Below the pieces are notes generated by a model that made no database searches, was not told the DNA's origin, and saw only the letters and a list, made by a program, of their open reading frames with translations. A stretch of 64,000 nt of DNA, from contig JACPMZ010000007.1 in the NCBI GenBank assembly GCA_016185705.1, positions 107,157-171,156 of the forward strand, in the 5' to 3' direction. Positions 1 through 64,000 of the stretch are shown piece by piece. The stretch comes from Candidatus Woesearchaeota archaeon. GTDB taxonomy: Archaea > Nanobdellota > Nanobdellia > Woesearchaeales > UBA10216. The translations under genes and the position numbers were made by a program. Positions within the stretch are counted from its first letter, which is position 1, and each line of letters starts with the position of its first letter.

Positions 1-1
1 C

Positions 2-595
2 AACGGCCAGGGAATGGTCAGGCAGGTGCAGCGCATCGCATTCGGCACGTTTGCGACAACCACCACGTGCGGAAAATGCGGGGGAACAGGGCAGTTCATA
101 AAAAAGCGGTGCAGCGCATGCGGAGGAGAAGGCAGGACAGAAAAAAGCAGAACAATAGAAATCAAAATACCTGCGGGCATTGATACAGGAAACAGCCTCC
201 GGATTGCAGGGGAAGGAGAGGCGGGCGAGCGCGGAGCAGCAGCCGGAGACCTTTTTCTGACTGTCCGCGTAAAGCCGCACAAAATCTTTGAAAGGGAAGG
301 CGCAGACCTGCACATACAGCAGCCGCTGCCATTTGCAGCAGCAGCACTCGGAGGGGAAATAGAAGTGCCAACACTTGACGGAACTGCCACGCTGAAAATA
401 CCTTCCGGAACCCAGTCAGACACTGTTTTCCGGATGAAAGAAAAAGGGCTGCCATCGCTGGACAGCGGAGCCAGAGGCAGCCAATACGTCAAAGTGGTAA
501 TCAGCGTGCCTAAACAGCTCAGCAGCAGGCAAAAATCAGCGCTGAAGGAATTTGCCCGGGAAGAAAGGAAAGGCATACTGAAAAGAATATTCTAA
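2..595 (+). CDS. dnaJ: Chaperone DnaJ, C-terminal portion (5' end outside window)
   Basis: CxxCxGxG zinc-finger repeats (CGKCGGTG, CSACGGEG) followed by DnaJ C-terminal peptide-binding domain; frame is open to the window edge. Confidence 0.8.
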   Translation, partial: NGQGMVRQVQRIAFGTFATTTTCGKCGGTGQFIKKRCSACGGEGRTEKSRTIEIKIPAGIDTGNSLRIAGEGEAGERGAAAGDLFLTVRVKPHKIFEREGADLHIQQPLPFAAAALGGEIEVPTLDGTATLKIPSGTQSDTVFRMKEKGLPSLDSGARGSQYVKVVISVPKQLSSRQKSALKEFAREERKGILKRIF

Positions 596-627
596 ATAAA
601 TATAAACAGGCAGCGCTCTCTCACAGC

Positions 628-1437
628 ATGCATGCTGCCATAAACCAGTTCAACCTCAAAGCAACGCTTGAATCAGGCCAGATATTCAGGTGGGAAAAAA
701 TCGGCAGCTGGCACTACATTGTTGCCGGGGACGCAATTGTTAAAATCAGGCAGGACAAAAACAAAATAATCTACAGCAGCAGCAAAGAATTTGACGTTCC
801 TGCTTTCTTTGACCTCAAAAACAAACATTATGGCAAAATAATGAAAGATATCGGCAAAAACAAAAAGCTGGCAGCAGCTGTAGCAAAATACCGCGGCCTG
901 CGCATAATAAAGCAGCAGCCGTGGGAGTGCACAGCATCATTCATCTGCTCATCGTTCTCAAACATCAGGCGCATCAAAGCAAACCTTAATTCCGTAGCAG
1001 AGCAGTATGGGCAGAAAATTGAGTATGACGGGTACAGCAGCCATGCGTTCCCAACTGCCGCAGCCATAGCAGACAATCCCGCCCGATTAGACAGCTGCGG
1101 ACTGGGCTACAGAAAAAAATACCTTGCGGAAACAGCAAAAAAAGTCAGCAGCGGATTTGACTTCAATGCTTTGCCCCGCAGCTATGGCGAAGCAAAAAAA
1201 CAGATAATGCAGCTGGACGGCGTAGGCGAAAAGGTAGCCGACTGCATACTGCTGTTCTCTCTTGGCTTTACAGAGCCGTTTCCAGTGGATGTCTGGATAC
1301 AAAGGGCAGTGGCCAATGCATACTTCAAAAGCAGCAAAATCAGCGCAAAAGCAGCAGCAGAATTCGGGCGCAGAACCTTCGGCAAAAACGCAGGGTATGC
1401 GCAGCAGTTCCTTTACCACTTTGAGAGAAACAAATAG
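628..1437 (+). CDS. ogg: 8-oxoguanine DNA glycosylase / N-glycosylase-DNA lyase (HhH-GPD superfamily)
   Basis: HhH-GPD signature LDGVGEKVADCILLF with catalytic Lys, and Asp in FPVDVW; N-terminal ESGQIFRW motif. Confidence 0.7.
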   Translation: MHAAINQFNLKATLESGQIFRWEKIGSWHYIVAGDAIVKIRQDKNKIIYSSSKEFDVPAFFDLKNKHYGKIMKDIGKNKKLAAAVAKYRGLRIIKQQPWECTASFICSSFSNIRRIKANLNSVAEQYGQKIEYDGYSSHAFPTAAAIADNPARLDSCGLGYRKKYLAETAKKVSSGFDFNALPRSYGEAKKQIMQLDGVGEKVADCILLFSLGFTEPFPVDVWIQRAVANAYFKSSKISAKAAAEFGRRTFGKNAGYAQQFLYHFERNK

Positions 1438-1591
1438 CGCTGCCTTAGTGGAAAGGCATGTAGTCCAAAGCTACACCAAACCTGCAATGCACATTCCCCC
1501 CTTACTCCGAAAAAAGCGGCAGATGCTGCATAGCTCTGGGACAAAAAGACGGGGGATAAAGAAATACTATAAAAAAGTAATGCAAAAAAAT

Positions 1592-2512
1592 TTACTGGTA
1601 AAGCGGTTTCAAAGTTTCACGCACATCTCTTTCAAAACCAGCTCTCGTTGCCTCAGCAACATGCCTCTGACCAGCACCCAGAACAACATTAACAACCTGC
1701 TCAAGCGTAGGCCTAACCAACTGCCCTCCATCAGCGCGCTGCGCCTCCGGCGCTACCCCGACGAAACGCCCATCATCATAGATGACCCTGCCGAAGAGGC
1801 CATCAAAATTGCTGCCGAGGTACACCAGGCGCCCCTTAGCTTGAGCGTCAAAGCCAGCTTCATTGATTCTGTGATAGCTTCCAATATTGCTCCAACCTTC
1901 TCCGCCATCTTCTTTTCTACCAAAGAGCATTTTAGCCAATGCTTCCCTGTTATCAGGAGAACCTACAATCATAAGCACTCGGTCATCCCTCATGAAAGCA
2001 TCATACATTAATTGACCACTGCCATTGATGTTGGCTTTGTCTTTGTCCAATCGTGTAAAAGCAGTATAAGGAGTTCCTGCTGCAGGCACACGGCCTTTCT
2101 TAACGTCATCAAGATGGATTCTTGCAACATCCTGACCGTTGTAATTGCCTTTTCCGACAGCAACCCATTCGTCGTCATCAATCTGCATAAATGTATATTG
2201 TCCAGCTTTGGAAAATACTTTTTCCAGTCCTTCTGGAGTTGCAAAAGACCCTGCTGAATGCCATGTTTCATAAGAACGGTCGCCATCACGCTGACCATGA
2301 TATTCGCCAGTTATTGTGTCTACCCAATCAGGTCTGATTGCCTCACGAACCTCAGGATGATTAGCCATAGCTTGTATTGCCATCGGCATGTCAGCTACTT
2401 TTAAGCCATATTCTGTAGCCAATTTATCGGCCTCTTTTCGAGCATTGACATAGCCAGTCTGATCTGTAACTGCTGCGAGTACAGGGGATTTTATTTGCAC
2501 AATTTGTGACAT
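1592..2512 (-). CDS. Hypothetical protein (306 aa)
   Basis: Long ORF with a GGAGG RBS 7 nt upstream of the ATG; no recognisable motifs. Confidence 0.5.
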   Translation of the reverse strand: MSQIVQIKSPVLAAVTDQTGYVNARKEADKLATEYGLKVADMPMAIQAMANHPEVREAIRPDWVDTITGEYHGQRDGDRSYETWHSAGSFATPEGLEKVFSKAGQYTFMQIDDDEWVAVGKGNYNGQDVARIHLDDVKKGRVPAAGTPYTAFTRLDKDKANINGSGQLMYDAFMRDDRVLMIVGSPDNREALAKMLFGRKEDGGEGWSNIGSYHRINEAGFDAQAKGRLVYLGSNFDGLFGRVIYDDGRFVGVAPEAQRADGGQLVRPTLEQVVNVVLGAGQRHVAEATRAGFERDVRETLKPLYQ

Positions 2513-2634
2513 TTTAAGCGACCTCCATTGTAAAATGTATAACTTTTAATAGGTAAAACTGAGGCGGTATTTAAAAATTTCTGTTTTGAAATCACTGCGA
2601 AGTAGGGTTGTCTGTTTTAATAGGGGAGAAAACC

Positions 2635-2796
2635 TTAATCCTCTTTTAAAGGAAATTTTTCAACAATAACAAATTCTTTGCCATCAGCACGAACAGCAGT
2701 CACCTGCACCCTGGAACCGCTCTTCAACCCTATAGCCTTCGCTTCCCTCGTCACCAGCACGCCAATACCATTCCCGTAAGTGTTCAGCTGCTTCAC
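2635..2796 (-). CDS. Small AbrB/SpoVT-like swapped-hairpin protein (53 aa, putative GTG start)
   Basis: Translation VKQLNTYGNGIGVLVTREAKAIGLKSGSRVQVTAVRADGKEFVIVEKFPLKED resembles AbrB/MazE fold; below the ORF-track size cut-off. Confidence 0.3.
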   Translation of the reverse strand: MKQLNTYGNGIGVLVTREAKAIGLKSGSRVQVTAVRADGKEFVIVEKFPLKED

Positions 2797-2961
2797 CTCG
2801 TTTTTGCATTAACCCTTTTTAGGGCTTTAGCGGAAGCCCGTTCAGGGCGGAGCTAAAGCCAACTCAGTCCCTTGAAGAGGAACGGAGGCTTTAAAGAATT
2901 CTCATCGCTTCAAAGCCCAGAAATCAAAACAAATAAATATGAGTGCCTATTATGAGTACAC

Positions 2962-3177
2962 ATGGCAAGCATGAACATAGCAATCAAGAAGGAAGCGTAC
3001 GACTTTCTGAAAACACTGAAAAGCAGGGACCAGAGCTTCTCGGATATTATTCTGAGCTTTAAGAAGGACAGCAGCTCCCTGCTGAAATATTTTGGCGTGT
3101 TGAAAAACAGCGATTGGAAGACCAAGGAAAAGCGTATGGCTTCGTTACGGGACTCCTTTGAAGCGAGGCTTAGATGA
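2962..3177 (+). CDS. vapB: VapB-like antitoxin (archaeal DUF217-type)
   Basis: 71 aa, IAIKKEAYDFLKTLK...SFSDIIL motif; stop overlaps start of the downstream PIN gene (ATGA). Confidence 0.6.
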   Translation: MASMNIAIKKEAYDFLKTLKSRDQSFSDIILSFKKDSSSLLKYFGVLKNSDWKTKEKRMASLRDSFEARLR

Positions 3178-3566
3178 TAGCCCTTGATACAACCGCCATA
3201 ATTGATTTATTCAGGGGCGATGAGGCTGTTCGTAAGTTCTTTGAGAACAATACAGAACCCATAGCAGCCACTATAATGAACTATGCGGAACTGTTTTTTG
3301 GCCTTGACCCTGATGATTCCAGCCACAGCAAAGAAAGCGAGTACTATAAGGGGCTATTTGATGGCATATACCATTTTAATCTGTCTGAGAGTGCATGCGA
3401 AAAAGCTTCCTCATTATATTGGGAGCTGCAAAAGAATGGCACGCCTATCGGCCAGTTTGACTGCATAATAGCAGGCATACTTGTTGTCAATGGAGTCAAA
3501 AAAATTTTAACCAGAAATGTCAAACACTATTCCAAAATAAAGGAACTGAAAGCGGTGCCATATTAG
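3174..3566 (+). CDS. vapC: PIN-domain ribonuclease VapC toxin
   Basis: N-terminal IALDTTAIIDL with conserved acidic residues; 130 aa; coupled to upstream antitoxin. Confidence 0.75.
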   Translation: MIALDTTAIIDLFRGDEAVRKFFENNTEPIAATIMNYAELFFGLDPDDSSHSKESEYYKGLFDGIYHFNLSESACEKASSLYWELQKNGTPIGQFDCIIAGILVVNGVKKILTRNVKHYSKIKELKAVPY

Positions 3567-3631
3567 CTCCTGAAATCGAAAGCTTTAAATAAAAGCGCAT
3601 ATTTACACAGAGCAAGGTTTCTGGAGCTTTT

Positions 3632-4279
3632 ATGATGGACAATGCACAGTTGCAAATCAAGAAGGGCACAACCACTGTCGGAATTGTTTGCAAAGACGGC
3701 ATAGTGGTAGCTGCCGAGAAGCGCGCCACGATAGGCGGATTTATAGCTGACAAGCGTGCAGAGAAAATAGTGCTCATAACAGACAAGATGGTGCTGACAA
3801 CAGCAGGCACAGTAAGCGATGCGCAGCTGCTTGTAAAGCTCATTAGAGCTGAGCTCAAGCTGAAGCAGGTGCGCACCGGCCGGGAGGCAACAGTGAAAGA
3901 GGCAGCCAACCTGCTGGGCGGAATGATTTACGGCAACATCCGCAAGTTTTCAGTCATACCCGGCATAACGCAGTTTTTGCTTGCAGGCACAGACAATGAA
4001 GGAGAATTTTTGTATGACCTGTTCGTTGACGGCTCAGTGATGAAGATCAGCGATTATGTTTCTTCGGGCTCAGGCAGCATAGTAGTGTATGGAATCATGG
4101 AAGCAATGTACAAAAAAGAGATAGTAGTAAAGGAAGCAACTGACCTTGCGGTGAAAGCAATAAATGCCGCTATCCAGAGGGACAGCGCCTCAGGCAACGG
4201 CATTGTAGTTTTCGCAATAAGGAAGGATGGCATCAAGAAAATACTTGACAAAAACTTTGAATATGCCATCAAAGCGTGA
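3632..4279 (+). CDS. psmB: Proteasome subunit beta
   Basis: Propeptide followed by GTTTVGI with N-terminal Thr nucleophile; Ntn-hydrolase length about 215 aa. Confidence 0.9.
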   Translation: MMDNAQLQIKKGTTTVGIVCKDGIVVAAEKRATIGGFIADKRAEKIVLITDKMVLTTAGTVSDAQLLVKLIRAELKLKQVRTGREATVKEAANLLGGMIYGNIRKFSVIPGITQFLLAGTDNEGEFLYDLFVDGSVMKISDYVSSGSGSIVVYGIMEAMYKKEIVVKEATDLAVKAINAAIQRDSASGNGIVVFAIRKDGIKKILDKNFEYAIKA

Positions 4280-4307
4280 AGGGTTTCTCTGACACGGGAG
4301 AATTCTA

Positions 4308-6200
4308 ATGGCTGACATAATAAAAGAAATCATGAAAAATCTGCCCGAAGACAAGATAAGCGTGGCAGCATTTGAAGGAGCAAACATAGTGCTCTACACC
4401 AAAGACACCTCTTTTTTCCTGAACAACGAAGGCATGATTAAACAGGCAGTTGATGAAGTAAAGAAGCGCATAGAGCTCAGATGCGATCCAAGCATAACAC
4501 TGGAACAGGAAAAAGCAGAAAAAATCATCCGCAAGCTCATACCTGAGGAAGCAAAGGTGTCCAACATACTGTTTGACGAGCAGCGCTCACAAGTAATTAT
4601 TGAAGCTGAAAAGCCCGGGCTGGCAATAGGCAAACAAGGCAGCATACTGCACGACATCAGGAAAGAAACATTCTGGGTGCCCACTGTCAGGCGGACACCC
4701 GCGCTGCGCTCAAAAATCATAGAAAACATCCGGGCAGTGCTCTACCAGTACTCTGACTACCGGCGCAAATTCCTGGACAAAATAGGCCACAGAATCTACG
4801 ACGGCTGGATTCGCGGCAAAAAGAACGAGTGGATAAGGTGCACATACCTTGGAAGCGGCAGGCAGGTAGGAAGAAGCTGTATACTGCTGCAAACGCCGGA
4901 ATCCCGCGTAATGCTGGACTGCGGAGTGGATGTAGCATCCGCGCAGGAGCCTTACCCTTTCCTTGAATCGCCGGACTTCGACATCAATGAGCTTGACGCA
5001 GTCATAATCAGCCACGCCCACCTTGACCACGTCGGATTCCTGCCTTACCTTTTCAAATTCGGCTACCGCGGACCAGTATACATGACCGAGCCAACAAGAG
5101 ACATAGCTGCACTGCTCCTCCTGGACTTCGTAAAGATAATGAACTCAGAAAACAAATCGCCAATATTTGATGTGGAGGACATAAAGGAAATGGTCAAGCA
5201 CACAGTAACGCTTGCATACGAAGAAGTGAGCGATGTAACACCAGACGTGCGCATCACACTCTACAACGCAGGCCACGTGCTGGGAAGCGCGATGGTGCAC
5301 CTGCATGTAGGCAACGGACTCCACAACCTGCTGTACACAGGAGACATGAAATTCGGCAGGACAACCATGCTGGAGCCAGCTGCTACGCAATTCCCCCGCC
5401 TGGAAACGCTCATGATAGAAGCAACGTACGGCGGCAAGGAAAACATAGGCACCCCCCGGGAAGAAACAGACGAAGCGCTGGCAGAGCTGATAATTGATGT
5501 AGCGAAGAACAATGGGAAAATACTGCTGCCAGTACTCGGAAGCGGAAGGGCGCAGGAAATAATGGTTACAGTCCACAACCTGGTAAAAGCAGGGCGCTTA
5601 GAGCCGCTTCCTGTTTACATAGACGGCATGGTGTGGGACATAACGGCCATCCACACAGCATACCCTGAATACCTGAATTCAACTCTCAGGAGGCAAATTT
5701 TCCACAAAGACGAAAACCCCTTCCTGTGGGAGATGTTCAAAGAAGTCGGAGGCCCCAAGGAACGGAAGCAGGTGATAGAATCAACAGGGCCATGCATAAT
5801 AATCGCAACATCCGGAATGCTTGTGGGCGGGCCTTCTGTTGAGTATCTGCGGGCACTGGGCGAGGATTCCAAGAATGCAATGGCGCTGACATGCTACCAG
5901 GGCGAAGGCTCGCTGGGAAGGCGCATTCAGCGCGGAGAACGCGAAATAAGCTTCAGCAACGGGCCAAAGCAGGAAATGCTCTATCTGAAATGCGCAATAC
6001 AGACAATCGAAGGCTTCAGCGCCCACTCAAACAGAAAACAGCTCCTTAATTTTATCTACAAATGCAGTCCCAGGCCGAAGAAAGTCATAGTAAACCACGG
6101 CGAAAGCTCAAAATGCCTGGACCTGGCGAGCGCAATACACAAACTCAACCGAATAGAGACTTCTGCACCAAGAAACCTGGAAGCGGTGAGGATAAAATAA
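4308..6200 (+). CDS. Archaeal CPSF1-type beta-CASP ribonuclease (KH domains + metallo-beta-lactamase + beta-CASP)
   Basis: HAHLDHVGFLP (HxHxDH) motif, N-terminal KH-like domains; 630 aa typical of aCPSF1/FttA. Confidence 0.9.
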   Translation: MADIIKEIMKNLPEDKISVAAFEGANIVLYTKDTSFFLNNEGMIKQAVDEVKKRIELRCDPSITLEQEKAEKIIRKLIPEEAKVSNILFDEQRSQVIIEAEKPGLAIGKQGSILHDIRKETFWVPTVRRTPALRSKIIENIRAVLYQYSDYRRKFLDKIGHRIYDGWIRGKKNEWIRCTYLGSGRQVGRSCILLQTPESRVMLDCGVDVASAQEPYPFLESPDFDINELDAVIISHAHLDHVGFLPYLFKFGYRGPVYMTEPTRDIAALLLLDFVKIMNSENKSPIFDVEDIKEMVKHTVTLAYEEVSDVTPDVRITLYNAGHVLGSAMVHLHVGNGLHNLLYTGDMKFGRTTMLEPAATQFPRLETLMIEATYGGKENIGTPREETDEALAELIIDVAKNNGKILLPVLGSGRAQEIMVTVHNLVKAGRLEPLPVYIDGMVWDITAIHTAYPEYLNSTLRRQIFHKDENPFLWEMFKEVGGPKERKQVIESTGPCIIIATSGMLVGGPSVEYLRALGEDSKNAMALTCYQGEGSLGRRIQRGEREISFSNGPKQEMLYLKCAIQTIEGFSAHSNRKQLLNFIYKCSPRPKKVIVNHGESSKCLDLASAIHKLNRIETSAPRNLEAVRIK

Positions 6201-6233
6201 TAATTTTTTCTGTTCTAATAATTATCGGCCTTA

Positions 6234-6363
6234 TTGACAAGTTCACGCAGCCTCGCTCTGCTGCTGGCTTCCCTCCCTGCTTTTTCCCCCCCTTGAATAT
6301 TCAGGGGAGGGAAAAAGCAGGAAGAACGGCGGGATAAACGCAGCGGTAAAATGAACTTTTCAA
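6234..6363. mobile_element. MITE-like element family A, copy 1 (TIR TTGACAAGTTCAC ... ATGAACTTTTCAA; internal palindrome)
   Basis: Near-identical copy at 46328-46457 that has perfect 13-bp terminal inverted repeats; intergenic. Confidence 0.6.
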
Positions 6364-6382
6364 TAGCACCTAATTATCGGGT

Positions 6383-6522
6383 AATTTCAAGTTAAGTGGC
6401 AAAACCGTCGCATCCTTCCCTGATTTTTTTCTCCCCCCCTTAAAAAATAAGGGGGGAGAAAAAAATCAGCCAAGCAGGCATCGGCAAGCTCAGGATTGCA
6501 GGACACACAACTTGATATTACC
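6383..6522. mobile_element. Repeat element family B, copy 1 (contains palindrome CTGATTTTTTTCTCCCCCCC-TTAAAAAATAA-GGGGGGAGAAAAAAATCAG)
   Basis: Copies at 11585-11688 (same orientation) and 41752-41893 (reverse orientation). Confidence 0.6.
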
Positions 6523-6565
6523 TAATTATCGCAACTTTTATAACCTAAGCATTCAATTTTAGGGC

Positions 6566-7447
6566 ATGCAGCAGCTTATACATTTAGTCGTCCTTGCAGC
6601 TTTAGCGGTGGGCAGCTACACTGACTTCAAAACGAGGGAAGTTCCTGACTGGCTTAATTACGGCTTAATTGTTTTCGGAGTGGGCGTTAACCTGCTGCTG
6701 TCAATAGTTTTCTGGACATGGAGCTACATTGCCTACAGCATTATAGGACTGGCGCTGTTCATTGGCATAGCATGTGCCCTGTATTATTCCGGGCAGTGGG
6801 GCGGAGGGGACAGCAAAATGCTCATCGGCCTTGGAGCAGTGTTCGGGCTGCCAATATCTTTTGCGTGGCCTTATGTCAGCATGAATGCCTTTCTGATAGC
6901 GTTCTGGTTTAACCTGCTTATGGCAGGGGTTGTTTACGCAATGCTGTGGAGCATATACCTTCTTATAAAAAATTACAGGAAATTCCTGAAGGAAGCAGGA
7001 AAAGAAATGGTAAGGAAGAGAAAAATGAGGCGGCTGTCGCTGGCAGCGGCGATAGCAGCGCTGATTGCAGCAATAGCGATAAGCGACTTCCAGCTGAAAC
7101 TTCTGCTGACAGCAGCAGGGCTGCTCACAATCCTTACAATTTATTACACAATCTACTCCAAAGCAATTGAAAAAGCAGGAATGCACAAGCTCGTAACCCC
7201 AGCAGAGCTTACAGAAGGCGACTGGGTGGTGGAAGACGTAAAAGCCGGCAACAAATTAATTGCCAGCCCCAAAGACCTGGGAGTTACGAAAAAGCAGATA
7301 AAAATCCTGAAGCAGCTTTACGCGAAGCGAAAGATAAGAAAAGTCCTAATCAAAGTCGGCCTGCCGTTCGTGCCAAGCTTTTTTGCAGCGATGCTGCTGA
7401 CCATTCAATACGGGAATCTGTTCATGGCGCTGGCCGGGCTGCTGTAG
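6566..7447 (+). CDS. Type IV prepilin/preflagellin peptidase, A24 family, with C-terminal extension
   Basis: Polytopic membrane protein with the two catalytic Asp motifs SYTDFKTREVPD and GGGDSKML. Confidence 0.75.
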   Translation: MQQLIHLVVLAALAVGSYTDFKTREVPDWLNYGLIVFGVGVNLLLSIVFWTWSYIAYSIIGLALFIGIACALYYSGQWGGGDSKMLIGLGAVFGLPISFAWPYVSMNAFLIAFWFNLLMAGVVYAMLWSIYLLIKNYRKFLKEAGKEMVRKRKMRRLSLAAAIAALIAAIAISDFQLKLLLTAAGLLTILTIYYTIYSKAIEKAGMHKLVTPAELTEGDWVVEDVKAGNKLIASPKDLGVTKKQIKILKQLYAKRKIRKVLIKVGLPFVPSFFAAMLLTIQYGNLFMALAGLL

Positions 7448-7566
7448 CTGCAGCAATCTATGCAATGCTCTGGAGCATATATCTGATAATAAAAAATTAC
7501 AGAAAATTCCTGAAGGAAGCAGGCAAAGTTAATGAAGGAGGAAGCCCGCAGAAAAATACCTGCGCC

Positions 7567-8085
7567 CTAAGGCAACCTGTCCAGCTGCCTCATCATGTAA
7601 TCGCCTTCGCTGGAATCCAGTGTTTTGTCTTCGTCGTTAATGGTGAGCGGCTTTTTCTCATTCTTCTGAAACCCGCCGATGTTCCTGGTTTGTTCCTTCA
7701 GCTGCAGCTCAATTGTTGACAAGTCGTCTTCTGACAAGCGCTTGGGAGCCCAGTTGAAGCCCATGCCGTCGTTTTCTGAGCGGGGAATAATGTTTATGGC
7801 AAAATGGGCAATTTTTTGGCCTGCTGCCAGGCCGTTTTCAATTATTATGTTTGTGCCGTGCACCCTTAATGTTTCGAAAATAGACGTGGAAACTGCGTTT
7901 GCCACGCTGAAAAGATGCCCGGCAAGAAAATCAGGAACCTGCTCCAGAATGGTCAGGTGGTCCTTGGGCAGCACCAGAACATGCCCGAGGCTGGCCGGCT
8001 CAGGGCTCAGAGCAACCACTACCCTGTCGTCCTCGTAAATGTGAGTGCCGCTTTCAGCAATTTCGCAATAATCACACTTTGCCAT
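7567..8085 (-). CDS. HIT-superfamily protein, degenerate histidine triad (AHFAINIIPR)
   Basis: N-terminal CDYCEI and GHVLVLPKDH motifs typical of HIT proteins; triad reduced to a single His. Confidence 0.65.
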   Translation of the reverse strand: MAKCDYCEIAESGTHIYEDDRVVVALSPEPASLGHVLVLPKDHLTILEQVPDFLAGHLFSVANAVSTSIFETLRVHGTNIIIENGLAAGQKIAHFAINIIPRSENDGMGFNWAPKRLSEDDLSTIELQLKEQTRNIGGFQKNEKKPLTINDEDKTLDSSEGDYMMRQLDRLP

Positions 8086-8770
8086 CTGCCAGCACCCCTG
8101 TCAGCGAATCCAAATCAAACGGTCCAGGATTTTCAGCATCGCTGCTGCCTTTTTTCTTTTTCTTCGCAGTTTTTTTCAGTTTATTGGCAGCGGTTTTGGC
8201 AGGTTTGTCAGAAGCTTTCGGCTTCCCGGTTTTTGGTTTCCCGTCTTTTTGTTCCTTGGCTGGATTATCCCCAACCACCTCTGCCTCTGCTGCCAATTTT
8301 TTGGCAACAACTTTTTTCAGAACACCGGCGACAGCATCCATGTCCTTTTTGTCAAAAGGCCGCGAAGGAACAGCCATCCTGATGTTGTCGCTGTCATTCC
8401 TCGGAATTATGTGTATCATGAAATGAGGCGCACGCTGGCCAGCTGCAACTCCGTTTGCGATGAAAATAGTGGTGCCTTTGCACTGCAGCCCCTTAAGCGC
8501 AGCCTGCGAAAGCCCCTTAGTAACCATGAAAAGATGCTCAGCAAGCTCCTCAGGCAGCTGCGGCATCACAGAAAAATGCTCCTTCGGCATCAGCAGAATG
8601 TGCCCCTTAGCAGCAGGGTTGATGTCAAGCACAGCTATTGACTCTTCGTCAGAATAAACCTCCTTCGCAGGAACCCTGCCTGAAGAAATCTGGCAGAAAA
8701 CGCAGTTCTGCTTCTGAAAATCAGCGAGCTCCTCAGGACTCATCTGGGAAAGCTCCTCCTCGGTTACCAT
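8072..8770 (-). CDS. HIT-superfamily protein with Lys-rich C-terminal tail, triad PHFMIHIIPR (middle His absent)
   Basis: CVFCQI, GHILLMPKEH motifs; paralog of the downstream gene; 14-nt overlap. Confidence 0.65.
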   Translation of the reverse strand: MVTEEELSQMSPEELADFQKQNCVFCQISSGRVPAKEVYSDEESIAVLDINPAAKGHILLMPKEHFSVMPQLPEELAEHLFMVTKGLSQAALKGLQCKGTTIFIANGVAAGQRAPHFMIHIIPRNDSDNIRMAVPSRPFDKKDMDAVAGVLKKVVAKKLAAEAEVVGDNPAKEQKDGKPKTGKPKASDKPAKTAANKLKKTAKKKKKGSSDAENPGPFDLDSLTGVLADGKV

Positions 8771-9229
8771 AGTGTTATCACTTCTTGCTTATTCTATATA
8801 AATTTTTGGAGTATGTCTGCAAGCACTGTATTGGGCTATGATGTTCCAGGAATCCAAATTCCTTTGAATATGAAAGTTGAGAAGTAGGATAAATTGCCAG
8901 CAGCTTTACGTGAAATGCAAGCATCATCAAAAATATTTCAAGCACACTTTGAATTTAAGCGAGGGGATGTGAGTGGTTGGAGGAAATCGCCAATAAAAAT
9001 TTCCCTTGAAGAACTCTTTAACAAGCACACCATCCAGCCACCAGATACAACTCAATAGCTTCCTTTATGTTCCTTAATGATTCTTCCTTGATATGTCCTT
9101 ATCCTGTCCCGAAGAATACACAATATCTTGTAAGGTCGCTTAGTGGGGAAAAACGAATGTTAGCAGCATAAGTTTGGACTCGGCAAAAGCGAAATGTTTA
9201 TATATGACAATGCATTACAATGCGTTACA

Positions 9230-9505
9230 ATGGAAACGCTGTCAGTCAGGTTTGAGGAAGACTTCATTCACGATATGGAAAAAGTCATGAAGGTGCATAG
9301 GTATGCAACTAAGGCGGAGTTTGTACGTGAAGCGGTCAGGGAGAGAATTAAGGATTTAGAGAAAGAAGCAGCGCTGCTGAGATTAGAAAAAGCTTACGGC
9401 GCTGGAGCAAAAAGAGGCAGGCAAACTACTGATGAAAAGCTTCATAGAGCTGGGGAAGAAGCTGTGAGAGAAATTGCAAAGAGACTTGGTGTGGAGTCAG
9501 AGTAA
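9230..9505 (+). CDS. Ribbon-helix-helix (CopG-like) DNA-binding protein
   Basis: METLSVRFEEDFIHDMEK N-terminal beta-strand pattern followed by two helices; direct repeats TTACAATG just upstream. Confidence 0.5.
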   Translation: METLSVRFEEDFIHDMEKVMKVHRYATKAEFVREAVRERIKDLEKEAALLRLEKAYGAGAKRGRQTTDEKLHRAGEEAVREIAKRLGVESE

Positions 9506-10077
9506 TTCTTCTGGTTTCTTTGCTTCTGTGATGTCTTTGAGTTTATCAAAGTGCGGCGTCGTTGAAAAGTTGCCTTCACCGCTGCTTTTATTCTGCCTGT
9601 CCTGATTTTCCCCTCCCTTGCTATTTAAGGGAGGGGAAAATCAGTAAGCAAGCCAGCAAAACAACCTGCGCACATGAACTTTTCAATATCGCCTGAGAAA
9701 TAGCTGTGCAAACCACCAAAATTATATATCACTGCACATTCACAACGGCAAGGACACCGGTACGTTGGCAGAGCAGCACCGCGGCTCCTTTCGGGGAGTA
9801 GGCAGCTTTGCCCGCACCGTCCAAACATCACTGCCGTCAGCTTATTTGAGTTCTCTTCATGCCTGCTTTATTTCTCCCTTAACCTTGCAGTATCTCCGCA
9901 ACTGGCGTTTTTCCTGCGCAGTTCGGAGAAAACCAAGAGCTGCTGCAGGCAGAGGTGCTGTAAAAAGCAAGTGACGGGAAAGCGGGCATGGTGAAGGCAT
10001 AGAGGCAGCACACGCAAAACTTTAAATATAGCTGAATACAGTTTCTACTGCAATCATTTGGGGCAAAGAGGTGCAAC

Positions 10078-10383
10078 ATGTCTGGGAAAAAGAGGCCTAG
10101 TGAGCTACATGTAAGGATGGTTATTGAGTACTCGCGCATGAACCGCGAGAAGTCGCTGCTTGTTCTGGACAAGTCGCTGCTCATGTATTTTTCCTTTTTG
10201 TTTGTTGGAGTCGTGGGATTTGTAACTGGCTATTTTGATGAAAACTTCCTGAACGTCATGGTAATTCTGAGCTTTGGCGTGCTCGCAGTCGGCATCATCC
10301 CATACCTGGTAACGATGCACAAGGAAGAGAAGCGCATAAAAACGCTTATTAAGAAGTATGGGTTTGGAAAGGAGGAAGCATGA
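10078..10383 (+). CDS. Small membrane protein (2 TM helices)
   Basis: Hydrophobic segments; stop overlaps start of downstream pilin-like gene (ATGA). Confidence 0.4.
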   Translation: MSGKKRPSELHVRMVIEYSRMNREKSLLVLDKSLLMYFSFLFVGVVGFVTGYFDENFLNVMVILSFGVLAVGIIPYLVTMHKEEKRIKTLIKKYGFGKEEA

Positions 10384-10895
10384 GGGGGCTGGATAAGCGC
10401 GGCATCTCACCGCTGATAGCAACTATTCTGCTGATTGCATTTGCAGTTGCCCTGGGAGCTGTCATAATCAACTGGGGCCGCGGGGTAGTGGAGGAAAGAA
10501 ACGCGCAGCATGAGCAGGAGCTTCGCACCAATTGCGCGACTTTTATCCGGCTCCAGGCAAGCAGCATCAATGGCGATTCACAAATCTGCGCTGGCGGCTC
10601 AGGAAGCAGCGGTTATGTTGAGTTCAGTCTCGATAACAAAGGCAATAAAAAGGTGAACGAGCTAAGCCTGCTGCTCGGAGGCAAAAAAAGCGTTTACCAG
10701 ATTGTCAGCCTTGATAACTCAGCCATAATACCCGGCGGCGCATTGCTGAAAAAAATCCCCTACAACATTGATGAGTATGGAGAGCTGCAGTATGTGCGTT
10801 TCGTTCCAAAACTGGATATAGCAGGGGAAAGCACGACGTGCGCAAGCGCAACGCTGCAAATAAACACAGCCCAGATAAGGAGCTGCGAACAGTAA
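10380..10895 (+). CDS. Archaeal type IV pilin-like protein (class III signal peptide)
   Basis: KRG|ISPLIATILLIAFAVALGAVI matches the archaeal prepilin signal cleaved by A24 peptidases. Confidence 0.6.
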   Translation: MRGLDKRGISPLIATILLIAFAVALGAVIINWGRGVVEERNAQHEQELRTNCATFIRLQASSINGDSQICAGGSGSSGYVEFSLDNKGNKKVNELSLLLGGKKSVYQIVSLDNSAIIPGGALLKKIPYNIDEYGELQYVRFVPKLDIAGESTTCASATLQINTAQIRSCEQ

Positions 10896-10899
10896 GAGC

Positions 10900-11250
10900 T
10901 TATTCTTTCTTTGTTCCAGAATTAACCGTTTCAACAATCTTTTTCATGTTGTCATCAGATATGCTTATGACATAGCCCTGCAGTATTGCCTTGAGCTCAT
11001 CAACTGTCCTCGGCTGCATCTCAGCCATCTTGAATATGAACTCGTCCTTCATGCGGGGCACGTTGAGCTTCCTGATGGCGTCTATCAGCGATTTTTCCTT
11101 TGCCGCCTGCATAATAGGGACAGAATTAAGGTAGTCTTCCATCTTGGTAACGCGCACACTTGGCTCCTCGCTGCGCTTCTTAATCTTTTCAATCTCCGCC
11201 TTAAGCTCATTAAGCGAAACAGGCGTTTGATCAATTATTTTTGGTTCCAT
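10900..11250 (-). CDS. rpoF: DNA-directed RNA polymerase subunit F (Rpo4/RpoF)
   Basis: About 116 aa helical protein immediately downstream of rpl21e (conserved archaeal L21e-RpoF gene order); sequence pattern consistent with RpoF. Confidence 0.6.
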   Translation of the reverse strand: MEPKIIDQTPVSLNELKAEIEKIKKRSEEPSVRVTKMEDYLNSVPIMQAAKEKSLIDAIRKLNVPRMKDEFIFKMAEMQPRTVDELKAILQGYVISISDDNMKKIVETVNSGTKKE

Positions 11251-11536
11251 ACAGCCTCACCAGATGAACAGCGTTCACAACGATAATTTTGTCCTTGTTC
11301 CCGTCTCTTATCCTTACGTCGCAGTGGTTTGAACGGACAGCCATTACGCGCCCAGTCTTTCCGTGGAAGCGGCGGTGGTAAAGGCCTTTATGAATGTTTG
11401 GAGCTGCTCTCAATGCCACAGCATCCCCTATGCTGAACTGCTGGAAATATCTTGTTAAAGAAAGCTTCCCTTTCATCTTCTTGGGAACGCTAAAAATGCT
11501 CCTCGTTTTAGTGCGGCCAGTTCCAATATTCTTAAC
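11231..11536 (-). CDS. rpl21e: 50S ribosomal protein L21e
   Basis: MVKNIGTGRTKTRS ... HKGLYHRRFHGKTGRV signature of L21e; start placed at the internal Met. Confidence 0.85.
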   Translation of the reverse strand, partial: VKNIGTGRTKTRSIFSVPKKMKGKLSLTRYFQQFSIGDAVALRAAPNIHKGLYHRRFHGKTGRVMAVRSNHCDVRIRDGNKDKIIVVNAVHLVRLYGTKNN

Positions 11537-11584
11537 CATGCAAAAAGACAAAAAGAAGTATTATAAAAAGCTTGCTATCCTGCT

Positions 11585-11688
11585 CTGATTTTTTTCTCCA
11601 CCCCTTGAAAAATAAGGGGGGAGAAAAAAATCAGCCAAGCAGGCATCGGCAAGCTCAGGATTGCAGGACACACAACTTGACATTACCC
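11585..11688. mobile_element. Repeat element family B, copy 2 (lacks 5' 30 nt)
   Basis: About 95% identical to 6421-6522. Confidence 0.6.
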
Positions 11689-11915
11689 TATCCTGCCGGT
11701 ATCCGCGCAGGTAACTTGCCCGCCTGCAGCCACGCCCTGTTTCCTCGTGTTATTACTTTGCGCTGCTTTTTTCCACACCATAATACAGTAGCCCTGCATG
11801 CGCATGCTCTTGTTTTCTGCCAAAGATGGCAGTTATTGACAAGGGAAGTAGAGCGTTGAAGGAAAAAATAGTCCGGTTGCCGAGACACTGCTTGCGGCTC
11901 TCGCATGAAAAGCGC

Positions 11916-12392
11916 CTATCTTCTTCTCCGTCTCCCGGATTTCCTTTGAATCTTCCGCGATCTAAGCGCTTTCCGGAGTTTCCTGCGCTTCAGCCTTGAC
12001 CTTCGCTGCCTTCTGCGCAGCTTGCCGGACTTCCTGCGCTCAAGCAATGCACGGTGCTTCTTGACAACCTTGCGCAGTTCGTTAACCCGCTCTGTGATCT
12101 TTCTCACTAAAGTTTCCTTAGTCTTAACGCGGGCAATTTCCCTGGCTAATTCCTTGTCGCCAACCTCATCCCTAATCCAAACCTCAAAGTCATTCCTATC
12201 GCGATTCACATGATAACGGAAGGTGTCATCATCCACCTCCTCCAGCACCTTAGCCAGCGAGAACAAATTCCTGAGGTTGTCGTTTGTACAGAGCCAGAAC
12301 GGAATAGAAACCTTGCCTAAAATTCGCCGAGCATCTGAATATTGCACTGGTCTTTTCATCGTCAAAAAATCACTTTCATGACGACGAACCAT
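11916..12392 (-). CDS. Hypothetical protein with extremely basic Arg/Lys-rich C-terminal tail
   Basis: 158 aa; N-terminal globular part (FRYHVNRDRNDFEVWIRDEV), C-terminal 60 aa about 60% R/K. Confidence 0.5.
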   Translation of the reverse strand: MVRRHESDFLTMKRPVQYSDARRILGKVSIPFWLCTNDNLRNLFSLAKVLEEVDDDTFRYHVNRDRNDFEVWIRDEVGDKELAREIARVKTKETLVRKITERVNELRKVVKKHRALLERRKSGKLRRRQRRSRLKRRKLRKALRSRKIQRKSGRRRRR

Positions 12393-12684
12393 TCCATATA
12401 TAAATAACTTTCTTTACAACTAAATGGTGGTTGCATAAGCTTTTAAAGAGCATGCGGGCGGCGCTGCAAATGTCATTGCCCGCGTTCTCCGGCTGACTTT
12501 AAGCTTCACTTCTGCAGGCGCTTCCTTTTTTCCATCCCTTAAATTGCGAGGGAGGAAAAAAGGAAGCGCGAAGAAAAGCAGTCGCGATGTGAGCGGCAGT
12601 CCTATATACTATATATGCTATCAAATCAGCTATAAAACCTTTATAATAAAGCTTAAATAGGCAGACTGCTCAGATGACAATTTG

Positions 12685-12834
12685 ATGGTTCTGGATTTTG
12701 TAAGCGCCGGACTTGAAAGCTATTTGCAGAAGTGTGCAGGCTGCAGCGCCATACTCAACTACGGCACCAACACCAAATTTGACGAAAAGCTCGTGGCGCA
12801 CATATGCACCAGCTGCGGGCAGGTGCTGAGGTAG
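12685..12834 (+). CDS. Small zinc-ribbon protein (49 aa, CxxC...CxxC)
   Basis: MVLDFVSAGLESYLQKCAGCSAILNYGTNTKFDEKLVAHICTSCGQVLR; below the ORF-track cut-off. Confidence 0.35.
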   Translation: MVLDFVSAGLESYLQKCAGCSAILNYGTNTKFDEKLVAHICTSCGQVLR

Positions 12835-12965
12835 AGCTGGTTTCAGCCCACTTTCCTAATCCGTTTTGTCTTACTGAGAGCAAAGTTCCATTATTCTAAA
12901 TAGCGCCACTCGCCACTGGACATGGGTGCGTAAGGATTATAAATAACTTAATATAAGGAGGTATC

Positions 12966-14255
12966 ATGCCAGAATTTATGAGTGTTATCCCAGTAACCAT
13001 TAAGGAAATGCAACGAGATTCTACATGGGACTTTGCTACTGCTGATACTAAGGAATTTACTCATTGCTTCCATTCTTATCCTGCCATGATGATTCCACAA
13101 GTTGCTAGAAAAATGCTGAAAATTTATGGGAAACAGGATAGCTCACTCATTGACCCTTTTATGGGTAGCGGCTCGGTTCTTGTTGAAGGGATGCTACACG
13201 AACCTATCACTAGCGCTTATGGATTAGATATAAATCCTTTGGCTATTTTAATAGCAAAAACTAAAACTACACCAATCAAACCGCAACTTTTGGAAAACAC
13301 GTTTTCTAAAATTTTGTCTGAATTTGATAAAAAAAAGAACACTGATCTTGGTTTCTATAATCTAACTAACATTAAATACTGGTTTAAAGAGCAAGCTATT
13401 AATGACTTATCCAGACTTAAAAGTTCAATTGATGAGGTAGATAACGGCAAGATTAAAAATTTCTTTCTGGTTTGTTTTTCAGAAACAACTCGTAAAGTAT
13501 CAAATACCCGTCCAGGTGAATTCAAGCTATACCGGATTAATGAAAAGAAGTTAGCCAATTATTTGCCAAATACCCTTGAGGTATTTACCCATGTTGTTAA
13601 GCGCAATATCAAAGGTATGCACTCATTTTATAGCGCATTCAACTATTTAGACAAAAAAACTGCCATAAATATTTACAAGGAAGACAGCCGAACAAAGACG
13701 TCAATCCCTTCGGAATCTTGTGACATTTTGGTGACTTCACCACCATACGGAGATTCAAGAACCACTGTAGCTTATGGGCAGTACAGCAGATTAAGCTCGC
13801 AATTATTGGGATATTCTTATGACGAAATAAGGCGGGTGGACCAGAACGGTTTAGGAGGAAAGCGCTCATATAAAGAAAACAATCTTGATTCGCCGCACCT
13901 GCAATCTGCATTGGATAAAATATCTGCGGCTGATGAAATTCGTGCTTTAGATGTGCTTGCTTTTTATGAAGATTTCAATAAGTGCATAACCGAAATAGAT
14001 CGTATTATGAAACCTAATTCACATCTTTGTTTTGTTGTCGGCAACAGAACTGTCAAAGGAGTAAAAATCCTAACTAACGCCATAATCGCAGAATTGTTTG
14101 AGTCTAGAGAAAACTATTCTCATTTGAAAACGATAATCAGAAAAATACCAAATAAGAAAATGCCTAAAATCAATAGTCCAACTAACGTAAAAGGCGTTAC
14201 AGGGCAAACAATGGATGAAGAATACCTCCTAATTCTTAAAAAGCTTAATTGCTAA
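12966..14255 (+). CDS. DNA methyltransferase of a type II R-M system, probably N4-cytosine-specific (motif I DPFMGSGS, motif IV TSPPYGD)
   Basis: FxGxG before SPPY with about 170 aa between them (alpha-class order); strong SD TAAGGAGGT; low-GC island. Confidence 0.8.
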   Translation: MPEFMSVIPVTIKEMQRDSTWDFATADTKEFTHCFHSYPAMMIPQVARKMLKIYGKQDSSLIDPFMGSGSVLVEGMLHEPITSAYGLDINPLAILIAKTKTTPIKPQLLENTFSKILSEFDKKKNTDLGFYNLTNIKYWFKEQAINDLSRLKSSIDEVDNGKIKNFFLVCFSETTRKVSNTRPGEFKLYRINEKKLANYLPNTLEVFTHVVKRNIKGMHSFYSAFNYLDKKTAINIYKEDSRTKTSIPSESCDILVTSPPYGDSRTTVAYGQYSRLSSQLLGYSYDEIRRVDQNGLGGKRSYKENNLDSPHLQSALDKISAADEIRALDVLAFYEDFNKCITEIDRIMKPNSHLCFVVGNRTVKGVKILTNAIIAELFESRENYSHLKTIIRKIPNKKMPKINSPTNVKGVTGQTMDEEYLLILKKLNC

Positions 14256-14537
14256 GACGGGCTGTGTTGAAAACCTCGCTTCCAGTAACTTTGCCAGTCC
14301 GCTGCCTTTTCATCTTCCCCTAATTTTTAAGGGGAGATGAAAAGGCAGCGGTTGAAAATGTAAGAATCGTGGAAGCGATATGTCACATTTTCAACAGAGT
14401 CTGATAAGACGGTACTTACTCAACTGAACTTTTATCCTCAGCGCATATATCCACCCTCCCTTAACTTTCGTAGGGAGGAGGAAATAGAGCGCAGTTGTGA
14501 GCAAGCGAAGTTGAGCAATGCAGGTACTATAAGAAAA

Positions 14538-15245
14538 CTACATTATCTGTTTTCTATGGCTGAAGCATAATTCCAACTTATCTGGAAGCACTCTAAATGC
14601 GGTGCCGTGATCGTGCGTTCTTCCGTTAGAATACTGGCCAATTCTGATATCAACCATTATTGTCCCTTCTTTCAGAAGGTTTAAAAAATTTTCAAAATCA
14701 AAGCCATTCAATAGCCAAGTTTCGTTAAACCAAAACATCTCTTGTTTACCGTCCCCGTTTACATCTGCTTTTACGTACATCAGTCTTGGAAGCTTTCGCT
14801 CAAAAGATTCTCTTAAAGTATTTTTGTCCCAATAACCAAATGATTTCCCATCTGGCGTCACTAGCTCTATTTTGTTGGTACTAATTTTAATCTTAAATCC
14901 TGGTTTGCCTTTCAAATTATTGAAATCAACAGCATTTACTGTTGAATGCAACTTCTTTTTGTTATTGCCTTTTGCAGATGGATAACCAAATTGTTTCAGC
15001 AACAAAGAATTAGCCTTTGGCGGCAAGGGAGATTTTGTAAACAGAGTAAGCAAGCTCTTAGTGTGCTTCCTAGTAGACTTAAGCTCAAGCATTAGACCAT
15101 TTGGGCCAGGCACATTATTTTCCTTTATTTTCAGTTCATCCTCCAAAGTTTTTCCAATACCAGTATTTCCAGCTCTATGCGTCTTAATATATCCCAAATC
15201 TTTAAGTCGCTTCAAATCCTGCACAAGCGCAGCATAACCGATCAT
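14538..15245 (-). CDS. Type II restriction endonuclease, MvaI/BcnI-like (from-memory resemblance)
   Basis: Convergent partner of the MTase; segments GNTGIGKTLEDELKIKENNV, LLTLFTKSP, HDHGTAFRV resemble BcnI/MvaI as recalled. Confidence 0.5.
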   Translation of the reverse strand: MIGYAALVQDLKRLKDLGYIKTHRAGNTGIGKTLEDELKIKENNVPGPNGLMLELKSTRKHTKSLLTLFTKSPLPPKANSLLLKQFGYPSAKGNNKKKLHSTVNAVDFNNLKGKPGFKIKISTNKIELVTPDGKSFGYWDKNTLRESFERKLPRLMYVKADVNGDGKQEMFWFNETWLLNGFDFENFLNLLKEGTIMVDIRIGQYSNGRTHDHGTAFRVLPDKLELCFSHRKQIM

Positions 15246-15518
15246 TTACTTCTAAAAATAAGAGTTCTAAATTTAAAGTTTCTGGTTTTTAATTGTATTT
15301 CCGTTTAAATCCATTTCCAAATATTTAGCCAAAATATAGTTAGGGACATAAATATCCTATCCGCATATTTCCAGTGTCCAGTGGTTTGTATAGAATATAT
15401 AGAGAAAAGTTAATATATATTTGTCCGTATTCGTTGACAACAAAAGAGGTGGGGCTTAAAACTAGCCTAAGATCCTCTTTTGGCTGGTTCTCTACCCCGC
15501 CTTTTTTGGAGGTAAAAA

Positions 15519-15656
15519 ATGGAAATGGGTCTAGTGGGATTTGGAGTTATTTCCCTACTTTTGGGTATTGGGGGAACATTAAGAGTTGGCTTTGGAGGTT
15601 TGGTTGTTGGTGGAACATTAGGAGGTGTTCTTATCGTTTTAGGCTATATATTATGA
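15519..15656 (+). CDS. Small Gly-zipper hydrophobic peptide (45 aa)
   Basis: GGAGGT SD 7 nt upstream; MEMGLVGFGVISLLLGIGGTLRVGFGGLVVGGTLGGVLIVLGYIL; more plausible than the overlapping 99-aa track ORF. Confidence 0.35.
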   Translation: MEMGLVGFGVISLLLGIGGTLRVGFGGLVVGGTLGGVLIVLGYIL

Positions 15657-15680
15657 GGGAAGGAGATGTTTGACCAAATG

Positions 15681-16193
15681 TCATACTGTTAGCGCTTTGG
15701 CAAATGCTCCCAGCAGGTTGTCATCGTTGTTCTGATACTCATATTCAACATTGCTTCCTATAAGCCAGGGCTTTACCTTGATTACCTTTCCGGCTTCGGC
15801 AAAAGCTTCAGGCTTGTCATCAATAGCAATAACGTGGGCAAGGGGCACGTTTGAGTCTTCAGCAACTTTCCTAAGGCTCTTCTTCCCTTCCATAAGATCC
15901 TCATGACCGTAAACCCTTGCAAACTCGCTATCCAGACCGAGCAGCTTAAGCTTCTTGTTTGTTATCTCCTTGCTCACAACCGAAAACGCCACCAGCCTGA
16001 AGTGCTTTCTGGCTTCTGCCACAAATTCCTGAAGCCTCGGCCGGGGAGCTAAGTAATACTCGTTCACAACTCCCGGAAACGTGACAGTATCGCCTTCAAA
16101 ATCCAGATAATTCTTTCTGAACCTTTTCAGAAAAAAAAGAGGCTCAAGACTAAGCATAGTTTCGTCAACGTCAACAACCAACACCTTCATCAT
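15681..16193 (-). CDS. HAD-superfamily phosphatase, NIF/FCP1-like
   Basis: DxDxT motif VVDVDETML near N-terminus. Confidence 0.6.
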   Translation of the reverse strand: MMKVLVVDVDETMLSLEPLFFLKRFRKNYLDFEGDTVTFPGVVNEYYLAPRPRLQEFVAEARKHFRLVAFSVVSKEITNKKLKLLGLDSEFARVYGHEDLMEGKKSLRKVAEDSNVPLAHVIAIDDKPEAFAEAGKVIKVKPWLIGSNVEYEYQNNDDNLLGAFAKALTV

Positions 16194-16295
16194 GCCCCTA
16201 TCGTTATGCAGAGGTATTTAAAGTTTTGTCCACTCCAAACACCCGATAACTTATACGTAAACATAACAAACTATTTAAACAATTCTTCAGCGCCT

Positions 16296-19200
16296 ATGCG
16301 TATGGCTGAGTTTCCACGCGAATACGATTTCAAAAAGATAGAGGAAGAGATGTCTGCTTTCTGGGATGCTGAAAAAATAGCTGAGGAAACGATAAAGCTG
16401 GATGAAAGCAGGCCGCTGTTTTCTTTCCTTGAGGGGCCGCCGACTGCCAATGCGCCTCCGGGGCTGCATCACGTGCAGAGCAGGTTTTACAAGGATTTGG
16501 TGTGCAGGTTCAACTACATGAAAGGGTTTTCTGTGCCGCGGAAGGGCGGGTGGGACTGCCACGGGCTGCCTGTTGAAGTGCAGGTTGAGAAAAAGCTCGG
16601 GCTGAAGACAAAAAAGGATGTTCTGAACTACGGAATAGGAAATTTCAATGAGCTGTGCAGGAAAGACGTTTTTACGTTCATCAAGGATTGGGACAAATTA
16701 ACAAAGCGGATGGCGTTCTGGATTGACATTGAAAACCCTTATGTTACGCTTACAAATGAATACATTGAAAGCGTATGGTGGAGTCTTAAGGAGCTGTACG
16801 GCAAAAAGCTGCTGTACGAGGACCACAAGGTTGTTCCTTACTGCCCGAGATGCGAGACGCCATTAAGCAGCCATGAAGTTGCATTGGGTTATAATGACGT
16901 AACAGAGGACACAATAACTACAAAATTCAAGCTTAAAGATGAAGACAGGTATTTGCTTGCCTGGACTACAACGCCGTGGACTACGCCGAGCAACATAGGG
17001 CTTGCTGTGGGGAAAGATATTGTTTACGTCGTTGTTGAGAAAGAGGGGGTTCAGTACATTCTTGCAAAGGCTGCCGCTGAACGATACTTTACAGAGCCGG
17101 TTATAATTCAGGAGATGGCAGGCGATGAGCTGGTTGGAAAAGAATATGTTCCGCTATTTGACTATTTTGTCGGAAAGCTGGACAAGCCTGCGTGGAGAAT
17201 AGTGGCAGCAGACTACGTTAACACAGAAGAAGGAACAGGCGTCGTGCACCAGGCGCCAGCATTTGGAGAGGAAGATTATGAAACAATAAAAAAGGAAGGG
17301 ATGGCTTTCGTGCAGCCAGTGGACCAAAGCGGCAGGTTCACGAAAGAGGTAAGCGATTTTGAAGGAATGTTTGTGAAGGACGCTGACCCTGAAATTATTG
17401 CAATGCTTGAGAAAAACAACGCGCTTTTCAGTAAAGAAAAGTACACGCACAGCTATCCGTTCTGCTGGCGATGCGACACGCCGCTGCTGTACTATGCGCT
17501 GAAGTCGTGGTTTGTGAAGGTAACTGCAGCCAAGGAACGGCTTATTGAGCTCAATCAGCAGATAAAATGGTATCCTGAGCACATAAGGGACGGCAGGTTT
17601 GGCGAATGGCTGCGAAACGTCAAAGACTGGGCACTAAGCAGGAACAAGTTCTGGGGAACGCCGCTGCCAATATGGAAATGCAGCTGCGGGAAAACTACAG
17701 CGATTGGCAGCAGGGAAGAGCTTGAGGCAGCGTCTGAACGGGATATAAAGGAGCTTGACCTCCATAAGCCGGCTATTGATGAAATAACCATTGACTGCAG
17801 CTGCGGAAAGAAAATGAATCGCGTTCCTTATGTTATTGACACGTGGTATGACTCGGGAGCTGCAGCCTTTGCGCAACTGCATTATCCGTTTGAGAACAAG
17901 GCGCTGTTCAGAAAACTTTTTCCGTACTCATTCATCACAGAGTCTATTGACCAGACCCGCGGCTGGTTTTACACGCTGCATGCACTGGGAACGCTGCTGT
18001 TTGACACATATGCGTACAAATCAGTCGTTGTCGGAGGCCTGCTTGTTGATGAGAAAGGCGAGAAGATGAGCAAAAGCAAAGGCAACACCCTAAACCCGTT
18101 TGATGTTTTTGATAAAATTGGCGTAGATGCTGTGCGGCTGCAGCTGTGCAGCAGCTCTCCGGATAACACAAAGCGCTTTGGGTATGAGCTTGTCAAGGAA
18201 AATGTTTTTCCATTCATGACAACGCTTTGGAACGTGTGCGTTTTCGCCAACAACCGTGCGGGCAGCGAAGGCGTAACAAAACTAAGGGCAGAAGACAAAT
18301 GGCTTATTTCCAGGACGAACACTTTGCTGCAAAAATTCACGCAGGAATTCGAGGCAAACAACTACCACCGCTGCTATGAGGAGCTCAAGTGGTTTGTGGT
18401 AGAGGACTTATCAAGGTGGTATATACGGCTTGTCAGAGAGAGAACTGACGATGCAGTGAGCGACACGCTGAGTTATGCGATTGGAATAATTGCAAAGCTG
18501 CTGGCCCCGTATGCGCCGTACATGGCCGAATACATCTACCTCAAACTGGTGCGGGATGAGGCGAAGAGCGTGCACCACTGCGCATGGCCGCAGGTGGAGA
18601 AAATTGACGCTGACCTGGAGAAAAAAATGAGCACTGCAAGGGCAATAGGCCAAGCCATACTGTCATTAAGGGAAAAAATAAACCGCGGGATAAGATGGCC
18701 CATCAAGCAGGCGGTGATAGCCGCCGAGGACCAGCTGGCAGGCGAAGTGATTGCACAGCTGGGACCTCTAATCGTCCATCAGACCAATGTCAAGAAGCTG
18801 ACTGTGCAGAAAGAATTCACAGAGGCAAAAGTGAAAATCAAGCCGGACTACGCAAAGCTCGGCCCTGTCTACGGAGAGGCAACGCCGAAAATAATCGCGC
18901 ATTTTACAATGAAAGGCCACGATGCGATACTGAAAAGATTAGCTGAGGACGGACACTACGATATGGGCATAGACGGCAAACAGTACAGGCTTGAACGCGA
19001 CCACTTTATTTTCACAACAGAGCTTCCTGACAAGTACGACTCTGCGGATTTCGGCATGGGAGCCGTATACATAGACAAGGAGCTGACTCCGGAAATGGAA
19101 GCAGAAGGGCTTTCCAGAGAGCTCATCCGGCTGATACAGCAGTCCAGAAAAGAAAAAAGCCTGGAAAAAACAGACGCGGTCAGCATCATCGTGAGAGCTG

Positions 19201-19379
19201 ACCCCGAAACAAAGCAAAAACTGCAGCCCCACTGCCTCCAAATAAAAAGCAGGGTAGGAGCGAAGCAGCTGGAAATAACCGATGCACCGCAGGAAAGCGC
19301 AAATCTTGAGTTAGTCAAGGTTCATACGATAAGAAACAGGAAGTTTGAGGTATTTTTCGCAAAAACTACTTTTTTGTGA
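16296..19379 (+). CDS. ileS: Isoleucine--tRNA ligase
   Basis: Class I aaRS HIGH-type region (GLHHVQS), KMSKS motif, editing domain; about 1030 aa. Confidence 0.95.
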   Translation: MRMAEFPREYDFKKIEEEMSAFWDAEKIAEETIKLDESRPLFSFLEGPPTANAPPGLHHVQSRFYKDLVCRFNYMKGFSVPRKGGWDCHGLPVEVQVEKKLGLKTKKDVLNYGIGNFNELCRKDVFTFIKDWDKLTKRMAFWIDIENPYVTLTNEYIESVWWSLKELYGKKLLYEDHKVVPYCPRCETPLSSHEVALGYNDVTEDTITTKFKLKDEDRYLLAWTTTPWTTPSNIGLAVGKDIVYVVVEKEGVQYILAKAAAERYFTEPVIIQEMAGDELVGKEYVPLFDYFVGKLDKPAWRIVAADYVNTEEGTGVVHQAPAFGEEDYETIKKEGMAFVQPVDQSGRFTKEVSDFEGMFVKDADPEIIAMLEKNNALFSKEKYTHSYPFCWRCDTPLLYYALKSWFVKVTAAKERLIELNQQIKWYPEHIRDGRFGEWLRNVKDWALSRNKFWGTPLPIWKCSCGKTTAIGSREELEAASERDIKELDLHKPAIDEITIDCSCGKKMNRVPYVIDTWYDSGAAAFAQLHYPFENKALFRKLFPYSFITESIDQTRGWFYTLHALGTLLFDTYAYKSVVVGGLLVDEKGEKMSKSKGNTLNPFDVFDKIGVDAVRLQLCSSSPDNTKRFGYELVKENVFPFMTTLWNVCVFANNRAGSEGVTKLRAEDKWLISRTNTLLQKFTQEFEANNYHRCYEELKWFVVEDLSRWYIRLVRERTDDAVSDTLSYAIGIIAKLLAPYAPYMAEYIYLKLVRDEAKSVHHCAWPQVEKIDADLEKKMSTARAIGQAILSLREKINRGIRWPIKQAVIAAEDQLAGEVIAQLGPLIVHQTNVKKLTVQKEFTEAKVKIKPDYAKLGPVYGEATPKIIAHFTMKGHDAILKRLAEDGHYDMGIDGKQYRLERDHFIFTTELPDKYDSADFGMGAVYIDKELTPEMEAEGLSRELIRLIQQSRKEKSLEKTDAVSIIVRADPETKQKLQPHCLQIKSRVGAKQLEITDAPQESANLELVKVHTIRNRKFEVFFAKTTFL

Positions 19380-20307
19380 TTGCGTAGACGTAAGTAGCGT
19401 AAATTCTGGACGGCTTGAATTTCTGCTTGAACTGCAGCAGCGGCTTTGGGCTTCCGCCAAAGTCAACCTCGCTGTATCCCATTTTTTTCAGTGTTACAAG
19501 ATCATTCCAGTTGGCATACTCGCCAAGGCATTCTATCCTGCTGTCATAAATGCCAACCGCCGAATAATATGCGCCTAAAGCGTTGGGAACATTCCAGCCG
19601 GCGGTGATGCTCGCAACTTTGCCGTCCACCAAAACACTTTTGGCAAGATTGCAGCCTGCAAAATCCAGGTCAATGAATTTATTGTAAAAATCAGTATCAG
19701 TATAGTTTGAGTTTTTGCGGTGTACATAGTATCCTGTAACCCTGCGGCGCAGCTTCCATTCCTCCACAACAGCCTTTAGGTCATCCTTCTCCACGCTGCT
19801 GCTGTCCACAATTCTAATCCTGTGCGACTTCCTGAACCTGTTGAGAATGTTTCTCATCTTCTTCCACAGCCCGCCCCGGAGCTTATCCCCCTCCCAGCCA
19901 GTCATATCGTAAACAGGCCAATACAAAACGCAGTTTGGATCGCTTATTTTGTAAGATGAACTGACAGCATCGTCAACAATTTTTTTCCTGTCCATAGTAA
20001 GCTCGGCAACAAACTTGTTCAGCTTTCTTTTCTGCTTCAGAAAATCCAGTGCTTCCCTGACCAGCTGCGCCTGCTGGGCTTCCGGCGCAAGCGGAGCGCC
20101 AATCATGCTCCATTTTTTTGCAGCAGCGTTATTTATTGTAAGAAGGCCGTATTTACCTTCCCTAATGTAGATGCACTCATCACCCTTTAGTTCAACGGCA
20201 TTATGCGCAAGATAGTAGCCGAAATTATGCTCAGGAGCGCTGCCATAGGCTGCAACAGCGCTTTCTATCAGCCTGCGTTCGCTTTCAATGTCTTCAATCA
20301 GCTCCAT
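19366..20307 (-). CDS. DUF2156 / MprF C-terminal-like (aminoacyl-tRNA-dependent transferase fold) protein, paralog 1
   Basis: 313 aa; C-terminal VDFGGSP...FKQKFKP motif resembles LPG-synthase C domain; 3' end overlaps ileS by 14 nt. Confidence 0.5.
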   Translation of the reverse strand: MELIEDIESERRLIESAVAAYGSAPEHNFGYYLAHNAVELKGDECIYIREGKYGLLTINNAAAKKWSMIGAPLAPEAQQAQLVREALDFLKQKRKLNKFVAELTMDRKKIVDDAVSSSYKISDPNCVLYWPVYDMTGWEGDKLRGGLWKKMRNILNRFRKSHRIRIVDSSSVEKDDLKAVVEEWKLRRRVTGYYVHRKNSNYTDTDFYNKFIDLDFAGCNLAKSVLVDGKVASITAGWNVPNALGAYYSAVGIYDSRIECLGEYANWNDLVTLKKMGYSEVDFGGSPKPLLQFKQKFKPSRIYATYVYAITKK

Positions 20308-21235
20308 TTTTCACCAGCGAATAACTTTTTTTTATCAGATGCGGCCTGTACGACCTCTTTATGCGCTCAAGGTACTTAACGTCCCAGTCCTCGCCTGCGT
20401 TGACGTACTCACAGTCAAACAGCTTCATAAGCTCGCCGTAGATAAATACTGAAAGCCCCTTGATGCGCAGGTTTGTCTTCTCAAAAAAATCCGTGCAGAT
20501 TATGCTGCTTGTTCGCTCTGCAAAGCTGTAGCCCTGCACCTTGCCGTCAACCAGCACAACCACGCCTTTAAGGCCAAGCGTGTTTGCAAGCTCCAGCGCT
20601 CTTTCATTGGCGGCAACCTCTGCATCAAGCTTCTCCACGTCAGCATCCTCAATTGTTTCGAGTTTCTGCTCTTTCCAGCGGTGAAGCAAATCAAGGCAGC
20701 CTGCCCTGTGCCTGCCAGCGTTGTACTGCTCAACAGCGCAGGAATAGTTTTTCATAAAATAATTTTTAAGATTCCTCTTGCTCTTATAACTGTCTCCTTT
20801 AAGCTCAATGATGTCTGTCCTTTTGTATATGTAGTCCTGGTTCTGCTCCTGCAGCTTAAAGCCGCTGAGGTTTGCGTATGCGTCCTTAAGCTCCTCAGGA
20901 ATGTACATCATGGCAGGATTTTCCGGAATCCCGCGCTCTGCGTTGTAATCCTCGCACATGCTGAAGCACCTGCCCAGAGTGTCAGCGAGCTTTTTTCCGG
21001 GAACAACGGGCCCCCAGATGCAGCGTTTGCCCTCAAAAGTCAGGAACAGGCACAGATTGCCGTTTATCAAAGCCCATTCCATTTCGCCATAACAGCCATC
21101 CCACAGATAAAGCCACGCAAAGCTGTGCTCCGCCAAAGGAAACTGAAGCGAGCCATAAGCTTTGTCAAAAATTTTTTTGTCAGCTGGAGCGAGCTTTTGC
21201 ATTTGACTGAGTATTTGCATCTTTTTTGCCTTCAA
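20294..21235 (-). CDS. DUF2156 / MprF C-terminal-like protein, paralog 2
   Basis: 313 aa; VNAGEDWDVKYLERIKRSYRP C-terminal motif; tandem with paralog 1, 14-nt overlap. Confidence 0.5.
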   Translation of the reverse strand: MKAKKMQILSQMQKLAPADKKIFDKAYGSLQFPLAEHSFAWLYLWDGCYGEMEWALINGNLCLFLTFEGKRCIWGPVVPGKKLADTLGRCFSMCEDYNAERGIPENPAMMYIPEELKDAYANLSGFKLQEQNQDYIYKRTDIIELKGDSYKSKRNLKNYFMKNYSCAVEQYNAGRHRAGCLDLLHRWKEQKLETIEDADVEKLDAEVAANERALELANTLGLKGVVVLVDGKVQGYSFAERTSSIICTDFFEKTNLRIKGLSVFIYGELMKLFDCEYVNAGEDWDVKYLERIKRSYRPHLIKKSYSLVKNGAD

Positions 21236-21358
21236 AAAGCTTTTTTTGCGAAATGAGTTTTTATATTTTGCTATTTTTTGTAATGAAGCGATGAGAATTC
21301 TTTAAAGCTGCAGTTACCAAGGAACTGCTGCTGGCATCCGGCTACAACATAAATTGAA

Positions 21359-22243
21359 TCATTTGCAGTAGAATTCCCCAATCAGCTTGTAGACGAGCTT
21401 TGCAGCGGTGAAGTCAGGCGCATGCATTCCGGGTATGGGCATGAATTCCATGACATCAAAGCCAACAACTTTTTTTGCGGAAAGCTTTCTGAGAAATTTC
21501 AGCAGCGTAAACCAGTCAAAGCCGCCGGGCTGCGGAGTGCCGACAGCAGGCATGATGCCTGGATCCAGAGCATCGAGGTCAATTGTTAAGTAAACTATGT
21601 CAGAAAGCTTTGAAATTGCCTCGTCCATCCATCTGTCATCCTGCTTTGCGAGCGTTTCGTGCGCCCAGAATACCGGAATTTTTTCCTTTTCAATGAACTC
21701 TGCCTGGTCATCAGCAAGACTTCTTATGCCTGCAAGCACAACAGGGCACATCTCGTAGCAGCGGCGGGCCACGCAGCCGTGATCCCATTTGCTCCCCCCA
21801 TTCAGGTCTGCCATGTCAGCATGGGCATCAACATGCAGCACGCTTAAGCCGGGATACTTTTCCTTAAAAGCGCGCACAGCGCCGGAAGTGAGCGAGTGCT
21901 CGCCGCCCAGCATTACAAACTTTTTGCCGTCTTCAAGAATTTTTTTCGTTGATTCATAAACGCGATCTATCGTCTGCCTGGCGTCATCCATAATTTCCAG
22001 CTCGTCAAGCGTGCAAATGCCGACTTCAGAAAAATTCTTCTTTGATTCCTCGTCAAAGAACTCCACGACCCTTGACGCTTCAATGATTGCACGAGGCCCG
22101 TCCCTTGTTCCAGGCTTATATGAAGTTGTGCCGTCATAAGGCACAGGGAAAATCACAACTCCTGCCCTATCATAGTCCGCGAGTTCGTGCGGCAAGCCAC
22201 CAAAGTTGAAGGGAGCATAAAAATGCGGGTTTTTGACTGCCAT
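21359..22243 (-). CDS. speB: Agmatinase (arginase/ureohydrolase family)
   Basis: GGEHS, DAHAD, IDLDALDP Mn-binding motifs. Confidence 0.85.
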   Translation of the reverse strand: MAVKNPHFYAPFNFGGLPHELADYDRAGVVIFPVPYDGTTSYKPGTRDGPRAIIEASRVVEFFDEESKKNFSEVGICTLDELEIMDDARQTIDRVYESTKKILEDGKKFVMLGGEHSLTSGAVRAFKEKYPGLSVLHVDAHADMADLNGGSKWDHGCVARRCYEMCPVVLAGIRSLADDQAEFIEKEKIPVFWAHETLAKQDDRWMDEAISKLSDIVYLTIDLDALDPGIMPAVGTPQPGGFDWFTLLKFLRKLSAKKVVGFDVMEFMPIPGMHAPDFTAAKLVYKLIGEFYCK

Positions 22244-22274
22244 AAGAAAACAAATGTGCGCTCATTTATAAATT

Positions 22275-22727
22275 TTAATGCGCAGCAAGCCTTGAATATC
22301 TGACTCTTTCCCTGAATGCAATCTCAGCAGATTTCTCCGTGCTTCTTGGATAATGCTTTATGAATTCCCTTCCCCTGTTGATGAAATTCTTCTCCACTTT
22401 TACAGCGCCAAGCATCTTTGTCAGCAAATCAACTGCGTACTTTATGTCGAAATCCTTGCAGGAAAATATGTCAAAAGTTGCGTAACCGTCCTCCGGGAAG
22501 GTGTGGATTGCCATGTGGCTCTCAACCAAAATGACAAAGCCGGTAACTCCGCCGCGGTCGAACGAATCTATGCCCTGGGCTGGAACCGAGGTAACCTGCG
22601 GGTCAGAGAACTTACTCATGCCAAGCTTTTCAGGCATTTCATTAAGGACTCTTGTAACAAAGTGAGAATCTGCCAGCTTATTTCTGTCGCATCCATACAG
22701 GTCCATGGTCAGGTGCGGTCCAAACAT
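22275..22727 (-). CDS. speH: Pyruvoyl-dependent decarboxylase of the SpeH family (AdoMet decarboxylase or arginine decarboxylase paralog)
   Basis: VESHMAIHTFPE self-cleavage (ES) motif; about 150 aa. Confidence 0.75.
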   Translation of the reverse strand: MFGPHLTMDLYGCDRNKLADSHFVTRVLNEMPEKLGMSKFSDPQVTSVPAQGIDSFDRGGVTGFVILVESHMAIHTFPEDGYATFDIFSCKDFDIKYAVDLLTKMLGAVKVEKNFINRGREFIKHYPRSTEKSAEIAFRERVRYSRLAAH

Positions 22728-22887
22728 TTTATCATCATTTTGTTATAATTTTTCTACTATTAAGAATCAGTTCCCTCATCTCTTTTTGATTCATAAATTT
22801 TGTAAACATTGCAGTTGCAACAGTCATATTGCTGATGCCATTTATGAAGTATCTTATATTTAAACTTAACTGTTTTTCATATTACTT

Positions 22888-23793
22888 TCAGAAGAATTCG
22901 TTTACAGAAAGGACAAGCAGCGGGAAAATAATCTGGGCGTCTCCGTAAACTGTGACTGCTTTGCCCCTGACTTTTCCCCATGATTTTGCTTCAGAAGTCG
23001 TAGCGCCTGACAGCGAGCCGTGATACGGCGATGAGCTGTTAATGTATACTGCATAGTCAAGGCCGTTCAAAATGTTTGAAATAATAAGGTGATGCTTTGC
23101 TATTCCGCCGCCGAGAACAATGCCCAAAGTTTTTTCTGCTGCCATGCCCAACTCAAGCAATCTCGAGAAATCTTTTACGGCATCTATTTTAAAGTCAGGA
23201 TTTTTTTGCTGAAAAAAAGCAAGCTGCATGCCGAAAGCGCCGTCAGTTATGCCCGGACAAAAAATCGGGACGCTGTTTTTGCTTGCCCAGTGCAGCAGCG
23301 AGCCCTCGCTTCCAATTCTTTTGCCAATTTCAGAAATCAATTCCGAAACTGCAATATCTTTTTTAACAGCGTAAATTTCGCCGATAGCCTTTTCTGAAAA
23401 CTTTTCAAGGAATTCGTAGCGGTCATTGGGAACAAGTATGTTGCCCATCCTGTTAATGCCCCGGCTGCCCAATTCCTCGTCGTCAGACTCAAAACTGCCC
23501 TGCAGGTATGGCAGCTTGCTTCTGTTAATGTCCTCGTCAATGGTTCCGGAAGTCGTAATAATCGCGTCTACCTTCTTCCTCTTTACCAGGTCAACAAAAA
23601 CGCCGCGCAGGCCTGATGCTGCCATGTTGGAAGTGAAACTCAGAAATGTGAAAGCGTTGTTCTTCTTTGCCTCGGAAAGAATTTCAGCTGCCTCTCCCAT
23701 GTTCTGCGCCTGGAAACCTGAGTCCCTGAACTGCGCCACAAGGTCGGCAGCTTTCATGCCATTGGTTAATCGAATGTCCTTTATTTCTCTCAT
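22888..23793 (-). CDS. dys: Deoxyhypusine synthase
   Basis: Length and C-terminal SEAKSWGKV motif; NAD-binding glycine-rich segments. Confidence 0.9.
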   Translation of the reverse strand: MREIKDIRLTNGMKAADLVAQFRDSGFQAQNMGEAAEILSEAKKNNAFTFLSFTSNMAASGLRGVFVDLVKRKKVDAIITTSGTIDEDINRSKLPYLQGSFESDDEELGSRGINRMGNILVPNDRYEFLEKFSEKAIGEIYAVKKDIAVSELISEIGKRIGSEGSLLHWASKNSVPIFCPGITDGAFGMQLAFFQQKNPDFKIDAVKDFSRLLELGMAAEKTLGIVLGGGIAKHHLIISNILNGLDYAVYINSSSPYHGSLSGATTSEAKSWGKVRGKAVTVYGDAQIIFPLLVLSVNEFF

Positions 23794-24037
23794 AAAGCAT
23801 GCCGCAACTGCCTATGGAATAAAAAGTTTGTGAGAAAATGGCAATCTCAGGCAAACTGTTTTTTTCAGCTGCCTGCCCTCACCTTTTATTCCCTCCAACT
23901 TTTAAGGGAGGGAATAAAAGACGAGAGACAGAACAAGCAAAAGCTGTCATCACAGGAAAAAATCAGCAGGGCTGGCGCAAACCGGAAAGTTTACTTTATG
24001 CAAACATATTTATACCAGATTATTAAAAGTTTTAATA

Positions 24038-24511
24038 ATGAAAGTAGTCGCTGAACAGCCGCTGGCTGAAATAATTCTGAGAAAATACGAGCTGCCTGAC
24101 CATATTAAAGAACGGGAGCTTGTGAAAAAGCTTTGCCTTTCCCTTGGCCTGCTGCAGCCGGGAGATTCGAGGGATGTTGTTGTTGATGTGCTGCACGTGC
24201 TGCTGAAAAACAGGAAAAGGCGAAAGCTGCTTACAGTGTCTGAGATAGAGAAAAAAGTTGTGCAGAACCGGAAGCTGCACAAAGTAGCTATGCTTGGAAT
24301 AGCGTCTTCCAATATACGGCGGCAAATCAAGCGCCTGAGGAACATGCTGATTGTTGAGAAAATCAGGACCGGCTACCGAATCAGCGAGTTCATGCCGATG
24401 CAGCAGCTCTTTGCAGAAAAAATACAGGGATTAATGCTGCCCAACATTGTGCAGCGAATAAACGGATATCTGCAAAGGGCTGATGATGTTTTCTCGGTGA
24501 AGAAGAACTGA
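24038..24511 (+). CDS. Hypothetical protein, possible winged-helix regulator
   Basis: 157 aa, helical; no firm family assignment. Confidence 0.4.
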   Translation: MKVVAEQPLAEIILRKYELPDHIKERELVKKLCLSLGLLQPGDSRDVVVDVLHVLLKNRKRRKLLTVSEIEKKVVQNRKLHKVAMLGIASSNIRRQIKRLRNMLIVEKIRTGYRISEFMPMQQLFAEKIQGLMLPNIVQRINGYLQRADDVFSVKKN

Positions 24512-24737
24512 AGATTTCGTTTCTCTGCCTCGCAATGTTTTTTATCGCCAGCTTCCTTTTTTCCTCCCTTCGCAAAGGTGAGAGAGGGAAAAGGGAAGCT
24601 GGTTTGTTGCTGTGAGAGAGGGCTGCAAAGTTTTGTCGTCTACAAAACAAAAAGCTTTAAATACAGGATAATTACATGAAGAGAAGTCACGACGAGAAAA
24701 GCGTCTTGATGATAAAAAAGATAAGGGGGATGCAAAA

Positions 24738-24968
24738 ATGGCTGAAAAAGTAGCAAAGGTTGGAATAAAGAAGGAAGACGGATACCTGTATTTCGTTGAC
24801 AAAAAAGGCAACGTAGGCAGAGCAAAGATGGTTCGCGGTGGAAGAAAGAAAGGGAAACAGAAACAACAGGTAGTTGCCAAGGTTGGCGTAAAGAAAGCCA
24901 AGGGATACCTTTACTTCATTGACAAGAAAGGGGATATTTCCAGGGCAAAGATGGTGCGCGGGAGATAA
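24738..24968 (+). CDS. Small basic protein with internal tandem repeat KVG(I/V)KK..GYLYF(V/I)DKKG..(G/S)RAKMVRG
   Basis: 76 aa; two 30-aa repeats; A-rich RBS-like stretch upstream. Confidence 0.45.
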   Translation: MAEKVAKVGIKKEDGYLYFVDKKGNVGRAKMVRGGRKKGKQKQQVVAKVGVKKAKGYLYFIDKKGDISRAKMVRGR

Positions 24969-24982
24969 GTCCCGCTTTTTTT

Positions 24983-25624
24983 TTATTTCTTCAGCGATTT
25001 AATCGCAGCCGCAGGATTAGGGCTGCCATAAATGTAGGAGCCTGCCACCAGAATATCAGCGCCTGCTGAAACGGCAAGCTTCGCAGTTTCCTTGTTTATG
25101 CCGCCGTCAACCTGAATTTCTGCGTTTAGATTTTTTGAATCAATCATTGAACGCAGCTCGCGAATTTTCGGCAACACTGACTCAATAAACTTCTGGCCGC
25201 CGAAGCCGGGGTTGACGGTCATGAGCAGAATCATATCCACATTTTCAATGATGCTTTCTGCGCTGGAAATTTCGGTGGACGGATTAATGGCGATTGCAGC
25301 TTTTTTTCCGCTGCTGCCAACCTGCTTAATAGCCGCGTATAAATTCCGGGCTGCTTCAACATGAATTGTAATTGAATCTGCGCCTGCAGCAGAGAACTCA
25401 TCAATGTATTTTTCCGGCTGCTCTATCATCAGGTGGACGTCAAGCTGAAGCTTTGTCACTCTGCGGATGGCCGCCACTGCAGCAGGGCCAAAAGTTATGT
25501 TTGGAACAAAATGGCCGTCCATGACGTCAATGTGCAGCAAATCAGCGTGCTTCTCAACCTTTTTTATGTCGCGCTCAAGATTTGCGAAATCTGCAGACAG
25601 AATGGAAGGCGCAATTTTTACCAT
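24983..25624 (-). CDS. rpe: Ribulose-phosphate 3-epimerase
   Basis: MVKIAPSILSADF start, HIDVMDGHFVPN, MTVNPGFGGQ motifs. Confidence 0.85.
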   Translation of the reverse strand: MVKIAPSILSADFANLERDIKKVEKHADLLHIDVMDGHFVPNITFGPAAVAAIRRVTKLQLDVHLMIEQPEKYIDEFSAAGADSITIHVEAARNLYAAIKQVGSSGKKAAIAINPSTEISSAESIIENVDMILLMTVNPGFGGQKFIESVLPKIRELRSMIDSKNLNAEIQVDGGINKETAKLAVSAGADILVAGSYIYGSPNPAAAIKSLKK

Positions 25625-25705
25625 TCTGCAAATTTCATCACGTCGGTATTTAAAGTTATTGCTTTCAACCCAGTATCTCCGAAACTGCCTTAGTTCCATC
25701 CACTG

Positions 25706-25757
25706 CGCTCTATTTCCTCCTCCCTCGAAATTTTAAGGGAGGAGGAAATAGAGCGCC
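25706..25757. repeat. Perfect 52-bp palindromic hairpin (GCGCTCTATTTCCTCCTCCC-loop-GGGAGGAGGAAATAGAGCGC); right half repeated at 14467-14490
   Basis: Direct inspection; member of the intergenic GC-stem hairpin family. Confidence 0.7.
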
Positions 25758-25881
25758 GCAGCACGAACCGCCCCGGATGCAATCGGAGATGCTGTTCAAA
25801 TATCATGGCGATGAAACACGGGAAAGCTGACGTTGCCCAAATCAGCAAAATTTATAAATAAGCCGTGGTAGCTAACGAAGC

Positions 25882-26577
25882 ATGTCTGAAGCTAAGCACA
25901 TCGCAATCATTCTCGACGGTAACCGGAGATTTGCCAAACGGCTGATGGCAAAGCCATGGAAGGGGCACGAGTTCGGAAGGGAGAAAGTCGGGAAGCTGCT
26001 GGAGTGGTGCATGGAACTGGGGATAAGGGAAGTTACGCTGTACGCGTTCTCTGTCGATAATTTCAACAGGCCGAAGAAGGAATTTGATTATCTCATGAAG
26101 CTATTCAGGGAAGCGTTTGAGAGCGTTAAGGACGATGCAAGAATTCACGAGAAGAAAGTTCGCATCAATTTCCTCGGCAGGATTGGCATGTTTCCTGAAG
26201 ACGTTGCGAAAGCAATGCGGGTTTTAATGGAGGCGACTAAAACTTATGATGAGTATGTAGTTAATTTCTGCATGGCCTACGGCGGCCGAGAAGAAATCGT
26301 GGATGCGGCTGCTAAGATGATAGCTGATTTGGAGAAAGGCGCGATAAAAGCTGAGGACATAAATGAGGAAAAGTTCAAGTCATACCTGTATTCTCCGCGG
26401 GAGCCAGACCTTATTATACGCACAGGCGGAGAGAAAAGACTCAGCGGATTTCTGTTATATGCTTCCTCGTATGCAGAGCTGATATTTCTTGACAAAATGT
26501 GGCCTGAATTTGAGAAAGGTGATCTTGTGGCCTGCTTGGAAGACTTCAGGCAGCGCGAAAGAAGATTCGGGCGTTAA
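25882..26577 (+). CDS. uppS: Undecaprenyl/tritrans,polycis-polyprenyl diphosphate synthase (cis-prenyltransferase)
   Basis: HIAIILDGNRRFAKR and RTGGEKRLS motifs. Confidence 0.9.
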   Translation: MSEAKHIAIILDGNRRFAKRLMAKPWKGHEFGREKVGKLLEWCMELGIREVTLYAFSVDNFNRPKKEFDYLMKLFREAFESVKDDARIHEKKVRINFLGRIGMFPEDVAKAMRVLMEATKTYDEYVVNFCMAYGGREEIVDAAAKMIADLEKGAIKAEDINEEKFKSYLYSPREPDLIIRTGGEKRLSGFLLYASSYAELIFLDKMWPEFEKGDLVACLEDFRQRERRFGR

Positions 26578-27605
26578 TGCTTCCTCGCAACCATGAACCT
26601 TCCCAGCTCGCTTAATGTCTTTTTTGCGGCAGTATCGGGAAGCAGAGGCTCTAATCTGCTCCATGAGCGCTCTACAATTTTCGCAGCCACAGCTTCAGAG
26701 TAATCCAACGCTTTGTGTTTCCTTATTATTTCAATAGCCGCATTTATTTCGTCTTTTTCCTTGGTGTGCTTTTTCAGAATGCCAATCAGCATGCGCCTGT
26801 CCTGCGGATTAGCCAGCGATAAAGTTCTCAGCAGAGGGAAACTTATTTTTGCCTCAGTGATGTCTTCTCCATAATCTTTGCCCAAGCTGCTTTGCAGGTT
26901 TAGAATATCGTCCTGAATCTGGAAGGCAATGCCTATGGATTCTGCAAAGCTGCCTAACGCAGCTGCCTGCTGTTCTGAGCCGCCGCCAAGGATTGCCCCC
27001 ATCTTGGCAGACAGCCTGGCAAGCGTGCCAGTTTTATTGGCGCACATCGCAAAGTACTGCTGCTCTGTAATTCTTTTGAGATGGCTGTGCCAGTGGATGT
27101 CTGTTCCCTGGCCGAGGTGCAGTTTCAGCAGTTCCTGAGAAATAAGCTCATGAATCTTCAACTTTTGTGCTGCATTGAGACTGCGAAGGACTGTCAGCGG
27201 CAAAAAATACAGCATGCTGCCAAGATTCACTGCCACGTCAGTGCCATAGCGCACGTGAATTGCCGGCTGGCCGCGCCTGGTCAAAGAGCTGTCCTCAATG
27301 TCATCAGCGATAAGACTGCCGGTATGTATCAGCTCAGGGATGACAGCAAATTTTCTTATTCCATCAGGATTGCCGCCAACTGCGCTGCAGGAAAGGAACA
27401 TGAGCAGCGGCCTCCATCTTTTGCCGCCCCTGCCAAGCAGGTCCCAAACAGGATTTGAAAGAGACGCATTGACTGCCCTGACATCCCAGCTTCCGGCGCC
27501 GAAAACCCCGCTGAGCCATTTATGATTTATCCTCTCCGGCAGAAATTCCCTAAGCGCAGAATCTACGGTTTTGGTGTTAGCTTCCAGGATTCTTTCAATG
27601 CCCAT
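26574..27605 (-). CDS. idsA: Geranylgeranyl diphosphate synthase / trans-polyprenyl synthetase
   Basis: FARM LIADDIEDSS and SARM QIQDDILN aspartate-rich motifs. Confidence 0.85.
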   Translation of the reverse strand: MGIERILEANTKTVDSALREFLPERINHKWLSGVFGAGSWDVRAVNASLSNPVWDLLGRGGKRWRPLLMFLSCSAVGGNPDGIRKFAVIPELIHTGSLIADDIEDSSLTRRGQPAIHVRYGTDVAVNLGSMLYFLPLTVLRSLNAAQKLKIHELISQELLKLHLGQGTDIHWHSHLKRITEQQYFAMCANKTGTLARLSAKMGAILGGGSEQQAAALGSFAESIGIAFQIQDDILNLQSSLGKDYGEDITEAKISFPLLRTLSLANPQDRRMLIGILKKHTKEKDEINAAIEIIRKHKALDYSEAVAAKIVERSWSRLEPLLPDTAAKKTLSELGRFMVARKH

Positions 27606-27677
27606 ACGGAATGGAAGCGCAAATTGCTATAAAAATTTATGCAAACTTTAATAAACCAATAGCCCGTAAACTGGCGC

Positions 27678-28751
27678 ATGAAAGAGATTGTAAGGCTGAC
27701 TTCAGATATGATAAGGTTCGAGACAACAGCGGACAAGCCAGAGGAGATAAGAAAATGCGCAGATTACATAATGGCTTACCTGCGCGGGCACGGAATAGTT
27801 GTGAAAAAGTTTGAGAAAAACAAAAAGATTTCCATAGCTGCAACCTACAGGCGCACGAGGAGCCCGAAAATATTCCTGAACGCGCATTTCGACGTTGTGC
27901 CTGCCAGCAGACGCCTCTTTTCGCCAAAAGTGAAATCAGGAAAGCTTTATGGCAGGGGAAGCGAAGACTGCAAAGTGCAGGTTGCGGTGCTTATGAAGAT
28001 AATGAAGGACATGGCCGCTCTGAAGCCCGACATCGGAATAATGCTGACATCTGACGAGGAAGTGCACGGCCATGACGGAGTGCGTTATCTGCTTTCTGAG
28101 AATGGCTATTCGGCAGAATTCGCAATAGTTGCAGACGGCGGAGATAATTTTGACATCGTAACAAAGCACAAAGGCGTGCTGCAGGTAAAGCTTTCTGCGA
28201 AAGGCAGGTCTGCGCACGCTTCCCGATACTGGGAAGGAGGGGAGAACGCAATTGAAAAGCTGATAGCTGCCTACTCCAAGGTGCAGAAAATTTTCCCGAA
28301 ACTCACAAAGCCGGAATGGAAAACAACTGCAAACCTCTCAAAAATAAGCGGAGGGGATGCATTGAACAAAGTGCCTGACTACGCTGAGCTGTATCTGGAC
28401 ATCCGCAGGACAGAAAAAGACGCCCCACAGGATATCATGAAAAAGCTGCAAAGCATAGAAGGAATACAGGTTGAAAAAGTAGCTGACGCAGACATGCTGA
28501 TAACAAACGAAAATAATCCCTACATCAGGCAGCTCCAGAAGTCAGCAGAAAAAATACTGAAACGCAAGGTCCGCACGTACCATGAGCACGGAGCAACTGA
28601 TGCAAGATACTTCTGTGAAACCGGAATACCTGCGGTTCTGTTCAAGACAATAGGATTCGGGGCGCATTCGGAAAATGAGCACGTTGTAATATCAAGCATT
28701 GAGCCTTACTACAATATTCTGGCGGATTTTATACGGGCAACGGCAAAATAA
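27678..28751 (+). CDS. M20-family metallopeptidase (ArgE/DapE-like)
   Basis: Length, HFDVVP, metal-binding D/E/H pattern typical of M20 deacylases. Confidence 0.75.
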   Translation: MKEIVRLTSDMIRFETTADKPEEIRKCADYIMAYLRGHGIVVKKFEKNKKISIAATYRRTRSPKIFLNAHFDVVPASRRLFSPKVKSGKLYGRGSEDCKVQVAVLMKIMKDMAALKPDIGIMLTSDEEVHGHDGVRYLLSENGYSAEFAIVADGGDNFDIVTKHKGVLQVKLSAKGRSAHASRYWEGGENAIEKLIAAYSKVQKIFPKLTKPEWKTTANLSKISGGDALNKVPDYAELYLDIRRTEKDAPQDIMKKLQSIEGIQVEKVADADMLITNENNPYIRQLQKSAEKILKRKVRTYHEHGATDARYFCETGIPAVLFKTIGFGAHSENEHVVISSIEPYYNILADFIRATAK

Positions 28752-29119
28752 AGCTTTTTGCCATTCCCTGCGGCGCGCTACCTGATTTTGTACTCGGCAT
28801 CAATTATAGCGGAAGACACAAGTAATTATACAAAATAGTTGTGTCTTCCTGATATAGCGACTGACAAACATGTACAAAAACTAATGTCAGTCGCTATATT
28901 TTGGAAGGATTTCTGCCTGTTTTTCTTTTTAATTTTCCGGCGAGAAGAGCGATAACGCCAATGGTTGCCCCCACTGCCAGCAGCGCAAATATGAGCACAG
29001 GCATAAATATTATGAGGAGGAGGCTTATTGGCAATAACAGCATTGCTGCTATCCTGCTATTCGCTACAAAACGCAATTTGGGCATCAGAATGCACAAAAC
29101 ATACTGCTTTTAATATGTT

Positions 29120-29344
29120 TTACCTTTTATACCTGTACATGTACTGGTTTGCCCGGCCAGTGGGCCTGTACAATACCTGCTTGGACTTGCGCAGCTTGGA
29201 CAGGTTGTTTATTACAGAGCCTGTAGAAACCTTCAGGTTCTTGGCTATCTCCTTGGAGGTAAACCACTTAACCCTGAACTTTTTCAAAAAATCGCTGACT
29301 TCCTGTTGTCCCATTTTTTCTTCCCCTAAAGAATGTCTGGACAC
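29120..29344 (-). CDS. Small winged-helix DNA-binding protein
   Basis: 74 aa; FTSKEIAKNLKVSTGSVINNLSKL HTH-like segment. Confidence 0.4.
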   Translation of the reverse strand: MSRHSLGEEKMGQQEVSDFLKKFRVKWFTSKEIAKNLKVSTGSVINNLSKLRKSKQVLYRPTGRANQYMYRYKR

Positions 29345-29947
29345 TGGAGACTAGTATTTAAACCTAACGATTTAGGGGGTGCCGAAAAATGCCACTATCA
29401 GTATCGCAACCCCCAGAAATATGCCATAAATAATCAATGTTGCAACAGTCTGATAGCCCAGACATGCAAATGCCCTTTTAAGAAAACTATCGGAATTCAG
29501 CCATCCTTTGTAGCTGTGCGTGTCTGCTTTCGGCTTTTTCTCAGGCATGGGCTGGAAAATATGTTCTTATTTATAAACCTTTTTGCTGCAAAGGAGTTTG
29601 TCGACTAATTCACCTTGCTGCCTCTTGCGCTGCTTTTTCTCCCCCTTAACTTTCGAAGGAGGGCAGATAAGCAGCGCGGCAGTGAACAGGTGCGCAACAC
29701 CAAATCGACAAACTCGCTGCAAAGGATGGCTGAAGATGAAATGGCTCAAGCCGGGAAGGAACAATAGGGAAGAAAGGATAAATTTTGTTGAATACCGGGC
29801 ACACTATGTCAGAACACATCCCTGCAAGGAATGGAGCCGCCAGCAGAAAGTTCTCATCAACAGCATCATACAAAGCGCAAGGAGCGTCAGGCTCACACCA
29901 AGGCAGTATCTTGGGATAAAGGGCGAGGTTTGCAGGCGGCAGGCTGC

Positions 29948-30415
29948 TCAGGTGGTAAGCTTGGCGAGAATTTCCGTAAGATACCTTGGGCTGATGTAAT
30001 AGCCGGCTTTGACAAGCTGGCTTATTAACGTGACAGCCTCTTTTTTTGTTATAATTTTCCTTCCAACAGCCCTAATAAGCACGCTTGTTGTTCTGAGAAA
30101 ATTTATGCCTAACGCTTTGGCAGCCCTGATTGCTGCTGCATCGTCAATCAAAAGATCGTCATTACTTTCTTTCGCAAGGCTGAGTGAGGAATTCTCGCCT
30201 TTACCAAGCCCCAACTCAACAATTTGCTTAGGGTTGGCAACCATTATCCATCCTTCGTTAATGGCATCGCTTATTGAAGAATGTCCTGGTTTTCCTTCAA
30301 CCAAAACCTCATCCTTAACCACTTCTGTTACTGTAACACTGCCAAACAGCGCTTTTAGCAGCCTCAGCCGGCCAATTTTTGCAAGGCAGATGAGCGGAGT
30401 GGAATTGGCTATCAT
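29948..30415 (-). CDS. DUF3368 PIN-like nuclease toxin
   Basis: 155 aa, paired and overlapping with upstream UPF0175 gene. Confidence 0.6.
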   Translation of the reverse strand: MIANSTPLICLAKIGRLRLLKALFGSVTVTEVVKDEVLVEGKPGHSSISDAINEGWIMVANPKQIVELGLGKGENSSLSLAKESNDDLLIDDAAAIRAAKALGINFLRTTSVLIRAVGRKIITKKEAVTLISQLVKAGYYISPRYLTEILAKLTT

Positions 30416-30723
30416 TTTAGCAGCTTGAGGTCATTTTCAAGGTCTTCTTCAGAATAGCCTGTCCAGTCCAGGTTTCTTTCCTTAACGAGCTCAAGCATTT
30501 CCCACAGAGAAACACCGCATTCTTCTGCTGCCTTCCCAATCGACTTCTTATGCGCAGCAACGTCCTCAAGCGCAGCTTTTATCTTCAATTCATGTATGGA
30601 ACTGACCAGTAAACGACGCACAACTTCGCTCCTGTCAGTCTGCCATCTATTCTCCACTTCGGCCAAGTCCTTCAGGACTGATTTGTCCAGCCTAACTGAT
30701 ATTGTCGCTGCCATTGTATTCAA
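30412..30723 (-). CDS. UPF0175-family antitoxin
   Basis: 103 aa; C-terminal helix-turn-helix AAEECGVSLWEMLELVKERNL typical of UPF0175. Confidence 0.55.
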   Translation of the reverse strand: MNTMAATISVRLDKSVLKDLAEVENRWQTDRSEVVRRLLVSSIHELKIKAALEDVAAHKKSIGKAAEECGVSLWEMLELVKERNLDWTGYSEEDLENDLKLLK

Positions 30724-30797
30724 TATAATATATTGTACACATATTTAAGCTTATCGCTTTTAATGCTCTTTTGCCATAATCCGGTATCATTGAAATG

Positions 30798-32708
30798 TCA
30801 GAAACGCTGATGCGCAATCTCCTTCTTCAGCTGCTGCAGGAACGCGTCTGCTTTCACTGCGCCGAGAATCTTGTTGTCGCGGGTTCTGACAGTTACGGTG
30901 CCTGCTTTTTGCTCCCTTTCTCCAGCAACGAGAATGTAGTTTACCTTGGCTATCTCTGCTTCCCTTACCTTGTAGGGTATGGACTCTGCCCTTGTGTCGG
31001 TTTCTGCCCTGATGCCATTGTCCTTGTAGCTGGCCGCAATTTTTTCCGCGTAGCTGTTGAATCTGTCGGAAACTGAAAGGATTCTGACCTGCACAGGACT
31101 CAGCCAAAGCGGGAACTTGCCGCCGTAATGCTCAATCAGCAGGCCTATGAAGCGCTCAAAGCTGCCAATCAGTGCGCGGTGGAGCATTACAGCAGTGTGC
31201 TTCCTCCCGTCTTTGCCTTCATACTCTGCACCCATCCTGGAAGGCATCTGGAAGTCAAGCTGGATGGTGGCAAGCTGATGCTCCCTGCCCAAAGCATCCT
31301 TAACGTCAATGTCTATTTTCGGGCCGTAAAATGCGCCCTCTCCAGGCTTGATTTCGTACTTAATCTTATTCTGCTTCAGAACTTTCTCAAGGGCTGCCTC
31401 TGCCTCGTCCCACAGCTTTTTGTCTCCCATTGACTTCTCCGGCTTTGTTGACAGTTTTGCCGTGAACGGAAATTGGAAAGTGTCTGTAAAAATAAATTTG
31501 GTGAATTCAATCAGCGCATTGAGCTCAGCCATAATCTGCTCGGGCGTGCAGAAAATGTGGGAATCGTCCTGTGAGAATTTCCTCACTCTCGTGAGGCCGC
31601 CAAGGACGCCGCGCAGCTCGTTGCGGTGCAAATAGCAGAAATCAGCGTAGCGAATAGGAAGCTCCTTGTAGCTCCTTGCCCGGGAATTAAAGATAAGCAC
31701 GTGGCTGGGGCAGTTCATGGGCTTCAAACTAAAATCTGCGTCATCAACCTTCAGCAAAAACATGTTCTCGCGGTAGTGCTGCCAGTGGCCTGACTGCTCC
31801 CACAGCTCTTTGTTGAACATTTGCGGAGTAATAACCTCCTGATAGCTGCGTTTCCAGTATTCGCTGCGGATGAAGTCCAGCAGCAAATTGTAGATAACAG
31901 TGCCTTTCGGCAGGAAGAATGGGCTGCCGGGGCTCCAGTCGTGGAACATAAAGAGCTCAAGCTGCTTGCCGAGCCGGCGGTGGTCGTTTTTTTCTGCAAG
32001 CTCAAGCTGCTTATTGTAGTCGTTCAGCATCTTTCTGTCAGGAAACGCAACGCCGTAAATTCTTTGCAGCTCATCGTTCTTCTGATTGCCGCGCCAGTAA
32101 GCAGAGGAAAGCTTAGTCAGCTTTATTGCCTTAATGCTGCCGGTAGAAGGCGCATGCGGACCGCGGCAAAGGTCAACGAATTCGCCCTGCCTGTAAGCTG
32201 TTATGCTTTTGCCCTTTGCTTCCTCATCAATGATTTCCAGCTTGTACTTGTTGTCCCTGAACAGCTTTTTCGCTTCAGCAACTGATAATTCCGTCCTCTT
32301 TACCTGATGGTTTTCCACAGCAATTTTATGCATCTCACCCTCAATCTTTTTCAGGTCGTCAGGATGAAAGGGGTCGTGGGCTATGTCGTAGTAAAAGCCG
32401 CCCTCTATGGCCGGGCCTATTGTCAGGCGCGATTTCGGGTATAAGCGCAATACTGCCTGAGCCAAAAGATGGGCTGCAGAGTGCCAGAAAACCTGCTTTC
32501 CCTGGGCGCTGTCAAAAGTGTGCACCTTAAAAGCAGAGTCTTTCGTGAGAGCAGAGGACAAGTCAACAAGAACGCCATCCACTTCAGCAACTACAGCATC
32601 TGCAGCCAAGCGCCTGCCAATGGCCTCGGCAACCTTCATCGCAGTGATTCCGGAAGGGAACTGCTTTTTACTGCCGTCAGGCAGTGTTATTATAATTTTT
32701 TTTGGCAT
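30798..32708 (-). CDS. thrS: Threonine--tRNA ligase
   Basis: TGS/editing N-terminus, class II motifs, anticodon-binding C-terminus; 636 aa. Confidence 0.95.
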   Translation of the reverse strand: MPKKIIITLPDGSKKQFPSGITAMKVAEAIGRRLAADAVVAEVDGVLVDLSSALTKDSAFKVHTFDSAQGKQVFWHSAAHLLAQAVLRLYPKSRLTIGPAIEGGFYYDIAHDPFHPDDLKKIEGEMHKIAVENHQVKRTELSVAEAKKLFRDNKYKLEIIDEEAKGKSITAYRQGEFVDLCRGPHAPSTGSIKAIKLTKLSSAYWRGNQKNDELQRIYGVAFPDRKMLNDYNKQLELAEKNDHRRLGKQLELFMFHDWSPGSPFFLPKGTVIYNLLLDFIRSEYWKRSYQEVITPQMFNKELWEQSGHWQHYRENMFLLKVDDADFSLKPMNCPSHVLIFNSRARSYKELPIRYADFCYLHRNELRGVLGGLTRVRKFSQDDSHIFCTPEQIMAELNALIEFTKFIFTDTFQFPFTAKLSTKPEKSMGDKKLWDEAEAALEKVLKQNKIKYEIKPGEGAFYGPKIDIDVKDALGREHQLATIQLDFQMPSRMGAEYEGKDGRKHTAVMLHRALIGSFERFIGLLIEHYGGKFPLWLSPVQVRILSVSDRFNSYAEKIAASYKDNGIRAETDTRAESIPYKVREAEIAKVNYILVAGEREQKAGTVTVRTRDNKILGAVKADAFLQQLKKEIAHQRF

Positions 32709-32940
32709 TGGCGAATCACCGTTTAAGTCAGTATAAATATGTTTTTGTCAAGAACACCTCACCAATGGCTGGGTCGTGTTCTTGAGCATGCTCAGAAACC
32801 GCTTCTGGCGATTTCTGACATGTCAGAAAAATGAATGGCTTACGCTGTGGTGGTAGAAGTCTGGATTTGGATGCAATTCATCTTAATCGCAGTAGAAGCT
32901 GTTGGGGTTTTTATGCATTGCTATATGCTTTATATGCGAG

Positions 32941-33756
32941 CTATTTGTGTGCGGCTTCTGCAGGTTCTCTTTTTCTAGAATATCCTCTTTCCCGCATGTC
33001 GCCTGATTTAAGGTATGTTACGATATCGGCAATAAGTACACTAGTGTCCTTAGTGTAAGGATGATCAGGGTGCTTCAAGCCAGCTTTGTCGAATTTTGGC
33101 TTAAGAAGGTCTGCCAGTTCCATTCTGTCATCTTCTGTGAACAAATCCTGTGTAGCACGTTGTTCAAGGTTTGTGCGGTACATGGTGCGCGAATTATCTG
33201 CTAAAGTACGCATCCTGCTCAAAGCCTGCGCTTTGGTTTTCCCCCTAAAGCTTCTAAGATAAGTATCCTCAAGCGGATTCAGTCGTCTTCCGGTCTGAGG
33301 GTCAATGTGGTGTTGTGCGAATAACTGACCTTTTAGGCTTCTTATTTCATCTTCCGTAAGTCCCGCTTTCTTTGCTTTCTCAATGCGCTCCTTGAAATCA
33401 GTGATTATTCTGCTAAGCGCTTTATCGACATAATGTTCCATAATGCTAGTAGCTTCGTCTTTCGTCAGCTTGGTGCTTGACTTCTTGTCTTTAAAAACCT
33501 CCTCGATATGGGCCACTCCTGCATGGTAAGAACCTGTTTTCTCATCGTCCGATTTCCCTGTTGGGTTACCGTTTACGACATGCTCAGCGTGCTGTTCAAA
33601 AAGCTCGTCAATTTCGTTTTCAGGATCAGTCTTTTCCTCAAGAGCTTTCATGCGCTCCTCAAGTGGCTCATTAATGTAGCTGCGCATGTACTTAATAACC
33701 TCATGCGCACCCTTTTCCCTTGCTGCCTCAATGGTCACTTTCTTTTCCTTAGCCAT
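32941..33756 (-). CDS. Hypothetical charged helical protein (271 aa)
   Basis: Long ORF, divergent from the NTase-fusion gene. Confidence 0.45.
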   Translation of the reverse strand: MAKEKKVTIEAAREKGAHEVIKYMRSYINEPLEERMKALEEKTDPENEIDELFEQHAEHVVNGNPTGKSDDEKTGSYHAGVAHIEEVFKDKKSSTKLTKDEATSIMEHYVDKALSRIITDFKERIEKAKKAGLTEDEIRSLKGQLFAQHHIDPQTGRRLNPLEDTYLRSFRGKTKAQALSRMRTLADNSRTMYRTNLEQRATQDLFTEDDRMELADLLKPKFDKAGLKHPDHPYTKDTSVLIADIVTYLKSGDMRERGYSRKREPAEAAHK

Positions 33757-33873
33757 GCCCTGCTTTTATCCTATCGCATTTATAAACTTTTTTGCTCTGC
33801 GCAGGTTGGATGCGTCTCCAGCCGGTTGTGAACAGCGTTCTGCAAAGCTTTATAAACATCTGCTGACCACGTT

Positions 33874-35880
33874 TTGTTGTTAAAAATGGCCAAAAAGAAG
33901 AGCAAGGATTACGCTGCTCCTGAGCCGGGCAAAGCAAATGTTCAGGACGAGTTTTCCAGAATTGCTGCGAACCTGCCGAAGGATGCGCAGGCCAAGCTTA
34001 AAGAGATTAAGAAAAGTCTGGACAAGTTCAAGGAGCAGCTTCTGAAGAAGTTTGACAAATACATTATTGGCATTGCATTGCTGCCTCCGAAGCTGAGCGA
34101 GCAGCAGCTTGCAGCTTTGCCGCCGGAGATGCAGATGGCAGCAATGCAGCAGCCGCAGCACGTTTCCCTGCAGCCGCAGATGCCTCAGATGCCTGCAGCT
34201 CCTGTTTCCGGATTACCTACAACAGCTGCGCCTCTGCAAATGCCGGCTCCAGCAGCTCCGCCAAAAGATGCCATTAATATAGTTGTCCTTGTAGATGACT
34301 CAGACAGCAAAAAGATGGCGAAGTTTGAACTGAAGAACAAGCTTACCGCCATAATAATTGAGATTGCGAAGGGCATTGACAAAAAAATAATCCCGCAAAC
34401 CCTTATCCTGTCCGAGCTGTGGCAGAGCTGCTATGATACAAAATATGATTTGCTGAGAATGATCGCCTACTCAGCGCCGTTCTACGATACAGGAATGATT
34501 GCGGCAATAAAAATATCTGAAGTGCACAAGGAAATGGTGCTGAAAAAGTTTGAGAAATACATCGTAAGTTACGTATTGGCAGGCTCGCTGATTCAGGGCA
34601 AGGCAACTGCAAAGTCAGACATTGACGTATTTATCGTAGTGGACGATACTGATGTCAAGCGCATGACGCGCGCTGAGCTCAAGGACAAGCTCCGGGCAAT
34701 AATAATCGGCATGGGCATAGAAGCAGGGGATGCGACAGGCATCAAAAACAAATTAAACGTGCAGGTTTACATTTTAACAGACTTCTGGGACAGCGTAAAG
34801 GAGGCAAACCCGATAATATTTACGTTCTTAAGGGACGGCGTTCCACTGTACGACCGCGGAACGTTCATGCCGTGGAAGCAGCTGCTGCAGATGGGAAGAA
34901 TCAAGCCGAGCAGCGAAGCAATTGATTTGTACATGAGTTCAGGCGACCAGCTGATAAGCAGGGTGAAGTACAAGCTCAAGGAGATTGGCATGGAGGACAC
35001 ATTTTGGGCAATACTGACGCCAACGCAGGCAGCCATAATGCTTTACGGAGTGCCGCCGCCAACTCCGAAAGAAACTCCGGACGTGCTTCGCGATATTTTT
35101 GTAAAAAAGGAAAAGCTGCTGGAGGAAGAATACGTCAAAATACTGGAAAGAAACATCCAGCTTCGCAAGGATTTGGAGCACGGCGACAAAAAAGAGCTGA
35201 CAGGAGCAGAAGCTGATAAGGTGCTGAGCGATTCTGAGAAATACCTGAAGCGGCTCGACAAGCTGTTCAAAGACCTGCAGAAAATAAAGGAGGAGGAAGG
35301 CGTTGTGCAGACCTACGACCGAGTAATAACCGTAATCAGGGACGTGCTTCGGCTGGAAGGAATAGAAAAGGTGAGCGACGTTGAGCTTATAACGATATTC
35401 GAGGACGAGCTCATCAGCAAGGGCAAAATGCCTGCCAAATTCCTGAGGATGCTGAACGGCATACTGAAGGCAAAGCAGGACTACGATGCAGGAAAGCTGA
35501 CGAAAGCAGAGGTGCACAAAATAAAAAAAGACTCGGACGAGATAATCCGCTACTTAATAGAGCACATGCAGCGCAAGCGCGGCAAAGAGCTGGAAAAAGC
35601 AAAGATTCGCGTAAAGCACGGCAACAGGTTCGGAGAAGTTATGCTGATAGGGAGCGACGTGTTCATTATCCACGATGTGGACCATGAAGAAAAAGAAATA
35701 TCGAGAGGCAAGCTCTCTGAGTCTGGCGCAATAACTTCTGTAAAGCGCTCCACCCTCGACGAGCTGGAAAAAGTGCTTGCAAACACAGAAATACCTCCCA
35801 AAGTTTTCATCAAAGAAAAAATATTTGAAGACCTGAAAGCAATCTTTGGGAAGGATGTAGAGATACTTGTAAACAACTAA
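33874..35880 (+). CDS. Large fusion protein: tandem minimal nucleotidyltransferase domains (first degenerate, with Q/P-rich insert) + helical HEPN-like region (R-x4-H)
   Basis: GSLIQGKATAKSDIDVFIVVDD (canonical Pol-beta NTase motif) preceded by a diverged repeat KYIIGIALLPPK...DAINIVVLVDD; LRKDLEHG motif downstream. Confidence 0.6.
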   Translation: MLLKMAKKKSKDYAAPEPGKANVQDEFSRIAANLPKDAQAKLKEIKKSLDKFKEQLLKKFDKYIIGIALLPPKLSEQQLAALPPEMQMAAMQQPQHVSLQPQMPQMPAAPVSGLPTTAAPLQMPAPAAPPKDAINIVVLVDDSDSKKMAKFELKNKLTAIIIEIAKGIDKKIIPQTLILSELWQSCYDTKYDLLRMIAYSAPFYDTGMIAAIKISEVHKEMVLKKFEKYIVSYVLAGSLIQGKATAKSDIDVFIVVDDTDVKRMTRAELKDKLRAIIIGMGIEAGDATGIKNKLNVQVYILTDFWDSVKEANPIIFTFLRDGVPLYDRGTFMPWKQLLQMGRIKPSSEAIDLYMSSGDQLISRVKYKLKEIGMEDTFWAILTPTQAAIMLYGVPPPTPKETPDVLRDIFVKKEKLLEEEYVKILERNIQLRKDLEHGDKKELTGAEADKVLSDSEKYLKRLDKLFKDLQKIKEEEGVVQTYDRVITVIRDVLRLEGIEKVSDVELITIFEDELISKGKMPAKFLRMLNGILKAKQDYDAGKLTKAEVHKIKKDSDEIIRYLIEHMQRKRGKELEKAKIRVKHGNRFGEVMLIGSDVFIIHDVDHEEKEISRGKLSESGAITSVKRSTLDELEKVLANTEIPPKVFIKEKIFEDLKAIFGKDVEILVNN

Positions 35881-36224
35881 ATTTCCAAATCGCTATCCTG
35901 CACGTATTCTTTCCCAAGCTTAATGGAAACTTCCGCTTTCAGCGTTTCCCTGCCGAGATAAGCTGCGTGGTCAAGTCTTGAAACTGCGCCTGATTTCAGG
36001 ATTGCCTGGCATAATTGTTTTGCGCCATCTCCTGCCCACTTCTTCAGAATTACGTTGTTCTGCCTGCAGAGGCCGACTTCTATCCTCTTTGTTTCAGGAT
36101 TTATGCGGATGAGAAAATATCCCTTCGGATCGTAATTAAATTCATCAGCATCATACGCTTTGGCTGCGTCTATTTCCTCCATGCCGCTGCTGAAAGAGAC
36201 TTCCGGTTTTGGTATTTTTGCCAT
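35877..36224 (-). CDS. Hypothetical protein (115 aa)
   Basis: ORF with 4-nt overlap to upstream gene end; GYFLIRINPETKRIEVG motif, family uncertain. Confidence 0.4.
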   Translation of the reverse strand: MAKIPKPEVSFSSGMEEIDAAKAYDADEFNYDPKGYFLIRINPETKRIEVGLCRQNNVILKKWAGDGAKQLCQAILKSGAVSRLDHAAYLGRETLKAEVSIKLGKEYVQDSDLEI

Positions 36225-36341
36225 GAAAATGGGAAATTGAAAGCGTTAATAAAGATTGCTGCTTTGAAGACGCTTGGCCGCTTTTTTTCCCCCCATTAAA
36301 AATCATGGGAGGCAATAAAAAGCACAGGTGCGAGAAAAACA

Positions 36342-36815
36342 TTAACCCTTAGAACCATAATCCTTGCTTGATGGGCCTGAAACAGAATAATCCTGCTGCC
36401 CCTGCCCTGATGCCGAGTAAGTTTTTGCCGGCGAGCCGTCTGCTTCGTACGCTTTCAGCTGCACGCCTTCCTTAAGGCCTGCAGCTGTTACTGAAAACAG
36501 CTGCCCGCAGCTGCAGCCGGCCATAACCGGCTTCTTTTTTTCTGCAGGTTCGTCCATGCTTTGTTGCCGGGGAGAATCGCTGCTGCTGCTATTCTTATTA
36601 GCATCCTCATTGGAAAAATTAGCAGTAGCTGCGTTGCTCTGAGTTTTCATCTTCCACTCCTGCTCTTCCTCAATTATTCTGCGCTCAAAATCGCTTTCGC
36701 TAATCGGAGCTATGACCACGTCTGTGCCGTCATCATGGTGGTGGCGGGTTTCAATAAGTTTAATGGTATCCTTAAGCTGCTTTTCCCTTATTGCGTCAGA
36801 GATTCCGTCTTTCAT
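36342..36815 (-). CDS. Hypothetical protein with Ser/Gln-rich low-complexity C-terminus
   Basis: Translationally coupled (TAACATG) to upstream zinc-ribbon ORF. Confidence 0.4.
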   Translation of the reverse strand: MKDGISDAIREKQLKDTIKLIETRHHHDDGTDVVIAPISESDFERRIIEEEQEWKMKTQSNAATANFSNEDANKNSSSSDSPRQQSMDEPAEKKKPVMAGCSCGQLFSVTAAGLKEGVQLKAYEADGSPAKTYSASGQGQQDYSVSGPSSKDYGSKG

Positions 36816-36816
36816 G

Positions 36817-37002
36817 TTACAAGTCGCTGCAGTCAGTTTTGAAACCGCAGTTAGGGCAGATGTAAGTGCAGTGCACCCTCTTAATTGTCGTTCCGCACAT
36901 AATGCATTCCTCAGGGCTCACGCTTAAAACATTTTGCACATATAAAGCCAATATGCGGAGTTTTATTAATTTATCGCTGGACCGCTTAAGCACTCGCCGC
37001 AC
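36817..37002 (-). CDS. Zinc-ribbon protein (61 aa, CxxC...CxxC)
   Basis: ECIMCGTTIKRVHCTYICPNCG. Confidence 0.4.
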   Translation of the reverse strand: MRRVLKRSSDKLIKLRILALYVQNVLSVSPEECIMCGTTIKRVHCTYICPNCGFKTDCSDL

Positions 37003-37113
37003 TCCTTATTTTCTCCCTCCCCTGACTTTAGGGGAGAAAATAAAGAGCAATGAAGTGCGTTTTTGGATACGGACAGCGAAAGTTTTATATAAGCTCTTCC
37101 CCCTTTTTGCTGC

Positions 37114-37758
37114 ATGGCTGAAGGTGCGAAAGGATTATTTGCGCGGTTCCGAAAGAAGAAAGAGGAAAAGCCCGCTGATAAAAAAGGGCCAATTGAGATT
37201 CATGAGCCGCACGCACCTGCTTACAGCGAAAGCATTGGCAAGCTGTTCCCTACAAGAATAAAATACCGCGGGCTTTATGACCTGGATGGCCTGTACAGGC
37301 TGATGTCAAACTGGCTGAGGCAGAGGCGCTACCGCGTATATGAAACTCTTTACAAGTCCAAGCCGCCTGAGCTTGAAATAAGGTGGACTGCTGAAAGGGA
37401 AAAGTCAGGGTTTGTGATGGAAGTCATTACAATTTACTACCACAGCTACGGGGAATATGATGTTGACGTTGTAATCAACGGCAGGAAGAAGAAGATGACA
37501 AACGCTAGGATGATTCTGACCTTGGGCGGTGACATAAAGGCGCCTTACGAAGACATATTCGGAAGGCCCCGGTGGACTGCAAACGCAACTGAGCGAAGAC
37601 TGCTAAACCTCTTCCGGAACTGGTTTGTCAAAAGGGATTTGGAATCAGTTTACTGGGATACATTGTATTATGAACTGCAGAAATTCCAGGGAGCCATAAA
37701 GGATTTCCTCAGAATGGAAGCAAAAGGAAACATTTACGAATCCAAGCCGAGTGAATAA
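37114..37758 (+). CDS. Hypothetical protein, paralog 1 of a tandem pair
   Basis: Shares Y.GL....L..L...WL...., KK(M/I)...R / G.V.M motifs with downstream gene. Confidence 0.5.
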   Translation: MAEGAKGLFARFRKKKEEKPADKKGPIEIHEPHAPAYSESIGKLFPTRIKYRGLYDLDGLYRLMSNWLRQRRYRVYETLYKSKPPELEIRWTAEREKSGFVMEVITIYYHSYGEYDVDVVINGRKKKMTNARMILTLGGDIKAPYEDIFGRPRWTANATERRLLNLFRNWFVKRDLESVYWDTLYYELQKFQGAIKDFLRMEAKGNIYESKPSE

Positions 37759-37760
37759 AA

Positions 37761-38300
37761 ATGTCGGAAAGAAGATTGGTTGTGGACCACATGCGCCTGA
37801 AGTACGAAGGGCTGTTCAGCGCATTCGAGCTGTACAAACTTATTGATAACTGGCTGAGGGAGAAAGCGTTTGACAGGAGAGAGCTGCGAAACGAGGAGCA
37901 TGTGCGTCCTGATGGAAAATACGTTGAGCTTGTGCTGATGCCGTGGAAAAAGATAACTGACTACGCACGCCACGTAATACGGCTGGAGATAAGGATGCAT
38001 AAGCTGAAGGAAGTCGTGGTTGAGAAAGACGGCCAGCGCATGAAAATGAACCAGGGCAGGGTGGACATGATAATAGATGCGTACCTTGATACGGATTATG
38101 AGGACCGGTGGGAGCAGAAGCCGTTTTACTTCTTCATGCGCACGCTGTTTGACAAATTCATATACCGGACGTACTCAACCCAGTTTGAAGAATTGCTTGT
38201 GGAGAATGTTCATCAGCTGCACACAGCCATCAAGTCGTTTCTGAACCTGTACAAATACGAGTTTGAGCCGATGACATTGCCTGAAATGACTAAGCTGTGA
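37761..38300 (+). CDS. Hypothetical protein, paralog 2 of tandem pair
   Basis: 2-nt spacing from paralog 1; homologous core. Confidence 0.5.
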   Translation: MSERRLVVDHMRLKYEGLFSAFELYKLIDNWLREKAFDRRELRNEEHVRPDGKYVELVLMPWKKITDYARHVIRLEIRMHKLKEVVVEKDGQRMKMNQGRVDMIIDAYLDTDYEDRWEQKPFYFFMRTLFDKFIYRTYSTQFEELLVENVHQLHTAIKSFLNLYKYEFEPMTLPEMTKL

Positions 38301-38472
38301 TTGTTTTTTCTATTGCATGTCAGTAGGGCAATGCTGTTCTTAACAGCAACGGCTTTGCAAGCAGAGGGGAAGCAAAAAGAAATCTGGAGATATTTAAAAT
38401 GCTGCACAAGTTGGCGTAAGAATGCGGGCAGCGGAAATCCGATGGTTTCCTGGTCTGCATTTAGTTCGTAAA

Positions 38473-38569
38473 TGCGGGGGACGTGATTCGAACACGCGCA
38501 ACCACTAAGGTACAGGATTGCTTCTGAAACTTAAGTCCTGCGCTTTTGACCAGACTCAGCCACCCCCGC
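38473..38569 (-). tRNA. tRNA-Leu (anticodon UAA) with putative 11-nt intron at canonical 37/38 position
   Basis: 7-bp acceptor GCGGGGG/CCCCCGC, 3-bp D-stem, anticodon stem CAGGA/TCCTG, long variable arm, T-arm GCGTG-TTCGAAT-CACGT. Confidence 0.6.
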
Positions 38570-38792
38570 ATAGCGGCATTGCTTCAGGCATTGTTTATAA
38601 ATTTTTGTGGTGTGTGAAGTCAGCTCCTCAAGTATCTGCCTTTATCCTGCCAACTCAAATTCCAATCCCCCAACTCAATTTCACGCTGCGCTGCTTTTTT
38701 TCCCTCCCCTAAAATTTAAGGGGAGGAAAAAAAGCAGCGGGGACCCTTACATTTGCGAAAGTCTAATAAGCCAGTGCAGTAATTGTGTGTGA

Positions 38793-39332
38793 ATGGCAGA
38801 TATTCTCGGCTGGGGCTCAGGGACTTTGATTGTTATTGCAGTCCGGCTTCTCGTGCCTTTAACAATATTCTGGAAACCGCTTCCTGGCGCAATACTGTCT
38901 GTGCTGGCAGACACTTTTGACGTGGTCCTGCTTACACTTATCGGCAGAGGCTTTTTCCCTGACTACACCAAATTTGACAAGGCGCTGGACTGGTACTTCA
39001 TGCTTTTTATGATGGTGAAGTCGTGGCAGTGGGAGCCGCTGGCAAAATGGACGGCTGCTGCACTGTTTGGCTGGCGAACAGCTGGAGTGGCACTGATTGA
39101 AGCAACAGGAACGCGGCAGCTTCTGTTTGTTTTTCCCAACCTTTTTATCCTGTGGTGGTTTTTCAACCAGATAAGGATGCAGTATGCGCCTAATTTTAAG
39201 CTTACACCCAAGCGCGTCATTGCTGCGCTGCTGATACTGCTCATTCCAAAACTTGCCCAGGAATATTACCTGCACATTTTCCAAGCACAGCCCTGGACAT
39301 GGATTCAGGAGCACATTTTAAGAATTAAGTAG
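38793..39332 (+). CDS. Hypothetical membrane protein (Trp-rich, 4-5 TM)
   Basis: Hydrophobicity pattern. Confidence 0.5.
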   Translation: MADILGWGSGTLIVIAVRLLVPLTIFWKPLPGAILSVLADTFDVVLLTLIGRGFFPDYTKFDKALDWYFMLFMMVKSWQWEPLAKWTAAALFGWRTAGVALIEATGTRQLLFVFPNLFILWWFFNQIRMQYAPNFKLTPKRVIAALLILLIPKLAQEYYLHIFQAQPWTWIQEHILRIK

Positions 39333-39755
39333 CCGAATTTTATCTCCCTCAGCAATGCCGTAATGCTTTGTTAAGTTGCCGTTAATCTCCAGCACATACT
39401 TTACAGGAACGCCTGACTGGTATGTTGGGCACGGCTCTGCTGCGCATGGCGCGGCTTGATGAATTTTCCTGATAACAAACTTTTCATCAATAAATATGAT
39501 GTCCAGCGGAATCAAGGTGTTTTTCATCCAAAAACTTCGTTGGGCAGAGTCGGGGAATACGAAAAGCATACCCCTGTCAGCTGCAAGCGATTCGCGGAAC
39601 ATCAAGCCCTGCCTGAACTCTTCCTGCGTTTTGGGCAGCTCAACTTCAAATTCGTAGCTGTTGATTGATACAATTGCTGTGTTATCAGATGCAGAACTAT
39701 TACTTGTGCAGCTAACAGTTGTTATAAGCAGTAACAGCAGCAAAAGCCTTGGCAT
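39318..39755 (-). CDS. DUF192-family secreted protein
   Basis: Signal peptide MPRLLLLLLLITTVSC, GLMFRESL...GMLFVF...FWMKNTLIPLDIIFID motifs. Confidence 0.65.
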   Translation of the reverse strand: MPRLLLLLLLITTVSCTSNSSASDNTAIVSINSYEFEVELPKTQEEFRQGLMFRESLAADRGMLFVFPDSAQRSFWMKNTLIPLDIIFIDEKFVIRKIHQAAPCAAEPCPTYQSGVPVKYVLEINGNLTKHYGIAEGDKIRLLNS

Positions 39756-39810
39756 CCCAACACAATTTATGGCAATATTTAAAAACAATTCTAAACCTTT
39801 GCATTGAAAT

Positions 39811-39893
39811 GCCTCTGTAGCTCAGTGGTGGAGCGTTACCTTGGTATCCATACAAAAAGGTAGAGGTCGCGGGTCCAATTCCCGCCAGAGGCT
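39811..39893 (+). tRNA. tRNA-Thr (anticodon GGU) with putative 11-nt intron at 37/38
   Basis: Acceptor GCCTCTG/CAGAGGC, D-arm GCTC-AGTGGTG-GAGC, anticodon stem TTACC/GGTAG, T-arm GCGGG-TCCAATT-CCCGC. Confidence 0.6.
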
Positions 39894-40013
39894 TTACATA
39901 CAAAAACATTATTTACAATATTGTACATTTTTTAGCTGACAACTACTGTAAAATTAATAATTTATTTTTGGCTGTTCTTTTTACAAAGGTTTATAAGTTT
40001 CCTGTTCCAGTAA

Positions 40014-40811
40014 TTGCTTATGAAGCTTTTTTTGCTGCTGATGGCTGCACTTGTTGCTGCTGCGTGCCAGGTTCCTCAGCAAACAGCGCCGCCCGGGACT
40101 GACACTGCTCCTGCAGCGCAGCCGACTGAGCAGGAGCAGACTGTGCAGCGCGAACAGGATGAGGCTGATGACGTCACTGTGCCTGAGCCTGAAGTTTCCA
40201 AGCAGCCAGATTTTCAGTATCCCTTTTTAGGCAGCAGCCCAGTAAGCATAGTAATCTATGGAGATTATGCATCCGGCACTGATACTCAAGTGAATAATTT
40301 CCAGGTTGCTGCGCTGGAAAGGGACTATGTTAAAAGCAATAAGGCGAAGATTGTGTTTAAGCCTTATCCGCTGGGAGGGGATGATTCGTGGCGGGCAGCA
40401 CGCGCATCCTTATGCATGTGGGAGCAGGGCAGCAAGCAGTTCTGGAACTACCACGATGTTCTTCACACCTTTTACCTGCGCCTTGACGAGGAATCGCTGA
40501 ACAATTATGCAGGAAGGGTTCCAAATGCAGACAAGGAAAAGTTTGCTGAGTGCCTTGCTTCAGAAAAATATAAAGACGTGATAATAGCGACTCGGGCATA
40601 CGGGGACTCAATCGGCATAGGCAAGACACCAAGCTTTGTTATTGGCGAAGAAACAATAATAGCTGACGTCAACGTGCCTTACAAAACTTTTAAGGATGCT
40701 GTGGACAAAGAATTGAAGCCAGACCAAAACCTTTTCACCGGCTCTGTTGTCTTCAACGCTGTATCTGCTACGAGAAGCCTTGTCGGCTGGCTTCTGGGAC
40801 AGTTCTCATGA
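40014..40811 (+). CDS. DsbA/thioredoxin-fold lipoprotein lacking the CxxC active site
   Basis: Lipobox LVAAAC; Thr/Pro/Gln-rich linker; DsbA-like core but YASG in place of CxxC. Confidence 0.5.
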   Translation: MLMKLFLLLMAALVAAACQVPQQTAPPGTDTAPAAQPTEQEQTVQREQDEADDVTVPEPEVSKQPDFQYPFLGSSPVSIVIYGDYASGTDTQVNNFQVAALERDYVKSNKAKIVFKPYPLGGDDSWRAARASLCMWEQGSKQFWNYHDVLHTFYLRLDEESLNNYAGRVPNADKEKFAECLASEKYKDVIIATRAYGDSIGIGKTPSFVIGEETIIADVNVPYKTFKDAVDKELKPDQNLFTGSVVFNAVSATRSLVGWLLGQFS

Positions 40812-41134
40812 ATTTTATAATTGGCGCTTTTACCGCTTGCATCCCCCCTTAATGTTCAGGTGTAGATGAAAGGGCAGCGGATTTGCGGCTGGTGTTTTGC
40901 TTGGCTTGTTTCCTGATTTTCCCCTCTCTCAATATTTAGGGAAGGTAAAAACAGGGCAGCTTGGAATTAGTTTCGAAGGCAACTTTTCAATTATGCAGTT
41001 TATTTTGTGCTGTTTTGAAAATCTTACCTTCAGGCGCCCATGAACTTTTCATCGCTTCATGACCAAAATAAACGATAGATTTAAATAGTGAAATATGCAA
41101 TACCCCTCCTAATTACAAAAAGAGGTGTTTTATA

Positions 41135-41551
41135 ATGGCTAAAAAGAGGAAAGTTCCTGTTGTAAAGAAGAATGGCCTTGTTCCGCAAAGAGGAGGCGGA
41201 GGAATAAATCCGGGCTCATTTGGAAGTTTGGCATTCCTGTTTGGAGCGGTTATAGCAATAATTGCAGGACTTGTCAGCCCAACGTCGCCCAACCCTGTCC
41301 TGACATCACTCTTAATATCGCTTGGTATCGTTGTCGGCCTGCTCAACATAACAACGAAAGAAACAAGTCTGTTCATCCTGTCAACAGTGTCGCTGGTCAT
41401 TGTATCAGCGCTTGGCGGTGCAGTGCTTGGCCAAGTAGCGTTTGTCGGCCAGTACCTTGAGGGAATATTAAGGTCAATACTGACCTTCGTCATCCCGGCA
41501 ACCATAATAGTTGCATTGAAAACCGTAGCTGCGCTTGCTGAGAACAAATAA
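41135..41551 (+). CDS. Small membrane protein (138 aa)
   Basis: Basic N-terminus then 3 TM segments; followed by long T-tracts (terminator-like). Confidence 0.45.
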   Translation: MAKKRKVPVVKKNGLVPQRGGGGINPGSFGSLAFLFGAVIAIIAGLVSPTSPNPVLTSLLISLGIVVGLLNITTKETSLFILSTVSLVIVSALGGAVLGQVAFVGQYLEGILRSILTFVIPATIIVALKTVAALAENK

Positions 41552-41751
41552 TTTTTTTTGTTTTATCTTTTTTTTCTTAAATTTTTTTTATAATTTTTTT
41601 CTGCTCTGCCTTATTGTTCACTGCGGTGGTGGCGGCAGTTAGCGAAGATGCAGCAGGTTAGCGTCTTTGCACCTGCTATTATCGCTGCTGCGGAATGCCG
41701 GATGCCTGAAATTTTTAATAACGCCCGATAACTTAAAAATACGAAAGTCCC

Positions 41752-41893
41752 GGGTAATGTCAAGTTGTGTGTCCTGCAATCCTGAGCTTGCCGATGCCTG
41801 CTTGGCTGATTTTTTTCTCCCCCCTTATTTTTTAAGGGGGGGAGAAAAAAATCAGGGAAGGATGCGACGGTTTTGCCACTTAACTTGAAATTA
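41752..41893. mobile_element. Repeat element family B, copy 3 (reverse orientation, full length)
   Basis: Reverse complement of 6383-6522; ends 12 bp before a tRNA gene. Confidence 0.6.
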
Positions 41894-41905
41894 TTCTTGC
41901 TGACA

Positions 41906-41990
41906 GGGCCTGTGATCTAGCGGCTATGATGCTTCCTTGACTTGGAAGATGTCCCCAGTTCGAAACAAAGCGAGAGTCTGGGCGGGCCCA
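41906..41990 (+). tRNA. tRNA-Val (anticodon GAC)-like gene with 12-nt insertion after T-loop position 60
   Basis: Acceptor GGGCCTG/CGGGCCC, anticodon stem CTTCC/GGAAG, loop TTGACTT (U37 unusual), T-stem CCCAG/CTGGG split by CAAAGCGAGAGT. Confidence 0.4.
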
Positions 41991-42044
41991 TAGAAAAAAA
42001 GCAGGTGAGCCAAAATCAAAATCGAGCTGAAGCCGGTATACGTT

Positions 42045-43073
42045 GTGGTGCTGATTCTGGCAGCTTTAGCCCTGGCCCTGCTCAAACCCTTCATACCTAC
42101 TATTCTGACTGCCATTGTCATTAGCTACATCAGCTATCCGCTGTACAACTGGCTGAGCAACAAATTGCACAAAAAGACCATATCGGCATTTGTTACGCTG
42201 TTCGTGGTGCTTCTCATCATAACAGTGCCAACAATCTTTGCAGTAAATGCGTTGTCAAAGGAAATATTTGCAGGATACCTGGTTGCCAAGCAATACCTTG
42301 CAACAGGCGCACAGACAGTCAGCTGCCAGGGCAATTTCATGTGCGGCATAATGAAGTCCATAGGCTTAAGCGACCCTGGGGTAGCCAATTTCATCTCAGA
42401 CTCGCTTGGCAAAGCGACAGCATTAATCTTTGGAGCCCTGACAAACTACATCCTCGCGCTGCCAAAAACCTTGGCGAACATCTTCATAGCAATATTCCTC
42501 ACATACTACCTGCTTAAGGACGGAAAGCAGCTTGTGTCATACGCAAAAAGAATAATCCCTCTGAAGTCAACAAGGCAGGAGATGCTGATTAAAAGGCTGA
42601 ACGACGTCACTTACGCAGTGGTGTACGGCAACGTAATAGTAGCTGTCATCCAGGGCATACTTCTTTCCATAGGATTCTTCATATTCGGAGTGGGTTCGCC
42701 GCTAATCTGGGGTGTTGTAACAGCATTCACCTCCCTGATACCATTCCTGGGGGCGTTTGTCGTGTGGCTGCCTGCCTCGCTGTTCCTGATAATAAGCGGC
42801 TACAGTTCAGGAGACGGAGTAACCCTGCTGAAAGGAGTGGGGCTCATGCTTTACGGGTTTATCTTCGTAAGCAGCATTGACAATATCCTGAAGCCAAAGA
42901 TTATTGGAGACAGGGCCAAGCTGCACCCGGCGCTTGTTCTTCTCGGAGTTATCAGCGGGCTGGCAGCATTAGGAATAGTCGGCGTCATAGTAGGGCCTGT
43001 TCTGATTGCGCTGGCAGCCACAGTGATACAATTAGTTTCCAGAAACAGGAATTCTAACTCGCATTCACAGTAG
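42045..43073 (+). CDS. AI-2E family transporter (UPF0118/PerM)
   Basis: 8-TM topology and C-terminal ILKPKIIGDRAKLHP motif. Confidence 0.8.
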   Translation: MVLILAALALALLKPFIPTILTAIVISYISYPLYNWLSNKLHKKTISAFVTLFVVLLIITVPTIFAVNALSKEIFAGYLVAKQYLATGAQTVSCQGNFMCGIMKSIGLSDPGVANFISDSLGKATALIFGALTNYILALPKTLANIFIAIFLTYYLLKDGKQLVSYAKRIIPLKSTRQEMLIKRLNDVTYAVVYGNVIVAVIQGILLSIGFFIFGVGSPLIWGVVTAFTSLIPFLGAFVVWLPASLFLIISGYSSGDGVTLLKGVGLMLYGFIFVSSIDNILKPKIIGDRAKLHPALVLLGVISGLAALGIVGVIVGPVLIALAATVIQLVSRNRNSNSHSQ

Positions 43074-43782
43074 CAATTATCTGCTCGTTAACCGATTGCC
43101 TGCAAATATCAATAACAGACTTTACCCCAATCAATTCGCAGATTCCAGCATCCTTCTTACTCTTGGCAACGCGCTGGAAACAGGTCCAGCGGTTCTCCCT
43201 AATGCCCAGCTCGTTGCACAAATCCGCGTCCTGAGTTGATACAGCCACAGCCAGAAAACAGCGCTCCCTTTTAGTGCTGTCTGATATGTAAACGCAGCTC
43301 GCACCGTAATTAATCTTCTTGGCAAGAGTGTCGTAGCATAAGTCAGCGAAGGAGTCCCGCTCAATCTTGCTGCAAATCTCACTCTTATTAGTGGCTTCTG
43401 CCACATTTGAGTAGCACACATCCTTCCAGTCAGCGTCATCAATGTTTTCGCATACAGGCAGCTCGGCCCTAAGCCCGGCAATCCTTGCCAGACAATAGCC
43501 CTGCGCCTTCTCATCCTTAATGTCCTGGCAGCCAAGCCTGTCATCAGCACTGATGCTGACTTCTGCCCTGCAAGAGCTTTCCAATGCCGAATTTTCCTGG
43601 ATGAAGCTGCACGGGTCAGAATTATTCAGCGAGACAGCAAGCTCAGCATAGCAGCTATTTCTTTCAGCAGTCTGATTAATTTCGCTGCACGCATCATCAA
43701 AGGTTTTCTCCTTAACAATCCCGCCGGTAGTGCATGCAGCAGCAAAAACAGCTACAGCAGCCAGCAGCAGCACCCATCTCAT
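43054..43782 (-). CDS. Secreted lipoprotein built of eight about 23-aa Cys-pair repeats
   Basis: Signal/lipobox MRWVLLLAAVAVFAAAC; repeats C-x10-11-C-x3-(A/V); start placed at internal Met. Confidence 0.55.
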   Translation of the reverse strand: MRWVLLLAAVAVFAAACTTGGIVKEKTFDDACSEINQTAERNSCYAELAVSLNNSDPCSFIQENSALESSCRAEVSISADDRLGCQDIKDEKAQGYCLARIAGLRAELPVCENIDDADWKDVCYSNVAEATNKSEICSKIERDSFADLCYDTLAKKINYGASCVYISDSTKRERCFLAVAVSTQDADLCNELGIRENRWTCFQRVAKSKKDAGICELIGVKSVIDICRQSVNEQIIATVNAS

Positions 43783-43861
43783 AGCTTCAGAGCGAAAAAA
43801 TAGGGGTATAAAAATATTGTGTTGGGTTTCCAATGCCTGCAAAGAATTAGCCGTTTGGCGC

Positions 43862-44572
43862 TCACAGCATCGCCTTAACCATCCTGTTGCCCAAAGCTTT
43901 AACCGGCCTGGGCAATGAGAGCTGCCCGGCAAAGGAGTAGATTGATGTGAGCAGCAGAACATACAGATTCCTGAATTTGTCAAATATTGATAAATGGCTG
44001 GTCTTGGTAGCGTACGTTATTCCCTCCACAAAACCTATGTTCCTGAACCTGCTGCCGAAGTACAGATGCCTGTTGACGACCTTTTTCGGCCCTCCTTTCT
44101 GGCTGTCGTGGAAAGCAATAACGCCGCCATCTATCAGATGCGGCTCCCACAGCTTATAGTCAAGCAGAACCATTTCGTACTCATGAGCGCCGTCAATCCA
44201 CAAAAAGCCGATTTTTTTGTCCCAGTTCCTGGCTGCGGCTTCAGAGGTTTTCACAATCGGCTTTACCAAACCGTCAACTTTGGCAGCTTTGACATTTTGC
44301 TTAAATTCCTCAAAAGTCCACACTTTGCCAAACATCTTCTTGTGCTCGGATGAGCCGGTGTGCGGGTCAATAGCATAAACGGCAGCATGGTTTCCGTCCT
44401 TAGAACCGCTGGCAAGCCAGACAGTTGACTTGCCCTTCCAGCTGCCAATTTCAACTATTGCAGCGCTTTGCGGACATTTCCTGGCAGAATTGTAAAGAAA
44501 TCTGCCCTCAGCAGGCGAAAGCCAGCCGTCAATAGATGCAGCGGTTTTCTGCAGTTCGCCTAATCTGTCCAT
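43862..44572 (-). CDS. Class I SAM-dependent methyltransferase (O-MTase-like)
   Basis: IVEIGSWKGKST glycine-rich SAM motif; GFLWIDGAHEYE. Confidence 0.7.
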   Translation of the reverse strand: MDRLGELQKTAASIDGWLSPAEGRFLYNSARKCPQSAAIVEIGSWKGKSTVWLASGSKDGNHAAVYAIDPHTGSSEHKKMFGKVWTFEEFKQNVKAAKVDGLVKPIVKTSEAAARNWDKKIGFLWIDGAHEYEMVLLDYKLWEPHLIDGGVIAFHDSQKGGPKKVVNRHLYFGSRFRNIGFVEGITYATKTSHLSIFDKFRNLYVLLLTSIYSFAGQLSLPRPVKALGNRMVKAML

Positions 44573-44809
44573 GAAAACACACCAACGCGGCAATATATAA
44601 ATTTTTTTGGCAATTCAGCATAATAAGATCGCTTTTGTAATATCTATTCTTTACCTCGCACAATAGCGCTGCTTTTTTCCCTCCCCTTAAAATTTAGGGG
44701 AGGGAAAAAAAGCAGCGGTTATCAGCGCAAAGAGGACAGCAGCGTGAATCATTGGCAGGGGAATCAAATACCCAAAAGCTTTATATTTGCATAAAACGCT
44801 TATTAAGGC

Positions 44810-46309
44810 ATGGATGATGCTACTAAGAAGTATCTGATAATAGGGGGCATACTGCTGCTTGCAGTTGCTGTGCGGCTGTACGGGCTGACTGCTGAAAGCA
44901 TATGGTTTGACGAAGCATTTTCCATATACGTTGCGCAGCAGCCGGCTTCCACTATTATGTCGCTGCCTGACACCAATCCGCCGCTGCACATACTTGGAAT
45001 GTCTTTCCTGGTAAAGCTGTTTGGAGCAACTGCCTTCTGGGCGCGGCTGCCGTCTGTGCTTTTCGGAGCAGGAGCTGTGCTGTTCTCCTACCTTGTATTC
45101 AAAAAAATATTTGGAGAGAAAACAGCTGTAATCTCGGCGCTGATAGTCGCATTATCCAGCTACCACATAATCTTTTCGCAGGAAGCAAGGATGTATGCCA
45201 TGCTTGGATTCATGGCGCTGCTTTCAATGCACGCATACATATCCTATCTCCAGACTCCGACGAGAAAAACAGGCATGTACTATACTGCAGCAACCATCCT
45301 TCTTGCGTTTACCCACGTTTACGGGTTGCTCCTTATCCTGACGCAGAACATCTTCTACTACATGATATACCGCAAATACCAGCGCAGCATGAAGCACTGG
45401 GCGCTGATGCAAATCATAGTATTCATTTTTTACCTCCAGTGGCTGCCAACCCTGCTGCAGCAGGCAGCCCTTGTGCAAAACAGTTTTTGGCTGTCACACT
45501 TCCAGACAGCCAGCGCCATATTTTTGCCGCTGATATTCTCCGGGGAGCTGCTGCTTGGGGCAGTGCTGACAGCGCTTGCAGCGCTCGCAATATGGAAGCT
45601 TTTCAGGACGCAAAGAAACCCTGAAGCAGAGCTGCCAAAACTGGTGCTGCTGTGGATGACAGTTCCTGCGATAGTAGCAGTCGCTTACTCAATACTCGCA
45701 ACCCCTGTGTTTTTGCATAAGTACGTCATGTACAGCTCCTTCCCATTCTACGCATTTGCTGCGCACGCAGCCGGCAAACTGCCCCAGCCAAAGAAGTGGG
45801 GCGTTATGGGAATAATAATCGGGCTGTCATTTTTTGCAATACTTTACCAAGCGCAGAACACAGACAACGACAACTGGAGCGCAGCGCTAAGCCACGTGCA
45901 GTCAATAGACGACGGCAGCACCGTAATAGTAAACCCTCCGTTCCAGCTCGTGCCGTTCATGTATTATTACGACAAGGAATGCTTCAGCCAGAGCTACCTT
46001 TACAACTGCGCGCGGGACAAAAGAATATTCACGTCAAGGGACTGGACTACTGCCACAGACACCCTTAGCCATTCCGAGAAGATAGTTGTTGTTGATGTGA
46101 CGTTCCCGGGAGCGCAAGAGCCTGATATTGCTGGAAATCTCAGCAAGACGCATGTATTAACATCCGAGCAGCGATTTGAAGCGCTGCCAAGCGGCTCAAT
46201 GTACTACAGCCTCAAGCTGGCAAACGGCGTGCTTCCTGACGTAATAAAATCAATAAGGGAGCGAAGCACATCCACCATAACCGTAAGGGAGATGTACAGC
46301 GTGAACTAA
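44810..46309 (+). CDS. Glycosyltransferase family 39/83-like (ArnT/PMT-type) membrane protein
   Basis: N-terminal RLYGLTAESIWFDEAFS loop motif and multiple TM helices. Confidence 0.7.
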   Translation: MDDATKKYLIIGGILLLAVAVRLYGLTAESIWFDEAFSIYVAQQPASTIMSLPDTNPPLHILGMSFLVKLFGATAFWARLPSVLFGAGAVLFSYLVFKKIFGEKTAVISALIVALSSYHIIFSQEARMYAMLGFMALLSMHAYISYLQTPTRKTGMYYTAATILLAFTHVYGLLLILTQNIFYYMIYRKYQRSMKHWALMQIIVFIFYLQWLPTLLQQAALVQNSFWLSHFQTASAIFLPLIFSGELLLGAVLTALAALAIWKLFRTQRNPEAELPKLVLLWMTVPAIVAVAYSILATPVFLHKYVMYSSFPFYAFAAHAAGKLPQPKKWGVMGIIIGLSFFAILYQAQNTDNDNWSAALSHVQSIDDGSTVIVNPPFQLVPFMYYYDKECFSQSYLYNCARDKRIFTSRDWTTATDTLSHSEKIVVVDVTFPGAQEPDIAGNLSKTHVLTSEQRFEALPSGSMYYSLKLANGVLPDVIKSIRERSTSTITVREMYSVN

Positions 46310-46327
46310 TAGTAAAACGCATTAATA

Positions 46328-46457
46328 TTGAAAAGTTCACGCAGCCTCGCTCTGTTGCTGGCTTCCCTTCCTGCTTTTTCCCTCACCTGAATATTTAAGG
46401 GAGGGAAAAAGCAGGAAGAACGGCGGGATAAACGCAGCGGTAAAGTGAACTTTTCAA
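46328..46457. mobile_element. MITE-like element family A, copy 2 (perfect 13-bp TIRs TTGAAAAGTTCAC/GTGAACTTTTCAA)
   Basis: About 93% identical to 6234-6363; between convergent genes. Confidence 0.65.
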
Positions 46458-46557
46458 TAGCACCTGCGCTTTGCCAAACAGCAATTGAACAGCCCTTTTG
46501 CAATTTGCTGTTTACGCATTCTGCGCTGTCCGATTCTGCAATACGCCATGCGGCAGT

Positions 46558-46809
46558 TCACCGAGAATCTGGAGGTTTTCCATAAATCCTTACAAGTTTG
46601 TTCCTTGAAGTGCCGCCTTTGACAATCTCAACATCCGCTTTTCTTACGCTAAAATAATCAGCCAGCAATTCAACAAGCTCCTTATTAGCCCTGCCCTTAA
46701 CAGCAGGCCTGGTTAAGCGCACTTTCAATCCGCTGCTTTCCGCAGACACGCTACTGTGTTTTGCGTTGGGAACTGCCCGTACCCTGACTTCTGTGAAATC
46801 ACCGTTCAT
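46558..46809 (-). CDS. DUF167 (YggU-like) protein
   Basis: MNGDFTEVRVRAVPNAK...LKVRLTRPAVKGRANKELVELL family signature. Confidence 0.65.
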   Translation of the reverse strand: MNGDFTEVRVRAVPNAKHSSVSAESSGLKVRLTRPAVKGRANKELVELLADYFSVRKADVEIVKGGTSRNKLVRIYGKPPDSR

Positions 46810-46883
46810 AACCAACACCAGCACTAACTACAACTATACAAATATTTGCATTTTGAGAAAGACGCCGGGACTGGACTTTTAAT

Positions 46884-47228
46884 TCAAATTGTTTTGTATT
46901 GATCCTGGCTCAAGGGAAAGTAGACTGCACTATAGATGTCAACTAATATGTTTCTGGATGGCGGAGTTACTAGGACAGCGATTTTTTCTTCGCGATACAT
47001 TTGTTCATTCAAATCGGAAAGAAAATACGCCCACGTAAGCCCAACTGCTGCAATCACATGATTCCTGATATTTTCACCATGTGCTAAAATAGCAGTCAAA
47101 TCTGAAATCTGTATGGAGCTTCGACTATCATCTCGAATAATAGTGACTCCTCGTCCCTCATCTTCTACTTTGTCGATAGGATACGATTCGCCACCCATCG
47201 AAAGCATGTACAAATTAGGATTGTTCAT
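46884..47228 (-). CDS. Hypothetical protein, possibly a truncated remnant, on low-GC island
   Basis: 114 aa ORF; small 45-aa ORF (47252-47389) directly upstream. Confidence 0.35.
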   Translation of the reverse strand: MNNPNLYMLSMGGESYPIDKVEDEGRGVTIIRDDSRSSIQISDLTAILAHGENIRNHVIAAVGLTWAYFLSDLNEQMYREEKIAVLVTPPSRNILVDIYSAVYFPLSQDQYKTI

Positions 47229-47588
47229 ATAAAATCGGTTATTGCCGGAGTTTATAAATCTTTCGAATTTTTTATCACTCTGAAGTTATTAATATTGTGG
47301 ATTCCTCGGTGAGGATTTGCACGAATGTTTTCCATTCCGCGCTCAATGGCTTTGAGCAGCTGTTGGTTGAACCACGGATATATTAGCATATTACGGCTTT
47401 TGGCAATGAGAAAAACGCCGGGACAGGACGGCGGACGAGCAGTGCGACGCCTTGCCCTTTTTGACCGCCATCAGAGACCAATGCCCTGCTTCTTTAATAT
47501 ACATTCTCGGAGAACGGATATATAAAGCTTGTCCGAAAGATTTATATAAAACTTGTTGTAATATTACTATGCGTAGTAGGTGATGTAA

Positions 47589-47864
47589 ATGGAAATGTCA
47601 ATAACAAAAATATCAAGAAATGGGCAAGTGGTTATTCCGGCAGAAGTGAGAAGCGATGCCGGTATTGGGCCAGATGCCAAATTTATTGTTTTCAACGAAG
47701 GTGGCAACATCATGCTCAAGCCGTTGCGGAAAGAAATGCTTGCAAAGGACATGAAACTCATAGAAAAAATACATCGTAGCGAGGAAGAGATTAAAGGCGG
47801 AAAATTTGTGAAGGCAGACAGCGCGATGAATGAAGAGGAGATTGACGACCTTTTGATGGCCTAA
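47589..47864 (+). CDS. AbrB/SpoVT-family antitoxin
   Basis: MEMSITKISRNGQVVIPAEVRSDAGIGPDAKFIV swapped-hairpin motif. Confidence 0.65.
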   Translation: MEMSITKISRNGQVVIPAEVRSDAGIGPDAKFIVFNEGGNIMLKPLRKEMLAKDMKLIEKIHRSEEEIKGGKFVKADSAMNEEEIDDLLMA

Positions 47865-47865
47865 C

Positions 47866-48111
47866 ATGGAGATTCTTTTTTCTGAAGAGTTTAGGAAAGA
47901 GTTTAAGAAAATAAAGGACAAGGAAACGCGATTGAGAATCATCAAGCAGGTAAAGAAACTTGCAGAAACTCCTGAAGCGGGGAAACCACTCAAGTACGGG
48001 CTTAAGCAGCACAGGAGCGTGCGCATTTCTCCATACAGGATAATTTATCGCATAGAAAGCGATAAACTTATCATCAACTGTTTTGACCACCGCAAGGATG
48101 TGTACAAATAA
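47866..48111 (+). CDS. relE: RelE/ParE-family toxin
   Basis: 81 aa; C-terminal SPYRIIYRIESDKLIINCFDHRKDVY typical of RelE/ParE. Confidence 0.7.
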   Translation: MEILFSEEFRKEFKKIKDKETRLRIIKQVKKLAETPEAGKPLKYGLKQHRSVRISPYRIIYRIESDKLIINCFDHRKDVYK

Positions 48112-48180
48112 GATAGACGTTCTAAAATGTGCCACATTTTGAGCACATAACTTTAAATAGCAATTGACTAATGATCGATT

Positions 48181-48711
48181 ATGGAAATTCGTAAGATAAC
48201 AAAAACTGATAAAAGAGGAAAACGACTCTTTGTAGAAATTGGGAAAAAAATGAAATCAGAAGCTGACCTTCCAGCCCTGAAAAAGGGAGACCAAGTTTTA
48301 GTGATGACCCAAAGAAAGCTTACTCCAACTCAAATGCAAGCACTTGTTGGTAAATATGTAAAATTTTTTGACATTTCTGATGAAGACTCATATGCTTTGA
48401 GTTTTGAAGGTATTGTTGCTATCAACAAACCTGATTTTTGGGGTAGGGATGATGATAAATCTGCCAAGTTCAAGTACGCCCTTTTAGAACAAGAATTAGG
48501 GCCAATAGATGCATTTGACGACCTAAATTATGTATTTGATTTGCAAGTAATCCCTGGCAGAGAGCGGCATGTAAACAAGGTTTCTTGTTACAAGTGTAAA
48601 AAACAATTTTTTGAAGCATATAGATATTGTCCACACTGCGGAAAACATAATCAATTATTTAGGGATGAGATAAAAAATGGCAAAATGGTTTATAAACAAA
48701 AAGGGTTATAG
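48181..48711 (+). CDS. Hypothetical protein with C-terminal zinc ribbon
   Basis: CYKCKK...YCPHCG; low-GC island. Confidence 0.45.
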   Translation: MEIRKITKTDKRGKRLFVEIGKKMKSEADLPALKKGDQVLVMTQRKLTPTQMQALVGKYVKFFDISDEDSYALSFEGIVAINKPDFWGRDDDKSAKFKYALLEQELGPIDAFDDLNYVFDLQVIPGRERHVNKVSCYKCKKQFFEAYRYCPHCGKHNQLFRDEIKNGKMVYKQKGL

Positions 48712-48913
48712 GCGTTTTAGCGATTCGGGGAACAGTGTACATCGCTGGGTTGCCGGTAAAAAGCTAGGAAGACCACTTCGAACGGAGGAACGTGTGCATC
48801 ATATAAACAGAGATAAACTAGACAATAGACCAAGTAATCTGTGGGTATTCAAAAACCAAACGGAACACACCAAAGCTCACAGAAGGGATAAGAAACGATA
48901 CGGATTTTGGTAA
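48677..48913 (+). CDS. HNH endonuclease
   Basis: VHHINRDKLDNRPSNLWVF...HTKAH core HNH motif; overlaps previous gene in another frame. Confidence 0.7.
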   Translation: MAKWFINKKGYRRFSDSGNSVHRWVAGKKLGRPLRTEERVHHINRDKLDNRPSNLWVFKNQTEHTKAHRRDKKRYGFW

Positions 48914-48935
48914 TTAAAAAAAGGAGGTGACGCAA

Positions 48936-49050
48936 ATGGGAAAAACGTATTATTGCATACAGTGTAATAGAGAAATAAAACAGAAAGGCAGATGCCTTCC
49001 TTGTAATATGGAAGCAAAAAGGAGAAGAGAAGCACAAGAAAGAAAATATT
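48936..49050 (+). CDS. Mini zinc-ribbon protein (38 aa)
   Basis: AGGAGGTGA SD; MGKTYYCIQCNREIKQKGRCLPCNMEAKRRREAQERKY. Confidence 0.3.
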
Positions 49051-49124
49051 AAATCTCCTTTAACTGATTTTTTTACTATTTATTGGAACCACGTTCTTTT
49101 TCATTTTTTGTTCCTCCAGAAGAA

Positions 49125-49410
49125 GCAGGCCCTTGTATTTAAGCCGGGTTGCCTTTATGTGGCCACAAAGCACGGGCTTGACTTTCAAAGACCACGCCCA
49201 AACACGGACGTGACTTTGAAAGGTTACGCCGGGACTGGGACATACTCACTGCGGTTCGTAGCCCCAGTCCCGGCTCTGTTCGCTTCGCTCACTACGCCGG
49301 GACTGGGACTTTCATTGACTCTGATGTTGTTCAGCCAGTCTTTTTTGAACCCAGACACCCTTAACGGGAACAGCCTCACTTGATTGTTCCAGGGCTGCGC
49401 GATGCCAGAT
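49125..49410 (-). ncRNA. Candidate structured ncRNA; carries RNase P RNA-like motifs GAAAGUCC (5' region) and AACCCGGCUUA (3' region)
   Basis: GC-rich, ORF-poor, 12-bp hairpins, 17-nt direct repeat; motif order and strand fit RNase P RNA P4 strands but the fold is not confirmed. Confidence 0.25.
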
Positions 49411-49760
49411 TACGCGATCCCGGCACAGGCATAAGCTGTTTGGCAGTTTATTTAAATGTGATGATTTGGGCGGGGTTGTTGCGAAAACAGCTTTTCATGC
49501 CCGCTGCTGTTCACTTTATCCAAACTTCTTTTATTTCTCACAGCGATAATTAGGGGGAGAAGAAAAGAAGCTGAACTAAGCTTTGGCACAATTGACCTAT
49601 AGGAAATAACCTTAATTTTCGTATGTTTTGAAATGATTGCAAGGTTATTTCCTAATAAGCAAATCACCTATTCGTTAGGAACAAAATTCCGATTATTAAA
49701 GTGATTTGCTATAATTACGCAACAACCCCTATTCGTATAATGAAAAAATGTTCCAATAAA

Positions 49761-50066
49761 TTATATTTCAACAAAAACCCCGTCATTTTCTACAATTACC
49801 TTGTACGCAGGCACCTTGGCGCCGGGCTGGGTCTGGGATTCGCCAGTTTCCAGGTCATATTCCCATGCGTGCAATGGGCAGGTAACTGTTTCCCCGGCTA
49901 CAAATCCTTCGCCTAAAGAACCGCCCTGATGGGCGCAGATGTTTGAGATGGCAAAAAACTTTCCTTTAATGTTGAACACCGCTATTTCTTTGCCGGCAGC
50001 TTCCACTATCTTTGAGCTGCCTTCTGGAATTTCGTTCACGTTTGCTACTTTGATTTTTTGCGGCAT
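49761..50066 (-). CDS. Rieske [2Fe-2S] domain protein (NirD-like small subunit)
   Basis: CAHQGGSL ... CPLHAWEYDL (CxH...CxxH). Confidence 0.8.
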   Translation of the reverse strand: MPQKIKVANVNEIPEGSSKIVEAAGKEIAVFNIKGKFFAISNICAHQGGSLGEGFVAGETVTCPLHAWEYDLETGESQTQPGAKVPAYKVIVENDGVFVEI

Positions 50067-50267
50067 TTTAAATTCGTCTGAAATACCTCTAATTTTCCCA
50101 CCATGCTCCTCTGCTTCTTAACCACCATCCGATGATTTTTTCCCTACCCTGAAATGTCAGGAGAGGGAAAAAAGCAGCGGGAATAAAAAAGTCCCTTGGA
50201 GCGCTTTGTGCTTAGCGAACAAACAGAAACGGAAAGTCTTATAAATATTTTGCCACGCACTATTGCT

Positions 50268-51236
50268 ATGATATGCCTTGGAATTGAGTCAACTGCACAT
50301 ACTTTCGGAGTTGGGATAGCCAATAGCAGCGGCAAAGTGCTGGCTAATGTCCTTAAGCCGGTCGTTACAAAAAAGGGCGGAATAATTCCTGCAGAAGCAT
50401 CTGACCACCACGTTAAAGTTTGTGATGAAGCTATAAAAGAGGCGCTGGCAGCTGCTAAATTTAAGCTTTCTGATGTTGGCTTAATAGCTTTCGCGCAGGG
50501 ACCGGGAATAGGGCATTGCTTAAGAGTTGGGGCAATGGCAGCAAGGAGTTTGTCATTGCTGCATAAACTGCCTTTAGTGGGAGTTAATCACTGCATAGCC
50601 CATCTTGAAATCGGCAAGCTGCTGACTGCAGCGAAGGAGCCTGTGCTTCTTTACGTTTCCGGAGCAAACACGCAGGTGATAGCGTTTGAAAGCGGAAAAT
50701 ACAGGGTGTTTGGAGAAACACTGGACATCGGAGTGGGAAACATGCTTGACGTATTCGGCAGGGAAATCGGCTTCGGCTTTCCTGCCGGGCCTAAGATAAT
50801 GGAAACTGCAGCCAAAGGAAAAAAATACGTTGAGATTCCGTACGTCATCAAAGGAATGGATGTCAGCTTTGGCGGAATCCTGACAAACGTTTCAGAGAAA
50901 GCAAGAAGCGGCAAATACAGCAAGGCAGATTTGTGCTACAGCCTGCAGGAAACAGTTTTTGCAATGCTTGTGGAAGCAGCTGAGCGCGCAATGGCCCACA
51001 CTGGCAAAAAAGAGCTGCTATTGGGAGGCGGTGTTGCTTCTAACATAAGGCTGCAGGAAATGTGCAGAATCATGTGCAGGGAAAGAAATGCGAAGATGTT
51101 TGTTCCTGAAAGGCAGTTCCTTGTGGATAATGGCGCAATGATAGCATGGCTTGGAATACTGGAACACAAAAAAGGCAAACAGACGAAAATCAAAGACTCG
51201 GGAATAAAGCCGTACTGGCGGACGGATGAGGCCTAA
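50268..51236 (+). CDS. kae1: tRNA N6-adenosine threonylcarbamoyltransferase Kae1
   Basis: MICLGIESTAHTFGVGIA N-terminus, His-pair metal site, ASKH-fold length; ORF could start as early as 50196. Confidence 0.9.
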   Translation: MICLGIESTAHTFGVGIANSSGKVLANVLKPVVTKKGGIIPAEASDHHVKVCDEAIKEALAAAKFKLSDVGLIAFAQGPGIGHCLRVGAMAARSLSLLHKLPLVGVNHCIAHLEIGKLLTAAKEPVLLYVSGANTQVIAFESGKYRVFGETLDIGVGNMLDVFGREIGFGFPAGPKIMETAAKGKKYVEIPYVIKGMDVSFGGILTNVSEKARSGKYSKADLCYSLQETVFAMLVEAAERAMAHTGKKELLLGGGVASNIRLQEMCRIMCRERNAKMFVPERQFLVDNGAMIAWLGILEHKKGKQTKIKDSGIKPYWRTDEA

Positions 51237-51439
51237 GCGGCTGCAGCAGCTTCAATAACCTTTTTTGAGTCACCAACAAATATCAGGCTCGCATTAACTA
51301 TTTCAATTGCAATCACTTTCCCGTTCTTCGCAATATCAACAACAATGCCATTAGGCAATTCCACACTTTTCCAATAATCAGCGGACTCAAGCTGTATGTT
51401 CAATATATCGTGGTTCTTATCGTAAATAGTTTCAACCAT
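51233..51439 (-). CDS. DUF2283-family small protein
   Basis: TIYDKNHDILNIQLESADYWKSVELPNGIVVDIAKNGKVIAIEIVNAS matches DUF2283 pattern. Confidence 0.55.
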   Translation of the reverse strand: MVETIYDKNHDILNIQLESADYWKSVELPNGIVVDIAKNGKVIAIEIVNASLIFVGDSKKVIEAAAAA

Positions 51440-51764
51440 TTTAATCTAAGCAAGAGGTTATTGCTTCTATATTATGCTTCCCCTTTCTTCGGTAAACTAT
51501 ACTCACGGACAATAGTTTTCATACAAATAGTTGTCCGTTCGTAATAAGCAAATGACATATCCATGTATAAAGATTTGTGTCATTTGCTATACTTTTAGCA
51601 ATCTGCCAGTTGCCGGAACTCTTGCTATAGCGTTGAATAGGCCTTCCCATGCTCTGTCTTTCAAAATTTTTGAGTTCTGTAGCGCAAACTCAATAAAATC
51701 ATCAGTCCTGCCGAAACTTTCTTTTTTTGCTCCAGTAATCACTATGCTCTATCGCCATATTAGC

Positions 51765-52103
51765 CTACCTGATTATTTTTTCCGCAACAATTTCCTTCTC
51801 GCCCCTGTAGTCCTTAACCTCTCCGACAACAGTGACGTCATCCCCGACACCGAACGTCAGCATGCTCTTGTCAAAAACAACAACTTTCGCAGTTCTCATT
51901 TCAGCGATTTCAACCAGCGCCATATTTTCAAATTCCTCAACTGCAATTACCTTTCCCCTGATTTTCACGTCTTCCAAATCAGCTCCATTCAATTCAGAAA
52001 TGCTTATCTCTTCAGCGTCTGCAAACAAAGAAATTACAAACAGCAGGAACAAGCCGATAAAGCTTGCAATAAGCGACAGTTTAACCAGCGAGCGCTCATT
52101 CAT
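51765..52103 (-). CDS. Membrane-anchored OB-fold (tRNA_anti-like) protein
   Basis: N-terminal TM helix then OB-fold-like beta-rich domain. Confidence 0.5.
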   Translation of the reverse strand: MNERSLVKLSLIASFIGLFLLFVISLFADAEEISISELNGADLEDVKIRGKVIAVEEFENMALVEIAEMRTAKVVVFDKSMLTFGVGDDVTVVGEVKDYRGEKEIVAEKIIR

Positions 52104-52149
52104 GCAATTTACTTATGCTTTGAGATTTATAAGCTTAGCCCCAAAAAAG

Positions 52150-52262
52150 CCGGAAGATATCCGGAACTTCCGAAAATTGTCCGGGCGGTTTAAAAACTTT
52201 CTGCCGAAAATTACGGCGAAAACCGGAAGATTTCCGGCTTTTCCGCAAAGTTTCCGGAAAAA
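52150..52262. promoter_or_regulatory. Three spaced palindromic CCGGAA-n5-TTCCGG-type sites in a divergent promoter region
   Basis: GCCGGAAGATATCCGGAA, ACCGGAAGATTTCCGGCT, TTTCCGGAAA at about 37-bp spacing. Confidence 0.4.
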
Positions 52263-52305
52263 ACAGGGCAAGGCATATTAATCCTAAAAACAAAAAAGAA
52301 GATGT

Positions 52306-52471
52306 GCCGGCGTTGGATAGTTTGGTAAGCCGCTGAGTTAAGAGCTCAGTGCCTGTAAAGGCTCCGGGGTTCAAATACTTTTCGGTTTTGCCGCTGGGTT
52401 GGAATTGTCAGAAATCAAAGATTTCTGAACATGGTCAGGAATCTTCGATTCCAGACATCCCCTCGCCGGCG
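52306..52471 (+). ncRNA. tRNA-like element (type II, Leu/Ser-like) with about 86-nt insertion after T-loop position 60
   Basis: Perfect 7-bp terminal pairing GCCGGCG/CGCCGGC, anticodon-like hairpin CTGAG-TTAAGAG-CTCAG, variable-arm hairpin GCCT-GTAA-AGGC, GGGG-TTCAAAT T-arm half. Confidence 0.3.
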
Positions 52472-52482
52472 CGTTACTTAAA

Positions 52483-53685
52483 ATGATGCTGGAAATTTTG
52501 GCGGCAGTGGCAATTGGAATCGTATTGGGCATATTTACGGGCTTGATTCCAGGCGTTCATGTTAATTTAGTAGCGGCAGTTATGCTAACTATTTCTCCTT
52601 TTCTGCTTCAGCACTTTTCGCCGTTGTCGCTGGCAGCAGCGATTATTGCAATGTCCATCACGCATGTATTCCTTGACTTTGTTCCGTCAATTTTTCTGGG
52701 TGCGCCGAGCGATGCTACTGCGCTTGCCGTGCTGCCCGGGCATCGGCTGTTGCTGCAGGGCAGGGGTTATGAAGCTGTGTTTTTGTCTGCGGTTGGCGGG
52801 TTTTTTGGAGTGGCTGCAATTGTCGGGCTTCTGCCGCTTATAATTCTGGCTGTGAAGCAAATTTTTGCGTTTGTAAGCCCGCATATCGGATTGATACTGC
52901 TGGGCATAGTCTTGTACAATATTGTCCGCGAAAAAGGATTCGCAAACAGGTTTTGGAGTTTTGCCGTAATTGCCCTGGCAGGAATGCTTGGAGTTTTAAC
53001 ACTAAGCATTCCCAACCTGGAGCAGCCGCTTCTTCCGCTGCTGGCAGGGCTGTTCGGGATAAGCACGCTGATGGCAGGCACCATGAGGCATGCTGCAGTG
53101 CCGATACAGCTTTTGGAAATAAAAGCAATGAATAAAGCTGCAGTAGCCAAATCAGTTGCAGCAGGAAGCTTTGCAGGCGGGCTGATGGGCATATTTCCTG
53201 CATTAGGCCCTGCGCAGGCAAGCATGCTTGCCCGCGATTTAATAGGCAAAGCAGGAAACAGGACGTATCTGGTGACGTTAGGCGCTGTAAGCACCTCATC
53301 AATGCTATTCGGGCTTGTAACGCTGTTCACAATCAACAAAGCAAGGAACGGCTCAATAGCAATGATGGCTGAGCTTGTCGCTGTCGGCAAAACAGAATTT
53401 ATTTTTTTAATAGCAGCAGCAGTAGCAGCAAGCGGAGCAGCATTAATTCTGACAATTGCCATCGGCAAATTCTTTGCAATGAACATACACAGAATCAGCT
53501 ACGAATACATCTCCTGCGCAATAATCTTTCTGATAGCTGCAATGACATTTTACTTCTCACAGCTGACAGGGCTGATAATACTTGTTACAGGCACAGCCAT
53601 AGGGCTGCTGGCAATAACAAAAAACGTAGCAAGGCACAACCTGATGAGCTGCCTTATGATGCCGGTGATATTTTATTATCTGTGA
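52483..53685 (+). CDS. TctA-family (DUF112) membrane transporter subunit
   Basis: GxxxGxIPGV motifs, about 10 TM helices, 400 aa. Confidence 0.65.
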   Translation: MMLEILAAVAIGIVLGIFTGLIPGVHVNLVAAVMLTISPFLLQHFSPLSLAAAIIAMSITHVFLDFVPSIFLGAPSDATALAVLPGHRLLLQGRGYEAVFLSAVGGFFGVAAIVGLLPLIILAVKQIFAFVSPHIGLILLGIVLYNIVREKGFANRFWSFAVIALAGMLGVLTLSIPNLEQPLLPLLAGLFGISTLMAGTMRHAAVPIQLLEIKAMNKAAVAKSVAAGSFAGGLMGIFPALGPAQASMLARDLIGKAGNRTYLVTLGAVSTSSMLFGLVTLFTINKARNGSIAMMAELVAVGKTEFIFLIAAAVAASGAALILTIAIGKFFAMNIHRISYEYISCAIIFLIAAMTFYFSQLTGLIILVTGTAIGLLAITKNVARHNLMSCLMMPVIFYYL

Positions 53686-53838
53686 CTGCTGCGCAGCTTA
53701 CTGCCTCTGTCCTTTGCTCTCAGCATATGCGGATAGGAAGAAAAAGTGCAAAAGCTGCGCCAGGAAATAAGCGCAGAGTCATCTGGCTTTGGAGACTCTC
53801 CAATAATTATTTAAATAACTTCTGAACAGCAATGCCTT

Positions 53839-54096
53839 ATGGAAGGCACAATATCAAACTTCAGAAGAGGGCGCCACACTATTCATACAAGCCAGATGAT
53901 AGTGCAAGTCAAGGGCGTTGACACCAAAGAAAAAGCAGCTGAACTTCTCGGCAAAGCCGTTGTATGGACGTCTCCGGCCAAAAAAGAGCTGAAGGGAAAA
54001 ATTATCGCTGCCCATGGCAGCAGCGGCGCGGTAAGAGCAAAGTTTGAAACCGGAATGCCCGGCCAGGCTGTTTCCCAGAAAGTCAGGATTGAATAA
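53839..54096 (+). CDS. rpl35ae: 50S ribosomal protein L35Ae
   Basis: ISNFRRGRHTIHTSQMIVQVKG...HGSSGAVRAKF signature. Confidence 0.8.
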   Translation: MEGTISNFRRGRHTIHTSQMIVQVKGVDTKEKAAELLGKAVVWTSPAKKELKGKIIAAHGSSGAVRAKFETGMPGQAVSQKVRIE

Positions 54097-54939
54097 TTAC
54101 GCTAATTTAACCCCGCCGCTGGGCAAAGCCCTTATGATTTCGTCAAGCTCTCCACCAATCCTATGCTGAATTTTTTTTGCGGCTGCAGAGGTTTTTTCGC
54201 TGCCCTGCCTTATCTCCACAAAATTTTTGCACTGCTTTCTGACAGCAGCGACCGGGCCGCACATAATTGAGCCATCATCAGCCATTCCAACTGCCAGTTT
54301 CAATTCAGCAAGCATATCAGCTGTTTTCCCCTTAATTATAAACGAGCCCTTTTCCAGGTATTCTCCGGGCTTAGGGGATCGCGATAACTGTTCAGGCTTA
54401 ACATAAAAAACGTCTGCATGCGACAATCCAAGCTTCCAAGCCCTTGAAAATGCAGCGGTTGCAATGGCAGCTTCCTCCAGCGTATTCTGACCAACCTTTT
54501 TGTTCTCAGCCTTGACAACAAAGAAGGGCGAGCCCTGCATCTGCGCATGAAAAACAATGTCATTATTTTCAGCGTGCTTCTTAACAACAATCTCATTCGT
54601 AGCAGCGTCCCGGCCGCCAACGCACAGAAAGCCCTCGCTTGAAACAAACCACCTGAACTTTTCATACCACTTCTTTTCCCTGGCGCTTTTACCGGATTTT
54701 TCAACAGCAGCAAGCCCCTTTTTTTGCAACAACAGCTCCAGCTGCTGCTGACTCTTTTCCAGAGCCTTCTCAGCGCCAGCAAGCTTTCTTTTGGCTTTTT
54801 TGGCAGCTTCAAAGTAAGATGCAGCGTTTTCATCAATTGTTTTGCGAATGTCTAAACTAATTTCCATAGCTGATAAAACTGCGGAGCGCTTTATAATTTT
54901 TTCTGCATGAGGTGGGGAAATTAATCCTGCACCAGCCAT
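54097..54939 (-). CDS. NFACT-family protein with DUF814 (NFACT-R) domain
   Basis: Coiled-coil N-terminus; VGGRDAATNE and IVFHAQMQGSPFFVVK motifs. Confidence 0.6.
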   Translation of the reverse strand: MAGAGLISPPHAEKIIKRSAVLSAMEISLDIRKTIDENAASYFEAAKKAKRKLAGAEKALEKSQQQLELLLQKKGLAAVEKSGKSAREKKWYEKFRWFVSSEGFLCVGGRDAATNEIVVKKHAENNDIVFHAQMQGSPFFVVKAENKKVGQNTLEEAAIATAAFSRAWKLGLSHADVFYVKPEQLSRSPKPGEYLEKGSFIIKGKTADMLAELKLAVGMADDGSIMCGPVAAVRKQCKNFVEIRQGSEKTSAAAKKIQHRIGGELDEIIRALPSGGVKLA

Positions 54940-55019
54940 TTATTTAATGAACCATTCTGAAACCCCTTTAACGCAATACAACCCAATATACAAACGTTTA
55001 TAAACATCCCAGCTTTTGC

Positions 55020-55622
55020 ATGCATAAAATGTTAATGGAAGTGGAGAAAATGGAGGAGCGCGAAGTTAAAAGGTCCCGGGAAGAGCATGCAATAGTGCTT
55101 GATTTCCTGCCGAACGGCTATCCGTTCCAAAGCAGGCCGGGACAGATGAGCATGCCCATAGTGCAAGCTCTCGGAAAAGAGCACATGATACTGTTGGAAC
55201 TGGTTCCCAAGAAGGATGTAAAGCTCCAGCCCCACGAGGAAGTCTACATAGGCGAGGGCAAGCGCGAGCAAATCCATCACATAAACGGAAAGCTCGCTCC
55301 TGAAAAGCTGACTTCAACAGCAAAAGCCGAGCTGGAATTTGTAGTAATGAACCTTGTCAGGAAAAAGGAGAAAGATTTCATAGACTTCTTTAATAAAGCC
55401 CAGCCGTTAAGCACAAGAATGCACAGCATTGAACTGATCCCAGGCATGGGCAAGAAAAGAATGTGGGAAATCCTGGATGAACGGCAAACAAAGCCATTTG
55501 AAAGCTTTGCGGACTTCAAAAAGCGCGTAAAGCTGCTGCCTGACATAGAAAAAAGCATCATACGCAGAATAATGCTGGAAATAACCACAGAGCAGAAGCA
55601 CTACCTTTTTGTGGACAGATAA
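55020..55622 (+). CDS. DUF655-family RNA-binding protein
   Basis: HAIVLDFLPNGYP...VYIGEGKREQIHHINGKL pattern. Confidence 0.6.
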   Translation: MHKMLMEVEKMEEREVKRSREEHAIVLDFLPNGYPFQSRPGQMSMPIVQALGKEHMILLELVPKKDVKLQPHEEVYIGEGKREQIHHINGKLAPEKLTSTAKAELEFVVMNLVRKKEKDFIDFFNKAQPLSTRMHSIELIPGMGKKRMWEILDERQTKPFESFADFKKRVKLLPDIEKSIIRRIMLEITTEQKHYLFVDR

Positions 55623-55684
55623 CCTGTTTCTGTATAGCGGCTGCAGAAAAGATTTAAATACCGAATCACGCAATATTACAAAAA

Positions 55685-56065
55685 ATGGTGACGAAATCTT
55701 TGAGGCAAATAATTGAAGAATACCGGCTGGTGCCGTATCACGTCGTTTCCGAAGGTGGCGCCGCGACATTACCTTCCCCGAAGCAGCCAGGAATAAGCGA
55801 AATATACAGCTACATCAAAAATCTGCCTTTAGAACAGCTTGAAAAAATTGCAGATAATTTTCTCGGCACAGAACACGGAGGCATAATATCCGCTCAAGCT
55901 GAAGAAATTTTTACCGTAAAGCACGAATTGGAATTTCTCGGCGTCAATTCGGTAAGTCTGCAGGCGTCAGGATACGACAAACTGGACGCAGGAGAAAGAA
56001 TTAAAATAGCCAACCACCGGGTACTTCTGTTAGCTGCTTTTTACCTTGGCCTGTATAGTAAATAA
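55685..56065 (+). CDS. Hypothetical protein (126 aa)
   Basis: ORF overlapping start of downstream PCMT-like gene. Confidence 0.4.
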   Translation: MVTKSLRQIIEEYRLVPYHVVSEGGAATLPSPKQPGISEIYSYIKNLPLEQLEKIADNFLGTEHGGIISAQAEEIFTVKHELEFLGVNSVSLQASGYDKLDAGERIKIANHRVLLLAAFYLGLYSK

Positions 56066-56951
56066 CTTTAAGAAACCGTCCCGATTCGCTGCTTCTATGC
56101 CATCAGAAATTGCGGAGACTGTTAGCGATCCGTTTGCTCGCCTGTTCGCTGAAACGATATCTTTAGGAAACGCCCGTGATAGTCATCTTTTTGGCCTTTT
56201 CGCCATTTCGCCGTTCAACCCCCTTATTCTGCGAAGATTATATCCCGAAACTGTCTTTACAGACATAAACGCGCTTCTGGAAGCGTTTAGGGAAGTTCCG
56301 CGGGATTATTATTTGCATCCTGAATTCCGCACCCTATCGCTGACAGACATAGTTATACCAATCTGGCACACTGCTGAAGCAGGCAGCATAGCAGAACAGG
56401 CGTGGGACGCATTTCAACGGCAGGATTTGGATGCAGCAGCCAAATATTGCGTGCAAATTGGGAAACTTTCTGGCGGCGTGATAAATACTTCACAACCATC
56501 CATTATGCAATTTGCCCTCGCACTGGCAAATATAAAACCAGGCTCAATCGTCAGAGAAGTGGGATCAGGATGCGGCTATAACCTGGCTTTAATGGCAAGA
56601 CTGGCTTATGATGGCCAAGTTGAGGGTATGGAAATAAATCATGCCCTGGCAAAGTATTCACAAGAAAAAATAGCGCTAACCGGATTGAAGAATATAACCG
56701 TGCAGTGCGGAGATGCCAAGGAGATTGCTCCAGCTCAGCCTTTAGACGCCATAATTGTAAGTGCAACCACTACCGAAGCAGTGGCGCTTCAAATGACAAA
56801 CCACCTAAACAACGGAGGGCGGCTGGTGGCTCCTATACAAAACGGCGATTCTCCGGGCAGTGCCAGATATCATGTTTACACGAGAGAAAATGGGCAAACA
56901 AGCCTGTTGATAACAACAACTCCTGAGGTTAATTTTGTTACCTTAAGCTGA
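56046..56951 (+). CDS. pcm: Protein-L-isoaspartate O-methyltransferase-like protein with about 120-aa N-terminal extension
   Basis: TSQPSIMQFALALANIKPGSIVREVGSGCGYNLALMA ... GGRLVAPIQ. Confidence 0.7.
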   Translation: MACIVNNFKKPSRFAASMPSEIAETVSDPFARLFAETISLGNARDSHLFGLFAISPFNPLILRRLYPETVFTDINALLEAFREVPRDYYLHPEFRTLSLTDIVIPIWHTAEAGSIAEQAWDAFQRQDLDAAAKYCVQIGKLSGGVINTSQPSIMQFALALANIKPGSIVREVGSGCGYNLALMARLAYDGQVEGMEINHALAKYSQEKIALTGLKNITVQCGDAKEIAPAQPLDAIIVSATTTEAVALQMTNHLNNGGRLVAPIQNGDSPGSARYHVYTRENGQTSLLITTTPEVNFVTLS

Positions 56952-57343
56952 TTGTTACGATACTGAACTCACTTTCTCTCATGGTGCCTAAACTTTTCCG
57001 GCTGTTCTGGCGCTGTCAGCTGAAAAACCGCCCTTTTTGCTCTCCCTGCTTTCCAACGCTCTTCCAGACCCTGAAACAAAAAATGAAGCGTTTGGGTATT
57101 GAGCAATGGCAGATGCTGCTGCCTGCTGCCCCCTAAACTCTCACTTTTGAAAATCAAGATTTATTGATTACAATATTGTAAATAATTTAATAAAAACGCT
57201 TAAAATTTTTAAGCGATATTTATTGTTAATAATTTAAGAAATAATTAAATCTTTTAATAACTTCATTACTGTATATTTTAGTAAATTATTGAAACTTTTA
57301 GTAACAATTTTATGAATCTTTCCATCAATTTAAGCTGCAATTT

Positions 57344-58153
57344 TCACAAATCATCAAGCGGGCTCTTGACTTTTTTCAGCTCTTCCGTCGAGACTCTGGT
57401 GTAAATTTGCGTGGTTTGGAGGTTGGCGTGGCCCAGCAGCTCCTGTATTTTGCGGATGTCGGTGCCTGATTCAAGAAGGTGCGTGGCAAAGCTATGGCGC
57501 AGCGTGTGCGGGCTTACCTTTTTCCTTATGCCTGCTTTCAGAGCTGCCCTGGCAACTATTTTCTGCACGTTCCTTGCTGTCATCGGCTGCCCTTTTTTGT
57601 TCGTCAAAAGCAGCCGGTTTTCACTCATATCAGGCATGTAATCCTTAATAGCTGAAATAAGCCCGTCTGAGAGTATTATCAGCCGGTCCTTGTTGCCCTT
57701 GCCTTTCCTCACCCAGCCAATCTTTTCGCTCAATTCAAGGTCATTTAAGCGCAGATTAAGGCATTCTGAGAGCCGAAGCCCGGATGAGTACAAAAGCTTG
57801 ATAATAAGCCTGGATTTGGCGCTTTTAGCGTGTTCTATGAGCCTCCTGACCTCTACCTTTGTTAATACTGCCGGAAGGCGCTTATCGACTTTTGGGGTCT
57901 TCAGGTTGACTATATTTTTCTTAAGCAATCCGTCGTAGAAGAATTTCAATGCAGCTTTCACAAGCGCCACTGATCTGGCAGACAGCTTCCTGTCACCAAT
58001 AAGGTAGCCCAGATAGTACTTTATGTCTTCCTCGACGACAAACTGGGGCTCTTTTTTGATGAATTGGAGAAACTTTTTGTTGTGCAATACGTATGCCATA
58101 ACTGTCCTTTCGCTGAAGCCGCGAAGCTTAAGCTCTGAAACAAGCTCATCCAT
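57344..58153 (-). CDS. xerA: Tyrosine recombinase XerA/XerD-like
   Basis: R..HTLRHSFATHLLESGTDIRKIQELLGHANLQTTQIYTRV with catalytic Tyr. Confidence 0.9.
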   Translation of the reverse strand: MDELVSELKLRGFSERTVMAYVLHNKKFLQFIKKEPQFVVEEDIKYYLGYLIGDRKLSARSVALVKAALKFFYDGLLKKNIVNLKTPKVDKRLPAVLTKVEVRRLIEHAKSAKSRLIIKLLYSSGLRLSECLNLRLNDLELSEKIGWVRKGKGNKDRLIILSDGLISAIKDYMPDMSENRLLLTNKKGQPMTARNVQKIVARAALKAGIRKKVSPHTLRHSFATHLLESGTDIRKIQELLGHANLQTTQIYTRVSTEELKKVKSPLDDL

Positions 58154-58238
58154 GAAACTTATGCGAACCTTTCACTATTTAATTGTTTTCAAAGAAGAAG
58201 AAAGAAGAAGAAAAAGGAAGCAAAAGCTTCCCACAAAA

Positions 58239-58457
58239 TTACTTCATAAACTTGCCCTTAAGCACCCACAAAGCGCTCAAGCCAACCAGCACATATACAA
58301 CGTTTGCGACTGCCCCGTCGGCAAAACTGCCGAGGGCAATGTCAACAACGTTCAGGTTGGGGCCTATAAAGTTGCCAACGCCAGCCAGACCCCAGTTAAG
58401 GGCTCCAATCAGCACCAGCCAGTCAGCAACCTGGTTTATTTGTTCTGTACCTGCCAT
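58239..58457 (-). CDS. DUF378-family small membrane protein
   Basis: VLIGALNWGLAGVG ... VVYVLVGLSAL. Confidence 0.6.
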   Translation of the reverse strand: MAGTEQINQVADWLVLIGALNWGLAGVGNFIGPNLNVVDIALGSFADGAVANVVYVLVGLSALWVLKGKFMK

Positions 58458-58555
58458 TAAAATACACCTCTTGCATAGTTTTTATGCGCTTATGGAAGAA
58501 CTAGTATTTAAAACTAACGGTTTTTTCAGAGGAGAGCGGGAGGCTTTCATAAGCC

Positions 58556-59161
58556 CTATGTTTCACGTAGCTCCATATACTCGGCAGCAATTTCAGAATG
58601 CATGCTTATAGGCACCAATGTTCCTTCATTAAGTCTTTCAGTCACCTCACCCATTGTTAGACAGGTGCATTGTATTCGCTGCTCTACCCGGATCCCCATC
58701 TCTATACCACCACCCCGCTTTTTTTTAACCTCAAAGTTAAATGAAGCATACGAAATGTCTTTATATTCGGTTGGTATCGGGACATCTACTATTGTTAAAT
58801 GATCCTTGTAACCATCCCTTGCTAGTTGTGTGGGTAGCCAAGGATTTCCATCAAGGAGTCTAGCTGCCACTGAATCTGCCTTAGTTACTTTTTTTACCTT
58901 CTCTGGCGTAAGCACAGCTCCTTCCAAAGTTTCAATAATAATCCTGCCCCCATCATTAGCAACTATTTTAAATTCGTTGGGAGTGTAACTTCCTTCAACA
59001 ACTGCAACTGCTGATACTCGGAAAGCATTACGGTCGTACACTTGCGCAAGGAGCGCACCAGGCACTATGCCTGGAGATTCTTTATCCCTGTTTTCCTCAA
59101 GGAATTGTTTTATTGCGTTTTCAATTTCCATTTTCTCACACAATTTGAGGTTACTGGGCAT
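58556..59161 (-). CDS. Hypothetical protein (201 aa)
   Basis: Long ORF, no recognisable motifs. Confidence 0.4.
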   Translation of the reverse strand: MPSNLKLCEKMEIENAIKQFLEENRDKESPGIVPGALLAQVYDRNAFRVSAVAVVEGSYTPNEFKIVANDGGRIIIETLEGAVLTPEKVKKVTKADSVAARLLDGNPWLPTQLARDGYKDHLTIVDVPIPTEYKDISYASFNFEVKKKRGGGIEMGIRVEQRIQCTCLTMGEVTERLNEGTLVPISMHSEIAAEYMELRET

Positions 59162-59258
59162 TATATAAGCTTTTTGTTTCTTCTGAGTAGTGACCTGCTG
59201 GAGTGCACAAAGCTTTTAAAACACCTCCAAACCGCTACTGACTAAATCCTGGTTGTAG

Positions 59259-59708
59259 ATGATGAAAATGCAAAAATTTGAAGAAATAGTGGCGAGCATT
59301 GAGAATACTCTGGCAAAGGCCGGTGTGCAGATGCGTCTGGTTAACGGCCCATACATATCAGACAGCGGTCGCGAAGTCAATTTAGTGCATGGCGGCGAGG
59401 TGGGTGGCGGATTAATAAAGGTTATCCAGGGCCTTAGCCCGGTAATATCTTATGTGCCCTGGCTAACCTTTCAGGAAATGCAGCTGGACAAAATCTATCC
59501 GCTGTCAAGGCTTCCTGAGGATGCCGGACTCCCCAACATATTTACGCCGCGTGAAGAATTTTACCCCGGACTGACTGTAACATTCACCATGCCTGATGGC
59601 AGAGAAGCAGATTTTGACGTTTCCCCTGATGGAATAACACAAAGCTGCTCTAACTTCAGCGATAATTATCAGGAAGCCTTACGCCAGATTCTGAAGTTAC
59701 AACTGTAA
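59259..59708 (+). CDS. Hypothetical protein (149 aa)
   Basis: Long ORF, no recognisable motifs. Confidence 0.4.
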   Translation: MMKMQKFEEIVASIENTLAKAGVQMRLVNGPYISDSGREVNLVHGGEVGGGLIKVIQGLSPVISYVPWLTFQEMQLDKIYPLSRLPEDAGLPNIFTPREEFYPGLTVTFTMPDGREADFDVSPDGITQSCSNFSDNYQEALRQILKLQL

Positions 59709-59783
59709 CTGCGCTTTGCCGATTCTCCTTGCCTATAAGACGGTCAAACAGGGAGTTTATAAGATTAAAATGGTGATGGTGAA

Positions 59784-60116
59784 ATGATACGAGACAAGTG
59801 TGATGAGTGTGGCGGCAAGCTGGTTGATAGGCAGGTTGACTTCGGCATGTTCGGCGTTAGCTTGGGCAAGTTCCCTGCTGAGGTGTGCACCAAATGCGGC
59901 GAGGAAGTCTTCACAGAGGAAACCTCTGCCAAGATTGACGGAGCAGCTAAGGAAAAGGGCTTGTACGGACTTGCAGCGTCTACTACTGTTGGCAAGTCAG
60001 GCGACTCCCTCGATATCCGCATCAGCAAGAAGGTTGCCGAGTTTGTCAACCTCCAGAAAGGCCAGACTGTTATGGTGCATCCTGAAGGCAAGAACAGGAT
60101 AGTTATCACGTTTTAG
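59784..60116 (+). CDS. Zinc-ribbon + AbrB/SpoVT-like domain protein (antitoxin-like)
   Basis: CDECGG...CTKCGEEVF then ISKKVAEFVNLQKGQTVMVHPEGKNRIVI. Confidence 0.5.
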   Translation: MIRDKCDECGGKLVDRQVDFGMFGVSLGKFPAEVCTKCGEEVFTEETSAKIDGAAKEKGLYGLAASTTVGKSGDSLDIRISKKVAEFVNLQKGQTVMVHPEGKNRIVITF

Positions 60117-60124
60117 CTAGGTCC

Positions 60125-60200
60125 CCCCGCCCGGAAAGGGGAAAAAGAGGGGTTCCTGGCGGGTTTTGCGGCAGCGATATGTTTTTATAGTAGCTAACCT
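60125..60200. promoter_or_regulatory. Repeated promoter/operator module 1 (GGAAAGGGGAAAAAGAGGG ... GGCAGCGATATGTTTTTATAGTAG, TATA about 25 nt before ATG)
   Basis: Near-identical modules at 60655-60733 and 61193-61255. Confidence 0.45.
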
Positions 60201-60211
60201 TTAAACAGGAT

Positions 60212-60391
60212 ATGACTGTCACTATAACTATCAACAAGGAAGCAATTGCTGACCTTGTAAAGCTGAAAGACGAGTTTAATTCTGTAGTTGAATCCCTTGA
60301 ACTTATGGCTGACAAGGAATTTATCGACTCCTACCAAAGGTCAAAGGAGCAGATAAAAAAGAGGGAGTTTGTCGATTGGAATGCCCTATAA
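60212..60391 (+). CDS. Small antitoxin (59 aa) of RelE cassette 1
   Basis: Leaderless-type ATG after TATA; stop overlaps toxin start. Confidence 0.5.
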   Translation: MTVTITINKEAIADLVKLKDEFNSVVESLELMADKEFIDSYQRSKEQIKKREFVDWNAL

Positions 60392-60629
60392 GATTCTGCC
60401 GACTAAAGAGTTCTCTAAGGACTTTGGTAAGCTTGATGCGCACCTTCAGGATAGAATAAAGAGGAAAATTGAGGAGGTTGCGGAAGACCCGACAAGATAC
60501 AAGCATCTTCATTACGACCTTGCCGGCAGCTGCCGCCTGTGGATAGGCAAGCTCAGAATCATCTTTTCCTACAACGCAAGCAAACAGGAGCTGTATCTTG
60601 AAAAGGTAGTAGTCGGGCACGAGTATTAA
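60381..60629 (+). CDS. relE: RelE/ParE-family toxin, cassette 1
   Basis: MPYKILPTKEFSKDF...CRLWIGKLRIIFSYNASKQELYLEKVVVGHEY. Confidence 0.7.
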   Translation: MPYKILPTKEFSKDFGKLDAHLQDRIKRKIEEVAEDPTRYKHLHYDLAGSCRLWIGKLRIIFSYNASKQELYLEKVVVGHEY

Positions 60630-60734
60630 GCGAAAGTTGATTTCTACGTGTTCCAGCCGGCTCCGGAAGGGGAAAAGAGGGAATTCACGACGGCAGCGAT
60701 AGGTTTTTATAGTAGGACGCGTTTAAATACGTGT

Positions 60735-60929
60735 ATGGAAGCACTAACGTTAGAGCGGGTGTATGAGGACGTCAAGGAAATAAAGCAGCAGCTTAAGAGG
60801 TTAAACCTAATGCTTGAAGAAGACTTTGAACTAAGCGAGCACGCTAAAAAGGAGCTGGCAGAGTCCAGAAAAATGCCGCGGGCAGAATACGTCAGCCAAA
60901 AAGAGATGGAAAAAGAGTTCTTAAGATGA
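60735..60929 (+). CDS. Antitoxin (64 aa) of RelE cassette 2
   Basis: Start at internal Met after TATA module; helical; stop overlaps toxin start. Confidence 0.55.
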   Translation: MEALTLERVYEDVKEIKQQLKRLNLMLEEDFELSEHAKKELAESRKMPRAEYVSQKEMEKEFLR

Positions 60930-61186
60930 CTTACTCTGTTGAGTGGCATCCTAAAGTCAGAAAGTTCCTGCGCAAATTGCCAGAAGAAATGTCAGCCAGG
61001 ATTGTGCTTAAAGTAAAGGAATCCGCAGGAGACCCTTTCCGCTACCTTGAGCATTATGAAGGCAAAGACCACTACAAGCTCAGGGTTGGCGACTACAGAC
61101 TGCTGATTGATGTTGATTTTAAAAACAAAGTTCTGCTGGTGCAGGTAGCTGGCCACAGGGGAAACATCTACAAACATCCTCAATAA
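60926..61186 (+). CDS. relE: RelE/ParE-family toxin, cassette 2
   Basis: MTYSVEWHPKVRKFLRKLP...DYRLLIDVDFKNKVLLVQVAGHRGNIY. Confidence 0.7.
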   Translation: MTYSVEWHPKVRKFLRKLPEEMSARIVLKVKESAGDPFRYLEHYEGKDHYKLRVGDYRLLIDVDFKNKVLLVQVAGHRGNIYKHPQ

Positions 61187-62035
61187 TGGCCTGCTCAGCG
61201 GCTCCGAAATGGGAAAAGAGGGCAAAAGAAAGCGGTTTATGGGTTTTATGCGCAAGCGATCAAACGAATTAGTTTATGACTTAGGCAGCTTTGGCGCCTC
61301 TCCAGGTTTAGAGAATTGACCTGTGCGCAAGTCGAGTATAACGCCATCGGGTGCTCGAATTATACCTTCGAGTCCTGCTCTTATTATGGCAGCATTGTTG
61401 AAGTGGAAACTTACTTCCCCGCCAAGGGCTGATAATCGCTCAACTTCATTACGTATCCAATCTCGGATACCTTCCAGGCTTGTGAAAGGACCAGTTCCTA
61501 CATACTCGCCCTTTAAAGACGGTGCCTCACTACCTTGAACCCCTACTGAGATAAGGTAAGACTTAGGACCTGTTTGAAAAATCTCTCCTGTGTAGGTTGT
61601 ACCCCTAATAGGCGGGGTGGGTACTGTTTGTCAGGCATAATCGAAGGTAATTCAAGCATAGCCGAAGGTAATTTACCTACGCTTATAAAGTTATCGCTAC
61701 AATCAAACTGCGAGGGGCAAAATACGTATAATACTTCTTATAAGAACCTTTTTGGCTGTTTTCTGGAAAAACCTTCGAAAATGGCGGATTTCTTGCCGGG
61801 ATGCAGGGGCCAGCGGCCAAATATTATCCACAAAACAACCAACAAACCTGCCACGATTACTATTCCCGCTTTAATTGATTTTGGTAGTGACTCTAACGCT
61901 GACATAATTCGATAGAAAGTGTCAAAATTACTTAAACCTTTCGCTCAGAAAAATGGCTGGTTTGGGGTTTTTGGATAGTTTGCAGCTGCGCAGCCAAGCA
62001 AAAACATCAAATCTGCAGGGCATCACCAGCCTAAT

Positions 62036-62539
62036 TTAGAAGCCGAGGTCGTTGAGTGAAGTACCATGAGGCACTGCCCTTCTCGGAAGGATGCTCATGG
62101 GCAGTTTAAGCTGCTCATTTCCTGCAATTCTCTTGAAAATAATGAAACGCAGAGTTTGGTAACCTGCAGCGGCAGAAAACACACCCCTTTTTTCGGGCGT
62201 GCTTGTGATAAGATATTCCCGCAAAATGGCGTTTCCTCCTAAAGCGCCATCTACAGCCCTGGTTAAATTGAATACATGTTCTTGTCCTTTATAATCATCA
62301 TCTTTAGGTTTTCCCAGAAGCTGCCGGGCATATGTGTCAGATCCCTGGGCATGGTGTGCCATAAGCAGGAAAACAGACTCAAGGGTGGCTGTTTTACGGG
62401 ATAGCACGCCAGTTTTTACCAACCGGTTCAGCAGTTGTTTAACGAACTCCTCAACGCCCGGCTGCTCGTAAATCAGTTCTCCTCTGTGAAGGAATTTCTG
62501 CTCGTCTGAAAGCTGTCTGAGCCATTCGTCAAGAGCCAT
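62036..62539 (-). CDS. Hypothetical protein (167 aa)
   Basis: Long ORF; family not recognised. Confidence 0.4.
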   Translation of the reverse strand: MALDEWLRQLSDEQKFLHRGELIYEQPGVEEFVKQLLNRLVKTGVLSRKTATLESVFLLMAHHAQGSDTYARQLLGKPKDDDYKGQEHVFNLTRAVDGALGGNAILREYLITSTPEKRGVFSAAAGYQTLRFIIFKRIAGNEQLKLPMSILPRRAVPHGTSLNDLGF

Positions 62540-62685
62540 GCAAAGCAGGAACTTCAGTCAATATTTAAGTTTTTTTGTCCTCGGACTGCCGTAGAAAATC
62601 TCCTTCGCCAACCCATTCTCGCACGGCTCTCCTGCTTATTGAATGGTGACACAAAATAAGCCGGGAAAAAGAGCATTAATTTTTA

Positions 62686-63150
62686 CTACACAGCCAGCCG
62701 GCTGAATTCTTTGCGCGCCTTGACTGTAAGGAGCATGCTTCCGCTCTCCGGCAGCTTCTTATGCCTGAACCTCGGAGGATGGGGCAGCGTTTTCCGACGG
62801 AGAATAAAAGTCAGGGCAGCCAAAAAAGGCGGATACACTGCATGAATCAGCAGATTGAAAGTCCTGCCGATGAAGGAGGAGTAGCTTTGCCTCGTGATTT
62901 CTGCGGCTGCTGCGCTGCCCCAATAAACTTTTTTATCGGTAAAAAGCATCAATGCAAAGCCGTAATCCTCTCCGAACTGGGCTGCCATCAGTTTCTTAGC
63001 TGCTTTCGTGCTGTAGCCGATGCCTTTAAGCCTGCCCCACGTCCCGAAAGCCGTGCAAGCGCTGCACTTGTCGTCGTAAACAACAATTCCTGCCATAAAG
63101 CGGCATAAAGCTGCGCCAGATAAAAACTTAACTGAAAAAGCCAGGTGCAT
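62686..63150 (-). CDS. DCC1-like thiol-disulfide oxidoreductase family (DUF393) protein
   Basis: IVVYDDKCSACTAF CxxC motif near N-terminus. Confidence 0.6.
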   Translation of the reverse strand: MHLAFSVKFLSGAALCRFMAGIVVYDDKCSACTAFGTWGRLKGIGYSTKAAKKLMAAQFGEDYGFALMLFTDKKVYWGSAAAAEITRQSYSSFIGRTFNLLIHAVYPPFLAALTFILRRKTLPHPPRFRHKKLPESGSMLLTVKARKEFSRLAV

Positions 63151-63429
63151 GCAGCAGCCGCTGATTTGGACAGGGCCGGACTCATATCATAATATTTAAT
63201 TATATCTTAAAATATTTAATAAAAATAACTATTATAACTTTTAGTTATTTACTATACTTTTTAGTAATATCAAAGTGCAGATTTTTTACGGTTTTTAATG
63301 ATTCAATGACCGAAAAATCCCAATTTTTCCAAAAAACATTTTAGGCACCATGCGAGAAAGTGAGACCTTTCCGGTTTTATAAATACAAAACAGAAATATT
63401 TAAATATTTACTGTTTCTACATACTATCT

Positions 63430-63675
63430 ATGGCTACAATAACCGTCAACGTGGATGATGAAGTGTATGAGCGCTTCAGAAGGATTGCCGCTAAGGAAAG
63501 AAATGGAAAAAAGGGATTTCTTGGCGACGCAATAACTGATAATATGAAAAAATACGTTAGGGAAAAGGAGCAGGACTCTATTAAGAAACGGCTGCTTTAT
63601 CGAATAAGGAAAGGATACAAGTTAGGCGTTTGGAAAGGCGGGTTCGATCGTGATGCGCTCTATGACAGGCACTAA
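63430..63675 (+). CDS. Ribbon-helix-helix antitoxin (VapB/CopG-like)
   Basis: MATITVNVDDEVYERFRRIAAKE N-terminal strand-helix pattern; followed by PIN gene. Confidence 0.55.
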   Translation: MATITVNVDDEVYERFRRIAAKERNGKKGFLGDAITDNMKKYVREKEQDSIKKRLLYRIRKGYKLGVWKGGFDRDALYDRH

Positions 63676-64000
63676 TCTTTGCATGCTTGACTCAAACGTG
63701 TTGGTGTATGCCTTTGAGGCTGCAGAGAGTCTTAAGCATCAATCGGCATCGGAACTGCTTGAGAATATTGTGGAAGGAAAAGTTAAGGCGGCGTTGTCAA
63801 CGCAGATACTCTCGGAATTCTTCGTGAATGTAACTGCAGAGAAAAAACACAGCGTAGTCGCTACGCCGCTTTCAGTTGAGGAGGCAGGGGAAATTATCAG
63901 CGAGTTGACATCGCTACCAGAGCTTGAAATATTCGGAATTAAGGTCAATAATGTCCTTGACGCGCTGGAAATTAAAAAATCGTCAAAAGCAAGCTACTGG
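63662..64000 (+). CDS. vapC: PIN-domain VapC toxin, 3' end outside window (start may be internal Met at 63683)
   Basis: MLDSNVLVYAFE... PIN N-terminal motif; open to window edge. Confidence 0.6.
   Translation, partial: MTGTNLCMLDSNVLVYAFEAAESLKHQSASELLENIVEGKVKAALSTQILSEFFVNVTAEKKHSVVATPLSVEEAGEIISELTSLPELEIFGIKVNNVLDALEIKKSSKASYW

What the first reader, a model, noticed from the sequence alone, without database searches (positions are those of the whole stretch)
52306..52471. tRNA-like structured element with an approximately 86-nt insertion in the T-arm
The 166-nt segment is closed by a perfect 7-bp pairing GCCGGCG / CGCCGGC plus a discriminator. It contains an anticodon-arm-like hairpin CTGAG-TTAAGAG-CTCAG, a GNRA-closed variable-arm-like hairpin GCCT-GTAA-AGGC (type II tRNA Leu/Ser style), and a GGGG-TTCAAAT T-arm half. 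The matching CCCC follows 86 nt later, after a highly structured insert with hairpins TCAGAAATC-AAA-GATTTCTGA and GGAATC-TTC-GATTCC. The insert position (after T-loop nt 60) matches the small insertion in the nearby tRNA-Val. It could be a tRNA with a large non-canonical intron, a tRNA-derived sRNA, or a leader of the downstream TctA-like transporter gene.
Basis: seen in the sequence. Interest (0 to 1): 0.55.

Follow-up and report, generated by a model that had tools for sequence, protein, structure and literature searches.

The report
Intron-split archaeal tRNA with odd identity
This is a real archaeal (Woesearchaeota) long-arm tRNA gene whose T-loop is interrupted by an 82-base intron, made of a conserved 30-base intron plus a lineage-specific 52-base double hairpin. 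Its body and discriminator base look like a serine tRNA, although its anticodon AAG reads a leucine codon.

Summary
The gap between TTCAAAT and CCCC is 82 nt, not 86.

Removing 52376-52457 gives an 85-nt class II tRNA that ARAGORN calls Leu(AAG). Ten relatives from Woesearchaeota genomes and metagenomes have the same body and an intron at the same T-loop site (59/60).
- Nine of them have 27-43-nt introns, and eight of those nine have a canonical bulge-helix-bulge (BHB) motif.
- Fifteen of 25 cloverleaf pairs show compensatory changes.
- A covariance model built without the window hits the locus at 86 bits (E about 2e-16).

The window's intron is the family's 30-nt intron plus a window-specific 52-nt tandem hairpin, sitting exactly at the 3' splice junction. 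This displaces the canonical 3' splice motif, so splicing of this copy is uncertain.

Two more T-loop-intron tRNAs in the window, Val and Ser, were missed by the standard tools.

The tRNA's identity is odd. It has G73, A37 and a tRNA-Ser-like body, with a Leu anticodon carrying A34, which is reported absent from Archaea. Other family members carry CAG, GAG, GAA, GAC and GCC anticodons. CUU codons still sit at leucine positions.

Verdict: a new variant of a known kind, with moderate-to-high interest.

The parts
52253..52281 (+). Promoter: TCCGG element, 18-nt spacer, and TATA-like box CATATTAA (52274-52281), about 25-32 nt upstream of the tRNA 5' end.
   Evidence: TATTAA is invariant in the alignment of six family loci. 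The TYCGG-N18-TATTAA arrangement is seen upstream of family tRNAs, and upstream of TctA in relatives that lack the tRNA. Canonical tRNAs of the same genomes use TTTAWAWA boxes without the CGG element.
52306..52375 (+). Exon 1: tRNA positions 1-59. It holds the acceptor 5' strand, D arm, anticodon arm (anticodon AAG at 52340-52342), long variable arm, T-stem 5' strand and T-loop TTCAAA.
   Evidence: ARAGORN calls the spliced product tRNA-Leu(AAG), 85 nt. Covariation supports all five helices. Covariance model hit.
52376..52405 (+). The family ('ancestral') part of the intron, 30 nt: TACTTTTCGGTTTTGCCGCTGGGTTGGAAT. It carries the inner helix and the TGGA strand (52400-52403), which pairs with T-loop TTCA (52370-52373). 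The 3-nt bulges are AAT (52374-76) and ATT (52404-06).
   Evidence: 28/30 identical to the intron of L008 and homologous to the L019, L021, L003 and L026 introns. The BHB geometry was found by scan. It is adopted spontaneously when the cloverleaf stems are enforced.
52406..52431 (+). Hairpin unit A of the window-specific insertion: TGTCAGAAATC-AAA-GATTTCTGAACA.
   Evidence: Absent from all relatives. 9-bp perfect stem. Folds as a hairpin. It ends in TGAA-CA|T, a copy of the family 3' splice motif.
52432..52457 (+). Hairpin unit B of the insertion: TGGTCAGGAATC-TTC-GATTCCAGACA. It is a diverged tandem copy of unit A.
   Evidence: Its end CAGA-CA|T gives only 2/4 pairs with T-loop TTCA.
52458..52471 (+). 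Exon 2: U60, T-stem 3' strand CCCCT, acceptor 3' strand CGCCGGC and discriminator G73. No CCA is encoded.
52483..53685 (+). TctA-family membrane protein gene. It starts 11 nt after the tRNA and has no promoter of its own in between, so it is presumably co-transcribed.
   Evidence: Pfam TctA, E = 8e-49. Synteny of Kae1, an OB-fold protein, the tRNA slot, TctA, L35Ae, NFACT and DUF655 holds in relatives.

Best explanation
The locus is a class II (long variable arm) tRNA gene. It belongs to a family found so far only in Woesearchaeota-type DPANN archaea, and it is interrupted in the T-loop between positions 59 and 60 by an archaeal bulge-helix-bulge (BHB) intron.

Shown:
- The exons give an 85-nt cloverleaf with anticodon AAG and discriminator G73.
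- Relatives carry the same body and an intron at the same site.
- In those relatives the T stem is the outer helix, T-loop U54-A57 pairs with a UGRA tetramer near the intron's 3' end as the 4-bp central helix, and two 3-nt bulges hold the cut sites (A58 A59|N and N N|U60).
- The window's intron is this 30-nt intron plus a 52-nt tandem double hairpin, inserted exactly at the old 3' cut site.

Inferred:
- The gene is transcribed from the TATA box about 30 nt upstream, together with TctA.
- The splicing endonuclease (EndA) cuts after A59 (52375) and before U60 (52458), and the RNA ligase RtcB joins the exons.
- Because the insertion separates the canonical 3' motif from exon 2, this copy needs a relaxed-specificity endonuclease, or stepwise trimming via the repeated UGRA-NN|U motifs at 52400-06, 52426-32 and 52452-58. 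Otherwise it is spliced poorly.

Its charging identity is unresolved. By the known archaeal rules it looks like a serine acceptor with a leucine (CUU) anticodon.
For: - In-silico splicing gives ARAGORN tRNA-Leu(AAG).
- The genome scan found the Woesearchaeota homolog L003, and the metagenome scan found eight more loci (seven distinct sequences). All are class II with G73 and an intron at 59/60.
- Syntenic orthologs lie upstream of TctA in L026/L027 (AAG, 30-nt intron) and L037 (107-nt intron).
- Covariation: 97% of cells paired, 15/25 pairs with double changes, 0/500 shuffles as good, and slid controls collapse.
- Covariance model R1, built without the window, scores it at 86.1 bits, E = 2e-16.
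- The BHB is 4/4 in all eight non-slot members.
- With cloverleaf stems enforced, the window intron adopts the family BHB plus two hairpins.
- Two further tRNAs in the window have T-loop introns at 59/60 and become Val(GAC) and Ser(GGA) after splicing.
- The TATA box is conserved.
- The literature reports many disrupted tRNA genes and broad-specificity EndA in DPANN (PMC5829648, PMC3239211).
Against: - There is no transcript evidence.
- The canonical 3' half of the BHB next to exon 2 is degenerate, with 2/4 central pairs.
- The intact motif lies 52 nt upstream, so a cut there would leave the hairpins in the T-loop.
- This copy has two stem mismatches that relatives lack: A12.G23 and C49.U65.
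- The slot is empty in six related genomes, so this copy is dispensable.
- No EndA or RtcB gene lies in the window.
- Rfam and ARAGORN do not call the unspliced locus.
Confidence: 0.65

Rival explanations
1. Inactivated relic. The locus descends from the family tRNA gene, but the 52-nt insertion at the 3' splice junction killed splicing. The copy is now decaying in a dispensable slot upstream of TctA.
For: - The 3' BHB is eroded in all three class-II slot copies (window 2/4, L026 3/4, L037 1/4), against 4/4 in the eight non-slot members.
- The window copy has the most stem mismatches, at 2.
- L037 has a pyrimidine at position 37.
- The slot is empty in L025, L031, L032, L033, L034 and L038. 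It holds a different tRNA in L022-24.
Against: - 23 of 25 cloverleaf pairs, U33, A37, the 7-nt loops and the promoter are intact.
- Slot orthologs whose neighbouring TctA proteins are 68% identical to the window's still differ from it by compensatory changes (G7-C66 versus C7-G66; variable stem GCCU/AGGC versus GUCU/AGAC). This indicates ongoing selection on the structure.
- AAG is shared with L026.
- L037 has perfect stems despite a 107-nt intron.
Confidence: 0.3
2. A tRNA-like leader. The cloverleaf is kept as a processing or stability element (an RNase P / RNase Z punctuation mark) at the 5' end of the TctA mRNA. Neither decoding nor splicing matters, which is why the anticodon and intron drift.
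For: - The tRNA lies between the TctA promoter and the TctA ATG, 11 nt downstream.
- In relatives without the tRNA, the same TYCGG-N18-TATTAA promoter sits directly before TctA.
- Slot copies vary in anticodon (AAG, AAG, GAA, GAC/AAC) and in intron length (30, 82, 107, 18 nt).
Against: - Family members elsewhere in genomes are not followed by TctA. They sit next to PCNA, LysRS, L21e and aIF5A genes, some of them convergent.
- U33, A37 and the 7-nt anticodon loop are conserved.
- An unspliced T-loop would disrupt the elbow that RNase P recognises (established knowledge).
Confidence: 0.12
3. A chance tRNA-like fold in a hairpin-rich intergenic region.
For: The unconstrained minimum-energy fold is not a cloverleaf. 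Lax BHB scans give many chance hits.
Against: The covariance model from other organisms scores it at E = 2e-16. Covariation is seen in all helices. Syntenic orthologs exist.
Confidence: 0.01

Closest known systems
Archaeal tRNA genes with non-canonical BHB introns, including T-loop position 59/60, in Thermoproteales, ARMAN/Micrarchaeota and other DPANN. They are cut by broad-specificity EndA.
   Same: The intron lies outside the anticodon loop. The outer helix is the T stem, with a 4-bp central helix and 3-nt bulges. Several introns can occur per gene: the window's tRNA-Ser has two. Standard tRNA finders miss them (PMC5829648, PMC3239211).
   Different: The window's intron carries an extra 52-nt tandem hairpin exactly at the 3' cut site, so the canonical 3' motif no longer abuts exon 2. 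The 5' intron sequence ACTTTTCGGTT is shared by the members found. The search pattern required it for eight of them, but it is also nearly kept in L026 and partly in L037, which were found by synteny.
Canonical tRNA-Ser of the same organisms: window 49295-49424(-), L022 4082-4223 and L026 8015-8127.
   Same: Class II with G73, acceptor GCCGG..., D loop AATCTGG.A, T loop TTCAAAT, A37 and a T-loop intron at 59/60. It is the next-best hit of the family covariance model, at 53-61 bits.
   Different: The anticodon is AAG rather than NGA or GCU. The D stem is 4 bp rather than 3, with a 4-bp/tetraloop variable arm. Sequence identity is only about 58-60%.
Bacterial allo-tRNAs (Mukai et al. 2017, PMC5389517).
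   Same: A tRNA-Ser/Sec-like body with serine identity elements and highly diverse non-serine anticodons, including Leu, Phe and Val.
   Different: Allo-tRNAs have 8/4 or 9/3 acceptor/T-stem architecture. They are bacterial, often lie near toxin-antitoxin genes and have no introns. This family is 7/5, archaeal, sits in housekeeping neighbourhoods and has a T-loop intron.
Nematode nev-tRNAs (Hamashima et al. 2012, PMC3333845) and the CUG-clade yeast tRNA-Ser(CAG) (PMC6041473).
   Same: Class II tRNAs whose anticodon does not match the amino acid implied by the rest of the molecule. The synthetases for Ser and Leu do not read the anticodon.
   Different: Those are eukaryotic and experimentally charged (Leu and Ser respectively). 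Nothing is known about charging here. CUU and CUG remain leucine positions in this organism's proteins.
Canonical archaeal tRNA-Leu: window 38472-38570(-), Leu(UAA).
   Same: Class II. The anticodon AAG belongs to the Leu CUN box.
   Different: The canonical Leu has A73, G37, acceptor GCGGGGG, a long D loop (GGTCAAA), variable loop TTAGT and T loop TTCGAAT. The candidate has none of these. The family model does not hit tRNA-Leu at E <= 1 in the relatives or E <= 10 in the window.

Membership tests
Archaeal intron-containing pre-tRNA (BHB intron at 59/60) | Removing the insert restores a complete cloverleaf with a 7-nt T loop. | tested here: met
   ARAGORN on the spliced sequence gives a tRNA of 85 nt. 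23/25 pairs are formed.
Archaeal intron-containing pre-tRNA (BHB intron at 59/60) | A bulge-helix-bulge motif (two 3-nt bulges separated by a 4-bp helix, flanked by helices) lies at both exon-intron junctions. | tested here: inconclusive
   The 5' bulge, the central helix TTCA/TGGA and the inner helix are canonical. The 3' bulge of that motif is 52 nt away from exon 2. The motif that does abut exon 2 has only 2/4 central pairs.
Archaeal intron-containing pre-tRNA (BHB intron at 59/60) | Homologous genes have an intron at the same position, and the structure is kept by compensatory change. | tested here: met
   Ten relatives have the intron at 59/60. Fifteen of 25 pairs show double changes.
Archaeal intron-containing pre-tRNA (BHB intron at 59/60) | The host encodes the splicing endonuclease EndA and the ligase RtcB, and the spliced RNA exists. 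| not testable with these tools
   Neither gene lies in the 64-kb window.
Rfam RF00005 tRNA | Score at or above the gathering threshold. | tested here: not met
   No hit on the unspliced locus, even at E <= 10. The spliced sequence could not be given to cmscan.
Archaeal tRNA-Leu | Discriminator A73. G73 is an antideterminant for Haloferax LeuRS (PMC9976931). | tested here: not met
   G52471. G73 is invariant in all 11 family members.
Archaeal tRNA-Leu | Long variable arm with the loop bases A47c and G47d; G37. | tested here: not met
   The long arm is present, but the loop is GTAA, and GNRA or variable in relatives. Position 37 is A in all but L037. The window's own tRNA-Leu has loop TTAGT and G37.
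Archaeal tRNA-Leu | Anticodon of a Leu box (NAG or YAA). | tested here: met
   AAG at 52340-52342. A34 itself is atypical, because A34 tRNA genes are reported absent in Archaea (PMC11066159).
Archaeal tRNA-Ser | Long variable arm plus G73 (PMC7609411). | tested here: met
   Both are present. The family model's best non-family hits are tRNA-Ser.
Archaeal tRNA-Ser | Serine anticodon (NGA or GCU). | tested here: not met
   AAG here. CAG, GAG, GAA, GAC and GCC occur in relatives, and none has a Ser anticodon.
allo-tRNA | An 8/4 or 9/3 acceptor/T-stem configuration. | tested here: not met
   7-bp acceptor stem and 5-position T stem.
Mobile or repeated palindromic element (for the 52-nt insertion) | Further copies elsewhere. 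| tested here: not met
   There are no other copies in the window with up to 3 mismatches, and none in IMG/VR.

The most novel reading that the evidence does not exclude
Woesearchaeota carry a family of serine-identity class II tRNAs. They have G73, a long arm, A37 and a tRNA-Ser-like body, and their anticodons read leucine (AAG, CAG, GAG), phenylalanine (GAA), valine (GAC) and glycine (GCC) codons. They are expressed from a distinctive TYCGG-N18-TATTAA promoter. That would make them natural missense ('mistranslating') or otherwise non-standard tRNAs in Archaea, an archaeal counterpart of bacterial allo-tRNAs and nematode nev-tRNAs. The window and L026 copies would additionally be genuine A34 tRNA genes in an archaeon.
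Probability: 0.25. Interest if true: 0.85.

Novelty: new variant of a known kind. Interest (0 to 1): 0.58.

Why it matters
There are three reasons.

1. Annotation. In this 64-kb window, three of five tRNA genes (Val, Ser and this one) are invisible to ARAGORN and Rfam because of T-loop introns. The 'incomplete tRNA sets' reported for DPANN genomes are therefore at least partly a detection artefact.

2. Intron evolution. An insertion sits exactly at a BHB cut site. It is built of tandem units that each end in a copy of the 3' splice motif. This offers a natural test of how relaxed the DPANN splicing endonuclease is, and of how archaeal tRNA introns grow.

3. Code fidelity. The tRNA body carries the archaeal serine determinants (G73, which is an antideterminant for LeuRS) but a leucine anticodon starting with A34. 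Paralogs carry Phe, Val and Gly anticodons. If these are charged and used, this would be the first such family in Archaea, and it makes the question directly testable by aminoacylation assays and proteomics.

Tried and rejected
- ARAGORN (with and without intron mode) and Rfam (gathering threshold, and E <= 10) on the unspliced locus found no tRNA call, only weak miRNA-like noise.
- The first metagenome pattern (tRNA body with a variable gap) found nothing.
- The genome scan gave one true homolog and one spurious bacterial hit, L002.
- Ten of the 18 metagenome hits and all three IMG/VR hits were chance matches in coding DNA.
- The palindrome was tested as a dispersed or mobile repeat. No other copies were found in the window or in IMG/VR.
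- A second, nested intron was considered. A full BHB exists for cuts at 52405|52406 and 52455|52456, but it would leave a 9-nt T loop and costs about 10 kcal/mol. It was rejected as chance, because lax BHB scans give dozens of hits.
- CUU/CUG reassignment to Ser was tested and rejected. In the TctA alignment, CUU and CUG codons fall in Leu/Ile/Val/Phe columns with almost no Ser.
- Avoidance of CUC, expected if only an unmodified A34 tRNA reads CUY, is not seen: CTC 150 against CTT 378.
- A search for a TadA/ADAT-type deaminase motif in all held DNA found none, which is uninformative.
- The look-up of the upstream OB-fold protein found no record. Look-ups of P0010 and P0018 gave no tRNA in the slot.
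- The reverse strand was considered as the tRNA strand. It was rejected because its arms would be in the wrong order and it lacks a T loop (read directly from the sequence).

Full report
**Observation.**
- Acceptor 52306-12 / 52464-70, a perfect 7 bp, with discriminator G52471.
- D arm 52315-31. The loop AGTTTGGTA has A14, G18, G19 and A21. The stem GGAT/AGCC has one A.G mismatch.
- Anticodon arm 52333-49, with loop TTAAGAG.
- Variable arm GCCT-GTAA-AGGC at 52351-62.
- CGGGG-TTCAAAT at 52365-76 and CCCCT at 52459-63.
- The two hairpins lie inside the insert.

The only numerical error is the insert length: 82 nt lie between TTCAAAT and CCCC, not 86. The segment folds far better than shuffles (z = -4.6), although the unconstrained optimum is not a cloverleaf.

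**Context.** The window is archaeal. It encodes Kae1, L35Ae, NFACT, DUF655, a proteasome subunit, aCPSF1/FttA, IleRS, ThrRS and deoxyhypusine synthase. G+C is 45.8%. The TctA protein immediately downstream is 100% identical to an NCBI protein of 'Candidatus Woesearchaeota archaeon' on a 250-kb contig. An independent Logan assembly of run SRR12113383 reproduces window 52404-55117 without a mismatch. That stretch includes the whole 52-nt insertion, so the insertion is not an artefact of one assembler.

**It is a tRNA once the insert is removed.** ARAGORN and Rfam see nothing in the unspliced locus. Deleting the 82 nt gives an 85-nt class II tRNA that ARAGORN calls Leu(AAG).

**Relatives.** A degenerate D-arm/anticodon-loop pattern found one homolog among 185,579 species genomes. 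It is a Woesearchaeota MAG (L003) with anticodon CAG and a 27-nt insert at the same T-loop place. A pattern spanning the exon-intron junction then found eight true loci in metagenomes: L006, L007 (identical to L018), L008, L015, L019, L020 and L021. Walking along TctA homologs showed that the gene order Kae1, OB-fold protein, [slot], TctA, L35Ae, NFACT, DUF655 is conserved. The slot varies:
- An orthologous class II tRNA with anticodon AAG and a 30-nt intron in L026/L027.
- A class II copy with a 107-nt intron in L037.
- A different G73 tRNA with an 18-nt T-loop intron in L022-24.
- Nothing in L025, L031, L032, L033, L034 and L038.

**Structure is under selection.**
- On nine spliced sequences, 97.3% of cells pair, and 15 of 25 pairs show changes on both sides. 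No shuffle of 500 reaches this, and sliding the partner by one column drops pairing to 45-47%.
- The same holds for the nine non-window pre-tRNAs, including the BHB central helix.
- A covariance model built from those nine finds the window locus over exactly 52306-52471, at 86.1 bits and E about 2e-16.

**Intron anatomy.** In the eight non-slot members the anatomy is canonical.
- The T stem is the outer helix.
- T-loop U54 U55 C56 A57 pairs 4/4 with UGAA, UGGA or UGAG, placed two bases before U60.
- The bulges are A58 A59|N and N N|U60, which puts the intron at 59/60.
- The conserved ACUUUUCGG forms the inner helix.

T-loop introns at 59/60 are common in this organism. My junction-aware scan found tRNA-Val(GAC) at 41906-41990, with a 12-nt intron. 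It also found tRNA-Ser(GGA) at 49295-49424(-), with a 35-nt T-loop intron and a 10-nt anticodon-loop intron. ARAGORN accepts both after in-silico splicing, and both were missed beforehand. This fits published reports that DPANN genomes hold many disrupted tRNA genes, and that their tRNA sets look incomplete to standard tools (PMC5829648).

**What is special in the window.** Its first 30 intron bases, TACTTTTCGGTTTTGCCGCTGGGTTGGAAT, match the L008 intron at 28 of 30 positions. They end in the canonical UGGA-AU|U motif. In relatives CCCC follows directly. In the window, 52 extra bases (52406-52457) lie exactly at the old cut site. They are two diverged tandem 26-nt hairpin units.
- Unit A ends in UGAA-CA|U, which would pair 4/4 with the T loop.
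- Unit B ends in CAGA-CA|U, which pairs only 2/4.

Three 3'-splice-like motifs therefore lie 26 nt apart. With the cloverleaf stems enforced, the predicted pre-tRNA forms the family BHB and then the two hairpins, before the T-stem 3' strand. The units are not repeated elsewhere in the window or in IMG/VR.

The canonical motif is thus no longer adjacent to exon 2. Productive splicing would need a relaxed endonuclease or stepwise trimming. This copy also has two stem mismatches that relatives lack. The three class-II slot copies all have eroded 3' motifs (2/4, 3/4 and 1/4). Yet their exons still differ by compensatory changes, and L037 has perfect stems, so the structure has stayed under selection.

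My estimates are:
- about 45-50% that the mature tRNA is still made;
- about 30% that this copy is inactivated;
- about 12% that the cloverleaf mainly serves the TctA transcript.

**Identity.**
- All eleven class II family sequences have G73. All but L037 have A37.
- The window's canonical tRNA-Ser has G73 and A37. Its canonical tRNA-Leu(UAA) has A73, G37, a different acceptor stem, D loop, variable loop and T loop.
- The family model's best non-family hits are tRNA-Ser, at 53-61 bits. tRNA-Leu is not hit.
- In Haloferax, A73 plus variable-loop bases define Leu identity, and G73 is an antideterminant against LeuRS (PMC9976931). SerRS relies on the long arm and G73 (PMC7609411).
- Yet the anticodons are AAG (window, L026), CAG (L003, L019, L021), GAG (L007), GAA (L006, L037), GAC (L015) and GCC (L020), plus an 8-nt loop in L008. 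None is a serine anticodon.
- A34 tRNA genes are reported absent from Archaea (PMC11066159). Here AAG is shared by two syntenic orthologs, and the slot tRNA of L022 versus L024 differs only by GAC versus AAC.
- The code itself is not changed. In the TctA alignment, CUU and CUG codons fall in Leu/Ile/Val/Phe columns. CUN codons are abundant.

So there are three possibilities:
- these are G73 tRNA-Leu(CUN) recognised by a divergent LeuRS;
- they are serine-charged missense tRNAs;
- they are not used in translation.

This cannot be settled here.

**Promoter.** Family genes share a TYCGG-N18-TATTAA arrangement ending about 25-32 nt before the tRNA. The same arrangement precedes TctA directly where the slot is empty. 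A mirror copy serves the divergent OB-fold gene. Canonical tRNAs of these genomes use TTTAWAWA boxes without it. The tRNA ends 11 nt before the TctA ATG, so the two are probably co-transcribed.

**Comparison and novelty.** BHB introns at non-canonical sites are a known kind, and the window's gene is a member by homology and by the 5' half of the motif. The new features are the junctional tandem-hairpin insertion and the Ser-like G73 body carrying A34 and non-serine anticodons. The nearest precedents for that mismatch are bacterial allo-tRNAs (8/4 or 9/3 architecture, PMC5389517), nematode nev-tRNAs (PMC3333845) and yeast tRNA-Ser(CAG). None of them is archaeal. I rate the locus a new variant of a known kind, with interest 0.58.

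Noticed in passing
window 41906-41990 (+): tRNA-Val(GAC), A73, with a 12-nt intron (acaaagcgagag) in the T loop at 59/60. ARAGORN and Rfam do not call it until the intron is removed.
   Followed up: yes
window 49295-49424 (-): tRNA-Ser(GGA), G73, with two introns: about 10 nt in the anticodon loop and 35 nt in the T loop at 59/60. Standard tools miss it. It is the closest canonical relative of the candidate family.
   Followed up: yes
window 39811-39893 (+) and 38472-38570 (-): The two tRNAs that Rfam does find carry mini-introns of about 11 nt in the anticodon loop. 39811-39893 is Thr(GGU) with U73, not Val. 38472-38570 is a canonical Leu(UAA) with A73.
   Followed up: partly
window 52126-52281: The intergenic region between the divergent OB-fold gene and the tRNA/TctA unit holds four CCGGAA...TTCCGG-type palindromes (52150-64, 52170-84, 52223-37, 52243-57) in two 39-nt direct repeats. 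12 matches against 3.1 expected, and 0/100 shuffles reach that. Each promoter has a TCCGG exactly 18 nt before its TATA box. This looks like an operator for an unknown regulator, and it is shared by family tRNA genes at other loci.
   Followed up: partly
L022 7267-7357 versus L024 749-839: In near-identical strains (identical TctA protein), the slot tRNA (G73, 18-nt T-loop intron, C3.U70 mismatch) has anticodon loop TTGACAC (GAC) in one and TTAACAC (AAC) in the other. This is a G34/A34 polymorphism. The same L022 locus also has a canonical A73 tRNA-Val(GAC) at 1956-2043(-).
   Followed up: partly
L006 996-1115, L015 1325-1445, L020 102-223: Class II, G73 family members with flawless or near-flawless stems and canonical BHB introns. 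Their anticodons are GAA (Phe), GAC (Val) and GCC (Gly). They lie in housekeeping neighbourhoods (L21e/DUF655, aIF5A/M50 peptidase).
   Followed up: partly
L037 1802-1993: A syntenic slot copy with perfect cloverleaf stems but a 107-nt T-loop intron made of three or four hairpins. The hairpins are unrelated to the window's insertion. Position 37 is C and the 3' splice motif is degenerate (1/4).
   Followed up: partly
window 52404 (start of Logan contig L001): The independent Logan assembly breaks 2 nt before the 52-nt insertion. This could reflect population heterogeneity (alleles with and without the insertion) or low coverage.
   Followed up: no
window 20294-21220 (-): A 308-aa protein matches the C-terminal domain of phosphatidylglycerol lysyltransferase (MprF-like aminoacyl-tRNA-dependent transferase, E = 5e-26). 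It is a possible non-ribosomal consumer of aminoacyl-tRNA in this small genome.
   Followed up: no
window 12966-15245: A restriction-modification pair: a DNA methylase-like protein (12966-14255, +) and an MvaI/BcnI-family endonuclease (14538-15245, -).
   Followed up: no

What the first reader, a model, noticed from the sequence alone, without database searches (positions are those of the whole stretch)
59784..61260. Tandem RelE cassette array sharing a duplicated promoter-operator module; third module decayed
Three near-identical modules of about 55 bp (CGGAAGGGGAAAAGAGGG-n-GGCAGCGATAGGTTTTTATAGTAG) lie at 60125-60200, 60655-60733 and 61193-61255. Each ends in a TATA-like TTTTTATA about 25 nt before an antitoxin ATG, implying leaderless transcripts. 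Modules 1 and 2 drive antitoxin + RelE pairs (60212-60629 and 60735-61186) with overlapping stop/start codons. Module 3 is followed only by a 23-codon ORF and an open frame without a start codon on the opposite strand (61250-61560), consistent with a degraded third cassette. A Zn-ribbon/AbrB protein precedes the array. This illustrates TA cassette amplification by promoter-plus-gene duplication.
Basis: seen in the sequence. Interest (0 to 1): 0.55.

Follow-up and report, generated by a model that had tools for sequence, protein, structure and literature searches.

The report
Shared junction repeat between toxin-antitoxin cassettes
Three copies of a short non-coding repeat separate unrelated toxin-antitoxin gene pairs in a groundwater DPANN archaeon; the repeat was not made by duplicating a gene pair, and it looks like a promoter-carrying junction at which different cassettes are joined and swapped in related strains.

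Summary
The three modules are real. They occur only here in the 64 kb, and no shuffle reproduces them. Both cassettes encode RelE/ParE-type toxins behind small antitoxin genes. Modules 1 and 2 carry a BRE/TATA box 30-31 nt upstream of the antitoxin ATG, which is the usual promoter position in this window.

"Promoter-plus-gene duplication" fails. The toxins are 29% identical and the antitoxins are unrelated, yet the module cores are 75-87% identical to each other and 90-91% identical to modules in other genomes.

In related groundwater Woesearchaeota the same ~42-nt core (GTTCCAGCCGGCTCCGGAAGGGGAAAAGAGG..GGTTTCTGGC) flanks other cassettes (hicAB, PIN/RHH, HicB-like/RelE). It always has one orientation, whatever the cassette strand. 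Between strains, identity breaks inside the module: the left side follows the upstream cassette and the right side follows the downstream one.

Best reading: a lineage-specific junction element that supplies a promoter and serves as the recombination point for assembling cassette arrays. It is not an attC. I found no hairpin, no core sites and no integron integrase; the nearby recombinase is XerA.

The "decayed third cassette" is a frameshifted 128-aa gene of unknown function. The Zn-ribbon/AbrB protein is an orphan antitoxin whose DUF4258 toxin gene is truncated.

The parts
57344..58153 (-). XerA-type tyrosine recombinase gene, 1.6 kb left of the array. Candidate trans-acting recombinase only; no link to the module has been shown.
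   Evidence: NCBIfam NF040815 recomb_XerA_Arch scores 261 bits (cut-off 220). The integron-integrase model TIGR02249 scores 226.6, below its cut-off of 265. Pfam gives Phage_integrase + SAM_4. It is 67% identical to the recombinase 2.5 kb on the other side of the array in L004.
59744..59787 (+). 3' remnant (about 14 codons) of a DUF4258-family toxin gene; the rest is deleted.
   Evidence: blastn: L004 3286-3656 matches window 59744-60114 at 88%. In L004/L005 an intact 66-aa DUF4258 gene (PF14076, E = 6.6e-8) overlaps the Zn-ribbon/AbrB gene by ATGA.
59784..60116 (+). Zn-ribbon (YgiT/MqsA-type) + AbrB/SpoVT-like protein; an orphan antitoxin.
   Evidence: TIGR03831 YgiT_finger scores 27.1 bits (cut-off 20.2). 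Weak hits to the MqsA family and to doc_partner, the AbrB-type antidote. Zn-ribbon Pfam hits. Paired with a DUF4258 toxin in L004/L005.
60120..60193 (+). Junction module 1: degenerate core 60127-60167, T-run, BRE-like GCGATA 60174-60179, TATA TTTTTATA 60182-60189.
   Evidence: nhmmer E = 3.9e-16. 91% identical over 47 nt to the L049 module. TATA starts at -30 from ATG 60212.
60212..60391 (+). Antitoxin 1 (59 aa, weak DUF2683-like).
   Evidence: PF10884, E = 0.0022, below cut-off. Overlaps the toxin gene. The single-sequence model shows two helices behind an unstructured N-terminus, pLDDT 74.
60381..60629 (+). RelE/ParE-family toxin 1 (82 aa).
   Evidence: PF05016 scores 21.3 bits (cut-off 23). 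29% identical to RelE2, E = 9e-7. 681 homologues were found; the 120 listed are 72-100% identical, and several are named RelE/ParE toxin.
60648..60715 (+). Junction module 2: best-preserved core 60650-60681, then c2's own promoter region CACGACGGCAGCGATAGG + TATA 60704-60711.
   Evidence: nhmmer E = 3.4e-15. 94-97% identical over 32-34 nt to modules of L008 and L017. TATA starts at -31 from ATG 60735.
60735..60929 (+). Antitoxin 2 (64 aa, helical, no known family).
   Evidence: No Pfam or NCBIfam family. No similarity to antitoxin 1. AF2 model: helices 6-46 and 49-63, pLDDT 82.5. No PDB fold match. Always found upstream of RelE2 homologues.
60926..61186 (+). RelE-family toxin 2 (86 aa).
   Evidence: PF05016 scores 34.5 bits, above cut-off 23. 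PDB hits: 2KHE (3.4e-7), 1WMI_A from P. horikoshii (1.6e-5), Rv2866.
61190..61260 (+). Junction module 3: eroded core plus GGGTTTTATGCGCAAGCGAT; no TATA box. The gene that follows is on the other strand.
   Evidence: nhmmer E = 9.6e-10. Its right arm TTTTATGCGCARGCGA is shared with the terminal module L017d.
61274..61659 (-). Frameshifted gene of a 114-128-aa family of unknown function. Not part of a toxin-antitoxin cassette.
   Evidence: 92% identical to the 128-aa P0129 (E = 4.5e-64). The frame changes in the run at 61614-61617, after MLELPSIMPDKQYPP. The same run length is seen in three independently assembled Logan contigs. No Pfam or NCBIfam hit.

Best explanation
The locus is a small, plastic island of three unrelated type II toxin-antitoxin units on the chromosome of a groundwater Woesearchaeota (DPANN) archaeon. 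The units are joined by a lineage-specific non-coding junction element.

The element has a conserved core of about 42 nt (GTTCCAGCCGGCTCCGGAAGGGGAAAAGAGG-GGTTTCTGGC) and a variable right arm. Where a same-strand cassette follows, the right arm is a BRE/TATA promoter 30-31 nt upstream of the antitoxin ATG, so the next cassette is made as a leaderless transcript.

The array did not arise by tandem duplication of one cassette. Different cassettes were brought together by recombination within the shared core. Sequence to the left of the core travels with the upstream cassette, and sequence to the right travels with the downstream cassette.

Shown: the repeat; the heterology of the cassettes; the same core at the boundaries of other cassettes in about six related strains, in either cassette orientation; different cassette neighbours between strains, with breakpoints inside the module; a promoter consensus at the usual position for this window.

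Inferred: that the TATA boxes fire; that the core is the actual crossover substrate; and whether exchange is homologous or catalysed by a site-specific recombinase such as the neighbouring XerA.
For: - Repeat is real and local.
- Cassettes are heterologous: toxins 29% identical, antitoxins unalignable, coding DNA essentially unaligned while the module aligns.
- Window modules are 75-87% identical to each other but 90-91% identical to modules of other genomes.
- The same core bounds other cassettes:
  - L017: PIN(+) - M - hicA/hicB(-) - M - lipoprotein.
  - L008/L010: MazE(-) - M - HicB-like/AT2/RelE2(+) - M - PIN_2/RHH_12(-) - M'.
  - L012: RHH_12(-) - M - HicB-like cassette, so the neighbours differ from L010.
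  - L050: hicAB(-) - M - AN1 zinc-finger ORF - AT2/RelE2 - M.
  - L049 and L004: RelE2 - M - 112-aa gene.
- All copies within a locus have the same orientation.
- Breakpoints: L017 and L050 are nearly identical (a few mismatches) through the hicB promoter and the module up to ...TTTCTGGC, then unrelated. L008u and L012u are unrelated upstream, then about 95% identical from ...CCCNGTTCCAG through the TATA box into the gene.
- Cassette homologues outside this clade lack the module, so the module is not an intrinsic part of any cassette.
- Promoter: the GCGATA/TTTTTATA type recurs upstream of other genes. TATA-like octamers upstream of 54 ORFs cluster at -28 to -32, and only 6 of 54 ORFs have an SD-like motif. 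M1 sits at -30 and M2 at -31.
Against: - Only 14 module instances from about six strains, mostly on short contigs. No complete genome could be scanned, so copy number per genome and restriction to cassette boundaries are unknown.
- Right-hand breakpoints are not at one exact nucleotide. They fall after AGAGGG in window M2 and after CTGGC/CTGGCG in other pairs. This fits homologous or imprecise exchange better than a single precise crossover point.
- No dedicated recombinase was identified; XerA is a housekeeping enzyme.
- No transcript data.
- Strong conservation of the core across species could instead reflect a protein-binding regulatory function, with the recombination pattern a by-product.
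Confidence: 0.6

Rival explanations
1. First reader's model. One promoter + antitoxin + RelE cassette was duplicated in tandem. The copies diverged, and a third copy decayed.
For: Three direct repeats spaced 531 and 541 nt apart. Both toxins belong to the RelE/ParE superfamily. Module 3 is the most eroded copy.
Against: The antitoxins have no detectable similarity and the toxins are 29% identical, while the non-coding modules are 75-92% identical. Non-coding DNA should not outlast coding DNA. Window modules are closer to modules of other genomes than to each other. The module flanks unrelated cassettes on either strand elsewhere. RelE1 homologues in other Nanoarchaeia lack it. The 'third cassette' is a frameshifted, unrelated gene.
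Confidence: 0.05
2. The core is mainly a cis-regulatory site: an upstream activating or repressing sequence bound by one trans-acting factor that co-regulates many small stress or toxin-antitoxin operons. Its conservation reflects selection for binding. Cassette mosaicism is a side effect of having repeats.
For: The core lies at a roughly fixed distance upstream of a BRE/TATA box in most copies. It contains a conserved imperfect palindrome, TTCC-AGCCGGCT-CC-GGAA (alignments). Core identity between species (94-97% over 32-34 nt) exceeds that of the adjacent coding DNA (about 82%). The two antitoxins are unrelated, and AT2 shows no recognisable DNA-binding fold, so a separate regulator is plausible.
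Against: A 42-60-nt stretch at 85-95% identity is far longer than a typical binding site and indicates common descent. Full cores also sit where no same-strand gene follows: window M3, L008d and L017u. No candidate regulator was identified.
Confidence: 0.2
3. Xer-dependent cassette modules, analogous to Acinetobacter pdif/dif modules. The core holds a XerA binding and crossover site, and the neighbouring XerA moves the cassettes.
For: A XerA gene lies 1.6 kb from the array here and 2.5 kb from it in L004. In distant Nanoarchaeia a RelE1-type cassette sits next to a XerA-type gene. The core contains 6-nt inverted arms, TTCCAG/CCGGAA, around a 6-nt spacer, CCGGCT (sequence).
Against: The palindrome is short: only about 7 of 11 positions match if the arms are extended to 11 nt, which by my own rough estimate is within chance. 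It does not resemble published bacterial or archaeal dif sites, described as 11-6-11 inverted repeats sharing many positions with the bacterial consensus (PMC2958812). dif modules are bounded by sites in alternating orientation, whereas these are direct repeats. XerA proximity in the window and in L004 is a single syntenic observation.
Confidence: 0.08
4. An attC-type integron cassette array lacking its integrase (a CALIN), as reported for Archaea including Nanoarchaeota.
For: The cassettes are toxin-antitoxin units bounded by similar direct repeats. Toxin-antitoxin cassettes are common in integrons, and archaeal integrons are known (PMC9668308).
Against: The modules do not fold. DNA fold z-scores are +0.7 to +1.7 against shuffles. 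The consensus fold of 12 copies gives only a trivial 4-bp stem. No RYYYAAC or GTTRRRY core site occurs on either strand in any of 12 instances. The only nearby tyrosine recombinase is XerA, 269 aa, below the integron-integrase cut-off.
Confidence: 0.03
5. A small non-autonomous mobile element (MITE-like) with an outward-facing promoter. It inserts into intergenic DNA and happens to land between toxin-antitoxin genes.
For: Short, multi-copy, lineage-restricted and intergenic, and it carries a promoter.
Against: No consistent terminal inverted repeats, and I saw no target-site duplications on inspection. All copies within an array point the same way. There are three copies within 1.2 kb and none in the other 63 kb. 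Breakpoints between strains fall inside the element, not at its ends.
Confidence: 0.04

Closest known systems
Integron cassette arrays and CALINs, including archaeal integrons (Ghaly et al. 2022, PMC9668308) and the toxin-antitoxin-rich Vibrio superintegron
   Same: Small, often promoter-bearing toxin-antitoxin cassettes in an array. Each boundary is marked by a similar direct repeat. Cassette content, order and orientation differ between strains. Repeats within a lineage resemble each other.
   Different: The repeat has no attC hairpin and no R''/R' core sites. No IntI was found. The repeat itself carries a BRE/TATA promoter for the next cassette, rather than relying on a single Pc promoter. 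Breakpoints are not at one fixed nucleotide.
Acinetobacter pdif / dif modules (e.g. PMC6449649, PMC13141974)
   Same: Discrete modules, frequently toxin-antitoxin pairs, bounded by short recombination sites and shuffled between replicons. A housekeeping Xer recombinase is the presumed catalyst, and a XerA gene lies beside this array.
   Different: pdif sites are 28-bp XerC/XerD sites in alternating orientation. Here the repeats are about 42-80 nt, direct, and unlike the published dif descriptions. The setting is a chromosome of a DPANN archaeon. No evidence links XerA to the core.
Archaeal RelBE-type type II toxin-antitoxin systems (aRelE/aRelB of Pyrococcus horikoshii, PDB 1WMI)
   Same: RelE2 matches chain 1WMI_A and other RelE-type toxins. 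A short helical antitoxin gene lies upstream and overlaps the toxin gene. From my own knowledge, aRelB is an extended helical protein without a classical DNA-binding domain, as the AT2 model suggests here.
   Different: The antitoxins belong to no described family. In some strains the c2 operon has an extra HicB-like first gene. Nothing is known about activity.
Promoter-bearing intergenic repeats such as Neisseria Correia elements, REP/BIME and ERIC (from my own knowledge, not tested)
   Same: Short multi-copy intergenic sequences that can supply promoters or terminators and act as substrates for recombination.
   Different: Those elements have terminal inverted repeats or stem-loops and are scattered genome-wide. 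This element has neither, and it is clustered at cassette boundaries in the DNA available.

Membership tests
Type II toxin-antitoxin, RelE/ParE superfamily | Toxin matches the RelE/ParE profile or fold | tested here: met
   RelE2 scores 34.5 bits on PF05016 (cut-off 23) and matches PDB 2KHE, 1WMI_A and 3G5O_B. RelE1 scores 21.3 bits, just below the cut-off, but is 29% identical to RelE2 at E = 9e-7, and its close homologues are named RelE/ParE by NCBI and JGI.
Type II toxin-antitoxin, RelE/ParE superfamily | Small antitoxin gene immediately upstream, translationally coupled or overlapping | tested here: met
   AT1 (60212-60391) overlaps RelE1 (start 60381). AT2 (60735-60929) overlaps RelE2 (start 60926) by ATGA. 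The pairing is conserved in other genomes.
Type II toxin-antitoxin, RelE/ParE superfamily | Toxin activity (ribosome-dependent mRNA cleavage) neutralised by the antitoxin | not testable with these tools
   Requires expression and rescue assays.
   Antitoxins give no alignment and toxins are 29% identical. Modules are closer to modules of other genomes (90-91%) than to each other (75-87%).
Integron / attC cassette array | attC site: imperfect palindrome folding into a hairpin with R''-L''/L'-R' boxes | tested here: not met
   DNA folds are no better than shuffles, z = +0.7 to +1.7. Consensus folding of 12 copies gives one trivial 4-bp stem.
Integron / attC cassette array | Core sites RYYYAAC ... 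GTTRRRY at the ends of the site | tested here: not met
   Neither motif occurs on either strand in any of 12 instances with flanks.
Integron / attC cassette array | Integron integrase (IntI, with the IntI-specific insertion) adjacent to the array | tested here: not met
   The only nearby tyrosine recombinase (57344-58153) passes the XerA model (261 bits against 220) and fails TIGR02249 integron integrase (226.6 against 265; matched as two stretches). It is 269 aa. The rest of the 250-kb contig was not available.
Integron / attC cassette array | Cassettes individually bounded by the repeated site, with variable content and order between strains | tested here: met
Xer-dependent dif modules | Flanking sites are 28-bp dif-like sites (11-6-11 imperfect inverted repeat resembling dif) | tested here: inconclusive
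   The core has TTCCAG-CCGGCT-CCGGAA (arms match at 5 of 6; about 7 of 11 if extended). That is within chance by my own rough estimate, and it is unlike the dif sites described in PMC2958812. The genome's own dif site is unknown.
Xer-dependent dif modules | Sites flanking a module are in opposite (alternating) orientation | tested here: not met
   All modules in a locus are direct repeats on one strand.
MITE-like non-autonomous transposon | Terminal inverted repeats and target-site duplication | tested here: not met
   No consistent terminal inverted repeats in 12 instances, and I saw no duplications at the flanks on inspection. Strain breakpoints lie inside the element.
Archaeal BRE/TATA promoter giving a leaderless mRNA | BRE + TATA box about 25-30 nt upstream of the start codon or transcription start, with no Shine-Dalgarno sequence | tested here: met
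   GCGATA + TTTTTATA at -30 (M1) and -31 (M2). TATA-like octamers upstream of 54 ORFs cluster at -28 to -32, and an SD-like motif is present in only 6 of 54. This is consensus evidence only.
Archaeal BRE/TATA promoter giving a leaderless mRNA | Mapped transcription start at or next to the ATG | not testable with these tools
   Needs 5'-end mapping.

The most novel reading that the evidence does not exclude
A clade of groundwater Woesearchaeota has a previously undescribed gene-cassette system that does not use attC sites. A conserved direct repeat with a core of about 42 nt and a built-in BRE/TATA promoter acts as the site-specific recombination site at which toxin-antitoxin and other small-gene cassettes are captured, excised and re-ordered, possibly by the neighbouring XerA. 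It would be a functional analogue of integrons or dif modules in DPANN archaea.
Probability: 0.2. Interest if true: 0.8.

Novelty: new variant of a known kind. Interest (0 to 1): 0.5.

Why it matters
The toxin-antitoxin genes themselves are ordinary. What matters is the repeat between them.

If the repeat is a recombination junction with its own promoter, it gives a concrete mechanism for how genome-reduced, episymbiotic DPANN archaea assemble and exchange accessory and defence genes. It would be a cassette system that attC-based integron searches cannot see. It would also be testable, using metagenomic read junctions, XerA assays and promoter assays.

Even on the conservative reading, this is a clear case where non-coding repeats between paralogous-looking operons are not evidence of tandem duplication.

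Tried and rejected
- Exact-pattern scans for the promoter half (GCAGCGATANGTTTTTATAGT) found nothing in genome, metagenome or viral collections.
- The core pattern found only chance bacterial hits among species-representative genomes. It found one true metagenome contig, L017. The 18 viral hits to a shorter core pattern were all chance by the nhmmer re-check.
- attC/integron: rejected on fold, core sites and integrase.
- Structured RNA: no Rfam match at E <= 1 and no consensus structure.
- Coding peptide across the module. An ORF reads through it in L005 (103 aa), and window 60648-60929 is open. However, 1-2-nt indels in the A/G runs between copies break every frame, so I rejected this on inspection.
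- tRNA-derived att site: L004 has what looks by eye like a tRNA gene next to the island (not confirmed with a tRNA finder), and its 3' end does not resemble the module.
- Module as an intrinsic part of cassette 1 or of hicAB: rejected, since homologues in L036-L048 and L051-L055 lack it.
- Extending the source contig beyond 64 kb failed, because the last RHH protein is not on record. One look-up returned no DNA.
- No similarity to known plasmids or phages.
- The AT2 fold search in the PDB gave nothing.
- The sigma-70 promoter/terminator scanner was not used, because the organism is archaeal.
Full report
**Context.** The window is archaeal chromosomal DNA. It encodes aCPSF1/FttA, Kae1, IleRS and ThrRS. 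Antitoxin 2 is 100% identical to a protein of 'Candidatus Woesearchaeota archaeon' on a 250-kb contig. This is therefore a DPANN archaeon. Related sequences come from groundwater metagenomes.

**Observation.** Reading 59400-62000 and repeat finding confirm three direct copies of a non-coding module.
- Module 1 is at about 60120-60193, module 2 at 60648-60715 and module 3 at 61190-61260.
- The purine box GGGAAAAGAGGG (at most 1 mismatch) occurs three times in 64 kb, all here. The expectation is 0.25, and 0 of 100 shuffles reach 3.
- The 24-nt promoter half occurs only in modules 1 and 2.
- The left half, GGCTCCGRAANGGGAAAAGAGGG, is best kept in modules 2 and 3.
- A profile of nine instances finds exactly these three sites in the window.
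- Module 3 shares the core and GCGCAAGCGAT but then diverges, and it has no TATA box.

**Genes.**
- RelE2 (60926-61186) passes PF05016 and matches solved RelE-type toxins.
- RelE1 (60381-60629) is just below the Pfam cut-off. It is 29% identical to RelE2 (E = 9e-7). A search found 681 homologues; the 120 listed are 72-100% identical, and several are named RelE/ParE.
- Both toxin genes are preceded by small overlapping genes. AT1 (60212-60391) is weakly DUF2683-like. AT2 (60735-60929) has no family.
- The two antitoxins show no similarity to each other.
- AT2 models as a long helix plus a short helix, with no DNA-binding fold and no PDB match. AT1 models as two helices behind a disordered N-terminus.
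- The 110-aa protein ahead of the array (59784-60116) has a YgiT/MqsA-type zinc finger and an AbrB-type 'doc partner' region.
- In the related genome L004/L005 its orthologue is 88% identical in DNA and is preceded by an overlapping DUF4258 toxin gene. In the window only about the last 14 codons of that toxin gene remain (59744-59787). The Zn-ribbon/AbrB protein is therefore an orphan antitoxin.

**Promoter.** Modules 1 and 2 end in GCGATA-N2-TTTTTATA. The GCGAWA + TATA pattern recurs upstream of other genes in the window: 9 matches against 2.1 expected. TATA-like octamers upstream of 54 non-overlapping ORFs cluster at -28 to -32 from the ATG, and only 6 of 54 ORFs have an SD-like motif. M1 sits at -30 and M2 at -31.

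**Why it is not a duplication of promoter plus gene.** The coding parts of the two cassettes barely align, while the modules are 75-92% identical. The window's modules are also closer to modules in other genomes (90-91%) than to each other (75-87%). Homologues of RelE1 in other Nanoarchaeia (L036-L048) have different upstream and downstream DNA and no module. hicAB homologues at about 80% identity in L051-L055 also lack it. The module is therefore independent of any one cassette.

**The module elsewhere.**
- L008/L010 (GCA_964365325 and Hainich contigs): MazE(-) - M - HicB-like/AT2/RelE2(+) - M - PIN_2/RHH_12(-) - M'.
- L012: the RHH_12 promoter is followed by M and then the HicB-like cassette, so the neighbours differ from L010.
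- L017, found by a DNA pattern scan: PIN(+) - M - hicA/hicB on the opposite strand - M - lipoprotein gene.
- L050: hicAB(-) - M - AN1 zinc-finger ORF - c2 promoter without a core - AT2/RelE2 - M.
- L049 and L004: RelE2 - M - a 112-aa gene, which is truncated in L004.
- L004/L005: an extra 103-aa ORF lies between the Zn-ribbon/AbrB gene and M, and RelE2 carries a 148-nt internal deletion.
- All modules within a locus point the same way, whichever strand the cassette is on.

**Alignment and breakpoints.** The alignment of 14 instances gives a conserved core, GTTCCAGCCGGCTCCGGAAGGGGAAAAAGAGG-(S)GGTTTCTGGC, followed by a T-run and variable right arms. Several right arms are BRE/TATA boxes for the next gene. 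The pairwise alignments are the most informative result.
- L017 and L050 are nearly identical (a few mismatches) through the hicB promoter and the module up to TTTCTGGC, and unrelated beyond.
- L008u and L012u are unrelated upstream. They become about 95% identical from CCCNGTTCCAG through the TATA box into the gene.
- L008 and L049 share RelE2 and the core, then diverge after CTGGCG.
- So the left flank follows the upstream cassette, the right arm follows the downstream cassette, and the shared core is where lineages were joined. That is the signature of recombination at or within the repeat.
- The right-hand limits are not identical in every case. Window M2 switches to c2's own promoter region right after AGAGGG. 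I therefore cannot distinguish homologous exchange from site-specific exchange.

**What it is not.**
- The modules do not fold better than shuffles, have no consensus structure and match no Rfam family.
- None of 12 instances contains RYYYAAC or GTTRRRY on either strand, and there are no consistent terminal inverted repeats. The module is therefore neither an attC site of the kind used to find archaeal integrons (PMC9668308) nor a MITE.
- The only nearby tyrosine recombinase (57344-58153, minus strand) is XerA by NCBIfam and fails the integron-integrase cut-off. Its orthologue lies on the other side of the array in L004, which implies that the island is inverted relative to its flanks.
- The core contains a short imperfect palindrome (TTCCAG-CCGGCT-CCGGAA). 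It is weak, and it is unlike dif sites as described for Archaea. A Xer-dependent, dif-module-like mechanism remains speculative.

**The 'third cassette'.** The minus-strand frame after module 3 is 92% identical to a 128-aa protein (P0129). Five further 114-126-aa homologues were found at E <= 1e-18. The window copy starts at ATG 61659 and changes frame in a C-run at 61614-61617. The same run length is present in three independently assembled contigs. It has no Pfam or NCBIfam match. It is a frameshifted gene of unknown function, not a decayed RelE cassette.

**Verdict.** The toxin-antitoxin and promoter annotations hold. The evolutionary interpretation (amplification by duplication, with a third decayed cassette) does not. 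The best-supported account is a lineage-specific junction element that carries a promoter and marks, and probably mediates, the joining of heterologous cassettes.

**Limits.** There are only 14 instances, mostly on short contigs. No whole-genome scan was possible and there are no transcript or biochemical data. All collection scans and look-ups were exhausted.

Noticed in passing
window 57344-58153 (-): XerA-type tyrosine recombinase gene 1.6 kb from the array. Its orthologue (67% identical) lies 2.5 kb on the opposite side of the array in L004, and the RHH/PIN pair is also on the opposite side. The toxin-antitoxin island is therefore inverted relative to its flanks between the two genomes.
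   Followed up: partly
window 59744-59787 (+): Only about the last 14 codons of a DUF4258-family toxin gene remain upstream of the Zn-ribbon/AbrB gene. The intact toxin is present in L004/L005, next to what looks by eye like a tRNA gene. This leaves an orphan antitoxin here.
   Followed up: yes
window 61274-61659 (-), frameshift at 61614-61617: Gene of a 114-128-aa family of unknown function with a 1-nt frameshift in a C-run after codon 15. The same run is seen in three independent Logan assemblies, so it is probably real: a pseudogene or a programmed shift. Its promoter (AGCGATAACTTTATA, 61684-61698 on the minus strand) resembles the BRE/TATA half of modules 1 and 2.
   Followed up: partly
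L004 4195-4306; L005 1244-1355: In the related genome the RelE2 toxin gene carries a 148-nt internal deletion (equivalent to window 60952-61099), while the antitoxin AT2 is intact. This is a second case of toxin loss with antitoxin retention in the island.
   Followed up: partly
L036-L045 (about 4835-6342 in L036): In distant Nanoarchaeia a close homologue of the AT1/RelE1 cassette, plus a 65-aa ORF, sits immediately upstream of a XerA-type recombinase gene (NF040815, 274 bits). No module is present there. The recurrence of toxin-antitoxin cassettes next to xerA may or may not be meaningful.
   Followed up: no
window 63430-63675 (+) and downstream: An RHH-type antitoxin-like gene (weak FitA-like RHH hit). 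It is homologous to the 89-aa gene paired with a PIN toxin in L004 and L008. This is another toxin-antitoxin locus 2 kb beyond the array, and it has no module.
   Followed up: no
window 60199-60206 and 60722-60729: A second conserved TATA-like box (TTTAAACA / TTTAAATA) lies 6 nt upstream of both antitoxin ATGs, inside the region shared by modules 1 and 2. Its function is unknown.
   Followed up: no
L008 3834-4004; L012 137-307; L049 2-175: In some strains the AT2/RelE2 operon has an additional first gene, a 56-aa HicB-like/UPF0150 protein overlapping AT2, giving a three-gene unit.
   Followed up: no
window, 54 ORFs overall: TATA-like octamers cluster at -28 to -32 from start codons, and SD-like motifs are rare (6 of 54). 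This suggests that leaderless mRNAs are the norm in this Woesearchaeote.
   Followed up: partly
window 60648-60929 (+): A GTG-initiated 93-aa ORF reads through module 2 in frame with AT2. In L005 a 103-aa ORF likewise reads through the module to a TAG just after the TATA box. These are probably gene-calling artefacts, because indels between copies break the frame.
   Followed up: partly
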